Shown: piece by piece, positions 1 through 64,000 of the stretch
How the letters are laid out: each line of letters opens with the position of its first letter
Numbering within the stretch: position 1 is the first letter of the stretch
NCBI GenBank assembly: GCA_951406725.2
Contig: OX597814.1
Location: forward strand, 98,580,001 to 98,644,000
DNA: 64,000 nucleotides
From: Octopus vulgaris
Lineage: Eukaryota
Direction of reading: 5' to 3'
Notes under the pieces: generated by a model
Seen by the model: the letters and a program-made list of their open reading frames with translations, nothing else
What the model was told of the DNA's origin: nothing
Databases searched by the model: none
Program-made: the position numbers and the translations under genes

Positions 1-1116
1 GCTACTGGAAAACCGCATCTTTTTGGAATCGGTTAGCTCAACCCCACAGCAATTCTTTCGGCTGTAGCTTTGTTTCTACACTGCTCCTCTCAAACTCAAA
101 GTCATTGACTGTCTTTTTACTGTTGTGTTTCAGTGCACGGGCTTGCTGCACGAACGACGCTTTCTTCGCGTTTTGCATTGAAAAAACTGGGACAATTCTC
201 TCCCCGAGCTAGTTTTTAGTGATGCCTCTACTATGCACTTGTTTACTAATTTCTCTTCTACTTTATTGTTCTCTATCCATACTTAGCTAATACTAACGGA
301 TGCAGATCTAATTTCACTCTTTAGAAAGGGTTACAGTTGTGAAAGATACATGCAGTTTCTGGTAACATAGTTCCTCCTTATTGTTCTTATTGACTGCACG
401 GATCACGATTTTGTAGCCTATGCGGTGAACATCTCGAAGTTAAAGAAAGCTTACACTAAGGTATCGGTTAAACCAAGTAAAACCTCTCTTTTAAAATATA
501 GACCCTCATGATTATCGAAGTCCTCATTGGCGCATTGCCAAAACCAAGTATCTCATAAGAAACTACCTCAAAAGACTTGTGGGTTTTTTGTTTTGCCTTC
601 CTCTGGTGACAACTCTCAGACAATCCCCACCTGCTGTCAATGTATCAATTCAGTCATCCACTAACTTTAATAAGGGAGATATTCCAAAGGATATCTCTAG
701 ACATCCAAAGAAATCAGGCCGTCCAGTTACTGTCGAGGGCTAAGCTGCCACTAATGTAAAGCCAACAACTGTTGGAGTCCAAAACCACCAGCTTATGCAA
801 GTCAAGGAAATCGTACTTGTTACTTCATTCAAGCTTTTCCGAAAAAGAGCACTTCCTTGCCACTAGAGATTTTGAACAGTTGTTACTGCTTCTACGCTGA
901 TCCCTGGTCACATTCATTTTAACAGCGTCTTCTTAGTCTGAGCATCTTAAAGTGGGGAGAAGATAATATCAAATATGAAAACAAATATATCCTGCACTAA
1001 CGTTAATCTTTTACTATACCCTTGGAAGAGACCTACAACAACTTGTCTAGAATATTTTATAAGGCTCCGAAGTCATGTAGAAAGCCTTTTCTCCAAGATC
1101 CAACATTCCTGGAGAC

Positions 1117-1365
1117 TTAATCCGCTGTCTGTCTTTGTTTGTCCCCTCTGTGTTTAGCCCCTTGTGGGTAGTAAAGAAATAGGTATTTCGTTCGTCTTTA
1201 TGTTCAGAGTTCAAAAATCTGCCGAGGTTGACTTTGCCTTTCATCCTTTCGGGGTCGATAAAATAATGTACCAGTTGAATGCTGAGGTCGTTGTAATCGA
1301 TTTGCCCGCTTCCACAAAATTGCTGGCCTTATTTCAAAATTTGAAACCATTTATTATTATTATTG
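1117..1365 (+). mobile_element. SINE family A composite: Tx1-like tail followed by a partial SINE unit
   Basis: Tail tttgtcccctctgtgtttagccccttgtgggtagtaaagaaat, then ggtatttcg...gagttcaaaaatctgccgaggttgactttgcctttcatcctttcggggtcgataaa; this core recurs more than ten times in the window. Confidence 0.8.
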
Positions 1366-1460
1366 AGTGAGAGAGCAGCACACGCCATCAAAGTGACGCT
1401 GGGGTAGAAATATACGAAGCCCAGTATATAATCATCATGACTACTCGTCTGATAAGGGCA
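1363..1460 (-). mobile_element. 3' terminal fragment of the non-coding retroelement at 21435-21874, with (AAT)n tail
   Basis: Reverse complement matches about 21783-21874 (ccttatcagacg...gtcactttgatggc...ctgctctctcactcaataat). Confidence 0.75.
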
Positions 1461-1551
1461 TCCATCTACGAAATTCCACAATTACACTCACAGTATAAAG
1501 CTACCCCATTACTCTTTTAGATAAAATCTCTCTAGATTTATCTTATCATTT

Positions 1552-1587
<36 letters not shown>

Positions 1588-1609
1588 CAATAATAATTAT
1601 AATAAAATC

Positions 1610-1960
1610 AATATGAGAGGTATAGAAAAAATAGCAAAGTACCAGGACCAAGCCATTGATTTACAGAGACTAGGACCATGCCATTGAGTTACAGAGTTAC
1701 AGAGACTATGGAAAGTGCGGGTAAAATATATCCCAGTAGTTGTAGGTGCATTAGGAACTATCCCTAAAGATTTGAACAAATGTATAGAGAAAAGAGGCAT
1801 AAAACCCAGTTTAGTACAGCTCCAGGAAACAGTGCTATTAGGGAAAGCTACGATATTTAGGAGGGTTCTCGGCATCTAAGGTTACTTGTTGTAGCCTGAC
1901 GTTAGGAATCTTTCTTTTCCAACAGTCTAATTTGTTGTGTGTACATGTATAATAATAATA
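1610..1960 (+). mobile_element. Dong/R4-type RLE non-LTR retrotransposon, 3' fragment
   Basis: Translates EKIAKYQDQAIDLQR...IPVVVGALGTIPKDLNKCIEKRGIKPSLVQLQETVLLGKATIFRRVLGI*, typical C-terminus of an RLE domain; AAT repeats on both sides. Confidence 0.8.
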
Positions 1961-2439
1961 CGTATCTCTATAACTCAATTTCATAAAAGAGTTTCGAAAG
2001 AAAATATTTGTATTGTCAACAAGATTACGATGCTGATGTAAAAAGTCAAAAGTGTCACTCGATTCTGAATTTTTAAAAGTGTTTTAGTTCACTTGCGCAA
2101 TTTCAACCCATCCAATTAATATTGACCTATCTACAGAATTCTTTAATTTCTAAGTAATTCTATTATTCTAGGACACCAAATGTACTTTTTTGTGTATTTA
2201 CTTAGCAATTCATTCACTACTAAACTTGACAGATTATAGTGAGACGGTAAGTGTGAATGTGAATGTGCGTGTGTATACACATAAATATTTATATGTGTGT
2301 TTGTATACATATATATGTGTGTATACATGTACATATATTTATATCTATCTATATCTACACATGTTTATATATATGTTTGTGTGTATGCATGCATGAATAT
2401 GCATATACACATGCATGTAGAGATATGTATATGTACATA

Positions 2440-2482
<43 letters not shown>

Positions 2483-2795
2483 GAAATATGTTTCAAAAAG
2501 AAAATAGAAACTACACGTTGAAAAGATGTGGGGAAAGTAAGAAGAAAAAAAGTGAAAATGCGCACTGAATTTCAAAAAAATAAAGGTTCTTTTTTTAATG
2601 AAAAGTAGTGACAAATAAATACAATTAGATGAACTGAAGTAGAATTAAGAGGAATTAAATTCATTATTTTGAATTGTTAAAGAGATTCAAAGTCAAACCG
2701 ATATCGTCACTGCTGTTCACTGGCTTTGAATGCGCACATATACGCGCATACATATCTTTATATGTGTATGAATATATATATATATATATATATAA

Positions 2796-2884
<89 letters not shown>

Positions 2885-2886
<2 letters not shown>

Positions 2887-3272
2887 GGGAGTATAACTCC
2901 AAAATTACAGGGAAAAATTCAATTTGATATTAAATCAGATTTCACAATATAAATATATAATATATATAAATTAGAGATAAAACCACTATTATGCAATTCA
3001 AACAATGATAGACATAAACCAAAGCATAAATAACAAATGAAATATAATTTTATAAAACATATAACTAGATCACAAAAAGTATAAAAATGAATAATCAATA
3101 TATAAGTAAGTAGTTTTTTTTTTTTACATATCATATATTGATTATTCATTTTTATACTTTTTGTGATCTAGTTATGTTTTCTAAAAATATATTCTATCTG
3201 TTATTTATGTTTTGGCTTATGTCTATCATTGTTTGAATTGCATAATAGTGGTTTTATCCCTAATTTTTATAT
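2885..3272 (+). repeat. AT-rich interspersed repeat with long internal imperfect palindrome; other copies at about 34100-34240 and 50040-50398 (minus)
   Basis: gggagtataactccaaaattacagggaaaaattcaattt terminus; arms ataaaaccactattatgcaattcaaacaatgatagacataa / ttatgtctatcattgtttgaattgcataatagtggttttat. Confidence 0.7.
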
Positions 3273-3373
3273 ATATATACACATTATCACTTAATTAGTT
3301 CGTCATAGATTATATATATATATATATAATCTATGACGAACTAATATATATATATATATAATCTATGACGAAC

Positions 3374-3423
<50 letters not shown>

Positions 3424-3698
3424 CAGTCACACACACACACACAAACTGACATTTACACAAACTTCGATGTTAATATATTTATATCAGGGGCAAAATGCTA
3501 AGCAATGTTTCGTCCGTCTTTATGTTTAAAGTTCGCATTTTGCCGAGGTCGCTTTTGCCGAGGTCGCTTTTGCCTTTCATTCGTTTGGAGTCGATGAAAT
3601 AAGTAACAATATGATCACTGGGATCGATGCAATTGACTAAAATTTCAGATGTTCAGTGTATTTAAACGTTTGTGTGAGTGGCTGTGTATGTATGTATG

Positions 3699-3812
<114 letters not shown>

Positions 3813-4597
3813 GTGCTCGCGTGTGTCTCTGTGTGTGTGCACTATACTCTGAATTAACTTGTAATACATACGGAGAATTCAATAAACTGTTGAGTGATTA
3901 TATTATATATCATTATAGTTTACAGGATGATTCAACCTTATATTGTAACTTACACTATTTAATCCCAATAATTTATTTTATTTATTACCTCTAATACATA
4001 GAACACCGAATATCTTATCGTACACGTTATCTGCATTGTATATATTTAGTTAGAACAAGTAACGCCTAAAGGTGAGAAGTGCAAACAACTGGTGACAGTT
4101 GAACGAGGTCTGCCATTGAAATTGACGTGGTATAGTAAATACTGAATGGCCTGTTGCACAGCAGATATTGATTCTGCTCCATAGTAATAAATGATGCCCT
4201 GATCGCATAGCAACTTTAAATGAGGTGGTTGGTGGACATTTGTATCTATCATAATGAGATTTAATAGCTCTGAGTTCAAATTTCGATGAAGTCGATTTTG
4301 CCTTTTCCCCCTTTTGGGATCGGTAACGTAAGAACTAGTCAAGTATTATGGTTGACTACTAGCCCTCCCACAAAATGTTTGGAGTCCTACCTATGTTAAT
4401 AATACATATTATGAGTTGGAAAATGACCAAACCAGAAAGAAAAATCCGTTTTAGAATTTTTCTCTCGTGATCTTAAGTTAAAATCTTATTCGACCGTGGT
4501 TTTCATCTCGATGCGTAATTCATTCTAATAAGAAAATGTGTTTCAAAATTAGAAAATTAAATATTTTGAACGCCTTTCATTATTTACTTGTTCTAAA

Positions 4598-4806
4598 GCG
4601 GTGAGCTGGCAGAATCGTTTGCACGCCGGGAAAAATGCTTAGCAGCATTTTGTCTGTTCTGAGTTCAAATTCCGCCGAAGTCGACTTTGCCTTTCATCCT
4701 TTCGGGGTCGATGAAATAAGTACCAGTGAAACACTGGGGTCGATGTAATCGACTATCCCTCTCCCCCAAAATTTCAGACCTTGTACCTTTAGTAGAAAGG
4801 ATTATT
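4598..4806 (+). mobile_element. tRNA-derived SINE family A, single-unit form
   Basis: A-box-like tggcagaatcg, B-box-like gagttcaaattcc, conserved core, tail ccttgtacctttagtagaaaggattatt. Confidence 0.8.
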
Positions 4807-4859
4807 TGCTTGTTCCTATATTTCAAATAAAAATAAAACTTATTTAAAGCCATAGCTGT

Positions 4860-5832
4860 TTGTAGCAAAAAGTTCTCGGACTAGTCCTGTAGCGCACCAA
4901 CAGATGGTAGCACATGATTTCGGGCGCAATAAGAGCTAGCAGTGAACTTCATGAGGCAGTGTGCCGAGTGACATCGCTATGTTTACTTCGCAAGTTGTGA
5001 AATTTGTGTTTCTGTAATCACGTATACGCTGTAGTAAGCGATTTTTGTCATGGACAGGAAGTTGGAACAAAGATCCAACGTTAAATTTTGCGTTAAACTT
5101 GTAAGTCTGCTAAAAACAGCTATCGCTTTAAATATGTTTTTATTTTTATTTGAAATATAAAAACAAGCAAATAATCCTTTCTACTAAACGTACAAGGCCT
5201 GAAATTTGTGGGGAGAGGTATTGTCGATTACATCGACCCAATGTTTCGAGTGACACGGATGCTTCAAAAACGGAAGAACGTCCCTGGAAGACGATGAGCG
5301 ACCTTGAAGATCTGCCATGAGCGTCATCCTTCGGAAATGTAGAGAAAATTCCTCAGCTTGTGCACGAGGATCGTCGGGGGACAATTGAAGCGTTTGAGGG
5401 AGAACATTCAGCGAAAGCGACCGGACCTGTGGAGCGCGAAGAACCAGATCCTTCACGACGACAATGTACCATGTCACCGAGCTCTCCTCACTCGTGAGTT
5501 TCTCACCAAAAACAACATAGTATCGCTTCCACACCTGTCCTATTTGCCAGATTTAACACCTGCGGACTTCCATCCCTTCCCCCAGAGAAAAATTCAGCTC
5601 AAACATCGCCGTTTTAATACCGTTGTCGAGATCAAAAGTAAATCGCAAACGGTCCTCGACCCACTTACGAAAAACGACTTCTAGGCCGGATTCCAGAAGT
5701 GACAGGAAAACTGGGACCGGTGTATTACTGCGCAAGGTGACTTTTTCGAAGGTGATGATGTTAAAACTTAAGTAAATAAGTTTTTTTTTTATGAAACATA
5801 ACAAGTCCGGGAACTTTTTGATACCACTTCGT
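4860..5832 (+). mobile_element. Degenerate mariner (DD34D) copy interrupted by a SINE fragment at about 5170-5245
   Basis: ILHDDNVPCH...LPHLSYLPDLTPADFH motif (decayed HDNA..PYSPDLAP.DF); TIR-like aaaaagttctcggact / agtccgggaacttttt ending ...cttcgta. Confidence 0.75.
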
Positions 5833-7639
5833 ATCTGGAGTTGAATGCCATATTCGTGGGAAAAACTTTGCATATGCTTAAATTTGAATATATTAGTTTC
5901 ATTTTATTTTCAGGACTACCAGTGAATTTCTCACTAGCTTATTCACTCCCGTAACAAAGAGAATCATAAATCTTCAGTTGATACTTCAACGTCAGCTATG
6001 ATATCAAACCTCTAATTTATTCACGCTTGCAAATTTCTACGTAAATAGATTCGATTATATTTTTATTATTTGTACTTTATTTATGCATGTATGTATAAGT
6101 GTGTTGACATATAAAGATAAGACCTCATTTAAGATTACACTTCATTTCAGCTGTTTTACTTACGAAGCACCTCGATGACTTGTGTAGAGCTACAGATAAC
6201 CAAACTGATAACATACCAGGTTACTGGCTGATGTATGTACGCTTTCTTATAACGTCATGATCACTGTACTCTAAATAAAACACATTATCACTTAATTAGT
6301 TCGTCATAGATTATCACTGAAAATGAAATGACCTAACTTAACACTGTATACTGATGCCTCAGAAAAGAAAGCGTTCCACCAAGCCGAATTGCTGTTGATG
6401 TATTGCAAGAAGAATAATTAAAAGGCTTGTATTTATCTTACGGCAGCGTGTATATATCAAATATATCATTCCGATAAAATGTTTTACTGAATCTTACAGT
6501 TCTGTGGAAGATATAATTACTCGTGGGGGTGTTAAAAACTAAAGTTTTATTGGTGATGTGTTACAGCTACAGTCATGGTGTATTAATAAATTGAAATATA
6601 TGCATGAATAAATTCACAGAAACAGAGGCAAAATAAACCATCCACATTTGGATTAGTAAATCGCCATAAAGATTAGCACTTTAATGCACAAATCTCATAT
6701 CGCTAGTATAATTCCTTTAGGAATTATGCTCTTCAATCCACTTTGCCTTTTATCCTCTGTGATCGATAAAATTAAGCACCAGTAGAATATTGGGGTCTAT
6801 CAAACTGATTATACCGTCTCCCGAAATACGATGGATTGAGCCAATGTTAAAATGAATATTAAAACAGTGGAGACGGTGCTAGGCCAGTAAAACCAGCAGA
6901 ACGTCCAGAGAAAATGCAATAAAATATTTAGGTACGGACTTCCTTTTTTTTTTTGTCCTGAGTTCAAATCTCATGGAGGTTAATTTGACGCTTTTCCTTT
7001 CGGGGTCGGTAAATGTACCTATGAAGCACTGAGATCGATGTGAGAGACTCTATACTTCCCACAAGTTTGGTTTCCTCCTAATTTCAGAAACCTATGTTAT
7101 ATGAGTGGAGAAATGGCCGAATATAAAAAGAAAAGTCTATTTCGGAATCTTTCTCTCGGTTTTTACTTCAAATATGGTTCGACTGAATTTCCCACTTCGG
7201 CATAATCGATAGGATAATTATTCCATAATTATAATTACCAATAAGTAAAAACGCTTCAAAGCATTGATTATACATTTTTAATTTAAAGGGAAGGCTTCAA
7301 TTCGATGAAATAATTCAATACTATAGCAATATAAAGTTATCTTTGAGTTCACTGTTCTTTTACTTTTATACTGGATCTAGTAATTTCACTGCGGCCATTC
7401 TGGGACATTGTATTCTAGGGCTTTAGACAATCATATTGACCCTACTACTTACTTTGATTTTAAACCTTTTTTCTGGTACTCTATTTTTTGAACGGTTTAG
7501 TAACCTTATTCCGCTTTAAATTACACAATTCCATACACACAGGTTAAACATAAAAACATACTCTCGCAAACACACATACATGCGTGCATACGCATGCACA
7601 TCGCCCCCACCACACACATATAAGTGCTGCAGTTGCTTT

Positions 7640-8030
7640 TTGGGAAGAAGACTGCTTTCGAACCGCATGGTTTTGGGTTCAGTCCCACTGTGTAGACCTT
7701 TGAGCAAGTGCCTCAGGACGACCAAAGCCTTGTGAGTGGATATGATGGATGGAAACTGAAAGAAGCCTATCGTATATGTGTGTGTATGTGCGTGTGTTTG
7801 TGAAGTGTGTGAGTGAGTGTGTGTGTATCTCCCAAAGCTGCTTGGCAACCTGTGTTGATGATGATCTGTTTACTTTTCCGTAACTGAGCGGTTCGGCAAA
7901 ATAGACCAATGAAATAGACACCAGAGTTATAATATGTACTGGGGCCGATTGTTTCGACAAAACCCTTTAAGGCGGTGCTCAAGCATGGCCGTAGTCCTAT
8001 GACTAGAACAAGTAACGGTAAGAAACGAAA
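7640..8030 (+). mobile_element. SINE family B (tRNA head, microsatellite middle, conserved tail)
   Basis: gggttcagtcccactg...gcaagtg...ccaaagccttgtgagtgga...ggaaactgaaagaagcc; tail taaggcggtgctc.agcatggcc; similar copies at 16430-16975, 52035-52460, 62718-63107. Confidence 0.75.
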
Positions 8031-8329
8031 AGGTAATATATGTAACGGGACTTCAACGCAGTATCCATCTACGAAATTCCACAATTACACTCACAATATA
8101 TCGGACAATTCGAAAACACAGTGGATACGTAAATTGTTGCTCAGTGAACTAAGATCCAGAATTATGATTGTGTTATGCAAACTTCTGAAACAAACGGCGA
8201 TCCCAGCGTCTGATTGAACATTTGAAGTTGGTTTGGTAAATAAACAATAGACTTCTGATTCATTAATTTGTAATGACAAGAAGCATACAAAAAATTCCCT
8301 AAAATATATATAACCATAATCATACTTAC

Positions 8330-8350
8330 CCGGTGGAAGGCCATCTCCAA
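8330..8350 (-). CDS. Candidate 21-nt microexon of an unidentified host gene
   Basis: Minus strand tttttctaactgtttcag|TTGGAGATGGCCTTCCACCGG|gtaagt; open in all frames; unique DNA; no homology evidence. Confidence 0.35.
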
Positions 8351-9328
8351 CTGAAACAGTTAGAAAAATTCGATTAATGACATTATCAAATGAGTTTCAT
8401 TAATTTAATCATATTTTCTTGTAGAAATAAATTTAAAGTATTCTGGCAACAGCGTTAAATTAATGGCGTAGTAATGTTTTTCAACATCCGGTGGGTAAAG
8501 ATAATTTTGACGTCATCTCCACCTTTTTAACAGGCATGATGAGTAAGACAGCATTTCGCGTCCTTTCACACCAGCGCTCTGAGGCAACAGACCCCTTAGT
8601 TATCCCTTGTTACTCTTCTGTGTTAAACCTAAAAGTAATGTTTGAATATTTAATATACTGTATTACTTGTCGAAGATTTTTGTGAAGTATGATTGAATTG
8701 TGATGACTTTCAACAAAACATCGTTTTCGCCTACTAAGATAGCATTCGGGTTAGTTTGTGCTATAGTTGTATTTCTTGAGAGAAATTTGGGAATTCAAGC
8801 GAGAAATTGTTTTTAGGTTAAAAAATTCTTTATTATTCCTATTGAGTTTGTTAAGTTTATTTTCTTTTGATATTCAAAGGACATTGAATTAATACAGGAC
8901 TATTTTTCTTTTTTTAATTATTGGTTTCTGCGGAACGAATCGTACTCATGGTCTCCTTAGACCCTCCCAAACGGATGAGATTGATGCCGTTTAACTTTCA
9001 GAATAAACTTGTAAATCGGCAGTTGTAGCCAAGACGGGAGCAAAGTCAAATTTCCAATATTATGAAAACGAATTGTGTGGCAAGTAGGACAGAGAGGCGT
9101 GTATCATTCTTGTCATGCATCTGGACACACGAACACACACACGCACACACACACACACACACACATACACACACATATGCCAACAAAGACACATACGCTA
9201 ATGCACAAGTACAAACACACGAACGCACATTAACGTTAATGGAAATGAACAGGAAAAATATATTCAACATCAGAAAAGAAAATAGGCAATTCCATTCCGT
9301 CAACCAGCTTAGTTCCTGCAGACTGGTT

Positions 9329-9392
<64 letters not shown>

Positions 9393-9547
9393 ACATAGAT
9401 ACATACACATATATATACTAAACATAGTACATACTTTTTACGGTAAAATATTTGTGTCACAGGATTTATAAAATATTTCTCATTTAATACTTTTTAAAGT
9501 TTATACAACAATTAAAATTTGAAAATTTGTTGCAACTTTCAAATTTT

Positions 9548-9802
9548 TCAAGCGAGTTTATTAATTGATAATTCCTTATTCACCTGTTCTGTTTTGTACC
9601 TGATTTCCACCATTTCGTGTCTGATCTCCGCCATTTCGTGTTTGATCTCCGCCATTTCGGGTTTGGTCTCCACCATTTTGGGTTTGGTCGCCACCATTTT
9701 GTGTCTGATCTCCCCCATTATTCCACCATGGTGTTGTATTGGGTTGTGTTGGGAAGTAAAATCTACCAGAAGCTTCCGAGAAGAAGTACAGAAGAAGGCC
9801 AA
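9548..9802 (-). pseudogene. Remnant ORF built of 21-bp (heptad) repeats, possibly a LINE ORF1 coiled coil
   Basis: MGEIRHK MVATKPK MVETKPE MAEIKHE MAEIRHE MVEIRYK heptads, about 6 x 21 bp at 9595-9720. Confidence 0.35.
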
Positions 9803-10721
9803 ATGTTATGGCCCGCATTTTCATTTCTGCAATTATCTATAAGAAAATAATTAAGATCAACAACCGATCAAACCATTGAAAAACTTCTCAACTGCTAAAT
9901 ATTTTATTATATTCTCAATATATTAAGTTATTCACACATTTGTCTTGTTTTCATATGGTTTCTTAAATAATTTATCTTCACATTTTAGATTAGAAGCAAT
10001 TTAGAATTCTATACTCCATCAATAGCCAGCCAATTGTTGCAATGCATATACTCAGAATGCTTAATCTTACCTAGAAACTGTAGAGTTTCTCCAATTAAAA
10101 GAGTATGTTCTCATTATATAGATTTTGTTAGTATAAGTAACACCTATACTGTTGAAAACACTAGTCTAGATCACTAGATTTTTCGCACAAATAGCGATAT
10201 TTTCCCTCATTCTATTTTCCACAGCAAAGAGTGATAGTCAAGGCTGGAAATTCTTTCACAAAATATTTGCGTGGCTTTAGCTGTTTTTAGTTCTACTCAA
10301 CAGCCTCTGTGTATTTCATATCTAATTAACTTTAATTAATTAATTTAATTAAATTATTAAGTATCAAGTAGCCAGGTGCCTGGTTTGCTAACAATTTAAC
10401 TAACAGCGTGCCGTTAATTAAGCATCAGTGAGCTGGCAGAATCGTTAGTACGCAGGACAAGATGTTTAATGGTAATTCATCCGTCTTTACGTTCTGAGTT
10501 GAAATTCTGCCGAAGTTGACTTTGCTTTCATTATAATAAATAATAACTGTGATATCTACCTATAATCTAATGACAATTAAGTAATTGTATAAAAGTAAAT
10601 GTGTTTCAAATTGTCTAATGGTAAAAGTAGAACGTTCATATGATATAGTATAATCAGAAACTTAAAAATATATTCGTAACTTATTTTAAAACTAATAACG
10701 CTACACGTTCACCTCATATTC

Positions 10722-11103
10722 TTTTCTACTCTGGGAACAAAGCCTGAAAATTTGGGGGAGGAGGGGGCAATCGATTACATCAACCCCAGTACGCAACTGG
10801 TAAGTTAATTTATCGACCCCGAAAGGTAAAGTCGCCGTCGACGGAATTTGAACTCAGAACGTAACGGCAGACGAAATACTTATTTCTTTACTACCCACAA
10901 GGGGCTAAACACAGAGGGGACAAACAAAGACAGACAAACGGATTAAATCGATTACATCGACCCCAGTGCGTAACTGGTCCTTAATTTATCGACCCCGAAA
11001 GAATGAAAGGTAAAGTAGACCTCGACGGAATTTGAACTCAGAACATAAAGATAGATGAAATATTTCGTCCGGCGTGCTAACGCTTCTGCTAGCTCACTGC
11101 CTT
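10722..11103 (-). mobile_element. SINE family A composite (head-core-Tx1 tail-partial head-core-second tail)
   Basis: Reverse complement of the same modules seen at 17425-17815. Confidence 0.8.
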
Positions 11104-11248
11104 ACGTTCACCATATATTACAAGAGATTTAATTCACAATGAACACATTTTATTACAGATAGAATCCATTGAACCCACACAACTTAGATATCTTGCAAAC
11201 AACTTGCACATGCAAGTGCTACCAGTTAAAAGCTCCGTATATCGGAAG

Positions 11249-11360
11249 CTAGCAAGTGTATGGGGTCATCAGGAGAGAATGCGCGCCGTTTCGGGGCCTA
11301 CCTCTCGACGGCATCAATGCGCACCGGCCCCCCTCACTGATATGAGGCCCCGCTTGCTAG
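11249..11360 (-). ncRNA. Candidate non-circularly permuted hammerhead ribozyme in the HERO 3' UTR
   Basis: GCCG-UC-GAGAG ... GGCCCC-GAAA-CGGC ... CUCUC-CUGAUGA-CCCC; complete core, each helix has a Watson-Crick partner. Confidence 0.7.
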
Positions 11361-11380
11361 ATCAGCTGGTTATGATGAAC

Positions 11381-13905
11381 TCAATATACTTCTAGCCATC
11401 GCTCATCGTCTCTTTTTAACCAAATCCAGTGGCTAGCCTTCTCCACTGTAGATTGGATATCAGTCATGGTGGTATTGACTTTACGATGAGTTAGGCCTAA
11501 CGATAACAACAGTCGTCTCACGCTGTGTCCTACAAACCCTCTACATCCGACTTCGATAGGAAAATGTTCCGCTTTCCAGCCTGCGTCTTCATATTCCTCG
11601 AGGAGGTTTTCATAACGGTTTCATTTTCGAGCTCGAGCGGCGTCCATATTATCTTCGTGAGGAACCGTTAGCTCGACTATATTTAAAACTTTCTTTCTTT
11701 CACACCACATCAAAATATCTGGTTTTTTCGAAACTGGGATGGGAAAGAAAACCTGGCACCCAGGTAAATCTGCAGTTACCTCCCAATAGTCGTTCCACTT
11801 TTCATTTTTCTCAGGAAGTTTCTTGGTCTTCTTCTTGAAACGGATCTGCTGACCTGGTCGCACGAAGGTAATGAACTCTCTTGATGGTACTTTTAACGAT
11901 TTTTCCTCAGTGTTGTTGAGATGAATTTGATTCTTTATAGCATTGAAGATAACCTTAAGGACCAAGTTGTGCCTCCATGTGTACCTGTTCAATGCTAACG
12001 AACAGTTGGAAAGAATATGTTTTAGTGTACCGACTTTTCCACATTTGCAGACGTCATTCTCTAAGACGTTCCATCTTACTAGATTCGTAGGTGATGGCAA
12101 AACATCATACGATGAACGAATCAGGAAACTCAGCCGAGATGTTGTCCACTTCCACATCTCATCCCAACTTATCTTCCTCTCAACAACATGTTCTTCCCAT
12201 CTCGTCATCTGACCTTGATGAACACATCGGATCAAATGAAGCTCTCTTCTCTCTGCTTCTCTTGTTTTGACGCTGTTGCTAACAACAGATCTGCGTTCAC
12301 ACGGCATCATGCTTGCAAACGGTCTGAACTGATCCGCGCCAAAACCAAATCCTTTCCGATGGTTCTGCGTTGCTCCCACCATATCTCTGTGTGTAAGAGA
12401 AGACAAGATGTTGTCAGTTTCTGCTTCTGCTTTCCACTTCCTGGCTGTTTTCACCTCTGGTGGGTTACGCCTGATTTCCATATCCTTCGATTCTCTCAGC
12501 ATCATGACCGTCCGTATCTTCCCCAACTTATATATTTCGACTATTGATGCTATTGGTAACTGCAACGAACCTCTTTTACGATAAAGAGCTGAGCTGTTCA
12601 ACATACGAGGTAGACCTAGCCACTTTCTAATGAACACATTACATTTTTGTTCGATCTTTTCAACTCGTGACAATGCTACTTCGTATATTAAAAGTGGCCA
12701 CGCAAGTCGCGGGTACAGGCCGAACTGCAAACACCAAATTTTATATTTACCTGGTAACTTCGAAACATCAATCGCTGATAACCCAGCCTCGGCCTGTTTC
12801 ATAATTTCAATCCCACGACTTCTATCTGACAATGTTCCAGCGTATACTCGTCCCAAGCTCTTGACGGGCTCTTCCTTGACTGTTGGAATGCTTTCTTCCG
12901 ATAATCGAAATTTAAATTCTTTCTGCACTCCCTTAACAAATGTCAGACTACGCGACTTTTTTGCTCTAAATCGCATCCTTGACCACCTTACACGTTCGTC
13001 TAATCTCAAAAGGGCATTCTGCATGATTTGTTTATCTGTAGCTAGAAGTGTCACGTCATCCATGAAGGCTTTCTTAGGCGATTGTACATGGGCGATTTGT
13101 TCCGAAAAATCTACACCTTTCAAAATCAACTCCATGACTAAGATAAACCACGTGACAGATATTGTACAGCCAGCAGCAATGCCAACCTCCAATCGGTGCC
13201 AATTTGTTGTAAAACTTCCAGTTGTAAACCTCATTTCGAAACTTTCATAGTACATCCTCATTATTTTGATCACTTTGTCAGGAATGTGGAAGTGGTCCAT
13301 GGCTGTTATTAGTAATTTGTGTGGCACTGAACCATACGCGTTAGCTAGGTCGAGCCATACCACGTTCAGACTTTTCTTGTTCTGTTTGGCATCCTGAATC
13401 GCTTTCCAAATCGAAAAAACAGTGTTCAACGCATCCAGGGATCCCGGGGATTCCGGCCTTTTGAACAGATTCATCAACATATCCGTTACTCTGTAAATAT
13501 GTCACTGTTCTCCTCGACAGAATTCCCATAAAGATCTTGCCTTCCACATTCAATAAGGATATCGGCCTAAACTGTTTTATGGTCTTTGCATTGGCCTCTT
13601 TCGGCAGGTATATACCTTCTGCCTTACACCAATCCTCTACTATAGTCTCCTCGCGCCACAGTTGTCGGATTAGGACGAAGAGCTTCTTTCGCAGACGATT
13701 GCAGTATTTGTAGACTTTATATGAGACGCCATCACCTCCTGGGGCACTCTTCGCTCTAGCTTTTCTTACGAAGTCATTCACCTCTCTCTCCCTGATGTCC
13801 CCAATCTGGAATTCGATATCAGGTCCTGAGAGATGATTTAGCCCATGTAGAGATGGCAGCGGCTGATTACGGTGCGGATCGCTGTAGGTTTCCTTGATAT
13901 GAGCC
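11381..13905 (-). pseudogene. HERO RT-RLE ORF with one frameshift (A6 run 13414-13419) and one internal TGA (11621-11623)
   Basis: Reading through the TGA gives NRYENLLEEYEDAGWKAEHFPIEVGCRGFVG...EKASHWIWLKRDDERWLEVY* ending at 11381. Confidence 0.85.
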
Positions 13906-15059
13906 ACACAACTTGTTTTAGTCATTTCTGTAAATATATTTCATGTTAGATGCAGGAGTAATTGCTCACTAGACCTGAATCTTTTCGAGTTGCTTTACCA
14001 TATCAGGCAAAGTGTTTCTTCAATATTTCATAGCTACTTAATGATATATATATTTAAAGTCATAACCCAAATTTGCTTTCGTTTCATTTGAGTTTAATAC
14101 AGGAACCTTTGAACGGTTCAGCTTCTTAGATCAAAATAATTTCCTATTTAGTTTGTCAGTAGAGTCATGTGAGATTGTCAATAGAAGTCCTTTTCCGTCC
14201 AGTCGATTACACATAGTTCAAATTTAAGAAATTAAAATATTCATTTTTAATAAAATTACGCGTTTCAAAGTATAAAGGACATAATGATCGGGCTTAAAGT
14301 AGTTAAAGAAAGTTCTGCAATCAAAATTATGAGTTGTAGAAATATGAAACTTTCGTGCTCGCAAGAAATTGAAAATATTGATTCATTCTTTCTATATTTG
14401 AGTCCAAATACTTTTGAATTGAAGTTCAGATACATTTGACTAATGCTAGTCATGGTGTCGACTCCAGAAAGTGGAAAACAAATTCGATATCATTTTAACT
14501 GTAAATCAGCTGGAAGTAAATTCGATACTCTAAAGCCTTGTGAACAACGCTTTATAATGCAGCTGTCTCACAATTCCCAGCGCACAAGATTTGAAAATAA
14601 TAACCCCACAAAATCAACTTCATTTCAATGTTATTTTCTACATTTCTACATTAACAGTATGGATAGAAGTAGTTAACACAATATACCAATTCAGTTGTAA
14701 GTTAAAGAATTACATACATTTTAATCATCAAATATTCTGGTGGACAAACGAAGTAATTAATAATGGCTCTTTCGCAAATTATACATATATAATTATATGT
14801 GCGTGCGCACGTGTGTCTGTGTGTATATATAACATATATATATATATATTATATACACATTATGTAAGTATATATACAGTATGTATGTATATATATATAT
14901 ACATACATATATACATATGTATATATACATTGTATATATATATACATTATATACATGTATGCATATATACATATAATTAATAGCAATACACACACATATA
15001 TATAAATAAATATATATGTATATATATACATATACATTATATATATGTACATACATTAT

Positions 15060-15137
<78 letters not shown>

Positions 15138-15187
15138 GTACATATATATATACATGCATATATATATATATTCATATGTACTATGTA

Positions 15188-15223
<36 letters not shown>

Positions 15224-15316
15224 TGATGCAAGAAATACAAATACAACCTGCAATTGAGGGAAAATACTGGATTGAAGCTAAATCTAAAATAGCAAATTTA
15301 AGCAGTTTAGTCTTAC

Positions 15317-15409
15317 CTTTCTGTAGTAATAGATAAATAAATGATAGTGGAGTTTTCAGAAATGTTTTTGAAGATCTCACCAGACCTGTGCAAATCTACT
15401 GTGACAGTA
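15317..15409 (-). CDS. Candidate 93-nt internal exon of an unidentified host gene
   Basis: tttcttttcag acceptor, AG|gtaaga donor; only the phase-2 frame is open: [30 protein letters not shown]. Confidence 0.45.
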
Positions 15410-16385
15410 CTGAAAAGAAAACCAGCTTTATATAGGTTTCCAGAGTAAATAAACGGTAAAAAGAAAAGAAAAGGAAAGGAGCGGAAAGGAAAAAAACTGA
15501 CAAAAGAGAGAATAAATTAAACATGAATAGAGTAATATATCGAGTATAGTTAATTGAAATACTTTGCACCGGGATATATGTTGATCTCGAAGGCGTACCC
15601 TGTGTGACATCATGTGACGAAGAGGGCAAACCCGTTAGGTAAACAGTCGGTTGGTGTTTATGATTACTCGTTTTCTTGACTTGGTGCTTAATTTGATGCC
15701 TGTATCAAGATTTACTTGAAGCACATATAATAGAAAACTGATATTAAAAATAAAATGTGTGAGGATTATGTGATAACTATTATGGGCTCGTTTTGTTTTA
15801 CAACTCTATATTTCTGTAATCCTTACAAATTTAATATTACCAATATGATTTCTTTAAATATGTATAGAATAAAAAATCTATAAAATACCGGAGGCGGCGT
15901 AAATTAATTTCCAGTGGAATTTTTTGACATATTTGTGGTCACTGTTTAGTCATTCCTTGCAGAACACAAACATGAACCATATATTTGCATTGACACCTGC
16001 ATCCTAAAATGAAACTAAAGAAACATTGACTCATCTTAATGATACTGCAAATCTAAAATTCACCCAAAAAATAACATTTATTTATCTATTTTTTACTTAC
16101 ATTTAAGATTTCTTCTTTCCTTTCTTATATATTGTTAGAGGAGTACACGTACGTTTATTGACTTTATCTCTTTTCTAAATATAACATTTATGTTTCTTTA
16201 TAAAAAGCATTGGGAATTTGTTAATCAGTGCCGGTGCTAGCTTCTAAACGAAGGATGTGGTTACGATTGAGAGTAGAGTCATAAATTTCCCTTTATCCGA
16301 TTTCATAAGTAACGAATCCTGATGCTAAATATATGTGTATGTGTGTGTGCGTTCGTTCCTCTGTGTGTGTGTGTGTGTGTGGAGA

Positions 16386-16425
<40 letters not shown>

Positions 16426-16553
16426 ATGAGTCACGACTGAAAGGTTTCGGGTTCAGTCCCACTGCTTCGTACCTTAGGCTGACTAGTCTTGTGAGAGGAT
16501 TTGGTTGATGGAATCTGAAAGAAGCCCGTCACACACACACACACATACACACA

Positions 16554-16585
<32 letters not shown>

Positions 16586-16650
16586 TACACAGACACAAAC
16601 CACACACACATAAACACATACACAGACAAACACGCACACATGTATATATA

Positions 16651-16726
<76 letters not shown>

Positions 16727-17184
16727 CATATATGTATATATATATGTATGTGTGTGCATGTCTGTATGCATATATTTACGTGTGCGTGTCTTTATATTTG
16801 CGATAGTCCAGCACTACCGCTTGACAAACAATGTTGGTTTGTTTATATCACCGTAACTTAGCAGATCGGCAAAAGTGACCGATAGAATAAGCACCAGACT
16901 TAAAAATAATAAGCTGGTTTGTTCGACTAAAACCTTCAAGGCGGAGCTCCAGCATGGCTGCAGTCCAATGACTAACATTTTCGCATATATGAACATGCCA
17001 ACTGATTTTCGGCTATCAAAATCTTGTTATTCAGGAATAAGTAATACTCTGAAAAGCAAAGTTGACTTTAGTAGGACATGAACTCGGGTGTAATGACTCG
17101 GAACAAGCACTGCAAGGTATTATCTCCAATGACCTATCGAATCTGTCAGCTCACTCGAACAAAAATAAGAAGAACGACAATAGT

Positions 17185-17395
17185 AATCCTTTCTACTAAA
17201 GGCACAATTCCTGAAATTTTAGGGGAGGAGACTAGTCGATGACATTGACCTCAGTGTTTCACCTGCACTTAATTTATCGACTCCGAAGGGATAAACCGAC
17301 CTCGGCGGAATTCGAACACAGAACGTAGCAACGTACGAAATACTGCTAAGCATTTCATCCAGCGGGCTAACGATTCTGTCAGCTCGCCGCCTTAA
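17185..17395 (-). mobile_element. SINE family A
   Basis: Reverse complement of head ggcggcgagctgacagaatcgttagc, core and tail. Confidence 0.8.
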
Positions 17396-17424
17396 CAATA
17401 AGAATAAGAATATTAATAATAACA

Positions 17425-17815
17425 GGCGGCGAGCTGGCAGAAACGTTAGCACGCCGGGCGAAATGCGTAGCCGTATTTCGCCTGCCGTTACGTTCTGAAT
17501 TCAAATTCCGCCGAGGTTGACTTTGCCTTTCATCCTTTCGGGGTCAATAAATTAAGGACCAGTTACGCACTGGGGCCGATGAAATCGACTTAATCCGTTT
17601 GTCTGTCCTTGTTTGTCCTCTCTGTGTTTAGACCCTTGTGGGTAGTAAAGAAATGGGTATTTCGTCTGTCTTTACGTTCTGAGTTCAAAAATTCCCCCGA
17701 GGTCGACTTTGCCTTTCATCCTTAAGTACCAGTTGCGAATTGGAGTCGATCTAATCGACTGGCCCCCTCCCACAAAATTTCGGGCCTTGTGTCTAGAGTA
17801 CAAAAGAATAATAGT
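17425..17815 (+). mobile_element. SINE family A composite
   Basis: ggcggcgagctggcagaaacgttagcacgccgggcgaaatg head, core, Tx1-like tail, restart at ggtatttcg, second tail. Confidence 0.85.
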
Positions 17816-17869
17816 AATAAAAAATTTAATTGCTCTATTGCAGTACTGATTGTCTTTTTGCTTTTCTGT

Positions 17870-18660
17870 TGTGAGCTGTATGGAAAAGGGAAAAGACAAT
17901 CAGCTAGCATTCCTAGACGTATTAATAACACGCACCAAGTATGGATTCAGGACATCCGTATACCGCAAGCCGACTTTCACTGGACGATACCTTAAATTCA
18001 ATACCCACCATCCATACAGTGTAAAGGGAGGGATTGCTCAGTACCTAAAACACCGAGCAAAAAATATACCCATCACGAAGAAATGATCAAGCTCGGTAAC
18101 AATCCATTAAGCAACAAACACCCAAAAACATATCTACTCCAATTAGAAAGAGGAGAGAAGATGAAACCCATAAAATGACCACAGTCTGCCTGCCCTATGT
18201 GAAAGGCCTCTCTGAAAAGAAACAAAAGATATGCGGCCCATATGACATCAGGGGAGTATTCAAGAGTAATACAACACTTTGCAAATATCTCCTTCAAGTA
18301 AAACCACCAATAGAAGACAATATGACCAAAAACTGCGTGTACTCCACCCCATGCAGCTGTGGTAGGTTATACAAAGGTGAAACATGCTGCCCCTCAAAAT
18401 AAGAGTAGAGGAACATCGTAAAGCTGTGACACGAGGAGATATTGATAAATCGAGTATAGTTGATCATGTATGAAATAATGGAGACCGCTTTCCTCTGTGG
18501 ATGAAGTTAAAATAATAGACAGAGAACACCACTGGAAAATGCGAAAACTAAAAGAAGGAGCACATATGCTAGGACACAACTTCCTAAGCAGACCGAGTGC
18601 AGATATGAATAGCATATGGAAACCGGTATTAAGGAAGGATAGGAAAATATTAGATTTATA
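17870..18660 (+). mobile_element. Penelope-like element remnant (RT C-terminus plus GIY-YIG endonuclease), degenerate
   Basis: LAFLDVLI..TSVYRKPTFTGRYLKFNTHHP; LPYVKGLSE; NCVYSTPCSCGRLYKGET..RVEEH. Confidence 0.85.
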
Positions 18661-18844
18661 AGCCCTAAAAATTCATCCCATAATTGCTCACAGGATGTGA
18701 CGTAGTGGTTAAGAGAGCGGGCTACTAATCCAAATATTCCGAGTTCCAAGTAGTGATCTGAATAATAGTAAAAATAATAACAATAATAATAATAACATAG
18801 AAAAATACCTTAGGAATGAGAACCCAGGTTCGAAATTTGCCCAA

Positions 18845-18890
18845 GACACCTGATGTAGGCTGGAGGGTGTATCAGCCGAAACGTTGATAC
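18845..18890 (+). ncRNA. Minimal hammerhead motif of a Penelope-like terminal repeat, core mutated
   Basis: ctgatgTa-ggctg..cagcc-gaaacgtt: stem II ggctg/cagcc, palindromic aacgtt. Confidence 0.55.
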
Positions 18891-20876
18891 AAGTTGAGGA
18901 CAAATATCCGTCAAATTTAAATAATGAAAATAATTTAGATAATTCCTTAAATATAGAACTGTATTAACGATACTTCAATAAGTGCAACGATACTACACAA
19001 TAAAAATCTACTAACTAAAAAGATTAAGAAATCGAAGCATTTACCAACAAATTCATCAATAATAAATTGAGCTCTTTCATACAATCTTTTATCTTTTACC
19101 GTTTCCGTGTGTCAATCATTAGACTGCGGCCATGAAGAACTTTTAGCCTAATTAATCGATCTTAGTACTTAATTTTTTTCATAAGCCTGGTATTTATTCT
19201 ATCGGTCTTTTGCGAAACGGTAAGTTACGATGAAGTTGCGCAATATTTTGCCATATCTAATTATCTCTCCCAGAAAGCGTTATAGACATCTTTTCTCTTA
19301 TCGTTGACAAATTCACTCACAGAGGAAATTTTCAGGATTCCATGAGAAATGTGAAGGTTTCCGTTAGGGACTTCATCTTTAAGTTGAAAAATCATCAATG
19401 CTCATTTCAAGGACGCAAGTGTTAAATTAATATAAAGCTTTTAATATTATGCAATAAACCGTCTTATAAATAAGAATGCTTCTTTCTTTCCACATGAGGG
19501 ATGAAATCGAGGTGGTGAATTGATAAAAGTAGAGCACTACTTTAAAGCTGTATATTCTGACAATCAACTTCCAAAAGAAATGTGTACGTTGAGAATAGAT
19601 TGCTTTTCAACTCAGTAGTCAATTTACATGCTCTGACTATAATATCATTCTGCTTGTCACGACTTGTTTTGCTTTAAACAACAATCGAAGACATAACGCA
19701 AAGTCGAGTGTTATTCTTTAACATTTTTGACGAAATGAATAACATAATTGACATTATCAATACTAAGAGCAATGTTAAAATCTATAATTTGTTAGCTAAA
19801 ATAGAAAATTAGAACTGCTTGTTAATATTTGCTTGAGGTAGTAGCCAAATCTCCAACTAAAATTCTACATCTCACAAAGCGGAAAGAGGCATTTGTTGAT
19901 GTTATTTTGGCTAGACAAAAAGGAGAGATGTGGCTAATTACTCTGCAACAGGATTAGTATGTTATAGCTTCTGTTTTAATAGGAAGTCTTCAATCATATA
20001 TATTTGTTTCAAATTTTGGCACAATGTCAGCAAGTTCGGGGGTGGGGGAGTAACTTATTTTATCGACTCCGAGAGAACGTAGGGCAAAGTCGACCTCGAC
20101 GGAATTCTTCAACTATATATATTATTTTTCAAAAATAAATCTATTTTTAATTTGTATTTTTCTCTTTGTCAGAAATGTACAGCCCAAACATATTTGAATA
20201 GATTTAATCATACATTTAAAAAATCAACATCCCTGTTGCTGTTATTGTTATTAACATTCTTGTATTAGTTTCTTGGTCAATTCTGATTGAGTAGTCCTAT
20301 GATTCTAAGCGTTCCAGTTATGACCATCACTTATTTCATTTGAATATAGTACATGCTGTTTAGGGCTACAATCAAAGATACCAATTTTCTGGTGTAAATT
20401 GAGGAAGAAATGAGTGTTATTTCTAGCTGGTCGAGCAATAACATATTAACTAGACAAAGGATTGTATATTAAATGAGTGACGTGGTTGTGGGTAATAAGT
20501 TTCATTTTATTAGTTGAATCGACTTTTCAACTGGTCAGTTCACCTCAACATTTTGTCGAGAGTGTTAAACGGTTACAATATAACGTAAAAAAAATGAGAT
20601 TTGACAGCAGTTTGTGGTAGAATTAAGCTTGTGAGAAGGATGCAACGTGGCATCATTGATGTGTCATTGATAAAAATATTTTCAAATGACTTAGCTGCTA
20701 AAAGAGTCTCTATGTTGTTAGTCGACTTGTTAGTCAAACCTTCAAACCACACCCACCGATTTTAAAACCAGAAGAATACTGTGGATATACAAAAATCATG
20801 GATATACAAAAATTAATAAACAAATGAATAAATGATGATGATGATGATGACGATGACGATGACGATGATGATGATG

Positions 20877-20940
<64 letters not shown>

Positions 20941-20942
<2 letters not shown>

Positions 20943-21453
20943 CTCAATACCACAGAATTCTGCTCAATACCACAGAATTCTGCTCAATACCACAGAATTC
21001 TGCTCAATACCACAGATTCTGCTCAATACCACAGAATTCTGCTCAATACCACAGAATTCTGCTCAATACCACAGAATTCTGCTCAATACCATAAATTCTG
21101 CTCAATACCACAGAATTCTGCTCAATACCACAGATTCTGCTCAATACCACAGAATTCTGCTCAATACCACAGAATTCTGCTCAATACCACAGAATTCTGC
21201 TCAATACCACAGATTCTGCTCAATACCACAGAATTCTGCTCAATACCACAGAATTCTGCTCAATACCACAGAATTCTGCTCAATACCACAGATTCTGCTC
21301 AATACCACAGAATTCTGCTCAATACCACAGAATTCTGCTCAATACCACAGAATTCTGCTCAATACCACAGAATTCTGCTCAATACCACAGAATTCTGCTC
21401 AATACCACAGATTCTGCTCAATACCACAGAATTCTGCTCAATACCACAGATTT
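20941..21453 (+). repeat. 20/19-bp minisatellite (tgctcaataccacagaattc), about 26 units
   Basis: Direct count: 25 full units plus a final unit that runs into the adjacent element. Confidence 0.95.
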
Positions 21454-21874
21454 GCTTGTCAGTTGTTTGACCTTAACCAGTTGAGCATGTCCCTTAGTGG
21501 CTGACGATATGTGCATCTCTGATCACGAGCAGAGGTAGTGGGGGAGCATCATAGCCATGTGTTGAGAGGGATTCTTTGGGGTTTGAATAATTCACCTCTG
21601 GAAACATGGGTGGTTCTTTCAACATCCTTAAACAACCCTTATTCAGGGACCTTTTGAGCGGGATGGGCTACTCAACCTGAAGAAATTTCTAACTGGGCTT
21701 CACCTGCAAGGTCATGTGCTGTTTATCTTGATATGAGATCACCATGTCGCGCACATATGGTTGTGATGCATGTGCCTGGTGCACCCTTATCAGACGGGTA
21801 GTCATGATGGGTATATTGGGCTTCGTATATTTTACCCCAGTGTCACTTTGATGGCATGAACTGCTCTCTCACTC
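21435..21874 (+). mobile_element. Non-coding 3' portion of a retroelement inserted in (AAT)n
   Basis: Balanced-composition block bounded by AAT arrays; a second copy of its 3' end with the same tail at 1363-1460. Confidence 0.6.
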
Positions 21875-23821
<1,947 letters not shown>

Positions 23822-23903
23822 CAACAACAACAAGAAATGGAAGAAAATTGAAGAAGAAAAAAGTAATAATAATAATAAGATAATGATAATGATAATAATA
23901 ATG

Positions 23904-23964
<61 letters not shown>

Positions 23965-24452
23965 CAACAACAACAACAACAACATTTTATCACAGATCTG
24001 CTTCATTAGATCTGACGTGGAGCTGGACAAAAACAAAACCCACACCAATAACATCTTCAAAATGAAAAATGTACATTCAATCCAATTTGAATGTTCATTT
24101 TCTTCAAATGGATGACTATAACCTTTCGATTTTGCTTTCTAGTTACTTCATTATTAACACACACACACACACACACATACATACACATACGCACACACGC
24201 ACACATACACACACACATACACACACACAGACGCACGCGCACACACACACACGTATATATGTATGTATATTCTTCATGCAACTGTGAAAAATATATTGAT
24301 CATAGATGTTTGCAAAAACACTGCAGCTAAAAAGATCGTTTATTATCTCATAATTTTGTTAAATAACAGTTAGTAATTAATCACTGTTTACTTACATAAT
24401 TAGTCAGCATGAAGGACGTCTGCATTATCAACCATTCTGCCATTGGTATTAC

Positions 24453-24593
24453 TTGTTAACCTGGTACTCGTTTTCTTGACCGTCATTAGGCGTTAATTTT
24501 ATCCTAGAACTATCCAATAGCAACTGCAAAATCACTTCTTCGAATATCGGATTTGACACACATAGAGTCAGGGGAACAGAATTAGCATAGTAT
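24453..24593 (-). CDS. Candidate 141-nt internal exon, phase 2-2
   Basis: tttccag acceptor, AA|gtaata donor, open frame YYANSVPLTLCVSNPIFEEVILQLLLDSSRIKLTPNDGQENEYQVN; phase-compatible with 15317-15409. Confidence 0.3.
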
Positions 24594-24794
24594 CTGGAAA
24601 TTTAATAACATTTATGATAAAACTGTAGAAGCCTTCTATCTTTAAACTGGAGAAAATATTTAGAAGAAAAAATAAAACGAATGATATTCTTCTCCATAAT
24701 AAGATCCTTATTGTTCTTCGTATTATCGTTATTATAATTTTGGTGGTGGAACAAAAATGTGGAGCTAGCAGTAGAACACCAGATCAGAGAGCGT

Positions 24795-25116
24795 ACAAAT
24801 TCCGCCGAGGTCGACTTTGCCTTTCATCCTTTTGGGGCTCGATAAATTAAGTACCAGTTACGCACTTAATCTGTTTGTCTGTCCTTGTTTGTCGCCTCTG
24901 TGTTTAGCCCCTTGTGGGTAGTAAAGAAATAGGTATTTCGTCTGCCGTTACGTTCTGAGTTCAAATTCCGCCGAGTTCGACTTTGCCTTTCATCCTTTCG
25001 GGGTCGATAAATTAAGTACCAGTTACGCACTGGGGTCGATGTAATCGACTTAATCCGTTTGTCTGTCCTTGTTTGTCGCCTCTGTGTTTAGCCCCTTGTG
25101 GGTAGTAAAGAAATAG
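24795..25116 (+). mobile_element. SINE family A, two tandem units each ending in the Tx1-like tail
   Basis: core-tail, restart at ggtatttcgtctgccgttacg, core-tail. Confidence 0.85.
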
Positions 25117-25447
25117 ATTAGAGTGCGTACGTTTTTTTAATTTGCTGTTTCTTGCCCTGTGTCCAAATATGTGATATTCATCGTGTCAGAATCGATAGGA
25201 TATCTGCATGTAATATACATGAGTCAATTTCATATACTCCTTTGCGTAGTCAACAGACGAGGATCCAGAGATTATCATTATTGAAAACACTTAGTAGTGC
25301 TCAAATGATTCGAACTTAGACTCCGGTTGCTATACGAGGGACCAATTCCGTGGGGTAAAGAGCTGGTATAAGAGGGATCAAGATAAGAAACTTGGGTTTG
25401 ATATATACATACATACATACACACACATATATATATATATATATATA

Positions 25448-25542
<95 letters not shown>

Positions 25543-25605
25543 CTATACATATATATATATATTTATATATATATATATATATTTGTGTGTGTGTATGTAT
25601 ATAAA

Positions 25606-25653
<48 letters not shown>

Positions 25654-25666
25654 CATATATACACAG

Positions 25667-25727
<61 letters not shown>

Positions 25728-26248
25728 TATCAGCATAAAACTGATATTTGTAGTGTCCTATTTTTTTCTCATATTTCGCTGCCATGTAAATATTTTGTAT
25801 TTTGTTCCTTATTGTAGAGAAATGCTTAAAATATGCAATGAGCCTTCTGCGCTGTTCCATTGTTGTCAATGATAGAGATTAATATTAGCAAAGCAATTAA
25901 TTTCATTAATATCATCCTCATCATTCTCATAATCCTCCTCCTCCTCATCATCATCAGGATCTCATCATCACCATCACCAACGGCAACAATACTATATCGT
26001 AATCTGTAAGAGTGTATACAAGAAGCGGTAACAATGCACGCTGAAATTATATACTTAAATCCGTTAAAAGAATTGTAATTACTTATTAGCTTAGACATCA
26101 TCTTCATCATCATTATCATCGTCGTCGTCGTCGTCGTCGTCATCATCATCATGGTCATCGTCGCTATCGTCACCATCTTCATCGTCATTGTCGTCACCAT
26201 TTTCGTCGTCATTGTCGTCTTCCTCCTCCTCCTCCTCCTCCTCATCAA

Positions 26249-27340
<1,092 letters not shown>

Positions 27341-30300
27341 ATTATTATTATTATTATTATCACTACTACTACTACTACTACAACTACTACTGCTACTGAT
27401 TTTTCAACAATTTCTCAGTCTTTTTAATTTTGAAGCAATTTGTCCCTTTCTACTGGGGTACTTTGCTGTTATGCTTTTCTGTATATACTGTGGCTTTAGT
27501 GAGTAACTAATGGATTATTCTTATACGAGTAATAATCACCTTTAACGCATATTACAAATATGTCGCTGTAATTAACAGCATCTTTATCATCTATTATCAT
27601 TGACACAATCATCATTCTTATCATCCTCATCAACCTAAGTATGATTACAATTTCGTTCCTGGCTTATGCTTCAAGCACATTATTTTAATAGTCTTTATGT
27701 AACTAGCCTGTGTAACTAAAAAGAAATCTTGGTCGAAAGTTTCTATCTTAACAGACAAATGATATATTTCACAACATTAGAAATGAAACGTTTCATTTGA
27801 AAATGTCAAAATATTTTAGTCACATCTACAAATGTGATTCTTAATTACATAACCTTTATATTCAGTTTCATTTTAAAAGATAAAGAAAAAACATTAAGAA
27901 CGTGTATACTTGAATATTTAAACAAGTTCAGCTTTTAAAAGTGAAATTTACTCATGCTAGCAAGACTAAAATGGAAAGATCTAACATTTCCGAGTAGAGA
28001 TTGTCACTAGTTTCTGCTTTACGTTGTAAATTTGACTTTTCTATTTCGCGTACGTCACTAGTATTCTTGAGAAAAGCACTAACGGCATAAATTTGTTGGT
28101 ACAAGCTTGAAGAAAAATAAATTGCTTCTCCAGAATACCGTCTTCTGATATTGTATGCCCTACTTATATGAAGCTACTTACATGCTTTGTTTGGATAATG
28201 AAGGGGGTAAAAATCATTACTCATAGAATACAAGGATATACTAAATCATCTTCACATAGTCATTTCATTTCTCATCACAAACATTATGCAGCAAACTGGC
28301 TGAAACTGGACATGTTCTGCTTGGTTCCAATAATCCTAAGAGTGTTCTAGAAAAAGCATTGTTATTTTAAATTTAGAAATATACTCATTTCTTTTGACTT
28401 GGATTCCTGGAAATTTTACTGGCAGTACAATTAATTGAATCGATTCAACAAATAATACTTAATTCTATCAAGTGATGTAAGGTGACTTTTCATCGCAGAA
28501 AGCCTAGAGGCAACGCTAAATATTGTAATGTGTTAGTTTACCATTTCACTGCGTTTACAAACTACAATGGCCAATTTGTGCAGGGTATTCTATACATTAT
28601 GTACGTGTTTTGTTTCTGCATATCCTCTCATTTACATTATATATAGTTCTTTGTAATTTTTAACAAAATATACAAAATTCACTAACATGAACTATGCAGT
28701 CGTAGTATGCAGCGCCTCAAAATGATATTTTTTATATGTGTAACTGAAGTAATTCCGAGGCTTTAGAAACTTCTTATATTTGTATCATTCTTTTATTGCC
28801 GTATACAGAATGATCATCTCTCTTTATGTACCTAGTTTTTGTTAGTCACCGTGAAACATTAGTTACTTATCACATAATCATCAGTTATACTTTATTAAGT
28901 TATTCACATCATAATCCAGGTAATGAATAGGTGCATATATCCACGCTCTACAATGTCAGTGGTATGATTACTATTTAGTAGTTTGGACCTGATTAAAGTA
29001 CTAACAGTGCAAAAGATGTTTCCTTTCTTTTTTTATATTCTGTCTGTAATTCTTTCTCGTGATTATTTTCTCATTCTTCTTCTTCTCTACCCCTCCTTTG
29101 TGGAATTGTCAACCTCCTTGAAAAGGAAGAACGATTTCCTTTAAACTAGTTACATTAATATAATGTAATGTTGTGAATTTATGATCGTTATCTTCCCAGT
29201 GTTTTCAGACGTAAAATCCCATTGAGAAATATAAGCTCTTAGTGTTTTCTTTTTGGCTATGAATTTTATAATCAATTTCCTGTTTTTATGTTCATTTTTC
29301 TCGTAAAGTATATTAATTGTACAGCTGTTGTATTAATACCTGTTGATTTTCTTTCTTAACAATTATTCATGCTTTATGATGATTTTAAATTTGTAAATAT
29401 GTTCAAGCAGATTTCAATCACAATATATTGATTGTTGCTAGGGCGGCGATCTGACGGAACCGTTAGCACACCTAGCAAAATGCTTAGCAGCACTTAGCTC
29501 GTCGTTACGTTCTGAGTTCAAATTCTGCCGGGGTTGACTTTGCCTTTCATCCTTTCAGGTTTGATAAAATAAGTATAAAATGATGAATTATTGCAGGATA
29601 TAATGATTGCTATCTTTAGCACACATTTACAATTTTAGAGAAAGGTATAGTCGATTAAATTGATCACAAAGCTTGATTCCAGAAGAATTAATGGTAAAGT
29701 TAATCTCGGCGGGAATTAGGCACAAAATATGGAGAAATATTACTAAATATGACAGTCTGCCCATTGCTTCCTTCATTCGGCTATACACCATCCCAATGCT
29801 AGACATGATTAAAACAGTCCGGAGATTTAATGTATTAGCATTTTTTTCACTTCATTTCCCCCAATAGATTACGTGGGCGTTACTGATGCACATATTTAGT
29901 GTTTCCAGAGTTTTAAAGTTTATTCAATAAGTCGATGTAAGATATTTTGAATTTTTATTGTTCGTGTAGAATCTAACAAAATTTATTGTATTTGTCCAAT
30001 TCAAACAACATAATGTTAACTACGAATATACTAGTAGTTTTATAATAAAAGTTAAAACACGATCAAGTTGCACCGAATATGATGATAGAAATATAGAAGA
30101 TCAATAATAGAAAGTGGATAATTTTCTGGAATATATTAGAATGTTAAACCACAATCTTACGTATTTAATCGAATATGTTAAATATAGAAGCTAAACATCG
30201 GCGCTTTAAAACTTGAGATTTAAGTAAATAGCACATTATATTTTACACGAATTACCGAATTGCGCGAATAAAATAATTTCTTTATAGTTAACTTGTAAGC

Positions 30301-33300
30301 GAACTTGCTTTACCTGTTTTCAGCATTATAATTGACGTATGTATGTATAGATAAAACATTATTTATACGTGCTCAGAAACAGCTTTTCATGAAGATCTTT
30401 TTGTTGATTCATTTGTTTTTCTTTTATTTGCGGTGATAAAAAACTTACTGTAAGAACAAAATAGCATGAATTCTAGACAAAACTTAACAATATTGCACTT
30501 AGTCATTATATATTTCACTTATTTGATATATTATTATGGCCATTTCTAAAGTTGACCACCTATTTACTCAGTTGTTCATATCGTCAGGATATTATTTTTC
30601 ATTACTAATACAAAAACAATTTTTACCGTGCCTTCACAACGTTTTACTTTTTGTTAAACATATTTGTATAACATGAGTAAAATTTACTTTGACAGTTCGT
30701 CTGAGAATAAAAGTACTTTATCGAAATAGCTTTGATAGGCTACAAAGATAACAAATACGTCAGTAATTTTGATTTAGTTCGACGAGCCATCGCAACTCTG
30801 AGTATTCGGAAGTTCTATTTTTGGTCACTTTACTACAATTTCAGTTCCAATAAAAGTAGTAATTGGACACTTTCTAAAAGCGTTATGTTGTATTGTTGAG
30901 TAATTTACAATGAGTTTCTGCTTAAATTTTATCACTGTTCTGTCCAATGAAGCTCAATAAATCTTACGGTTTTATTTCACTTTCTATTATCGGGAACAAT
31001 GAAAGAATCACTTATTAGCTAAGATAATAATGCTGCATAATTACCAATTTCTTTCATAGTAAAAAAATGAAATCCATGATAACATAATCAAGAGCGTTGG
31101 TATATATTGAAAAGTGACTCATACGCACACACATACACATATATAAATGTATACATAGGCATACAAAAGCACAAGTATATAACGTACAAACATACGTACG
31201 TATGTACATGCATACATACATAATACATACACACACATACATACATATATACGTACATACATACGTACATACAAACAACTATATGCATGAGAATACATAC
31301 ATAAAATATACAAATCTGCGCATACATGCATACATACATGCAAAAATACCCTGTTGTTGAAATTTTAATGAAGGAGCCTTGGATCTAGGTTAGAAACCGG
31401 TACGTTCTCTATTGGCAAGAAATCTTGAAATAAACTGAATAATGACATACATACATAATACATACATACATACATACATACATACATACATACATACATA
31501 CATACATGCATGCATGCATGCATGCATGCATGCATGCATACATACATACATACATACATACATACATACATACATACATACATACATACATACATACATA
31601 CATACATACATACATACTGTTCTGCTGATGTGAATATATTTGAAAATCCGAGAAAGAAGATAATTATGGACAACTACTTCGAAACCTCTAGCCTCTATAT
31701 TCGGACTGCTAATTTACATTTATACCAATTATATTTGAAGGACTTGGTTTTGTAAGTAAATGCATGTCAGTTTGAATAAGCTTGACGTTTCAGAAAAAGA
31801 AATCAACCGACTGATTTGTTTATTAGAAATACAATCTGTAAGCAGAACAGTAAAACTATGCATGACTTTTCTCAGGTCTAAAATATGACATTATTTTCGT
31901 TATCTGCATTCTAATTATGGAGCTTTGTATCTTTGTTAGAGACCAGCTTCTTCTTCAAAGGAAGAATTTACATGATTAAAAACAGAAGAGACATACATAA
32001 ATACACTTGTGTCACAGCTCTAGACACTTATATAGCGTATGTGTTTTGTTTATACACCCTTTAGCTACGGGACAGCGTACTGGGAAATATCACTTCACGA
32101 CATCGAGTGATAAAGAACACTGAATATCTCTGAGCAGGCGAGACAACTCGCCCTGAAGGTGAACAAGAACGGCAGATGTCGTTATTTCGCTATGGTTTTA
32201 GCTCTTCAGCGTCGTATACTCAGCTCACCGAGAAACGGACTGTATCGTTGGTTGGGGGCATATATGCAAATAGTGTAAAGACTATTTTTTAAAAGGCGAC
32301 ATATGCAGCAACTACAACTGAGTTCTTTCTTCCGTCGTGAAAAAAAAATATTTCCAACAATCATACAATCGCCTGTAATTATTTACTTCTCTGCAACAAC
32401 ATTAAGTTAATAGGACAGACCAAAGTTTCTGATAATACATTACATTGCTAAACATACAAGGTCAACAGAAGTTAAATATTTTTGTTGCTTTAAGCTCCTC
32501 ACAAATGATGAAATGATTATGTACCTCTCTTTTTTCTTGTCTCCATATCATTATGTATTCATACACATATAAGTATATGTATATATATATATATTTGTAT
32601 ATGTGTGTGTGCGCATACATACATATAATATATATATATACATACATTAATATATATATATATATAAACATATATATGTATGTGCGAATGTGTGCATGAA
32701 TATATATATATATACATACACACACACACACACACACTCATTCACACACACAAACACATATCTTCACTGATTATTATCTTTTACGTTTTTCAATAAAACA
32801 TTCTTGTATTGCAAAATCTGATCTCCCACACATAACACAAACATTTCTTTCTTATATTTCTTTTCATTTGTTTCCCTCCACACATTTTCTCCTTTCAAAA
32901 TAAGTCCTGCTTATCCATTTTGATTGCATATACTTATTCACATTTTCTGCTTTCAAAATAAGTCCTGCCTATCCATTCTGATTGCATGTACTTCAGGAAG
33001 CTAAAATAAATATTATGGTTGAACTAAATTTACTTTAAACATCATACACGATATTTTTTTATTATGATTGTCCACTTTTGTGTCGGCAAAATTAAAAAAA
33101 GGTAAAACAGACTTCCTGATTCTGTTTGTGTATGGAGCAGTCTCTGAGTAAGCATATGTATAAATGTTAGCATTTTGTTCGTAAATATCATCAAGTCACT
33201 AGCTGCATGTTATCATATTATTCATGTTTTTTTTTTTAAACTATACAATGGACAAGCATGTATGTATATATGTATGTATGTATGCATGCATGCATGTATG

Positions 33301-33681
33301 TATGCATGCATGTATATATGCATGAGTGCATTATGTATGTATGCATGTATGTATGTATGCTTGCATGCATGTATGTATGTATGCATCCATGTATGTATGG
33401 ATGTGTGTATACATGAATGTATGTATATATGTATAAACATATGTATGTGCGCATGCATTTATGTACATATAATACGCCACACTTAGTTGGTAATTATACG
33501 TATGTATGTATGTATGTATGTATGTATGTATGTATATATGTATGTGATAAGAAGTATGCTTCCCAGCCACACGATTCCGATTTCAGTCCTACTGCGTGGC
33601 ATCTTGGGCAAGTGTCTTCTACTATTCATACATATGTGTGTGTGTGTCCTCAAAATAAGGAAATTAAGTAGATAAAATCCA

Positions 33682-33842
33682 GGCTACATATGTTTCACAA
33701 CAAGCAGAACCTGGGAAGTAGTAATGATCCAAACGAGGGGTAATCCTCTTGAGGGACGGCCCGGCGAGTAGCTAGCGGATTGCCCCTCGTTTGGATTAAT
33801 AACTACATCTGCAGTTCTACAAGTTATGAAACATATGTAGCC
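33682..33842. repeat. 161-bp palindromic element (MITE-like hairpin)
   Basis: ggctacatatgtttca / tgaaacatatgtagcc termini; inner atccaaacgaggggtaatcc / ggattgcccctcgtttggat. Confidence 0.7.
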
Positions 33843-34058
33843 CTTTCTAACTATGTGACTTATGATTAATATTCAATGCTTATATATAATTATATTAAAG
33901 GGTGCGGATGAACCCCATCAACCTGTGCTAACGGAGTGCAGATGTGCTTTTTAGAGCCATTTGGCGTCTATTTCTAGCTTGATCGAGGGGTTTATCACCA
34001 CCATTTAACATATTTATATTATATTATTATAAATTAGTATATATATATATGTGTGTGC

Positions 34059-34103
<45 letters not shown>

Positions 34104-34234
34104 GAATTAGAGATAAAACCACTGAGTTGCATAATAGTGGTTTTATCTCTAATTCATATTTTATATATTTATACTGTGAAATTTGATTTAATACTAAATT
34201 GAATTTTTCCCTGTAAGTTTGGAGTCATACTCCC

Positions 34235-34352
<118 letters not shown>

Positions 34353-34414
34353 AGTAGTTATGTATATATGTATATATATATAAGTAGTTATGTATATATG
34401 TATATATTCATATG

Positions 34415-34448
34415 TAGTAGTAAGTAGCTGTTGGAACAGAAAGACGTG
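34415..34448 (+). promoter_or_regulatory. Candidate internal Inr/DPE-type promoter of the LINE
   Basis: tagt followed by AGACGTG at 34442-34448, resembling the downstream element of jockey/I-type LINE promoters; spacing one base off canonical. Confidence 0.35.
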
Positions 34449-35647
34449 TAAGTGGCTGTTGGAACAGAATACATATGAACCCAACTTTACAATTTTCAAC
34501 TGAAAACTCAACTGAAAATTCTTCCTTCTCAAAAACGACAAAGCCTTAATTCCAGTGAAAGCTACGTTTTTGTATCGTGAACACGTATTATGAAAGATAT
34601 AATACTGTAACGATCATAATAATTATTCGTAAGTACACAATATTCCTATTAACAAACACACAATAGTTTACATTATCTCAGAACTATAACATATACCAGT
34701 ACTACTGTCTCCTACTGTTCAATACACCACAGAAGTTGATATTTTGAATATTTCTATCCTTAGTTGCCATTACCTATATTTATTACCTATATTTACTGTT
34801 ATTATCTATATTTCTTGTTGCACAAACAACTTGGTTAAGTGACCAACAACGAATCGAAGACACTGAAAAACAATAGGTAGCTCACAACAACAGTAACAAA
34901 AAAACACATCTCTAAATATCGCAACTGGTCGTACATTGAAGTGGAAACTTTCATTAACTCATGGTTCATTCTCTTTCAAACCGATAACATACATGCCTCA
35001 AACTTCAATTTCATTGCTAAAAGAGTTGGCCATCTCTTTAATAACCCTGCTTCATATCTCACTGTGAGAAACCTGTAATCACGTGGATAAACTAGCCCGA
35101 AATTTTTTACTCACCACAGCCCATTTAATGTTATTATCTATATTTTTTTGTTGCACAAACAACTTGGTTAAGTGATCAACAACGAATCGAAGACACTGAA
35201 AAACAATAAATAGTTCACAACAACAGCAACAGTAACAAATAAAAACACATCTTTAAATATTGCAACTGGTCATATATTGAAGTGGATACAACTACAACAT
35301 TCACATCAGCAGCTAAAAGAACTAATAGACCCGTCATTATCATCATCATCATTGTTTCCATCTTCTACTGCTACTTCCCCTTCTTCATCTTCTCTCCCCC
35401 TCCTCCTGCTACTACTCCTAGTGGCCAAAGCCAAACATTCCATTCTACCTCGCCAGTGACCCATCCCAACCACTCTTACTTTCTCCATATCCCACCACCA
35501 TAGCTCCACTAACAACTCAAGTACCATTGCTACTACTACTACTATCTCAGCCAGTGTACAAAATCAACCACTGCTCCTTCCCCCTCTCCATTCAAGTCAA
35601 ACAATTCTAAATCTCAAGCTATTCACAATCCACCGCCCACATAAACG

Positions 35648-37057
35648 ATGACGGGTAACGGAAATCCACGGACTGTCAGCTCAGAGAGCAACACTTGCCT
35701 GGCCACAGACATCATATTGAAAATCATCTCATCAACACAAAATCAAGATATAAAAAGTGTCTTGTCGAAATATGATATCAAACAGGAAAGTGGAGCAATA
35801 TACAAAAATATTTTCACCAACTGTAAGTTTACGATGTTAAAGAAAGCAGCAGCTTTCTTGAATGATGGTGTCCAAGTTGAGCTCACAAAACCAAACCTCA
35901 CCAACTGGATTATAGCAAGGATTGAAAACTTCCTCCCGGAGACTTGCAAAATGTGTGACAAACAGTACTGCATTACATTTGGCCAAAAACCAGCTTTGGC
36001 ATGCTTCATCTGTGGACAAGGAATACACGAAGCGTGCTACTTAAAAAAGATAAATAACCACATCATTCCAGATATTCTAGGCCTACACTGGCTATGCAGT
36101 TATTGTTCACCAAGGGCCACAATAACGAATGAACCTAGGACCCTACCACAGACAGGCCGTTCTAAACAGACATTGATTGGCGAAACTGACATGGCAAATA
36201 AATCCTGCCACACACAGGCCATCCAAGTGCCTCTTGTAAATGACAAGAATGAAGACAATGACATGCAAACACCTACAAAACAAGAAACAGGAGATCCTGC
36301 AGAAAAAGACCAAACTTCCCACGAAAAGAAACAGATCCAGAGCAAACGCTCAAATGAAGGAAGGCCAGTATGTATCCATTACAGGCGCAACAAGTGCAAA
36401 CATGGTCTTTCAGGTACAGGGTGCATGTACAGTCACCCCAAACCATGCAGACCATATATCAACTTCGGTACTGATCGAAAAAAAGGATGCCAAAATGGCC
36501 GAGAATGTGAACTCCTTCACCCAAAGATGTGCCGCAATTCGCTGAGAAAAAAAGAATGTTTTGGTAAGAATTGCAAATTTATGCACCGGAAGGGTACAAT
36601 TCGCATAAAAACTACTGAACCCACACCACCAGGACCAAGCTCAGCAGGGTATGAAAACCATTTCCCAAAAATGCGGAAACCAGGTCATGGCTCAGCAGGG
36701 TATGAAAACCATTTCCCAAAAATGCGGAACCCAGGTCATGGCTCAACAGTGAATGAAAATCATGCTACTCAATTGCATACATCAGCTGTAACAAACCCAA
36801 ACTCGCAGAAATTCGATATAGTAATGAATGAAAGCAGTTTTTTAGGCATAATCTACCAACTACAACAACAGCTGTACTCCATACAGACGACTCAGCAAAA
36901 CCAGGCAACATTGATACAAAGGCTGACACCTGGACTTACAGGGCACGTACAACAAATACAGACAGCCCAGCAGACCGAATATCCAGTCAGCACAGTCCCA
37001 GCAACTACAACAGTCTTGCCAACAATAGGGCAGATGTATCCGGTACAACAAGCATAA
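35648..37057 (+). CDS. LINE ORF1p with PHD-like finger and tandem CCCH-type fingers
   Basis: CKMC..CFIC..HEAC..WLCSYC; CIHYRRNKCKHG..CMYSH, CRPY..C..CELLH, CRNS..C..CKFMH; intact 469 aa. Confidence 0.85.
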   Translation: MTGNGNPRTVSSESNTCLATDIILKIISSTQNQDIKSVLSKYDIKQESGAIYKNIFTNCKFTMLKKAAAFLNDGVQVELTKPNLTNWIIARIENFLPETCKMCDKQYCITFGQKPALACFICGQGIHEACYLKKINNHIIPDILGLHWLCSYCSPRATITNEPRTLPQTGRSKQTLIGETDMANKSCHTQAIQVPLVNDKNEDNDMQTPTKQETGDPAEKDQTSHEKKQIQSKRSNEGRPVCIHYRRNKCKHGLSGTGCMYSHPKPCRPYINFGTDRKKGCQNGRECELLHPKMCRNSLRKKECFGKNCKFMHRKGTIRIKTTEPTPPGPSSAGYENHFPKMRKPGHGSAGYENHFPKMRNPGHGSTVNENHATQLHTSAVTNPNSQKFDIVMNESSFLGIIYQLQQQLYSIQTTQQNQATLIQRLTPGLTGHVQQIQTAQQTEYPVSTVPATTTVLPTIGQMYPVQQA

Positions 37058-40033
37058 TAACAGCAAATATCCAGGGTCTTTATCCGAAAACAAAACAGTG
37101 TAAAGTCCCTTTCTTGGAAGAATTAGCAACAGAAAACAACTCCAAAATAATTGGAATTACTGAAAATCATCTCAACGAAAACATCCGCAACAGCGAAATC
37201 ACAATCAATAGATTCAACATCTTCAGATGTGATAGACAAGGCAGATCCCATGGGGGCGTTATCATGTATATCCATGATACCTATGCATGCATAGAACTTG
37301 TCAATGAATCAAATGCCTACTGCAACCTACTGTGCATAAAAATCATCCAACTTAATACAGTTGTAACAATAATGTACAGACCGCCAAACAGCCCAACATT
37401 ATCCTTGACTGAGCCACTGACGAAGCTCCAACAAATTCTGGGAAACATGGCAAGTCCAATGCCTGACATTATCCTCCTTGGTGACTTCAACTTCCCTAAC
37501 ATCATCTGGCCACATGGACACATACTAAAACTGGGGACAAAAGCTGAACAAATACAGGCAGCCAAACTGTTGGAAGTCACAGAGAAATTATACCTCAAAC
37601 AAATGATGACAGAAGCAACAAGAAATAATAATACGATCGACTTGGTTTTCACCAACAACGAGGACACGCTATTTGACCTTCACTCAACCCCAACAATCCT
37701 TTCAGACCACAATATTATTGAAATGCATTTACACATTGGTAATGAGCCCAATGCCACAACTCTTAAACAAAAGGACATGCCAAAGCTATGCAGGTATGAT
37801 TATCACCAGGCAAATTGGGAAACTATTAACAACCAGTTACAAATCATTGACTGGGATCTCTACCTTACTGGGCCAGATAAACACAAGAAATTCTTAAACA
37901 AGATCGAAGAAATATGTGAAAAAAATGTTCCTCTAAAGAAAACCAAGTCCACAAAAAAACCTGTACCACGGGAGCGAAAGATCCTGATGCGCAAAAGGTC
38001 AAGACTAAGAAACAAAACATCTAAGCTGACATCAAAACATGAATTACAGAAAGTCCTTGACCAAATATACAGATTAGAAGACAATCTAAAACAACACTAT
38101 GATGAAGAACGTAACAATGCACAAAAGAAAGCCATAGAAAACATCAAGAAAAATCCAAAATGTTTCTACAGTTTTGCAAAGAAATACTCGAACACCAAGT
38201 CAACAATAGGACCTCTCCAGAGACAAAATGGGGATGTAGTGAATAACCCTATTGAAATGGCAGAAATGTTGGGTCAACAGTATGAAAGTGTCTTCAGTGA
38301 GCCATCTAAAACCATGAAGATCCATGACCCAGGAAAATTCTTCAAGGATATCGACCATACTAAACCTACCCTATCCGACATTGATTTCAACCCAGAAGAC
38401 ATAGCAAGAGCAATAGACAAGCTCTCCATGCACTCGGCTGCGGGGCCTGACGGTTTCAATGCCATGATACTTAAAAACTGCAAGGCACAATTGTCGAAAC
38501 CCCTTTACATGATATGGAGGGAATCTATGGAGAATGGCAAAATACCAAATACATATAAAGAAGCACACATAACTCCAATACATAAAGGGGATAGCAAATC
38601 AAAACCAAAGAACTACCGACCAATCTCACTGACATCACACATTATCAAGGTCTTCGAAAGAATAGTTCGTGGAAAACTGGTTGAGTTCCTGGAATCCAAC
38701 AATCTGATGAATTGCAACCAGCATGGATTCAGGTTAGGTAGATCATGCCTTTCCCAACTACTGGCACACCATGACCAAATCCTAGAAAATCTAGAGAATG
38801 GATACAACACAGATGTTATCTACCTCGACTTTGCCAAGGCATTTGACAATGTAGATCATGGCATCCTGGGTCACAAACTTCGAAAGCTAGGAGTAGGAGG
38901 AAAAGTTGGTACATGGATACACGAGTTCCTTACAAATAGAACTCAAACAGTCACTGTGAATGGAACCCATTCAACACCATCACCTGTGACCAGCAGTGTT
39001 CCTCAGGGTACAGTACTCGGCCCAATCCTGTTTCTCATCCTCATCTCTGACATAGATGAAGATACAACCAGCAACGTCTCATCCTTTGCTGATGACACCA
39101 GGGTCATGAGACAAATCAAAGACGAGGTGGATACAGAGGCCTTACAAAAGGACCTGACCACCATATATAAATGGCAGGAAACAAACAACATGTTGTTCAA
39201 TGATAAGAAGTTTGAACTAATTCGCTACGGAACAGATCAAGATCTGAAAAATACAACAAACTACAGAAACCCATCAGGACAACAAATAATGGAAAAACAG
39301 TATGTGAAAGATTTAGGCATCCACATGGGAACCAACCTAAAATTCAGAGAACACCTTGACTCAGTCTGTCTTACTGCAAGAAAGTACAGCGGGTGGATCT
39401 TGCGCACCTTCAAATCAAGAGATACCTCAACAATGAAAACCCTCTGGAACAGTATGATACTTCCGAGGATTGACTACTGTTCTCAGTTGTGGTCACCAAC
39501 AACAAAGGGCCAACTATCTAAGATAGAATCGCTCCAAAGAAATTTTACCTCATACTTCTCAGAAACGAGGGACCTGGACTATTGGCAAAGACTCAAAACC
39601 TTGAGGATGTACTCAATAGAAAGAAGATTTGAGCGTTACCGAATTATATACATTTGGAAAATGATAGAGCAGAAGGTGCCAAACTTTGGTATCAAAACCT
39701 ACCACTCACTGCGCCACGGAAGACGCTGCCAGCTGCCACCAATCAACAAAAAGGCTGGCCAGGCAGCAAAAACCCTGCGAGAATCAAGTCTGTTGGTTCG
39801 AGGAGCACAACTGTTCAACTCCATTCCGGTACATGTCAGGATGCAGTGTGGAATCATTCAAATTGCAACTGGATAGATACTTAAGCACCATTAGAGATGA
39901 ACCCCATCTCCCAGGATATACACAACGAGCACAAACTGACTCAAACTCGCTCCTACACATGTCAAATTTAAGCAGAGAATACAACCTGGCAACCACACCA
40001 GACTCTGAGGGTGGAGTCTTCGACTTGGCCTGA
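36832..40033 (+). CDS. LINE ORF2p (AP endonuclease + reverse transcriptase) with one late frameshift near 39835
   Basis: ANIQGL, GITENHL, YRPP, GDFN, IDLVF, SDH; YRPISLTS, QHGFR, LDFAKAFD, VPQGTVLGP, FADD; C-terminus continues MSGCSVESFKLQLDRYL in another frame. Confidence 0.9.
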
Positions 40034-40611
40034 GCATGGACTCAAACCCAAATGAAATGAAATGAAATGAAATGAAATGCACATATGTATATATATGTGT
40101 GTGTGTGGTGGGTGTATAAAGTATATGCCTGCATGACTGTATGTGTGTGATGTATATCCATTTAAGTGTATTCGAATTGTGACCGTAATGCAAATGGGCA
40201 CGGCAAATTGCGGGTTACCTGCTTTTTCCTTGCAGAAATTTCACTTTGTTTTGTTAATGTACTTAGCAAATATTTTCTGCCCTAAATATAAGATGTAACA
40301 CCATTGTCAAAATCATTGATTTGTCTTTTCAGTCGTTAAAAAATCAATCAATTTTAAAACTAACTTTTATCCTTTGTTATTGACTTTTTGATGTTTTATG
40401 ATCAATACCACGTGGTGTGTTTATGTTCAGTACCACGTAAGTCATTATATATACATACATACATACGTACATACATACATACATACATTCATACATACAT
40501 ACATACATACATACATACATACATACATACATACATACATACACACATACATACATACATACATACATACATACATACATACATACATACATGCATACAT
40601 ACATACATACA

Positions 40612-40679
<68 letters not shown>

Positions 40680-40804
40680 ACAGCTGTGTTGTATCGATCA
40701 CGAAACTTTGCAATAGATCCTTGAGTATTCAAATTCAAAAATTGTTTTATCCTATCACTACTAAATTTTGAATATAGGTTGTAAAATTGTTAACTAGCCA
40801 CCCA

Positions 40805-40896
<92 letters not shown>

Positions 40897-41962
40897 GAGG
40901 CCGAGGAAGGGCGAATGGCACTGTGAGTGTCGCGTTGCTCTCAAGCAACTATGCCGACCCGGTTCGACCTTGAGTGACTTCAACACAACCAAAGCATTCT
41001 ATAGGGAATTAGTGGAGGGGAGGTACGACGACAATCTTGGGGCGAACCTGGGCGTCGACGAGGAATACCTGACCCGCCTGTTTGAGAAGACCTTCGAGCC
41101 AGGACCCATGGACGACTTCCAGAGATCCCTGGCCTGGCAGTGCTACCGAGAAGCGCTACCCGTTCGGGATAAGCTCTATAGGCATGGCTCGAGAAACACG
41201 GGGCCGACCTGCCCGAGATGCGGTCAGAGCGACGAAATCGTTCTACACGCAATCGTGCAGTGTCCAACAATCTCCGACCTGTGGGCTTATGTCGAACGAC
41301 TACTGTCACGTGTGGGACGTGTCGGTTTATCAGCCGAGTCTATCGTTAATATCGACACGCCTCCTTCCTTCAAACGGGAAGGAAGAGCTATTTTTATCAT
41401 ACTTGTGGCTATGGCGAAAGAATGTATCTGGTGGACGCGTCTGAAAGGATTGAAGATAAACACTTTCCTCTCTGGTCAATCTCTCATCAACTTCTTCAAG
41501 TATCACTTGAAAAGGAAAGTGAGAGTAGAGAGGCAAGTTTTGTCTAGTGAATGTTTTAAAAAAAGAAGGGTGAATGTAGCAAGGATGGCATGTATGAATG
41601 ACGAAGCCACCTTGACTATGATCCTATGAACCGTAAAACTTAATACAGAGAGTTGCTTATTTGTAAAAAAAATATAACAAGTGACTTCATTGACCGAGGT
41701 TACCGTGGTCTTTTCCGTAGGCTTTTCTTTCCACAGGTAAACCTAACCTGTCTTCCCCTTTACACTTTACATTGACATTTCTGTGATAACGATCCCTATT
41801 GATCGATTTCTTCTTTTTCTTTTTTTTTTTTGCTTTTCTCTTTCTTTCCATTTACGATCCCTTTTGATCGAAAACCAACCCACCTTTTTTATCTCCAAAA
41901 AGAAAAGCTCTAACTTGTAATTTGTCCCGTCTGTGTGCAGCCCTGTGTGGCTAATAAAGAAA
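40897..41962 (+). mobile_element. Tx1/L1-clade LINE 3' fragment (zinc finger, T-rich 3' UTR) within (TATC)n
   Basis: LAWQCYREALPVRDKL..CPRC..E...HAIVQC....LW; stop 41629; ends ctaataaagaaa; TATC repeats on both sides. Confidence 0.85.
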
Positions 41963-42133
41963 CGTATCTATCTATCTATCTGTCTGTCTGTCTCTCTGTT
42001 TGTCTATCTATCTGTCCGTCTGTCTGCCTGCCTGCCTGCTTGCCTGCCTGTCTATCTGTCTGTCTCTGTCTGTCTGTCTTTGTCTGTCTGTCTCTGTCTG
42101 TCTGTCTGTGTGTATGTGTCTCTCTCTCCCCCT

Positions 42134-42195
<62 letters not shown>

Positions 42196-42794
42196 TGTAT
42201 GTATGTATGTATGTATGTATGTATATAGGTTGCGGACGGTATTTGAGGACAACTTATCTTTAGTCATTTTATTTGACAAATTTTTATTGAACTTCTATTT
42301 CAGAAAATAATGACAGGCCCAATACTTACTAATGAAATGAAAAAGTATACTATGATTGTGGCTTTGAATGTTTACATGATGATTTAGACATTTCTCGTTT
42401 TCTGAAAGTTGCTAGATCTTTTGTCCACAAGATTCTGTGTGAGTTAGAGAATGATGCTAGCATATTACTTGTATCAGAGCGTTAAAAAAAAACATTCTAA
42501 ACGCACTGATAATTTTATATCCTCGTTGACACTATATCATACCATCTGCGACTACCGCTTCTTAGTTGTTGACCTATCCTCAGTTCATCGACCTCACTTG
42601 GTTTATCTGATCGGTGTATCAGATTAGCCGTAACTGTCAAAAACCCGTCTATTTAACAGTTTGTATTGAAATGCATGTTATTAGTAATACTCAGAATGAC
42701 CTTACAAATATGCATATGTATACATATACATTCATACATACAGGCATGTATGTACGTATATACATACACACGCGCTTACGTAGGCTCGCACGCA

Positions 42795-42827
<33 letters not shown>

Positions 42828-42959
42828 GCGTGCACACACATATACACGCACACTTATACAGATTGAGTCAATTCAAATGAACAGAACATAAAATCAAGAG
42901 GCAATAAGGGGCCGTGCACAAGGAGTGTATTTCTTTGTCGCTTAGTAAAAATGAGTTTT

Positions 42960-42990
42960 TGACGTTTCGAGCATTGTTCTTCGTCGGAAC
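42960..42990 (-). ncRNA. Minimal Penelope-type hammerhead motif, degenerate
   Basis: Minus strand ccgacgaa-gaac aat gctc-gaaacgtc; same motif as 47046-47073. Confidence 0.45.
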
Positions 42991-44696
42991 GTAGAAAGGA
43001 AAAATCTAAGGAAGGAAAAGAAATCGCCAACAATACGAGTGTATGCATACATATAATGTCATTGATTTATCATTTACCACTACAACATAAGTTTTGTTGA
43101 TAAAACAATATACACTGCCATGCCATCCACAGAAAAAAACTGCCCAGAGTATACATAAACACATATCAAGACATGTAGTTTGCACTTCTGGTAAGCTCAA
43201 TGTCATATAGTCATAGCTGCACATTTAGTAACAGGTGTGTGTTTTATCGATCTGGGAAGTTTGCAATACCAATAGATCTTTTACCTGTTAAATTGAAAAT
43301 CGTCTGTTATCTAATCAGTGATATATTTTGAATATCTCTCCTCTCCATAAGAGCAATTTTTTGAGCCAGAAATAAATGGAATAATTCGTCTTGGTTTTGC
43401 TTGGTTGCCTGTTTATTTGAAACAGAAGCGAAATTTCGATTGAAGCTATCACCTATAGAAGAGGCACTGGTGTGGTTTTGAATAGATTAAAAAATATATA
43501 TATGTGTGTATATGCCACATATATTCATACACATACATACATGCACACAAACATGCAATATATATCATACATATATACTATATACCTACATGTGTGCGTA
43601 CACATACACGCACACATGCATATATACATTCATACATACAATATGTGTTTGTGTGCGCGTGTTTGTATGTATGTGTACAAATGTATTTGTGTGTGTATAT
43701 GTGTGTGTGTGTCTGTGTGTGTCGATGTGTAATGGCTTGGCTTTTATCACAGGTTTTCAATGGCGATTTGGCGTTAGTGAGCAACAGTATAACTTGACAC
43801 TTGAAACAAAAACAATTTCTATAAAGAATGTTTATAATTGACTAAATTATCGTGTTTCTGTTTTTATTATGTTTTAGTTAAGAAAGAACGTGGTGTCCAT
43901 GATCCTTAACGAGGCCTCTAATATTGACAGGATGGAGGGCTTAATGTATCCCCAAATCGGAGACCTGGTCGGAATATTTGCAACAGAGTGGACGTTACTA
44001 AAGACATCCAAGGTCCTGGACAATGGTGTTAAACCAGTTTTTAGTTTAAAGTTTCCGCCTAAGTATGCTACAGCATGATTTCAACTCAAAATGCAAAGAC
44101 CCGGAACAAATACTGTAATGCACCCGTTCGACGTTCTTACAGTTCCGCCAATCCACCGATCTAATTGGTATTTTTTGTTTTTTATCGACCTCGAAAGGAT
44201 GGAAAGCAAAGTTGACCTCGGCGAGATTTGAAGTCAAAGCTCCACATGTTAATTCAAATACCCTTTCTACGAATAGGCGCAAGAGCTGAAATTTTGAGGG
44301 TGGGGCTAGTCGATTACATCAATCCCTAGCGCTCGACTGGTATTTATTTCGTCATCCCCGATAAAAGATAAAGTCAACCTCGGCGGAATTTGAACTCAGA
44401 ACGTAAAGACTGACGAAGTGCCGCTAAGCAGTTTGTCCAGCTCACCGCCGTCATGGCAACACAAATATCGCAAAGCATTCCACCCGACGTCTTAATGACA
44501 CTGCTTGTTTGCTGCGCATAGAGATGGAAAATGAATCTGACCACGCTGACGAAATTAAATATCGCTAACTGTAATTGAATGAAAATAAATATGCTATATC
44601 TTTTATTCTGGTTCTCTGTCGTTCCTTGAATCGTGTAATTACATATCTGGTAATATTCTGCAATTACATATCTAAAATAATAAATATGCCAATTAA

Positions 44697-44832
44697 CCCT
44701 TTGAGCCCTGACCTCCTGAACCTTATTTTACTATATACCGGGCACTCCACCGGTGCTACGGTATAGAGCGGTGCTGCGGTATAGAGAAAAATAAGCCATC
44801 CACGGGTAAACCGGTGTTACGGGTTCAAAAGA
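44697..44832. mobile_element. piggyBac-like miniature element
   Basis: TTAA-ccctttgagccc ... gggttcaaaaga-TTAA; imperfect 12-bp TIRs. Confidence 0.5.
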
Positions 44833-46150
44833 TTAATATTGGACGAGATGCCATATAATTTAACAAGAATTGATGAGATTTGATCATTAGAATATCCCGT
44901 TTGTTAGAAATGTAATAGATATTAATGGTTAAACATATCGTTTTAATTCTAACACATTTTCTGGCTATATTCTTATTTCCTTGTCTGTCGTTAGTAAAGA
45001 CAAGTGTCATTTGGTATGTGATTTTGTTTTATTTAGTTCCACTGGTAGTGTACACAGCAGGACGTAGCCTATTGTGTGCGCGGCATGCTATTGAAGCCAT
45101 CTTTATTTTAGCTAAAGGTTGTAAAGTCTCAGTTTCCGTGACGTTGTAATTCATGTTTGCTTTAAAGGCAGAGATTTTAAGTTCCTCTAGTTCACACTTC
45201 GGTCTTAAGTAGGTCGACGCCTTGTGAATCAGAAGCTGTGATGACAAAGTTGCTGCGACCAATTGCCATGTGTAGCAAACAGTTTGCTCTGTGGATCTCT
45301 ATATACTTTAATAGCAAAGTTGTAAGCAAAATTTTACCAAACTATAATAGTTCCTATGACAAAAAGAAAAATATTGAATTTCTTGTCCAATGAAATATTG
45401 TAACATTTTATAGAGTAATAATAAAATCTATAATTTATGAGTACTTGATTAACCGTATCGCTTACACTCTTAGACGACATTGGCTTTTCTCTAGAACAAA
45501 TAATAATTAGTGCATACTTTTTCATAATAAGTTAGGTAAGTGACAAAATGCATCAAACCGAAGGTGTAAATGATGGAGGAAGTTCCGGAGAGTTACTGAT
45601 AAAGAGGATTGAAATACTAAAGATTTTTTACAGCGTAGTCATGTATAGCAGTCCATGGAAAAACAGTAAGCCTTTCGTTAGATGATCTGTTACTATAAAG
45701 CTGTGCAACTTACCTATTTTCAAGGTGCATATTCTGAATGATTAATCACGAAATAAATATCCGAGTATGAAGACCCTTTCCAACTCTCATGATACATACA
45801 TACATACATTCAATATATATATATATATATGTGTGTGTATGTGTGTGTACACACACATATACGCACACACATATATACCCACACACATGCACACACACAC
45901 ACATACGCACATACATGCACGCATGCACACGCGCACACCTACACGCATACACACACACACACGCACGTACACATACATACATACACACACGCATACATAC
46001 ACCCATACACATACATGCATCCTACACACACATACATACACACTCACACATACATACACACACACGCACTCACTCACACACCTGTATGTTCGCGCACACA
46101 CATGCACATACACACACTTCCCCACACCCACACGTACATACATACACACT

Positions 46151-46181
<31 letters not shown>

Positions 46182-47045
46182 GGACATACATCTATGCACA
46201 CACATATATACACACATACTCACATACATTCATCGGACACACTGCCACCCAGACATACACACAGACACACTCACACATCCACACACACACATACGTACGC
46301 GCATACTCGCAGGCGCGCGCACACACGCGCTTGCGCTGGTTCGCGCACGCATGCGCGCCGCATGCACCGCGCCCTTGGACCCGACGAGACCTCCCGCCCG
46401 TTCCTGGGATGTCGCTTGTCGTTGGGTTTTCCCACGCCCGTCTCCGCGGGACCACTCTTCCATCTTCCCCTCCGCTGGAGTCCTTTTCCTAAACCCCCCT
46501 TTTTTCGTTACACACACGCGCACACATATACACACATTGCTTAAACATATACATTACTCTTACACACATTCAATCTACTCGCCACTAATACTACCACGAC
46601 ACTGGACACACACACACACTACTACTCAACACACGCTGGCACGCTACATACGCCCCCACCCCTTCCCCTCCCTCCCTTCCTCCTTCCTCCCTTTTCTTAC
46701 TACTGACCTTTGTCTGCTATGCTGCTGCTATGCTGACCACCGTCTCGCCCTACCTCACACGCCTACACACAGACGCACACACTAACACATACATATATTT
46801 TTTGTTTTTTTACCTCGCCTCACACACACACATACACACACGCACACGCACACACTCACACATACACACACACCTGTCGCGTTACCAACCTTGTCTCCAC
46901 TCTTTTGCCTTTAAAAACCCACTTTGCTCTTGTTATCGTAAACATCCGCCTTTCACCATGTGCTACTCCTAACACCAGTCGTTTTTTCTCTATCTCCGTT
47001 GCCCGCTCCGGGATCTTTCTTTCCTCTCTCTTCCTTCTTTATGTT

Positions 47046-47073
47046 TCCGACGAAGAGCTCCGCTCGAAACGTC
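47046..47073 (+). ncRNA. Minimal Penelope-type hammerhead motif (CCGACGA core variant) at the end of a C-rich repeat at about 46300-47160
   Basis: ccgacgaa-gagc tcc gctc-gaaacgtc. Confidence 0.5.
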
Positions 47074-47163
47074 ATACCTCCCTGCTTCCATTTCCTGAGC
47101 GCCTATTAATAATAATACTGTAATTGTTCCATTGTTGTTGTTTTTTTGTTTCCCGTTTGGATT

Positions 47164-47199
<36 letters not shown>

Positions 47200-47826
47200 C
47201 TGTCATGCATTTGGGTGTCAGAAGTGAAAGTAGAGAAATCTGACGTCAGACGTCAACTTCGTGTATTTACGTCGTCTTTCGTTTATTTACGCCGTTTATT
47301 TACGTACCACTGAAATGCAAGTAAAAGCTTGTATGTATGTATGTATGTATGTATATATATATACATACATACACACATATATATAATATACATGTATATA
47401 TACATATATATATATATATATTTAATACATACATATATATAATATATACATGTATTTTTACCGCCTTTAGTCGCACAAATCGACCCCAGAACTTATTCTA
47501 TCGGTCTTTTTCTTAACCACTATACATTATATACATACATACAGATAGATAGATAGATACACACACACACATATAATAGATATAAAATGTGTACGTGTGT
47601 ACATTTTTCAGAAAAAAATTCATACATTTTAAATATCAATAGCATTTCTCTTATTTTTTACATGAAGTTTTCGAAAAATGAATTTAGAATGTAAAAATCA
47701 AATATATCAAATTAATAAACGCAAATTATTTTCAAATATCATTTTCAACGGTGAGATTATCAAAATATAAACTTGAAGTTAAGTTTAAAAATAAATGCGA
47801 TACTCATTCTGTCTTGATACTTATGC

Positions 47827-48357
47827 TCAAATACATGGATATAGCTGTCGAATTTGTTCTATCAACTTCCCGAATATATCATCCTTAAATTCATAGCACC
47901 ACATGAATTCGATGAGATGGGTCTGAAGTAAATTTCTGGCTGTTCCACATTCTCTCCTATTTCGAGTCTTTACGTGTTTCCATAAACATTCTATGTGGTT
48001 GGTTGTGGCAAATGTTACCGGATCAACAAAATTTATAGAATGATTCACGGTCAAATGTCTGTATCCTAGCTGACTGAGTGTATTATACGAACGCCAAAGG
48101 TCGGATATTATTGTTGTACCAGGCAATATACGCTCGCGTATAATCTGTAATAGAGTGTCCGCTGTTCGATTTTCAACTGCCACTAAAATACATCTTCTGC
48201 TATCTCTTTCTAATGCACCAAACACCCATTGCGTTTTAACCCGATGGCCAACATGATATTTTCTCTTAACAAACGCAGTTTCATCTATTTCAACGATTCT
48301 ATTGGGTCCTCCCAGTTTAATATTCTGTGCAACATAATATTCTGCACATACATCGCA
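47827..48357 (-). pseudogene. Merlin DDE transposase catalytic domain, N-terminally truncated (left arm)
   Basis: DVCAEYYVAQNIKLGGPNRIVEIDETAF..KRKYH..QWVFG..TIISDLWRSY..VNHS..FVDP..TNHIECLW. Confidence 0.88.
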
Positions 48358-48436
48358 GAATGTATGTGCAGAATATTATGTTGCACAGAATATTAAACTA
48401 TGTGCAGAATATTATGTTGCACAGAATATATATATA

Positions 48437-48918
48437 GACCCAATAGAATCGTTGAAATAGATGAAACTGCGTTTGTTAAGAGAAAATATCATGTTGGCCA
48501 TCGGGTTAAAACGCAATGGGTGTTTGGTGCATTAGAAAGAGATAGCAGAAGATGTATTTTAGTGGCAGTTGAAAATCGAACAGCGGACACTCTATTACAG
48601 ATTATACGCGAGCGTATATTGCCTGGTACAACAATAATATCCGACCTTTGGCGTTCGTATAATACACTCAGTCAGCTAGGATACAGACATTTGACCGTGA
48701 ATCATTCTATAAATTTTGTTGATCCGGTAACATTTGCCACAACCAACCACATAGAATGTTTATGGAAACACGTAAAGACTCGAAATAGGAGAGAATGTGG
48801 AACAGCCAGAAATTTACTTCAGACCCATCTCATCGAATTCATGTGGTGCTATGAATTTAAGGATGATATATTCGGGAAGTTGATAGAACAAATTCGACAG
48901 CTATATCCATGTATTTGA
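48437..48918 (+). pseudogene. Merlin DDE transposase catalytic domain, N-terminally truncated (right arm)
   Basis: Same translation as the left arm from PNRIVEIDE to QLYPCI*. Confidence 0.88.
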
Positions 48919-49565
48919 GCATAAGTATCAAGACAGAATGAGTATCGCATTTATTTTTAAACTTAACTTCAAGTTTATATTTTGATAATCTCACCGTTGA
49001 AAATGATATTTGAAAATAATTTGCGTTTATTAATTTGATATATTTGATTTTTACATTCTAAATTCATTTTTCGAAAACTTCATGTAAAAAATAAGAGAAA
49101 TGCTATTGATATTTAAAATGTATGAATTTTTTTCTGAAAAATGTACACACGTACACATTTTATATCTATTATATGTGTGTGTGTGTATCTATCTATCTAT
49201 CTGTATGTATGTATATAATGTATAGTGGTTAAGAAAAAAGACCGATAGAATAAGTTCTGGGGTCGATTTGTGCGACTAAAGGCGGTAAAAATACATGTAT
49301 ATATTATATATATGTATGTATTAAATATATATATATATGTATATATACATGTATATTATATATATGTGTGTATGTATGTATATATATATATATATACATA
49401 CATACAAGCTTTTACTTGCATTTCAGTGGTACGTAAATAAACGGCGTAAATAAACGAAAGACGACGTAAATACACGAAGTTGACGTCTGACGTCAGATTT
49501 CTCTACTTTCACTTCTGACACCCAAATGCATGACAGTGCCATATATATATATATATATATAAATG

Positions 49566-49604
<39 letters not shown>

Positions 49605-50394
49605 GTATAAATGTATATACATATATATGTATATATATAGGAAGGGAGTGGGAGAAAGAAAGAGAGATACATAATTAAATAGATATGGGAATATAGGCAC
49701 ATACGCAGACGTTCATATATTTGTATATGTAAATTCTATATACTCTGGGAACGCATTAATGCCCTTTTAAGGGATACTTTATTTGAATCCTTACTATTGG
49801 GTAACTAATTTCATGTTATTATACAATTGACTTCACAATTTGGGTATTTATAACTTATTGGGAATTCCTAAAAACAAGATCCTGTGTAAGACAGTTCGGT
49901 ATTCTCTGTAAATACACACAAACCGTTTTAAGGACTACATACTTTGTATTGTTGTTATTGGATTAGCGAAACAATTATGAGAACAGAACCAAAGGATAAG
50001 CTCCGCTTCCCGGGAATTACCGCGTACATCAGCTAAAGAAAAACCACTATTATGTAACTCAAACAATGATAGACATAAACCAAATCACAAACAAAAATTA
50101 AAATATATTATATAACTAGATCACAAAAAGTACCAAAAAATGAATCAGCAATATATAAGTATTCTTATATAAGTATACTTATTTTATATTGTTTATTCAT
50201 TTTATGTACTTTTTGTGATCTGGTTATGTTTTATAATATATTTTATTTTTTTCTTTATGATTTGGCTTATGTCTATCATTGTTTGAGTTATATGATATTG
50301 TTTTCCTCTAATTTATATATATTATATATTTATATTGTGAAATTTGATTTAATACTAAATTGAATTTTTCCCTGTAAGTTTGGAGTTATACTCC

Positions 50395-50515
<121 letters not shown>

Positions 50516-50533
50516 CAATTATTCGGCAGCCAT

Positions 50534-50594
50534 GATAAAACTCCGAGTTTCGGATGTTGGGGCGGAAACCCACGCCGGTATCTCTTCAGTTATC
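50534..50594 (-). ncRNA. Type I minimal hammerhead motif
   Basis: gataa-CUGAAGA-gat...atcc-GAAA-ctc g gag-UU-ttatc; stem I gataa/ttatc; near-palindromic stem III. Confidence 0.55.
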
Positions 50595-50792
50595 GGGCCA
50601 TCGAAATAAATGCTATGGAAATGACAGTTAAAATTACTGTGTGATTGACCGTTATAAAGACAAAAGAGATATTGGAATGACCGCTAAGTAATGGGAGAGA
50701 GTAAAGGTAAGGGAGTAAAAATGTTCATAGTAATCGCGTAAGCGCTCATGTCCATACATACACACGCGCGCCCGCACACCCACATACATGTG

Positions 50793-50839
<47 letters not shown>

Positions 50840-51182
50840 TCATCCACCCTCACATGAAACACACATACTCACCCACACATTCGCCAAAAAATATATACAT
50901 ACCCGTATAATACACGCTCGCACACACTCACGCGCACAAAAAGGTTCATACACACGTCTATATACGCACAGGAAAAATGCAGGGTGGAAGTGTATATTTA
51001 TACATATATATATATATATACTTCTGTATACGTGTATATGGATATATGCTTGTATATATAATACGTATATGATATATACATGTATATAAATACATGTATA
51101 TGTATACAACGGAATGCATACATATTATGCACTCATACACACACACGTATATATATATAAATGTGTGTGTATCAAAGCGTAA

Positions 51183-51255
<73 letters not shown>

Positions 51256-51717
51256 CACACACATCGCTTGTCTACACTGGTTAAACAAAACATTTTCTTG
51301 GGACGTTTTATCTTTAAAACCTAGACTATTCGAAACAAGAACAATCAGTATCTTTAAGAATATTTTTTCTCAACTGCCTTCGGAAGAAATATCGAATGAG
51401 ATTAAAAATGGTAAACCAACACTTGAACAAAAACAGCAACAGTGTAACGATAGTCAGAACAATTGAAATTATGATGGACCCGAGAATGAGTAGTTGTGTG
51501 TCTGTATCATTAATAATTGAGTCTTTTGTTTCCCATGTTTGTAAGTTTCTACGTGAAATGACAAGGTGGGGGTAGGTATCGGATATTCTGATTAGAATTA
51601 TGTGCCTAAAGCTCTGCGTAAACATAATGCTTAGCATTGATAAGGCCTTTTTCTTGATGATTTGTTTTATTAATGGGTACAAACCCGCTTCGAATATTTA
51701 CTGACGGCACGTGTTGG

Positions 51718-51748
<31 letters not shown>

Positions 51749-51855
51749 TGTATGTATGTATGTATGTATGTATGTATGTATGTATGTATGTATGTATGTA
51801 TGTATGTATGTATGTGTGTATGTATGTATATACATACATATTATATATATATTAT

Positions 51856-51896
<41 letters not shown>

Positions 51897-51992
51897 AATG
51901 TAGTGTGTGTGTGTGTGAATGTGTGTGTGTGCATGTATACACGAACTGCCTTACATATGTATTTGTGCATGTGTATATATATGTGTGTGTGT

Positions 51993-52025
<33 letters not shown>

Positions 52026-52034
52026 GATATATAT

Positions 52035-52212
52035 ATATATATAGGATATATAGGCACAGGAGTCGCTGTGTTATAAGTAGCTTGCTTACCAACCACATTC
52101 CGGGTTCAGACCTACTGCGTGGTACCTTGAGCAACTGTCTTCTACTATACCCTCGGCCTTACTAAAGCCTTATGTGTGGATTTGGTAGACGGAAACTGAA
52201 AGAAGCCCATCG

Positions 52213-52258
<46 letters not shown>

Positions 52259-52460
52259 TGACTCTGTTCCCCCACTATTGCTTGACAACCGATGCTGGTG
52301 CGTTTACGTCCTCATGAAAAGAGACTGATAGAATAAGTCTTGATAGAATAAGACTGATAGAATAAGACTTACAATAAGTCCTGGGATCGATTTGTTCGAC
52401 TAAAGGTGGTGCTCCAGCATGGCGCAGTCAAATGACTGAAACAAATAAAAGAATAAAAGA
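52035..52460 (+). mobile_element. SINE family B
   Basis: ggagtcgctgtgttataagtagcttgcttaccaaccac head, (TG)n middle, tail ending aaaagaataaaaga. Confidence 0.8.
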
Positions 52461-52639
52461 ATATATAGCTATATATTTATATGTACATATATACGTATGT
52501 ACATATAAACATATATATATATATATTCTGCTGAGGTCGACTTTGCCTTTCATCCTTTAGGGGTCGATAAATTATGTACCATCGGCATGTGAAAACGTTG
52601 CTAGAAATGACAGTCAAGACATTAAAATATTCATTATGT

Positions 52640-53125
52640 TGCGGATTGTAGTAGTGCTACGCTCGTACTGCTTCACCATGTCGACTACACGCACACCTTG
52701 ATCATGTTTTTCGGCAATTTCTTTCTTTAATTCAATACATATCATCCGCTTCTTCTTCTCACTACTGTCCTTCACAATCACTTTCTTCGGCCCCATAGTT
52801 GGAACCACAATTGCAAGCACAACGTTGATGCTTCTGTACCCTGCAAATACTAAGCATTTTACCACCCATCTAGCTAACGATCCAGTAACGATCTTCGTAC
52901 ATGCTAACGCGCTTGCCTATCTAGCTTTCGAGTGAGACACGGGATGCTGGGCGGATGTTACGGCGTTCACTGTGGCGTTTGCTACGCTGACTAGCGGTGG
53001 GGGTATCTGAAGGTGGCTCGTAACTCGAATTTTAGCTCTCAACTCAAAGCAAAAAATCGGCCGACAGGCGGCTCGTATCGCGAAAAACTAGTTAGTTAGG
53101 ACACTTGTAGGTCAAGGTACCACTG
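52640..53125 (-). mobile_element. pogo/Tigger-like 5' fragment
   Basis: Terminus cagtggtaccttg; MGPKKV..KKKRMICIELKKEIAEKHDQGVRVVDMVKQYERSTTTI (CENP-B-type HTH). Confidence 0.75.
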
Positions 53126-53165
<40 letters not shown>

Positions 53166-53168
<3 letters not shown>

Positions 53169-54778
53169 TGGCGGCCAAAATGTTCAGAACGGCATTGTTT
53201 TCGTTAGAAAAGTAAGTATAAGTTTTTATCAAAGTAGTTTTATATTCTATAATTTTCACAGACAATAAATACAATATTAGTTGTTATTGTCTGTGATTTC
53301 GGTGTAATTTGAGAGGATAATATAAAAGTTATAGATGATTTAGTGATTTACTGCAAAACCCATGGCGGCCAAAATGATCAGAACGGTTGAAAAATAACAA
53401 AATAATCAAAAATGACAGAGAATACTGGAATTATTTAATATTTAGTGTGAAGCCCTTTAGCTTCAATCACACTCTGACATCTTCGACTGCATGAGGAAAT
53501 TAAATTTTCAATTTCTTGCTGGGTGATCTTATTCCATTCTTCCTGAAGGGCATTCCATAATTGCTCAGTTGTTTTAGGATTTCTGGCTTTCAAACGTTCT
53601 CCTAGAATATTCCATACATTTTCAATAGGATTGAGATCTGGGCTTTGAGCAGGCCAATCCATAACAATAACCTTTTCAGCCTTGAGGAAGTTCATGACCA
53701 CCTTAGCCTTGTGACATGGGGCATTGTCCTGCATGAATATGGGTGGTCGCTTAGTTGAATTTCTCAGCACAGGCAAGACATGATCTTTTGCAAATTGTTT
53801 ATAAACTCCTGCATTTACCTTTTCATGTAATCGCACCAAAGGGCCCACACCATCTCCAGATATCATCTCCCAAACTATGACGCTTCCTCCACCGAATTTA
53901 ACAGTAGTCTTAAGGCATTTAGGCAACAATTTGTCACCTACTTTTCTACGAACGTACCTTTTCCCATCTGAGCCAAATAACATAAACTTAGATTCATCAC
54001 TGAAATGCACCGTTTGCCATTTTTCTTGAGACCACAACACATGTTCTGTTGCAAAGGTAAGACGACACTTTTTATTCCTGGAGCTGATCAGTGGCTTCAC
54101 TGCAGGTGCTCTTGCTTGTAGGTCATGTTCAACTAAACGATGAGACACAGTTTTTCGAGATAAAGTTTTCCTCAATACAATGCTCATTTTCCGAGAAACA
54201 GCAGCAGCAGTTTTAAATCTGTCCTTTTTAACCAACTTTACCATAGCACGATCTTCTCTCTTGGTCGTTTTTCTTGGCCTACCTGTAAACTTTCCACAAT
54301 CATCGTAGACCTTAAGGATACCGTGTACAACACTTTTTGACTTGTTAACAATCTTTGCAATAGATCCAATACTTAAATTATCCTTCCTTCGAAGCTTAAT
54401 AATCTGCTGACGAATTGGTAACGGAGTAAGTGGCATTATATTAAGAAAGTACACTGCAAATATTTTTACTAATGTTTAGTAAACGAACCGTCACGTAAAC
54501 AAATTCAAAACATTAGAGTTCGCCGGTTAAATATACTAAAACACGGAGTAAAAGCAACCGTTCTGATAATTTTGGCCGCCATGGGTTTTGCAGTAAATCA
54601 CTAAATCATCCATAACTTTTGTATTATCCTCTCAAATTACACCAAAGTCTCAGGCAATAACAAATAATATCGTATTTATTGTCTGTGAAAATTATAGAAT
54701 ACAAAACAACTTTGATAAAAAATTATATCTACTTTACTGACGAAAACAATGCTGTTCTGAACATTTTGGCCGCCACTG
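53166..54778 (-). mobile_element. Full-length Tc1-family transposon with about 225-bp IR/DR ends, in (TA)n
   Basis: TA-cagtggcggccaaaatgttcagaac ... gttctgaacattttggccgccactg-TA; inner repeats at about 53363-53389 and 54555-54582. Confidence 0.93.
53435..54436 (-). CDS. Tc1 DD34E transposase, uninterrupted ORF
   Basis: GRPRKTT, FSDESKF, QDNAPCH, WPAQSPDLNPIENVW; 34 residues between the second D and E; likely start MPLTP. Confidence 0.9.
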   Translation of the reverse strand: MPLTPLPIRQQIIKLRRKDNLSIGSIAKIVNKSKSVVHGILKVYDDCGKFTGRPRKTTKREDRAMVKLVKKDRFKTAAAVSRKMSIVLRKTLSRKTVSHRLVEHDLQARAPAVKPLISSRNKKCRLTFATEHVLWSQEKWQTVHFSDESKFMLFGSDGKRYVRRKVGDKLLPKCLKTTVKFGGGSVIVWEMISGDGVGPLVRLHEKVNAGVYKQFAKDHVLPVLRNSTKRPPIFMQDNAPCHKAKVVMNFLKAEKVIVMDWPAQSPDLNPIENVWNILGERLKARNPKTTEQLWNALQEEWNKITQQEIENLISSCSRRCQSVIEAKGLHTKY

Positions 54779-54895
<117 letters not shown>

Positions 54896-55548
54896 ATAGT
54901 AAATTGTCGCCATTTTATGATTTTAATTACACGCATGCGCATTGATTGTTTTTGATTTTGTTGACTACACAGTGTAGTAGGGTTAATTGGTTACAATCTG
55001 TGAGAAGAGCACCATGATGCAATTCCCTCTGCCAAAATCTCCTTGTAACACCAAAGATGAACTGAAGACAAGGATTATGGCACATTCACCAGCTGAAACA
55101 AGGAGACCGTCCAGAAAAGTTGCAGGAGATTCCGAAGTCATCTGGAGGTCTTCTGCTCGTAATCATCTCTACGCAACCTGAATACTTCGCACTAGAAACG
55201 TGCTATTTTATGAATAATAATCAACCAGAAAACATTTTCTTGATTGGGACATGATATCCCAATCTCGTTCAACGGCCTTGAGACTCACTTCAAATATCAA
55301 GGGAACGGTCTTATACATCACATTCTTTAGCAATGGGCATTATGTTGGTGTATTCGTTTTATGAGTGCTATGCGTGTATGTGTGAATATGTATATATGTA
55401 TATGTCAGCGCGAGCGCGTTTTTGTAGGTGGATAAATATGTGCAAGTCACCAGTCTATGTATATACAAGTTTCATTTAAATGAATTTATTTTATTTATGT
55501 CCTATGTCTTGTCCATTTATCTATTTTTTATTGTTTGTTATATATATG

Positions 55549-55660
<112 letters not shown>

Positions 55661-55680
55661 CATATATGTATATATTTATA

Positions 55681-55717
<37 letters not shown>

Positions 55718-55931
55718 TAAAATCTTAGGGTAGCAAGAAATTTATCGAAAAAATTCTTACCTACCAGAGGTCTAGCGAGAAGGAAAAAGTTTAGTCAATA
55801 GACTATACATTATTCAGATAAGAATACAGTGTACATTCAAACACATAAGAGATACCCAAAAAGAATAGGATATCTGACTCACTAGAAAGAGCAGTTAAAC
55901 TCCAAGCCACTAATTGTTGTAATTCCGAAAG

Positions 55932-56270
55932 TGATTGAAAAATAAAAACTTTTACCTTATTTTCCTAGACCATGCATGGTTTCTGTAGACTTAAATACAG
56001 ACTGAAATAAAATAATTTCAATCTATATCTGGCGCTGCTTCTTCAGTAGGTTGCCAGGACTGAACACATAGACAGGGAGCGATAAATAACCCGCCACGTG
56101 TCTATACGCTCTAATTTTTCGAATCCACCGCGCAAATGCGGAACTCATCGGCAGTAAATAAATAAATTGCCGATTTTCTTCCAAAATTAGCCAAAAACAA
56201 GCTGTATTTAAGTCTGCAGAAACCATGCATGGTCTAGGATAATAAGATAAAAGTTTTTATTTTCCAATCA
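55932..56270. repeat. About 69-bp inverted repeats enclosing about 200 bp
   Basis: tgattgaaaaataaaaactttt...cctagaccatgcatggtttctgtagacttaaatacag and its reverse complement at about 56202-56270. Confidence 0.7.
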
Positions 56271-56830
56271 GTGAACATCATGGTGTTTGGATTGATCACT
56301 AGTGACGGTGACGTTATGCCTCCATTCATCATCCCACACAGCCTCAGACTCAACACGGAGGCCTACATCTAGTTCCTGGAGGAAGTAGTGTTGCCCTGGG
56401 TCGAGAGGGCGGCTGCTGGAAGACCCTATGTCTGACAACAGGACTCTGCACCATGCCACACAAGCAGGAGAACCCAGTCATAGCTGTCAGGCAAATTCTG
56501 CGACTACATCACCCCAAACATCTGACCACCTAATTCCTAATCCTGCAAACCCCTTGATTATTATGTGTGGGGTGCAGTTGAGCGAGAGACCAACAAAACT
56601 TCTTGTAGCACCAAAGATGAACTGAAGGCAAGGATAATGGTAGCATTCGCCAACTTAAACTAGAAAACGGTCCAGAAGAGTTGCAGGAGATGCCGAAGTT
56701 TTTTGGAGGCCGTGGCTGGAACCAATGGCGATTTTATTGAATAAATTTACTCTTTACTATTTCAAGATATTTTTTATGTAATTTAGCTTATTTTTTATGT
56801 AATTTAGCTAAATATACCTGTTAAAATGAG
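56268..56830 (+). mobile_element. maT/DD37D-like transposase remnant; a second fragment at about 55030-55150
   Basis: IMVFGLITSDGDVMPPFI..QQDSAPCH..PLDYYVWGAVERE with stops. Confidence 0.75.
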
Positions 56831-57708
56831 ATAACAATGCTATTTTTATTTTTGCGTACTCTTTCACCACAACTTTCTCTCACTCTTTCTTCCAGTGTCT
56901 GTTGTATCTATTTTTCAAAGGGCCAGCCTTGTCACACTCGGTGTCACGCCGAATCTCCCCGAGAACTACGGTAAGGGCACACGTGTCTGGAGTGCTCAGC
57001 CACTTGCACGTTAATTTCATGAGCGGGCTGTTCCATTGATCGGATCAATTGAAACCCTCGTCCTCGTAACCGACGGAGTGCCCTCCTGTCAAATCTTGTT
57101 TCTCCAGCGTTCACCACTTCATTTCGTTATGGCTTAACAACCCTTACCGTTTGTTTTCACTGTCCTGTTTTTGTTACCAGCTTTGACCCTTCGCAAATCC
57201 CAAATTATATTTAATTTGCTTTGCAGGAGCAACTGTTTTGACGAAGACGCATCTTGTCCTAATGCTCAAAATGCGGAGTAGATAAAACAGTGGACAACTG
57301 ATAAAGGGATTGTTCTTTATGTTGCCTGTCTTGTTTTTTTATTTGTTTCTTTCGTTATTCGCAAAAAAAAGTTCGTTTCCAATGTTTTTGTATTTCATGT
57401 TCTCGTTTTCCATGTTGTTTACGTTTTTCGATGTCCTGTACCCATATATGCATGTGTATATAGATATATAATAAACCTTTACATAAATAAATAACGTGAA
57501 ATACACGAAGGGACGAACAAAAAGACAAACGGGTCATTCAAAGCCTTCATTCTTCAGTCAGAAACTGATCCCTCATCGCAGATTTCGGCTGTTTAATTCT
57601 GAGATCCGCTCTGGAAAGTATGTACATGTATGTATATATGCATATATATTATTTAAATTATTATTATTATTATTATTATCATTATTATTGTTATTATTAT
57701 TATTATTA

Positions 57709-57847
<139 letters not shown>

Positions 57848-57854
57848 TACCTCT

Positions 57855-57905
<51 letters not shown>

Positions 57906-58621
57906 TGTCAATGGCTAACTTTATCACCACACCTACCTCATCACCACCCTTCTTTCCCTGGAAATGACCTCTTACGGTTCAGCCTAATTTCTTACAAGTC
58001 ATTTTCTTTTCCTACACATTCACTCACACACACACATACATACGTACATACGTCCATCTATCCATCCATATATCCATCCATCCATCCATTCATCCATCTA
58101 TCCATCCATCCATACATCCATACATCCATACATCATTGCATGCATACATGCATGCATGCATGCATACATACATACATACATACATACATACATACATACA
58201 TACATACATACATACATACATACATACATCCTCATACGGACTTGGTGTTAATCAAACTCTTGTTCAATTACGTTTATTTCTTAAACACGGGCAACACTTT
58301 TTCAAGCGCACTTTTTAAAGCGTTCCTGAGCGAGGAAAGTGATTGAAATGAACGAAATGTTCATATTTCATATAGGACAATTAGACTCAGTATTTGCGGG
58401 AACGACCAGGGTTTTACATCCAACTACCCTTCACCTTTTATGCAGTGATTTGAGCTAACGATCCTTCACCCACTGAGTAACTTTAGACAGCATTCGTTTA
58501 TCATCATAAATACCATATCCTCGTTGACACTATAGTACATGAACAACGACTTCGTTGTTATTGACCCTACTCTCGGTCATTGTCCTTTTTATAGATTATA
58601 TCTTTGTCTACCTCACTCGGT

Positions 58622-58961
<340 letters not shown>

Positions 58962-59317
58962 TATGTATGTATGTATGTATGTATGTATGTATGTATGTAT
59001 GTATGTATGTATGTATGTGTGTATGTATGTATGTATGTATGTACGTACGCACGCATATTTGTGAGGTCATTCTGAGTGTTCCTCGAAAAATGCCATTCAG
59101 TACAAACTGTTAAATAGTCGGGTTGTTGACCATGACGGCTAATATGATACACCGATCAGATAAACCGAGTGTGGAAGACAAAGATATAATCTATAAAAAG
59201 GACAATGACCGAGAGTAGGGTCAATAACAACGAAGTCGTTGTTCATGTACTATAGTGTCAACGAGGATATGGTATTGATGATAAACGAATGCTGTCTAAA
59301 GTTATATATATACATAT

Positions 59318-59482
59318 ACGACAGGCTTCTTTCAGTTTCCGTTTACAAAATCCACTCGCAAGGCTTTGGTCGGCCTGAGGCTATAGTAGAAGTCACTTGC
59401 CCAAGGTACCACGCAGTGGGACTGAACCCTGAACCATGTGGTTCGTAAGTAAGCTACTTACCACACAGCCACTCCTACGCCT
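59318..59482 (-). mobile_element. SINE family B head
   Basis: Minus strand aggcgtaggagtggctgtgtggtaagtagc...gggttcagtcccactgcgtgg...aagaagcctgtcgt. Confidence 0.8.
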
Positions 59483-60084
59483 ACATACATACATACATAC
59501 ATACATACATACATACATACATACATACATACATACATACATACATACATACATACATACATACATACATACATACATACATACATACTACTTTCGACTG
59601 CGACGATATACAATGCCTTCCGCAGGAAAGACTGCACTGAGAATACATAAATACATATCAAAACAAGGAATATTTGTTTGCACTCCTAGCATGTGCAAAT
59701 ATGACCGACCTTACATTGTTATTTAGGGCACAAAGGAAAGTCGGGTTAAATGCATCCAAAGTCAACGAGAAGGGAAGCTGTCATCGGACAGCTGCTGCGA
59801 AACCGGCAAGTCTTCTGATTATAATTTTCATTTATATCAATAATTATAGGTGCACTTATTACCATTTAATGAACTGAAGATTATTTTCCAAATGTAGCAG
59901 TGTTGTGATTCACCAAACATTCGTAAAGAGTAAATTTCCTATGTAAGTGGAAGAATAAGATTATGGAAGACATTCTTAAAGTTTTACATGTATGAGTAAT
60001 CGCTGTTGTTAAACACATTCCAACAGTGGATTTTTTTTATTTATCTGTTAAAAAAAACACCTACTGCCCTCTTCCATAATCTTA

Positions 60085-60166
60085 CTCAAGGACAGCGCGT
60101 CGTCGGGAATCGAACTCACGACCTTACGATCGTGAGCAAATGCCCCTAACCACTAAGCTACGCGCC
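60085..60166 (-). mobile_element. tRNA-derived SINE head (third family), not a functional tRNA
   Basis: ggcgcgtagcttagtggttag...gagttcgattccc A/B boxes, running into gtccttgagtaag. Confidence 0.6.
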
Positions 60167-60371
60167 TTGACAAGTAAAGTCTAGCTCACTTTATAAATCA
60201 TTATTTCCACTATATGCACAATATCCTCTCTCTTTCTTCCTCCCTTCTCTCTCCCTCTCTCTCTCTCTCGCTTTCCCTTTTCCCCTTGTCTCTGCCTCTC
60301 ACTCTCTCAATGTACTACTTTTTGTGGAAGTCCACTTCGATTGCAGAAGTTGAAATAAACATTGCTATCTA

Positions 60372-61661
60372 CGAGGGGCGTTCAATAAGTAATGCCCCTG
60401 ACCCACTTCCCATAGCAGTAGAGCAACGAAACTTGGCACAGTTATTAGTCTTTTCTACATAGGAACCACCAAGAGTTACGCATTTCTCACATCGTTTGAT
60501 GCAGCTCTGAAAACCGTTTTTGTAGAAGACCCTATCTTGGTCCTCCAACCACGACGTGACTTCAGAAATCAAGGCTGCATCATCTGGGAAACGCTTTCCT
60601 TTCAAAAACAACTTCATGACTGGGAAGAGGTGAAAATCAGAGGGTGCAAGGTCAGGAGAGTAGGGGGGATGGGGGATGAGTTCATAGCCGCACGACTGTG
60701 CTTCTGATCTGGCGACACGCGAGTTGTGAACCGGACCGTTGTCCTGCAAGTGGAGGATGCCTTTGCTGATCTTGCCTCGCCTCTTGATTTGATAGCTTCT
60801 CTTAATTTCCTCAAAAATGAAGCATAATAGGCTCCTGTAATTGTGGCACCCTTTGCCAGGAAATCTGTCATCAGTACTCCGTCCTGGTCCCAGAAGACTG
60901 TGAGCATGACCTTGCCAGCAGAGGGCTGCACCCTTGCCTTCTTTGGAGGAGGTGAGTCACGGTGTGTCCACTGCATTGACTGGGCTTTGGTCTCTGGATC
61001 ATAGTGATGGACCCAGGTTTCATCCTGTGTTATCAGTCTTTTGAAAAATTTTGACTCATCTTCTTGGCACATCTCCAAATTCATCCTCGAGCAATCGACA
61101 CGTTCTTGCTTCTGGAAAGATGTGAGCAACATGGGAATCCATCTGGCAGACACCTTTTGCATATGCAAATGGTCATGAATGATAGTTTCCACAGACCCTG
61201 TACTAATCTTGACCTCATGGGCTATTTGGCGAATATTTATGCGTCGATCTTCCAAAATGGCAGCCTCAACATGACGGACAGATGCCTCATCAATGGCAGA
61301 AGGGGGCGACCAGATCTGGGAGCTGTTTCCACAGAGTTCCGACCATGTTTGAATTCACGATGCCAGCGTTTTACAAGGTTATATGATGGGGCATCATCAC
61401 CATAAGTTACTTTCATTTCATCAAAAGTCTCCCGTGGTGTGCGTTCTTTCAAATACAAAAACCGGATCACTGCTCGACACTCAACAGGCTCCATTTCACA
61501 CTTGACTCAGTTCAAACACCTGTAAATCAGAAACCACAATTAGTTCAGAGCTGTAATTTGCCACTTAATCTATAAAGATATAAATAATTGTACATGCAAA
61601 ATTTCAGCCAAATCAAATAACTGCAAGTGGGTCAGGAGCATTACTTATTGAACGCCCCTCG
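60372..61661 (-). mobile_element. Full-length mariner (DD34D), 1290 bp, transposase broken by two frameshifts
   Basis: TA-cgaggggcgttcaataagtaatgc TIRs-TA; ORF pieces 61494-61237, 61255-60614, 60749-60369 with TQDETW, QDNGPVH, PPYSPDLAPSDFHLF. Confidence 0.93.
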
Positions 61662-62411
61662 TATGACAGCTATTTTTCAGATAACGAAAGATGTATGCTG
61701 TCGACGCTGCTTAGGTGTAAAATAGTTTTTGTGGATTGAGTAATAGTAATTCCTTTAAGCGTATCATGTAAGCCAATGGAACGATGTTCTCAAAATCTTT
61801 TTTTATTATTTATCTTTAGCTCTGATTTAAATGGATAAACCAACTGAGGTGAATTGAATAATTACATCCACCGTCGATAATTCACAGGTTCCTTCGTATT
61901 GCAGATGTTGCTGCTGTCATGACCAGTATCGGTTGTGTGCTTTTTAAACATGAATATAGAAATAGTGTTCAGACATCTGTTTATAATGCCTGCATATTTC
62001 TCAGTGACCACATTATGAAATACATATGTCGGTACATGCGTAACATGCGTAATATGTACACACACACATACACACAATGTTTGATTTACGCATGTATCTC
62101 GCATTTATTTATATGTATTCGTGAAAGCAACATCATTTACCAGACAAACAAGAATCAAATGATATTTACAAACAATGCTTAGCTTTGTTACAACCGTGCT
62201 GATAGCTTATGCTTTGCGCGACAGATTGATTCATTATAGAATATTAAGGATTATTTACTTAACCCAAAACTGGTTTGCCGAATAAAGCTATACACACACA
62301 CACACACAATAACACACACACCTACACCTACACGCATTCACAGATATACAGACATACGTAAGTATAAGCATGTAATGCATTTGTAAATATAAATACATAT
62401 AGATCTCTCTT

Positions 62412-62452
<41 letters not shown>

Positions 62453-62717
62453 TCTCTTATTCTACTCTAAACCAATTTAGCCACCTGCATAGTCTTTTCA
62501 ATTGATTGAACTATTTTCCTTGAATTTTAATCTATATTTTCAATCATTCTTTGGGTTTTGTACATGATGTGTCACCACATTATTCTAAGCCACTTGGGGT
62601 AAATTTACGTGACTGATCTTGTAAAAATTCAAGTAAAAATTACACAGGACCTTCACAATAAGAAAGCGACATTCAATAAAGCAATCCTTGACTTCCTATT
62701 TTACTCTTTTTTTTTTC

Positions 62718-63107
62718 ACTCTTTTACTTGTTTCAGTCATTTGACTGCGGCTATGCTGGAGAACCGTCTTTAGTCGAGCAAATCGACCCCAGGACTTATT
62801 CTTTGAAAGCCTAGTACTTATTCTATCGGTCTCTTTTTCCGAACCGCTAGGTTACGGGGACATAAACACACCAGCATCGGTTGTCAAGCAGATGTTGGGG
62901 GGACAAACACAGACACACAAACACACATATATATATACATATATACGACGGGCTTCTTTCAGTTTCCGTCTGCCAAATCCACTCACAAGGCTCTGGTCGG
63001 CCCGAGGCTATAGTAGAAGACACTTGCCCAACGTGCCACGCAGTGGGACTGAACCCAGAACCATGTGGTTCGTAAGCAAGCTACTTACCACATAGCCACT
63101 CCTACGC
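62718..63107 (-). mobile_element. SINE family B, complete copy
   Basis: Collinear head-microsatellite-tail on the minus strand. Confidence 0.85.
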
Positions 63108-64000
63108 CCTTTAAAAATTATTGATGGTCACAGCTGAAACGCCTTTGTCAAAAGCCAACTCGATCAGATATTAACATGGAGCTAAAAAAAAGCAACAATT
63201 TAATCTGACGAGAGAGCCAATGATAGACCTATATGAAGTTGTTCAACTTTAGAAATAACAGCAAAATCCTTCTTAAATTTCATCCCATCATCTTAAGAAA
63301 TTTGGATTATGTATTCCTGGATGCGTTGTCTCTGAATAAAAGAAGGGATGGAGCACTTTTGGCCATAAATCTATTGAATCAGAACAGACATAGAGTGATG
63401 CAACAAAAACTATGACGACGGCGACAATAACATCAACAGAAACAGAAGCCAAAAACAACCTAAACTGATATATAATGTCCTTGCTACTACAAATCCTAAA
63501 ATCAGATTTGTAAATCACCCTGGCCCACTAAGAAACAATCCATTTTTTGGTGTGTGCTATTAGCCTACTAAATCAACACTGCTTCTGAGATGTTAAAACT
63601 TATCGTTAAAAGATCTAGGGCTAAATGCTCGATTGAATAAATAGTTCACGCAGCACGTGGAGAATATATCAGGAAGTTGGCCCGATCAAAAGTTATTCAC
63701 TGAATTAAAAATCGCCTCTTTGATCATGAAGTCCCCCTCAAAATGATCAAATACTCGAAATTTTTCACTTAATTGAAGAAATAGAGATCATATAACTTTT
63801 TGTGTACGTCTGTCACCAGCGACCTGATTTATGTAAATTTTTGTCCTAGCTCCATTTGAGTTATGTCTCTTAGCTCATTCCTTTTCGTAAAATTAGAGGT
63901 AGTCTGTGTAGTGAGGAGTGTATTATTTTGATTGATCTCTCTGAACTATTATTAACTCCTGTTACACGGCAGAAAATGGTATGAATCAGTCTAGTAAGAT

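Follow-up and report, generated by a model that had tools for sequence, protein, structure and literature searches.

A LINE of Octopus vulgaris probably makes its endonuclease–reverse transcriptase as an ORF1–ORF2 fusion, by programmed −1 ribosomal frameshifting. This reading draws on one copy in the window (the whole 64,000-nt stretch of DNA analysed) and on comparison with its relatives. A slippery heptamer, its phase, an open and mostly Met-free −1 frame leading to the endonuclease, and the conservation of all three were observed in the sequence. The comparison indicates that the element belongs to a large lineage, with a PHD and CCCH ORF1, that keeps an ORF1-phase heptamer where a −1 ORF1/ORF2 overlap begins.

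The LINE and its first reading frame comprise the following features:
34420–40080, + strand: near full-length LINE copy of about 5.7 kb, with an approximate 5′ end, from sister-copy alignment
34791–35289, + strand: duplicated segment within the long 5′ leader (34791–34948 resembles 35123–35289), from 80–90% cross-matches in sister copies
40050–40079, + strand: 3′ tail of (AAATG)n repeats, from the sequence
35648–37057, + strand: ORF1, 469 aa, with a PHD finger, three CCCH-type fingers, a Phe-Leu-led helix and a Q/P/T-rich tail
35945–36106, + strand: PHD finger (Pfam PHD E 0.039 in the window copy, below the cut-off)
36371–36586, + strand: three CCCH-type zinc fingers, with Cys/His invariant in 11/11 aligned ORF1s
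36639–36740, + strand: tandem duplication of 51 nt within the ORF1 linker, variable in copy number, from the sequence

Alignments of the four longest sister copies run from 34388–34522 to 40067–40078 at 96.7–99.2% identity, and the host genome holds 40 matches to the window LINE at 97–100%; the element is young. It has an ORF2 with APE and RT domains, an ORF1 upstream, a simple-repeat 3′ tail and dispersed 5′-truncated copies, and is thus an APE-type non-LTR retrotransposon. From motif resemblance it is putatively CR1-like. Because the young sister copies are 97–100% identical, conservation across 30 of them is uninformative by itself.

The ORF1 frame spans 35645–37057, with its ATG at 35648. 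The Cys/His residues of the PHD finger are invariant in 11/11 aligned ORF1s, and the domain is recognized in homologue P0012 (Pfam PHD, E 1.7e-5). Similarly, zf-CCCH is matched in homologue P0015 (E 2.1e-5) and on 10% of the members of the ORF1 Atlas cluster. One contig lacks the 51 nt at 36638–36690 of the linker repeat. At 50% identity and E ≤ 1e-10, the ORF1 lineage comprises 2,650 clusters; a scan of viral contigs with the ORF1 alignment gave 10 pattern matches, none of which was confirmed.

The ORF1/ORF2 junction and ORF2 are arranged as follows:
36829–36831, + strand: TGA, the last −1-frame stop 5′ of the heptamer, from the sequence
36832–39876, + strand: ORF2 frame, −1 relative to ORF1
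36838–36844, + strand: slippery heptamer T_TTT_TTA in ORF1 phase (Ser-Phe-Leu), the predicted −1 shift site, from the sequence and relatives
36838–37065, + strand: doubly coded overlap of the ORF1 tail (72 codons) and a 76-codon, Met-free, T/S/N-rich −1 linker leading to the endonuclease
36872–36886, + strand: weak ctgta/tacag hairpin 27 nt 3′ of the heptamer, of putative relevance only
37055–37057, + strand: ORF1 stop TAA, 11 nt 5′ of the endonuclease Asn codon (37066), from the sequence
37057–37719, + strand: APE endonuclease domain of ORF2 (Pfam Exo_endo_phos E 7.8e-7, Exo_endo_phos_2 E 4.6e-13)
37264–37266, + strand: first ATG of the ORF2 frame, within the endonuclease, from the sequence
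38584–39246, + strand: reverse transcriptase domain (Pfam RVT_1 E 1.5e-30)
39836, + strand: 11-nt gap private to the window copy (8/8 sister copies have 11 more bases)

The original prediction, that ORF2 lies in the −1 frame, opens at 36832 directly after the TGA and overlaps ORF1 by 226 nt, agreed with the rechecked positions. Two codons after the TGA, the ORF1 frame reads AGT TTT TTA GGC, which places the heptamer in the X_XXY_YYZ phase claimed for it. The first ORF2 ATG, at 37264, indeed lies past the endonuclease motif ANIQGL (Asn at 37066). A second motif, ITENH, was correctly placed before this ATG but is not a family motif: position 37166 is G in 29/29 other copies, which read ITESH, and ITENH is private to the window copy. 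Owing to the 11-nt gap, ORF2 of the window copy ends early, at 39876.

Among the 29 family copies covering the site, 28 keep the heptamer and its phase, the overlap is open and in register in 23, and an in-frame AUG occurs in the overlap of one. Taken by itself, the window gives no significance to the open overlap: given the ORF1 peptide, a −1 frame free of stops has a probability of 0.59. The ORF1 tail 5′ of the TGA also contains three other in-phase X_XXY_YYZ matches (C_CCA_AAA twice, C_CCA_AAC once). Support for a frameshift signal comes from the comparative set, and little from the window alone.

The comparative set consisted of 24 metagenome loci with a related PHD and CCCH ORF1. The site is covered by 21 of them, and is deleted in L098 and L101, while L099 ends before it. 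An in-phase slippery heptamer is present in 20 of the 21 covering loci: 17 carry T_TTT_TTA, two (L093 and L100) G_GAT_TTT, and one (L094) G_GTT_TTT, a heptamer that cardioviruses use as G_GUU_UUU. In L089, G_GAT_TTT overlaps T_TTT_TTA; L104, a broken copy, reads A_TTT_TTA. The lineages keeping heptamer and phase range from 28% to 74% endonuclease identity. Three more host-genome families (families 2, 3 and 4), at 29–38% endonuclease identity to the window LINE, have a heptamer at the same place: one has T_TTT_TTA in 32/38 copies, another A_AAT_TTT in 28/30 and another T_TTT_TTG in 10/25. When 17 heptamer-bearing elements were placed in a tree with ~30%-identical ORF2s as the outgroup, they formed one clade (100/100) with deep branches; being related, the loci are not independent events.

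Codon usage at the site departs from that elsewhere in the same elements. T_TTT_TTA encodes 17 of the 19 Phe-Leu pairs at the site position, versus 0 of 60 other in-frame Phe-Leu pairs, and among 17,088 background positions there are 31 U-type heptamers. In these elements, TTT encodes Phe with probability 0.45 and TTA encodes Leu with probability 0.11, and the third base is T with probability 0.26. This control argues that the heptamer is conserved beyond the need of the protein. The residue before Phe-Leu can end in U in 124/125 ORF1 homologues, against 74% for the linker background; S, D, N, T and P are also typical helix-capping residues. The 125 are those with Phe-Leu among another 132 ORF1 homologues whose tail could be read, a count biased by the presence of Phe-Leu in the ORF1 profile.

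After the site, the −1 frame contains no stop in 1,970 codons, compared with 482 in 6,377 codons before it and 134 in the +1 frame over the same 1,970 codons; given the ORF1 tail peptides, 48 would be expected over 20 loci. Across the set, the −1 frame is open from the heptamer onward, as a frameshift signal would have it. Between the heptamer and the APE motif, 13 of the 20 loci reaching the endonuclease have no Met, and seven, including host families 3 and 4, have one in frame. Protein homologues of ORF2 cannot show the linker, because gene callers trimmed them to the first start codon: of 119 examined by motif search, 70 gave no first APE motif, in most cases since the protein starts within or beyond it, and in a minority a Met lies 1–4 residues ahead of it.

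Downstream of the heptamer, the segment from +4 to +54 folds better than a same-peptide synonymous-codon null in 14/22 loci, against 3/21 in each of two control windows, and the predicted stems mostly start 6–10 nt past the heptamer. In the window family, the local search found no such stem (z −0.56), and folding of the 146 nt past the site does not exceed that of shuffled sequence (z −0.03), in line with the original observation of no canonical stimulator and only a hairpin some 27 nt away. Nor did the window family show predicted pairing with its own 3′ end (ranks 6 and 11 of 14), the best long-range duplexes being scattered in ORF2 with none at the 3′ end. The stem is likewise absent in the five other basal lineages of the tree, and a search for a common covarying structure returned 0 pairs over 13 aligned loci (the L090 row being one base off). 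The window site would work like a gag-pol-type −1 signal, but one in which no stimulator was found and which is not a complete two-part signal.

Under the frameshifting model, the majority of ribosomes would pass U_UUU_UUA and terminate at 37055, yielding the 469-aa ORF1p. A minority would slip back one base at 36838–36844, after 399 ORF1 codons (ending SSFL), and continue into RHNLPTTT..., the 76-residue linker, the APE domain and the RT. In copies without the 3′ gap, the predicted fusion is about 1,470 aa long; it would keep the PHD and CCCH fingers, with −1-frame sequence in place of the ORF1 helix and tail. The ORF2p:ORF1p ratio would be low, as for Gag-Pol. In one sub-clade, the predicted stimulator of the shift is the stem 6–10 nt downstream. 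Since the window family yielded no stimulator, its shift would rest on the heptamer alone, at low efficiency, or on another element. Conservation of heptamer and phase in relatives supports the fusion originally proposed. For the lineage as a whole (2,650 ORF1 clusters), we consider it probable that a Gag-Pol-style U_UUU_UUA −1 shift places PHD and CCCH fingers on the endonuclease–RT, with sub-lineages that differ in stimulator, from a local stem to possible pairing with the distant 3′ end of the RNA to no cis element at all, in which case ORF1p or a host factor might step in.

Alternatively, ribosomes could terminate at the end of ORF1 and reinitiate close to its stop, either on a non-AUG codon or on an AUG nearby, a mechanism proposed for L1 and demonstrated for SART1; the heptamer would then be incidental or a second route. 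In every locus where both could be placed, the ORF1 stop does precede the APE motif by 2–86 nt (by 11 nt in the window), the window has ATA ATA in the ORF2 frame at 37054–37059, and L086, L092, L096 and family 4 have a Met near the APE. Moreover, the ORF1 frame is open up to the APE beyond the linker-peptide prediction (32 stops expected over 20 loci, a partly circular estimate), and L1 initiation is described, in the part of the source covered, as AUG-independent (PMC5009743). Yet reinitiation gives no reason for a −1 frame that is open for 45–223 codons upstream of the APE, starting at a conserved heptamer, and predicts neither the codon bias nor stems 3′ of the site. A SART1-type UAAUG was not found at the window ORF1 stop, where the junction reads GCA TAA TAA CAG. 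We regard this route as unlikely. A conserved Phe-Leu at the start of the ORF1 helix, of which the heptamer would be a by-product without recoding role, is the least probable account: Phe-Leu is invariant in 11/11 aligned ORF1s and starts a predicted amphipathic stretch, but the codon control contradicts this account and a slippery heptamer persists in L094, L100 and family 2, which lack Phe-Leu.

Two further routes would act on the RNA, and we consider both very improbable. In one, TTTTTTAG would be a 3′ splice acceptor joining upstream ORF1 sequence to the ORF2 frame, as an automated gene model (P0002, a prediction) appears to do; G follows the heptamer in 16/17 T6A loci, and L094 and L100 read TTTTCAG. 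Splicing, named with the original prediction as a possible refutation, fails as a general explanation: AG after the site is absent in 4/22 loci, namely host families 2, 3 and 4, which keep a heptamer, and L093 (TTTTTTAC, TTTTTTGT, AAATTTTG). In addition, C replaces T in 0/17 T6A sites, although an acceptor and the Phe-Leu peptide both permit it, and the joined form is seen in 0/29 genomic copies that span the site. Contigs of four runs guessed to be RNA (their status is not on record, and they are blind to strand, level and rare splice forms) span the site unjoined, their sole joint being the 51-nt repeat. In the other route, RNA polymerase slippage on the T6 run would add one U, giving a minority of in-frame transcripts. 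Genomic run lengths do vary, with T7 and an in-frame fusion in L120 and T5 in L131 and in 15/25 sampled copies of family 4 (a query-biased sample). Against this, the T run is shorter in G_GAT_TTT, G_GTT_TTT and A_AAT_TTT, which nevertheless retain the tandem-slippage form and phase, and stems 6–10 nt downstream fit a ribosome. Slipped RNAs would also enter new insertions, yet T7 occurs in 0/29 window-family copies.

Programmed −1 frameshifting has close viral parallels. The HIV-1 gag-pol site is U_UUU_UUA (PMC5009743); it has the same phase and is followed by G, and an ORF for an RNA-binding structural protein lies upstream of it, with RT in the −1 frame and a 3′ stem such as is predicted in many of the LINE relatives. 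Unlike HIV-1, the LINEs are non-LTR elements with an APE and no protease, the window family has no stem, the shift is predicted from sequence, and the overlap spans 44–214 codons ending in a Q/P-rich ORF1 tail. G_GAU_UUU, shared by L093, L100 and L089, is the shift site of pea enation mosaic virus, an umbravirus (PMC5009743), there in a viral context.

The −1 route is rarely credited to LINEs, and their mode of ORF2 translation is described as an open question (PMC3894237). That studied LINEs reinitiate or couple, as originally stated, holds for L1 (unconventional reinitiation) and SART1 (UAAUG coupling) in the parts of the sources covered (PMC3894237, PMC5972666, PMC5009743). They share with the window LINE the task of producing little ORF2p from a two-ORF RNA and an ORF1 stop near the APE start; unlike them, the window LINE has no UAAUG or spacer, an overlap of 226 nt and no ORF2 AUG before the APE. 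A precedent for a −1 shift nevertheless exists in Dictyostelium TRE5-A and TRE3-A, L1-clade APE-type non-LTR elements whose ORF2 is said, in a review, to need a −1 shift (PMC5911963). These belong to another clade and host, and the review passage mentions neither a slippery site nor a stimulator nor an experiment, whereas here one heptamer is followed through a large lineage. For Paramecium elements, +1 frameshifting or reinitiation has been suggested (PMC5405496). LINE frameshifting was not found in the parts covered of PMC2881922, PMC1965478, PMC4700185 and PMC3905857. Among Jockey-superfamily ORF1 types, PHD fingers occur in the CR1 and L2 lineages (PMC4120745); in the part covered, the table has no PHD plus CCCH type, and CCCH and frameshift do not appear in the main text. 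We found no report of a conserved slippery site in LINEs in the literature searched, whose coverage excluded most subscription papers and Repbase reports.

If the frameshifting model is true, this lineage solves ORF2 translation in the retroviral way, via one defined 7-nt site. The active protein would be an ORF1–ORF2 fusion in which the endonuclease–RT is tethered to a PHD finger of the chromatin-reading type and CCCH fingers of the RNA-binding type, an arrangement that would bear on cis-preference and target choice. Annotations would then misread the junction as a broken frame, an intron (as in P0002) or an N-truncated ORF2, and the natural series of heptamers and stems would offer a new set of cellular −1 signal candidates.

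The window carries a near full-length LINE, its limits set by alignment with sister copies, the longest four of which begin to align at 34388–34522 and end at 40067–40078. By resemblance of its motifs, it may belong to the CR1 clade. The features of this element, followed by the other elements in the window, are:

~34420–40080 (+): near full-length LINE
35648–37057 (+): ORF1, 469 aa (ATG 35648, stop 37055–57), with a PHD finger and three CCCH-type fingers
from 36832 (+): ORF2 frame, opening after a TGA, −1 relative to ORF1 with a 226-nt overlap, containing the endonuclease (APE) as well as the reverse transcriptase (RT)
36838–44 (+): slippery heptamer T_TTT_TTA, context AGT TTT TTA GGC, in the phase of ORF1
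37264 (+): first ATG of the ORF2 frame, within APE
11621–13501 (−): RT-domain frame, 626 aa, a further retroelement fragment
40778–41629 (+): zf-RVT frame, 283 aa, 3′ part of a different LINE
45771–46785 (+): overlapping frames of 257 and 330 aa, the latter without a match in a Pfam search
53435–54475 (−): Tc1/mariner-type transposase frame, 346 aa, HTH_Tnp_Tc3_2 and DDE_3

The original prediction described this junction correctly, from the opening and overlap of the −1 frame to the position and phase of the heptamer. The element ends in (AAATG)n, and an 11-nt gap at 39836 is absent from 8/8 sister copies. Database proteins matching ORF1 are 90–99% identical and labelled Octopus vulgaris. The leader upstream of ORF1 spans ~1.2 kb, with an internal ~160-nt duplication (34791–35289) and an ATG-free stretch at 35151–35647.

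The 2.8-Gb host genome holds 40 matches to the window LINE at 97–100% identity, of which 30 were retrieved and 29 cover the site. The heptamer is intact in 28/29 copies, and the −1 frame from heptamer to APE is stop-free and in register in 23/29. An in-frame ATG occurs in this interval in only 1/29, in agreement with the predicted lack of a usable AUG. These copies are too young for selection to show, and the open overlap of the window copy taken alone is unremarkable (P 0.59).

An alignment of 11 ORF1 proteins revealed an invariant Phe-Leu preceded by a linker of variable length, and a search with this alignment yielded 24 metagenome loci with an ORF1 identity of 24–47%. An in-phase heptamer opens the −1 overlap as T_TTT_TTA in 17 loci, G_GAT_TTT in 2 and G_GTT_TTT in 1. 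Of the remainder, L104, a broken copy, carries A_TTT_TTA, the site is deleted in L098 and L101, and L099 stops short of it. Three other LINE families in the host genome also carry a heptamer or a related T run: A_AAT_TTT in 28/30 copies of family 2, T_TTT_TTA followed by C in 32 of the 38 located copies of family 3 (39 examined), and T_TTT_TTG in 10/25 copies of family 4, with T5 in the other 15 (copies sampled by their rank against a T5 query). Conservation of heptamer and phase extends from the window family to distant loci.

These host families differ in other respects. Family 2 apparently has a different ORF1 N-terminus with the first CCCH finger only, keeps the −1 overlap and ends in (AAGAGT)n. 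Family 4 is high-copy (2,001 candidates; T6G 10/25 and T5G 15/25 at the site) and has an ATG three codons ahead of the APE motif; its T5 subfamily may reflect non-autonomous spread. In two single family 3 copies, L117 (G000:C8:68145500-68151000) and L120, a small T-run indel places ORF1 and ORF2 in one frame, 1,439 aa long in L117; they illustrate the size of a fusion, yet are single mutations.

For statistics we assembled 22 loci: 18 from metagenomes, the window copy and a single copy of every other host family (three in all). Three near-duplicate pairs were found (L081/L084, L087/L088 and L094/L100); L084 and L088 were excluded as duplicates, and L098, L099, L101 and L104 because the site is not intact. 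Endonuclease identity is 28–74% among 16 of the 22 loci, and 17 form one clade (100/100) against five distant ORF2s.

T_TTT_TTA encodes 17/19 Phe-Leu pairs at the site; elsewhere in these elements it encodes 0/60 in-frame Phe-Leu pairs. Loci lacking Phe-Leu there still keep another slippery heptamer, and in L089 G_GAT_TTT and T_TTT_TTA overlap, possibly as an intermediate. Upstream of the site, 482 of 6,377 codons in the −1 frame are stops; downstream there is none in 1,970, where the ORF1 tail peptides predict 48 (20 loci) and the +1 frame contains 134. An ORF1 profile search returned 2,650 clusters (E ≤ 1e−10). We examined 143 new ORF1 clusters and set aside 11 without a readable CCCH end and 7 without Phe-Leu; the residue ahead of Phe-Leu can end in U in 124 of the remaining 125, versus 74% in the linker, a secondary test because the profile and helix capping bias its result. 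By these sequence comparisons, conservation of the heptamer exceeds protein constraint.

Folding of the 50 nt 3′ of the site gave a mean z of −1.66, compared with about −0.5 to +0.4 for windows excluding the start of this stretch. The fold exceeded a same-peptide synonymous null in 14/22 loci versus 3/21 in each control window. Predicted stems begin mostly 6–10 nt downstream of the heptamer, with a C-rich 5′ arm and a variable 3′ partner; no consensus fold was found among aligned loci. Of the 17 loci placed by phylogeny, those with stems make up one 11-member sub-clade; stems are absent from L081, L102, the three other host families and the window family, as the original prediction had noted for the window site. 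Pairing with the 3′ end was assessed in five near-full-length metagenome loci, the window family and host family 2. In four of the five (L082, L086, L087 and L103), the last 200-nt block ranks first or second of 14–17 blocks as the pairing partner of the sequence directly 3′ of the heptamer. L095 and the window family showed no such preference, and host family 2 was ambiguous. Being predicted and bulged, this pairing is only a hint, and any stimulator in the window family is speculative.

The sequence TTTTTTAG resembles a 3′ splice acceptor, and the automated gene model P0002 apparently uses it as one. However, the AG is missing in 4/22 loci, the T run never includes C, no genomic copy is joined at the site, and contigs from four runs guessed to be RNA span it unjoined. 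P0002, named 'fission process 1', consists of the window LINE ORF1 and ORF2, apparently joined through a predicted intron that runs up to the AG of the heptamer, and is probably a mis-annotation. Transcriptional slippage on the T run would match a few run-length variants but accounts for neither short-run heptamers nor stems.

Reinitiation near the ORF1 stop may act as a parallel route: this stop lies 2–86 nt ahead of the APE motif, a Met precedes APE in 7 of the 20 loci that reach it (absent in 13), and an ATA ATA overlaps the ORF1 stop in the window. Such a junction is the main feature that frameshifting leaves unexplained, while reinitiation leaves the heptamer and the long open −1 frame unaccounted for. 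Wherever both ORFs are present, the frame of ORF1 runs without a stop to within 2–86 nt of the APE motif, beyond what the linker peptides predict, which may reflect either a role for the Q/P-rich tail or reinitiation in parallel.

The heptamer, its phase, the open −1 linker, the lack of an AUG and their conservation are direct observations. Programmed −1 ribosomal frameshifting fusing ORF1 to ORF2, as originally predicted, is likely the mechanism, a reading strongly supported by comparison across relatives at the sequence level. Tandem slippage at U_UUU_UUA would follow 399 ORF1 codons and continue into RHNLPTTT, giving a minor fusion product of ~1,470 aa that would keep the PHD and CCCH fingers and lose ORF1's helix and tail.

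U_UUU_UUA serves as the frameshift site of HIV and G_GAU_UUU as that of an umbravirus, according to a review that also cites frameshifting inside the HeT-A gag gene, as well as novel initiation of mammalian LINE ORF2 (PMC5009743). SART1 relies on UAAUG coupling (PMC3894237; PMC5972666), and how ORF2 is initiated has been termed an open question (PMC3894237). A review describes TRE5-A and TRE3-A of Dictyostelium as dependent on a −1 frameshift (PMC5911963), and +1 shifting or reinitiation was suggested for Paramecium elements (PMC5405496). The PHD+CCCH type is not listed in a Jockey-superfamily ORF1 survey (PMC4120745). Our literature search, with subscription papers and Repbase reports beyond its reach, returned no description of a conserved LINE slippery signal. 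A clade-wide HIV-type site in LINEs would surprise specialists, and through it the question of how ORF2 is translated becomes directly testable.

Follow-up and report, generated by a model that had tools for sequence, protein, structure and literature searches.

A Merlin foldback with two left-type ends in Octopus vulgaris and its likely origin from a mobile palindrome

Structure of the foldback and its central junction

In the window, by which we mean the whole 64-kb stretch of Octopus vulgaris DNA analysed here, the assembly sequence contains a foldback of 2,345 bp at 47196-49540 that starts with GG, ends with CC and consists for the most part of two arms of ~1.15 kb within its 2.35 kb. From left to right, the element and its flanks comprise the following features:

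47188-47195, no strand: left flank, ATATATAT, a possible 8-bp target duplication within an (AT)n run
47196-47310, + strand: left terminus, a type-A (ancestral left) Merlin end with a private A at position 14 (from end typing)
47309-47683, + strand: captured microsatellite-rich DNA of ~375 bp, with its source at G000:C19:50.59 Mb (L026; from a sequence match)
47684-47826, - strand: transposase 3' untranslated region with one 46-bp subterminal repeat unit (from sequence comparison)
47827-48356, - strand: left arm, transposase codons ~126-300, with the DDE core and no N-terminus (from Pfam and comparison with the parent)
48314-48399, no strand: central 40-bp perfect palindrome (48314-48353 and 48360-48399) around a 6-nt loop (48354-48359; read from the sequence)
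48400-48436, + strand: 30-bp re-copy (48400-48429) of 48364-48393, then a 7-nt TA filler, replacing GGGAG (read from the sequence)
48437-48918, + strand: right arm, transposase DDE core through the stop codon, without a difference from the left arm or from a foldback on C20 (100% identity; from alignment)
48919-49425, + strand: right-arm 3' untranslated region and captured insert, the mirror of the left arm (from alignment)
49426-49540, - strand: right terminus, a second type-A end with the same private variant (from end typing)
49541-49548, no strand: right flank, ATATATAT, adjoining the right terminus in an (AT)n run

An earlier note had described this locus as two 3' halves of a Merlin transposon set head-to-head, with reverse-complementary arms that each carry a DDE core without an N-terminus, GG...CC ends flanked by atatatat, and a template-switch signature at the centre. 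Alignment of 47196-48308 with 48437-49540 bears out the symmetry of the arms, as 12 of 1,114 aligned columns differ (ten gap columns and one substitution in TA/TG microsatellites, and one T in a homopolymer) and 802 nt of the inverted arms are 100% complementary. Both arms match Pfam DDE_Tnp_IS1595 (E 3e-18 and 5e-18), and the N-terminus is indeed absent from each, codons ~1-125 of the 300-codon parent being gone together with the upstream region, so that neither arm retains the full-length transposase gene and upstream region of an autonomous Merlin. The terminal GG and CC and the atatatat flanks are present in the assembly as claimed; the identical flanks are compatible with an 8-bp target duplication and are no proof of one, since they are microsatellite and therefore uninformative on this point.

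The layout of the centre (palindrome, loop, re-copy and filler) was likewise found as described, with the refinement that the left arm tracks the parent up to 48356, leaving 48357-48359 as the only non-parental nucleotides. This 3-nt insertion completes a 7-mer present 13 nt downstream and, as far as sequence can tell, looks like templated end-joining of the kind linked to polymerase theta, so that the re-copy and the insertion both support templated repair at the centre. The re-copy also supplies an in-frame ATG at 48400 that opens a 172-codon, DDE-only frame (48400-48918), and no promoter was seen for this 172-residue catalytic-core frame. The central junction is single-copy in the assembly: a genome search for further copies of it, which the earlier note had called for, returned none besides that in the window.

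Near-identical arms, which an assembly consensus can itself yield, and a junction contained in no independent run (best word share 0.71 among the 24 runs listed; none of the four compared directly) would be expected if a palindromic read or a mis-join of two copies had generated the foldback during sequencing or assembly. We regard such an artefact as extremely improbable, since the symmetry ends at the transposon, 21 nt past the termini inside the (AT)n run, with unrelated outer flanks; since the centre is asymmetric and bears templated insertions; and since C20 carries a further foldback, with a centre of its own, and run X2 a related joint. Three short adapter motifs are also absent from the centre. 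The junction of the window element is missing from the contigs of runs X1, X6, X5 and X2; as these contigs derive from other samples, its absence there neither confirms nor refutes the junction. In the X2 contig (346 nt, depth 8.18), a 10-nt re-copy links position 48354 to 48706 in head-to-head orientation, and the left arm ends within 2 bp of the breakpoint in the window; the joint is carried by a single contig with 30 nt on its short side and was not among the joints listed when X2 was compared with the related copy L016. Judged by its sequence, it is not the symmetric skip of a hairpin library artefact.

Other features of the window include a Tc1-type element at 53166-54778 that looks young; its inverted ends, CAGT...ACTG within TA runs, are ~230 bp long, and its - strand has an open frame of 346 codons matching Pfam HTH_Tnp_Tc3_2 and DDE_3. 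A LINE-like element on the + strand (35645-39873) has a 470-codon frame without a Pfam match, followed by an open frame of 1,014 codons that includes endonuclease and reverse transcriptase, and a 20-bp minisatellite of ~26 copies with 97% matches occupies 20941-21450.

End types and a clade of rearranged Merlin copies

The family was surveyed in the 2.8-Gb assembly of 227 contigs, in which the window lies on C1; the transposase search gave at least 47 matches, and the best 40 of 51 candidates were scored. This revealed that the element is a Merlin, as the earlier note had proposed from the letters of the window: DDE_Tnp_IS1595 is matched by both arms and by the copy L006 (E ~1e-18), the inverted termini start with GG, and sister copies are flanked by 8-bp target duplications, within the 8-9 bp expected of the superfamily and as its definition demands (PMC8101967). 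These duplications are perfect at L006, L007, L010, L011, L014 and L025 and have one mismatch at L008 and L041, while the left target duplication of L001 is imperfect. According to a repeat study of O. vulgaris, two recently active Merlin families with 11 insertions occur in this species (PMC13282606).

The family has two end types, A and B, which diverge beyond ~35 bp. Among the 11 copies outside the clade of the window element the 5' end is A in 10/10 typed and the 3' end is B in 7/7 typed, while A stands at the 3' end in the window element, L001, L004, L005, L007 and L015. The window element carries A at both termini, each on the 3' side of a gene half, a layout absent from all 11 copies outside the clade. 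The description as two 3' halves thus holds for the coding parts, whereas both termini are the ancestral left end. Two identical left-like ends are also found in an older Merlin subfamily that is non-coding and 460-880 bp long, and 5 of the 8 copies examined show perfect duplications, which indicates that two left ends can transpose. This MITE subfamily (L027-L033, L037 and L044), with arms of 200-390 bp, represents an independent origin of two-left-end foldbacks in the same family. Elsewhere in the family, a 110-bp element at L036:218-410 has two B-type ends, inverted flanks and then another end fragment, and ~13 tandem copies of the 46-bp subterminal repeat occupy one Merlin end at L007:300-870, a possible minisatellite seed.

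In a tree of a 482-bp core with 19 rows, the window arms group with L001, L004, L015 and L005 (100/100), nested in a group with L006 and L007 (100/98). In ordinary copies the sequence AATA-AATA-TATT, with a 4-bp stem around a 4-nt loop, stands ~200 bp before the start codon, and five of the six other clade loci turn, start or break at this one hairpin tip upstream of the transposase gene. The exception, L015 (doubled as L024), is truncated within the gene and carries no information on the tip. L006 (C8), with an intact gene and a perfect target duplication, turns on the tip: its left part opens with an A end and inverted 3' repeats, after which comes an inverted copy of the upstream region and the initial codons whose identity is 100% over 366 bp. 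L007, whose ends are swapped, is joined at this tip as well. L005/L016 (C20) and L004/L017 (C37) have no second end and begin at the tip, where they retain remnants of an opposite arm (7 bp and 4 bp, respectively) that are missing in ordinary copies. The one-ended half L016 has a 132-bp flank duplication with three mismatches, which ruled out an alternative description of its left junction as filler throughout.

The second foldback, L001 (C20:37.66 Mb), measures 2,103 bp and combines perfect arms of 820 bp with a different centre. Beyond its arms the inverted upstream region runs to the tip and then jumps into the gene 17 bp from the breakpoint of the window element, with microhomologies of 2 and 3 bp at the junctions. 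Both of its arms carry one substitution that the window element lacks, which implies that the arms were re-matched after the two loci split, and recently. L025 (C13) is a collapsed copy of 126 bp with a perfect 8-bp duplication. The end variant at position 14 is private to the window element, L001 and L025 among 9 exact matches to the clade terminus and 73 to the family terminus, and the two-A-end layout is found at two loci and likely at a third. The earlier note had suggested that two intact ends could allow mobilisation in trans as a nascent foldback element. The private variant at three loci indicates that elements with these two ends are mobile; the nascent part of the proposal did not survive, as the window element is by its sequence a member of a clade of rearranged copies and no one-off. 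Movement of this deleted form itself, whose junction is single-copy, would be hypothetical.

The A arms of the inner clade contain ~375 bp from C19:50.59 Mb, a capture of the kind that gap repair would produce. Other samples also have the A-arm type, as this insert adjoins the 3' region in runs X6 and X1; X1 in addition shows ordinary left-end sequence at the tip, and none of the joints listed for X6, X1, X2 and X8 on L016 lies at the tip. Between L004 and L005 there are 12 synonymous and 5 non-synonymous changes (dN/dS 0.11, binomial P 2e-5), a pattern that at the sequence level shows purifying selection on the clade transposase. As both loci carry tip remnants and yet have diverged in this manner, a functional enzyme probably sustained replication of the tip-bearing form over some period, although the signal could also stem from exchange with ordinary active copies.

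Two further candidates were rejected during the survey. Two outward-facing halves 56 kb apart on C27 had been considered as the bounds of a giant element; the inverted duplication was found to extend into their flanks (98.5% over 4.9 kb), and errors abound in the L024 copy. A fourth match to the tip pattern, on C12, is a lone 20-mer, and a control pattern also matched once. The C27 region (L018 and L024, G000:C27:22.60-22.66 Mb) is itself a several-kb inverted duplication with a truncated clade member, of which the error-rich copy may be an assembly duplicate.

A proposed mobile palindrome and competing origins

From the observed structures, end types, common variants and selection signal we infer a full palindrome, its mobility and an order of events. 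We consider it likely that the window element, a non-autonomous foldback with two left-type ends, was left by a mobile head-to-head palindrome of the whole transposon, ~3.5 kb in length, which inserted and then had its centre broken and repaired. The first step would be repair of an excision gap, in which synthesis would switch from the left end to the opposite strand of the 3' region, run backwards through the gene, and fold back on the repeat AATA-TATT-TATT upstream of the start codon (4-bp stem, 4-nt loop). A single repair event with two template switches would thus give end A, inverted gene, hairpin tip, gene and end B, and the loop orientation of L006 fits such an event. L006 and L007 would then be this A-B palindromic unit with one or the other arm deleted. 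In yeast, 4-bp stems beside a break can prime foldbacks (PMC7467729), and PMC7999016 and PMC7467729 describe a short stem beside a break that primes a hairpin, which on replication becomes a palindrome that undergoes secondary rearrangement.

In a second step, the A arm took up the ~375-bp insert from C19 and, in the order we propose, would later have been copied over the B arm to yield two A ends; the resulting A-A palindrome of ~3.5 kb would correspond to twice 1,768 bp less the loop. In a third, the A-A unit would have moved by means of its own transposase over a period sufficient for the signal of purifying selection to arise. Long spacer-less palindromes are prone to hairpin or cruciform breakage (PMC7999016 and PMC7467729), and in a fourth step the centre would have been cut site by site and rejoined with the short microhomologies or templated insertions that remain as scars. 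The window copy would in this way have lost ~1.25 kb at its centre, including both promoter regions and N-termini, and would now need transposase from another copy to move. No complete two-gene palindrome was found in the assembly among the best 40 candidates scored per search, and assemblers may drop sequence of this kind. The spacer of L001, taken alone, is explicable by an ordinary element, as the tip sequence is also its reverse complement, so that its tie to the tip lies in its end point only.

A fair rival, though an unlikely one in our estimate, is sister-chromatid (alternative) transposition, in which a half-element A end from each sister was inserted and the broken inner ends then fused, so that the inverted duplication would arise in a single step with no mobile full palindrome. 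Maize Ac composite insertions arise in this manner and carry one end in inverted repeat, the two arms being unequal (10.1101/2020.01.07.897926). One-ended A halves do exist (L016 and L017), the flank duplication of L016 is typical of aberrant insertion, and a different centre at each locus would be accounted for. This rival leaves unexplained, however, the spread of halves that start at the tip, with 6% synonymous divergence, and the 366-bp tip-centred palindrome of L006, and the flanks of the window element are not inverted past the (AT)n run.

Formation in place, in which a copy of ordinary layout broke in mid-gene and its 3' half was copied over its 5' half, would agree with the single-copy junction and its templated insertions, and Galileo lengthens its inverted repeats by recruiting internal sequence (PMC3573991). 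As no clade member with an ordinary 5' end could serve as parent, and as the private variant at both ends is common to two more loci, we judge this origin to be very unlikely.

An extension of the mobile-palindrome reading is that a Merlin lineage without a right end survives as a self-renewing palindrome, a possibility that we put forward tentatively. The centre would break upon each insertion, halves that keep the tip would re-prime copying and rebuild the two-left-end, two-gene palindrome, and this would jump again, shedding hairpin loci against its own family at each step.

Possible silencing and relation to known systems

The earlier note had also raised the possibility of a silencer resembling Mu killer, in which a read-through transcript would fold into a 1.1-kb hairpin and small RNAs from it would repress the family, a functional claim compatible with a palindrome origin. 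The locus shares with Mu killer and Ac killer the structure of an inverted transposon duplication with two like ends, and by analogy Mu killer likewise has two copies of one end (PMC3440606). A near-perfect RNA hairpin is predicted for 47900-48850 (-840 kcal/mol, z -67), as expected of any inverted repeat, and a LINE on the + strand 7 kb upstream with an open ORF2 would be the nearest candidate driver. Over part of the DDE core, the head-to-head contig is the sole piece listed for X2, a run not recorded as RNA, and no run recorded as RNA was among the 24 junction-search runs listed, which has no bearing on expression. Several observations weigh against the proposal: the promoter region of the transposase is deleted, the long frames scanned in the 64-kb window are transposon-derived or without assignment, with no host exon among them, and other inverted-repeat copies in the family (L001, L006 and the MITEs) leave nothing special about this locus. 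A silencing role therefore appears quite unlikely.

The origin of foldbacks and long inverted ends from cut-and-paste transposons is usually inferred from old, decayed copies. In one small young clade the stages can be seen together here: the ordinary element has the 4-bp seed repeat, other copies show a palindrome centred on the tip, exchanged ends or halves with a single end, and there are two foldbacks that have lost their centres and a product that has collapsed to 126 bp. Should the palindromic unit prove real, a transposon can run on two left ends, and these copies offer defined loci for testing foldback-started silencing in an animal; if it also renews itself, it would generate 'killer' alleles naturally in an animal.

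Neither Merlin elements nor foldback derivatives nor killers formed by inverted duplication are new in themselves. In a search of the main texts of open-access papers, we found no account of a Merlin lineage built as a whole-gene palindrome between two left ends, nor any described whole-element palindromic transposon or Merlin foldback that matched. Tc4/Tc4v of C. elegans is reportedly a near-whole-element foldback that includes a variant with the transposase in one arm, like L006; Tc4 belongs to another superfamily, and its arms are not known to be transposase sequence.

The present element resembles the Merlin superfamily (IS1595/IS1016-related; PMC8101967) in its GG termini, the 8-bp duplications of sister copies, DDE_Tnp_IS1595 and internal tandem repeats. 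The inverted repeats reported in that account span 24-462 bp, whereas the arms here are ~1.15 kb, include coding sequence and both bear the left end, and the string 'palindrom' is absent from its main text. Mu killer of maize MuDR is similarly a partial inverted duplication of transposase (~1.3 kb) with two copies of the same end, but it keeps the 5' part beside TIRA and its silencing is demonstrated (PMC3440606), whereas here the 3' coding part is kept at several loci and silencing is conjectural only. Composite insertions at Ac killer share inverted repeats of one end with fused broken inner ends; they are single events tied to duplications of 0.3-3.2 Mb (10.1101/2020.01.07.897926), in contrast to a clade with a common hairpin tip and purifying selection. 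Galileo 2RT copies and Drosophila foldback elements likewise have inverted repeats grown from internal sequence, and their longest arms occur in non-autonomous copies, but the parts they recruited are mostly flanking and non-coding, and the available portion of PMC3573991 contains no whole-gene palindrome. Finally, fold-back priming is known for chromosome arms (PMC7999016 and PMC7467729), whereas the palindrome proposed here would be bounded by transposon ends and so would be excisable.
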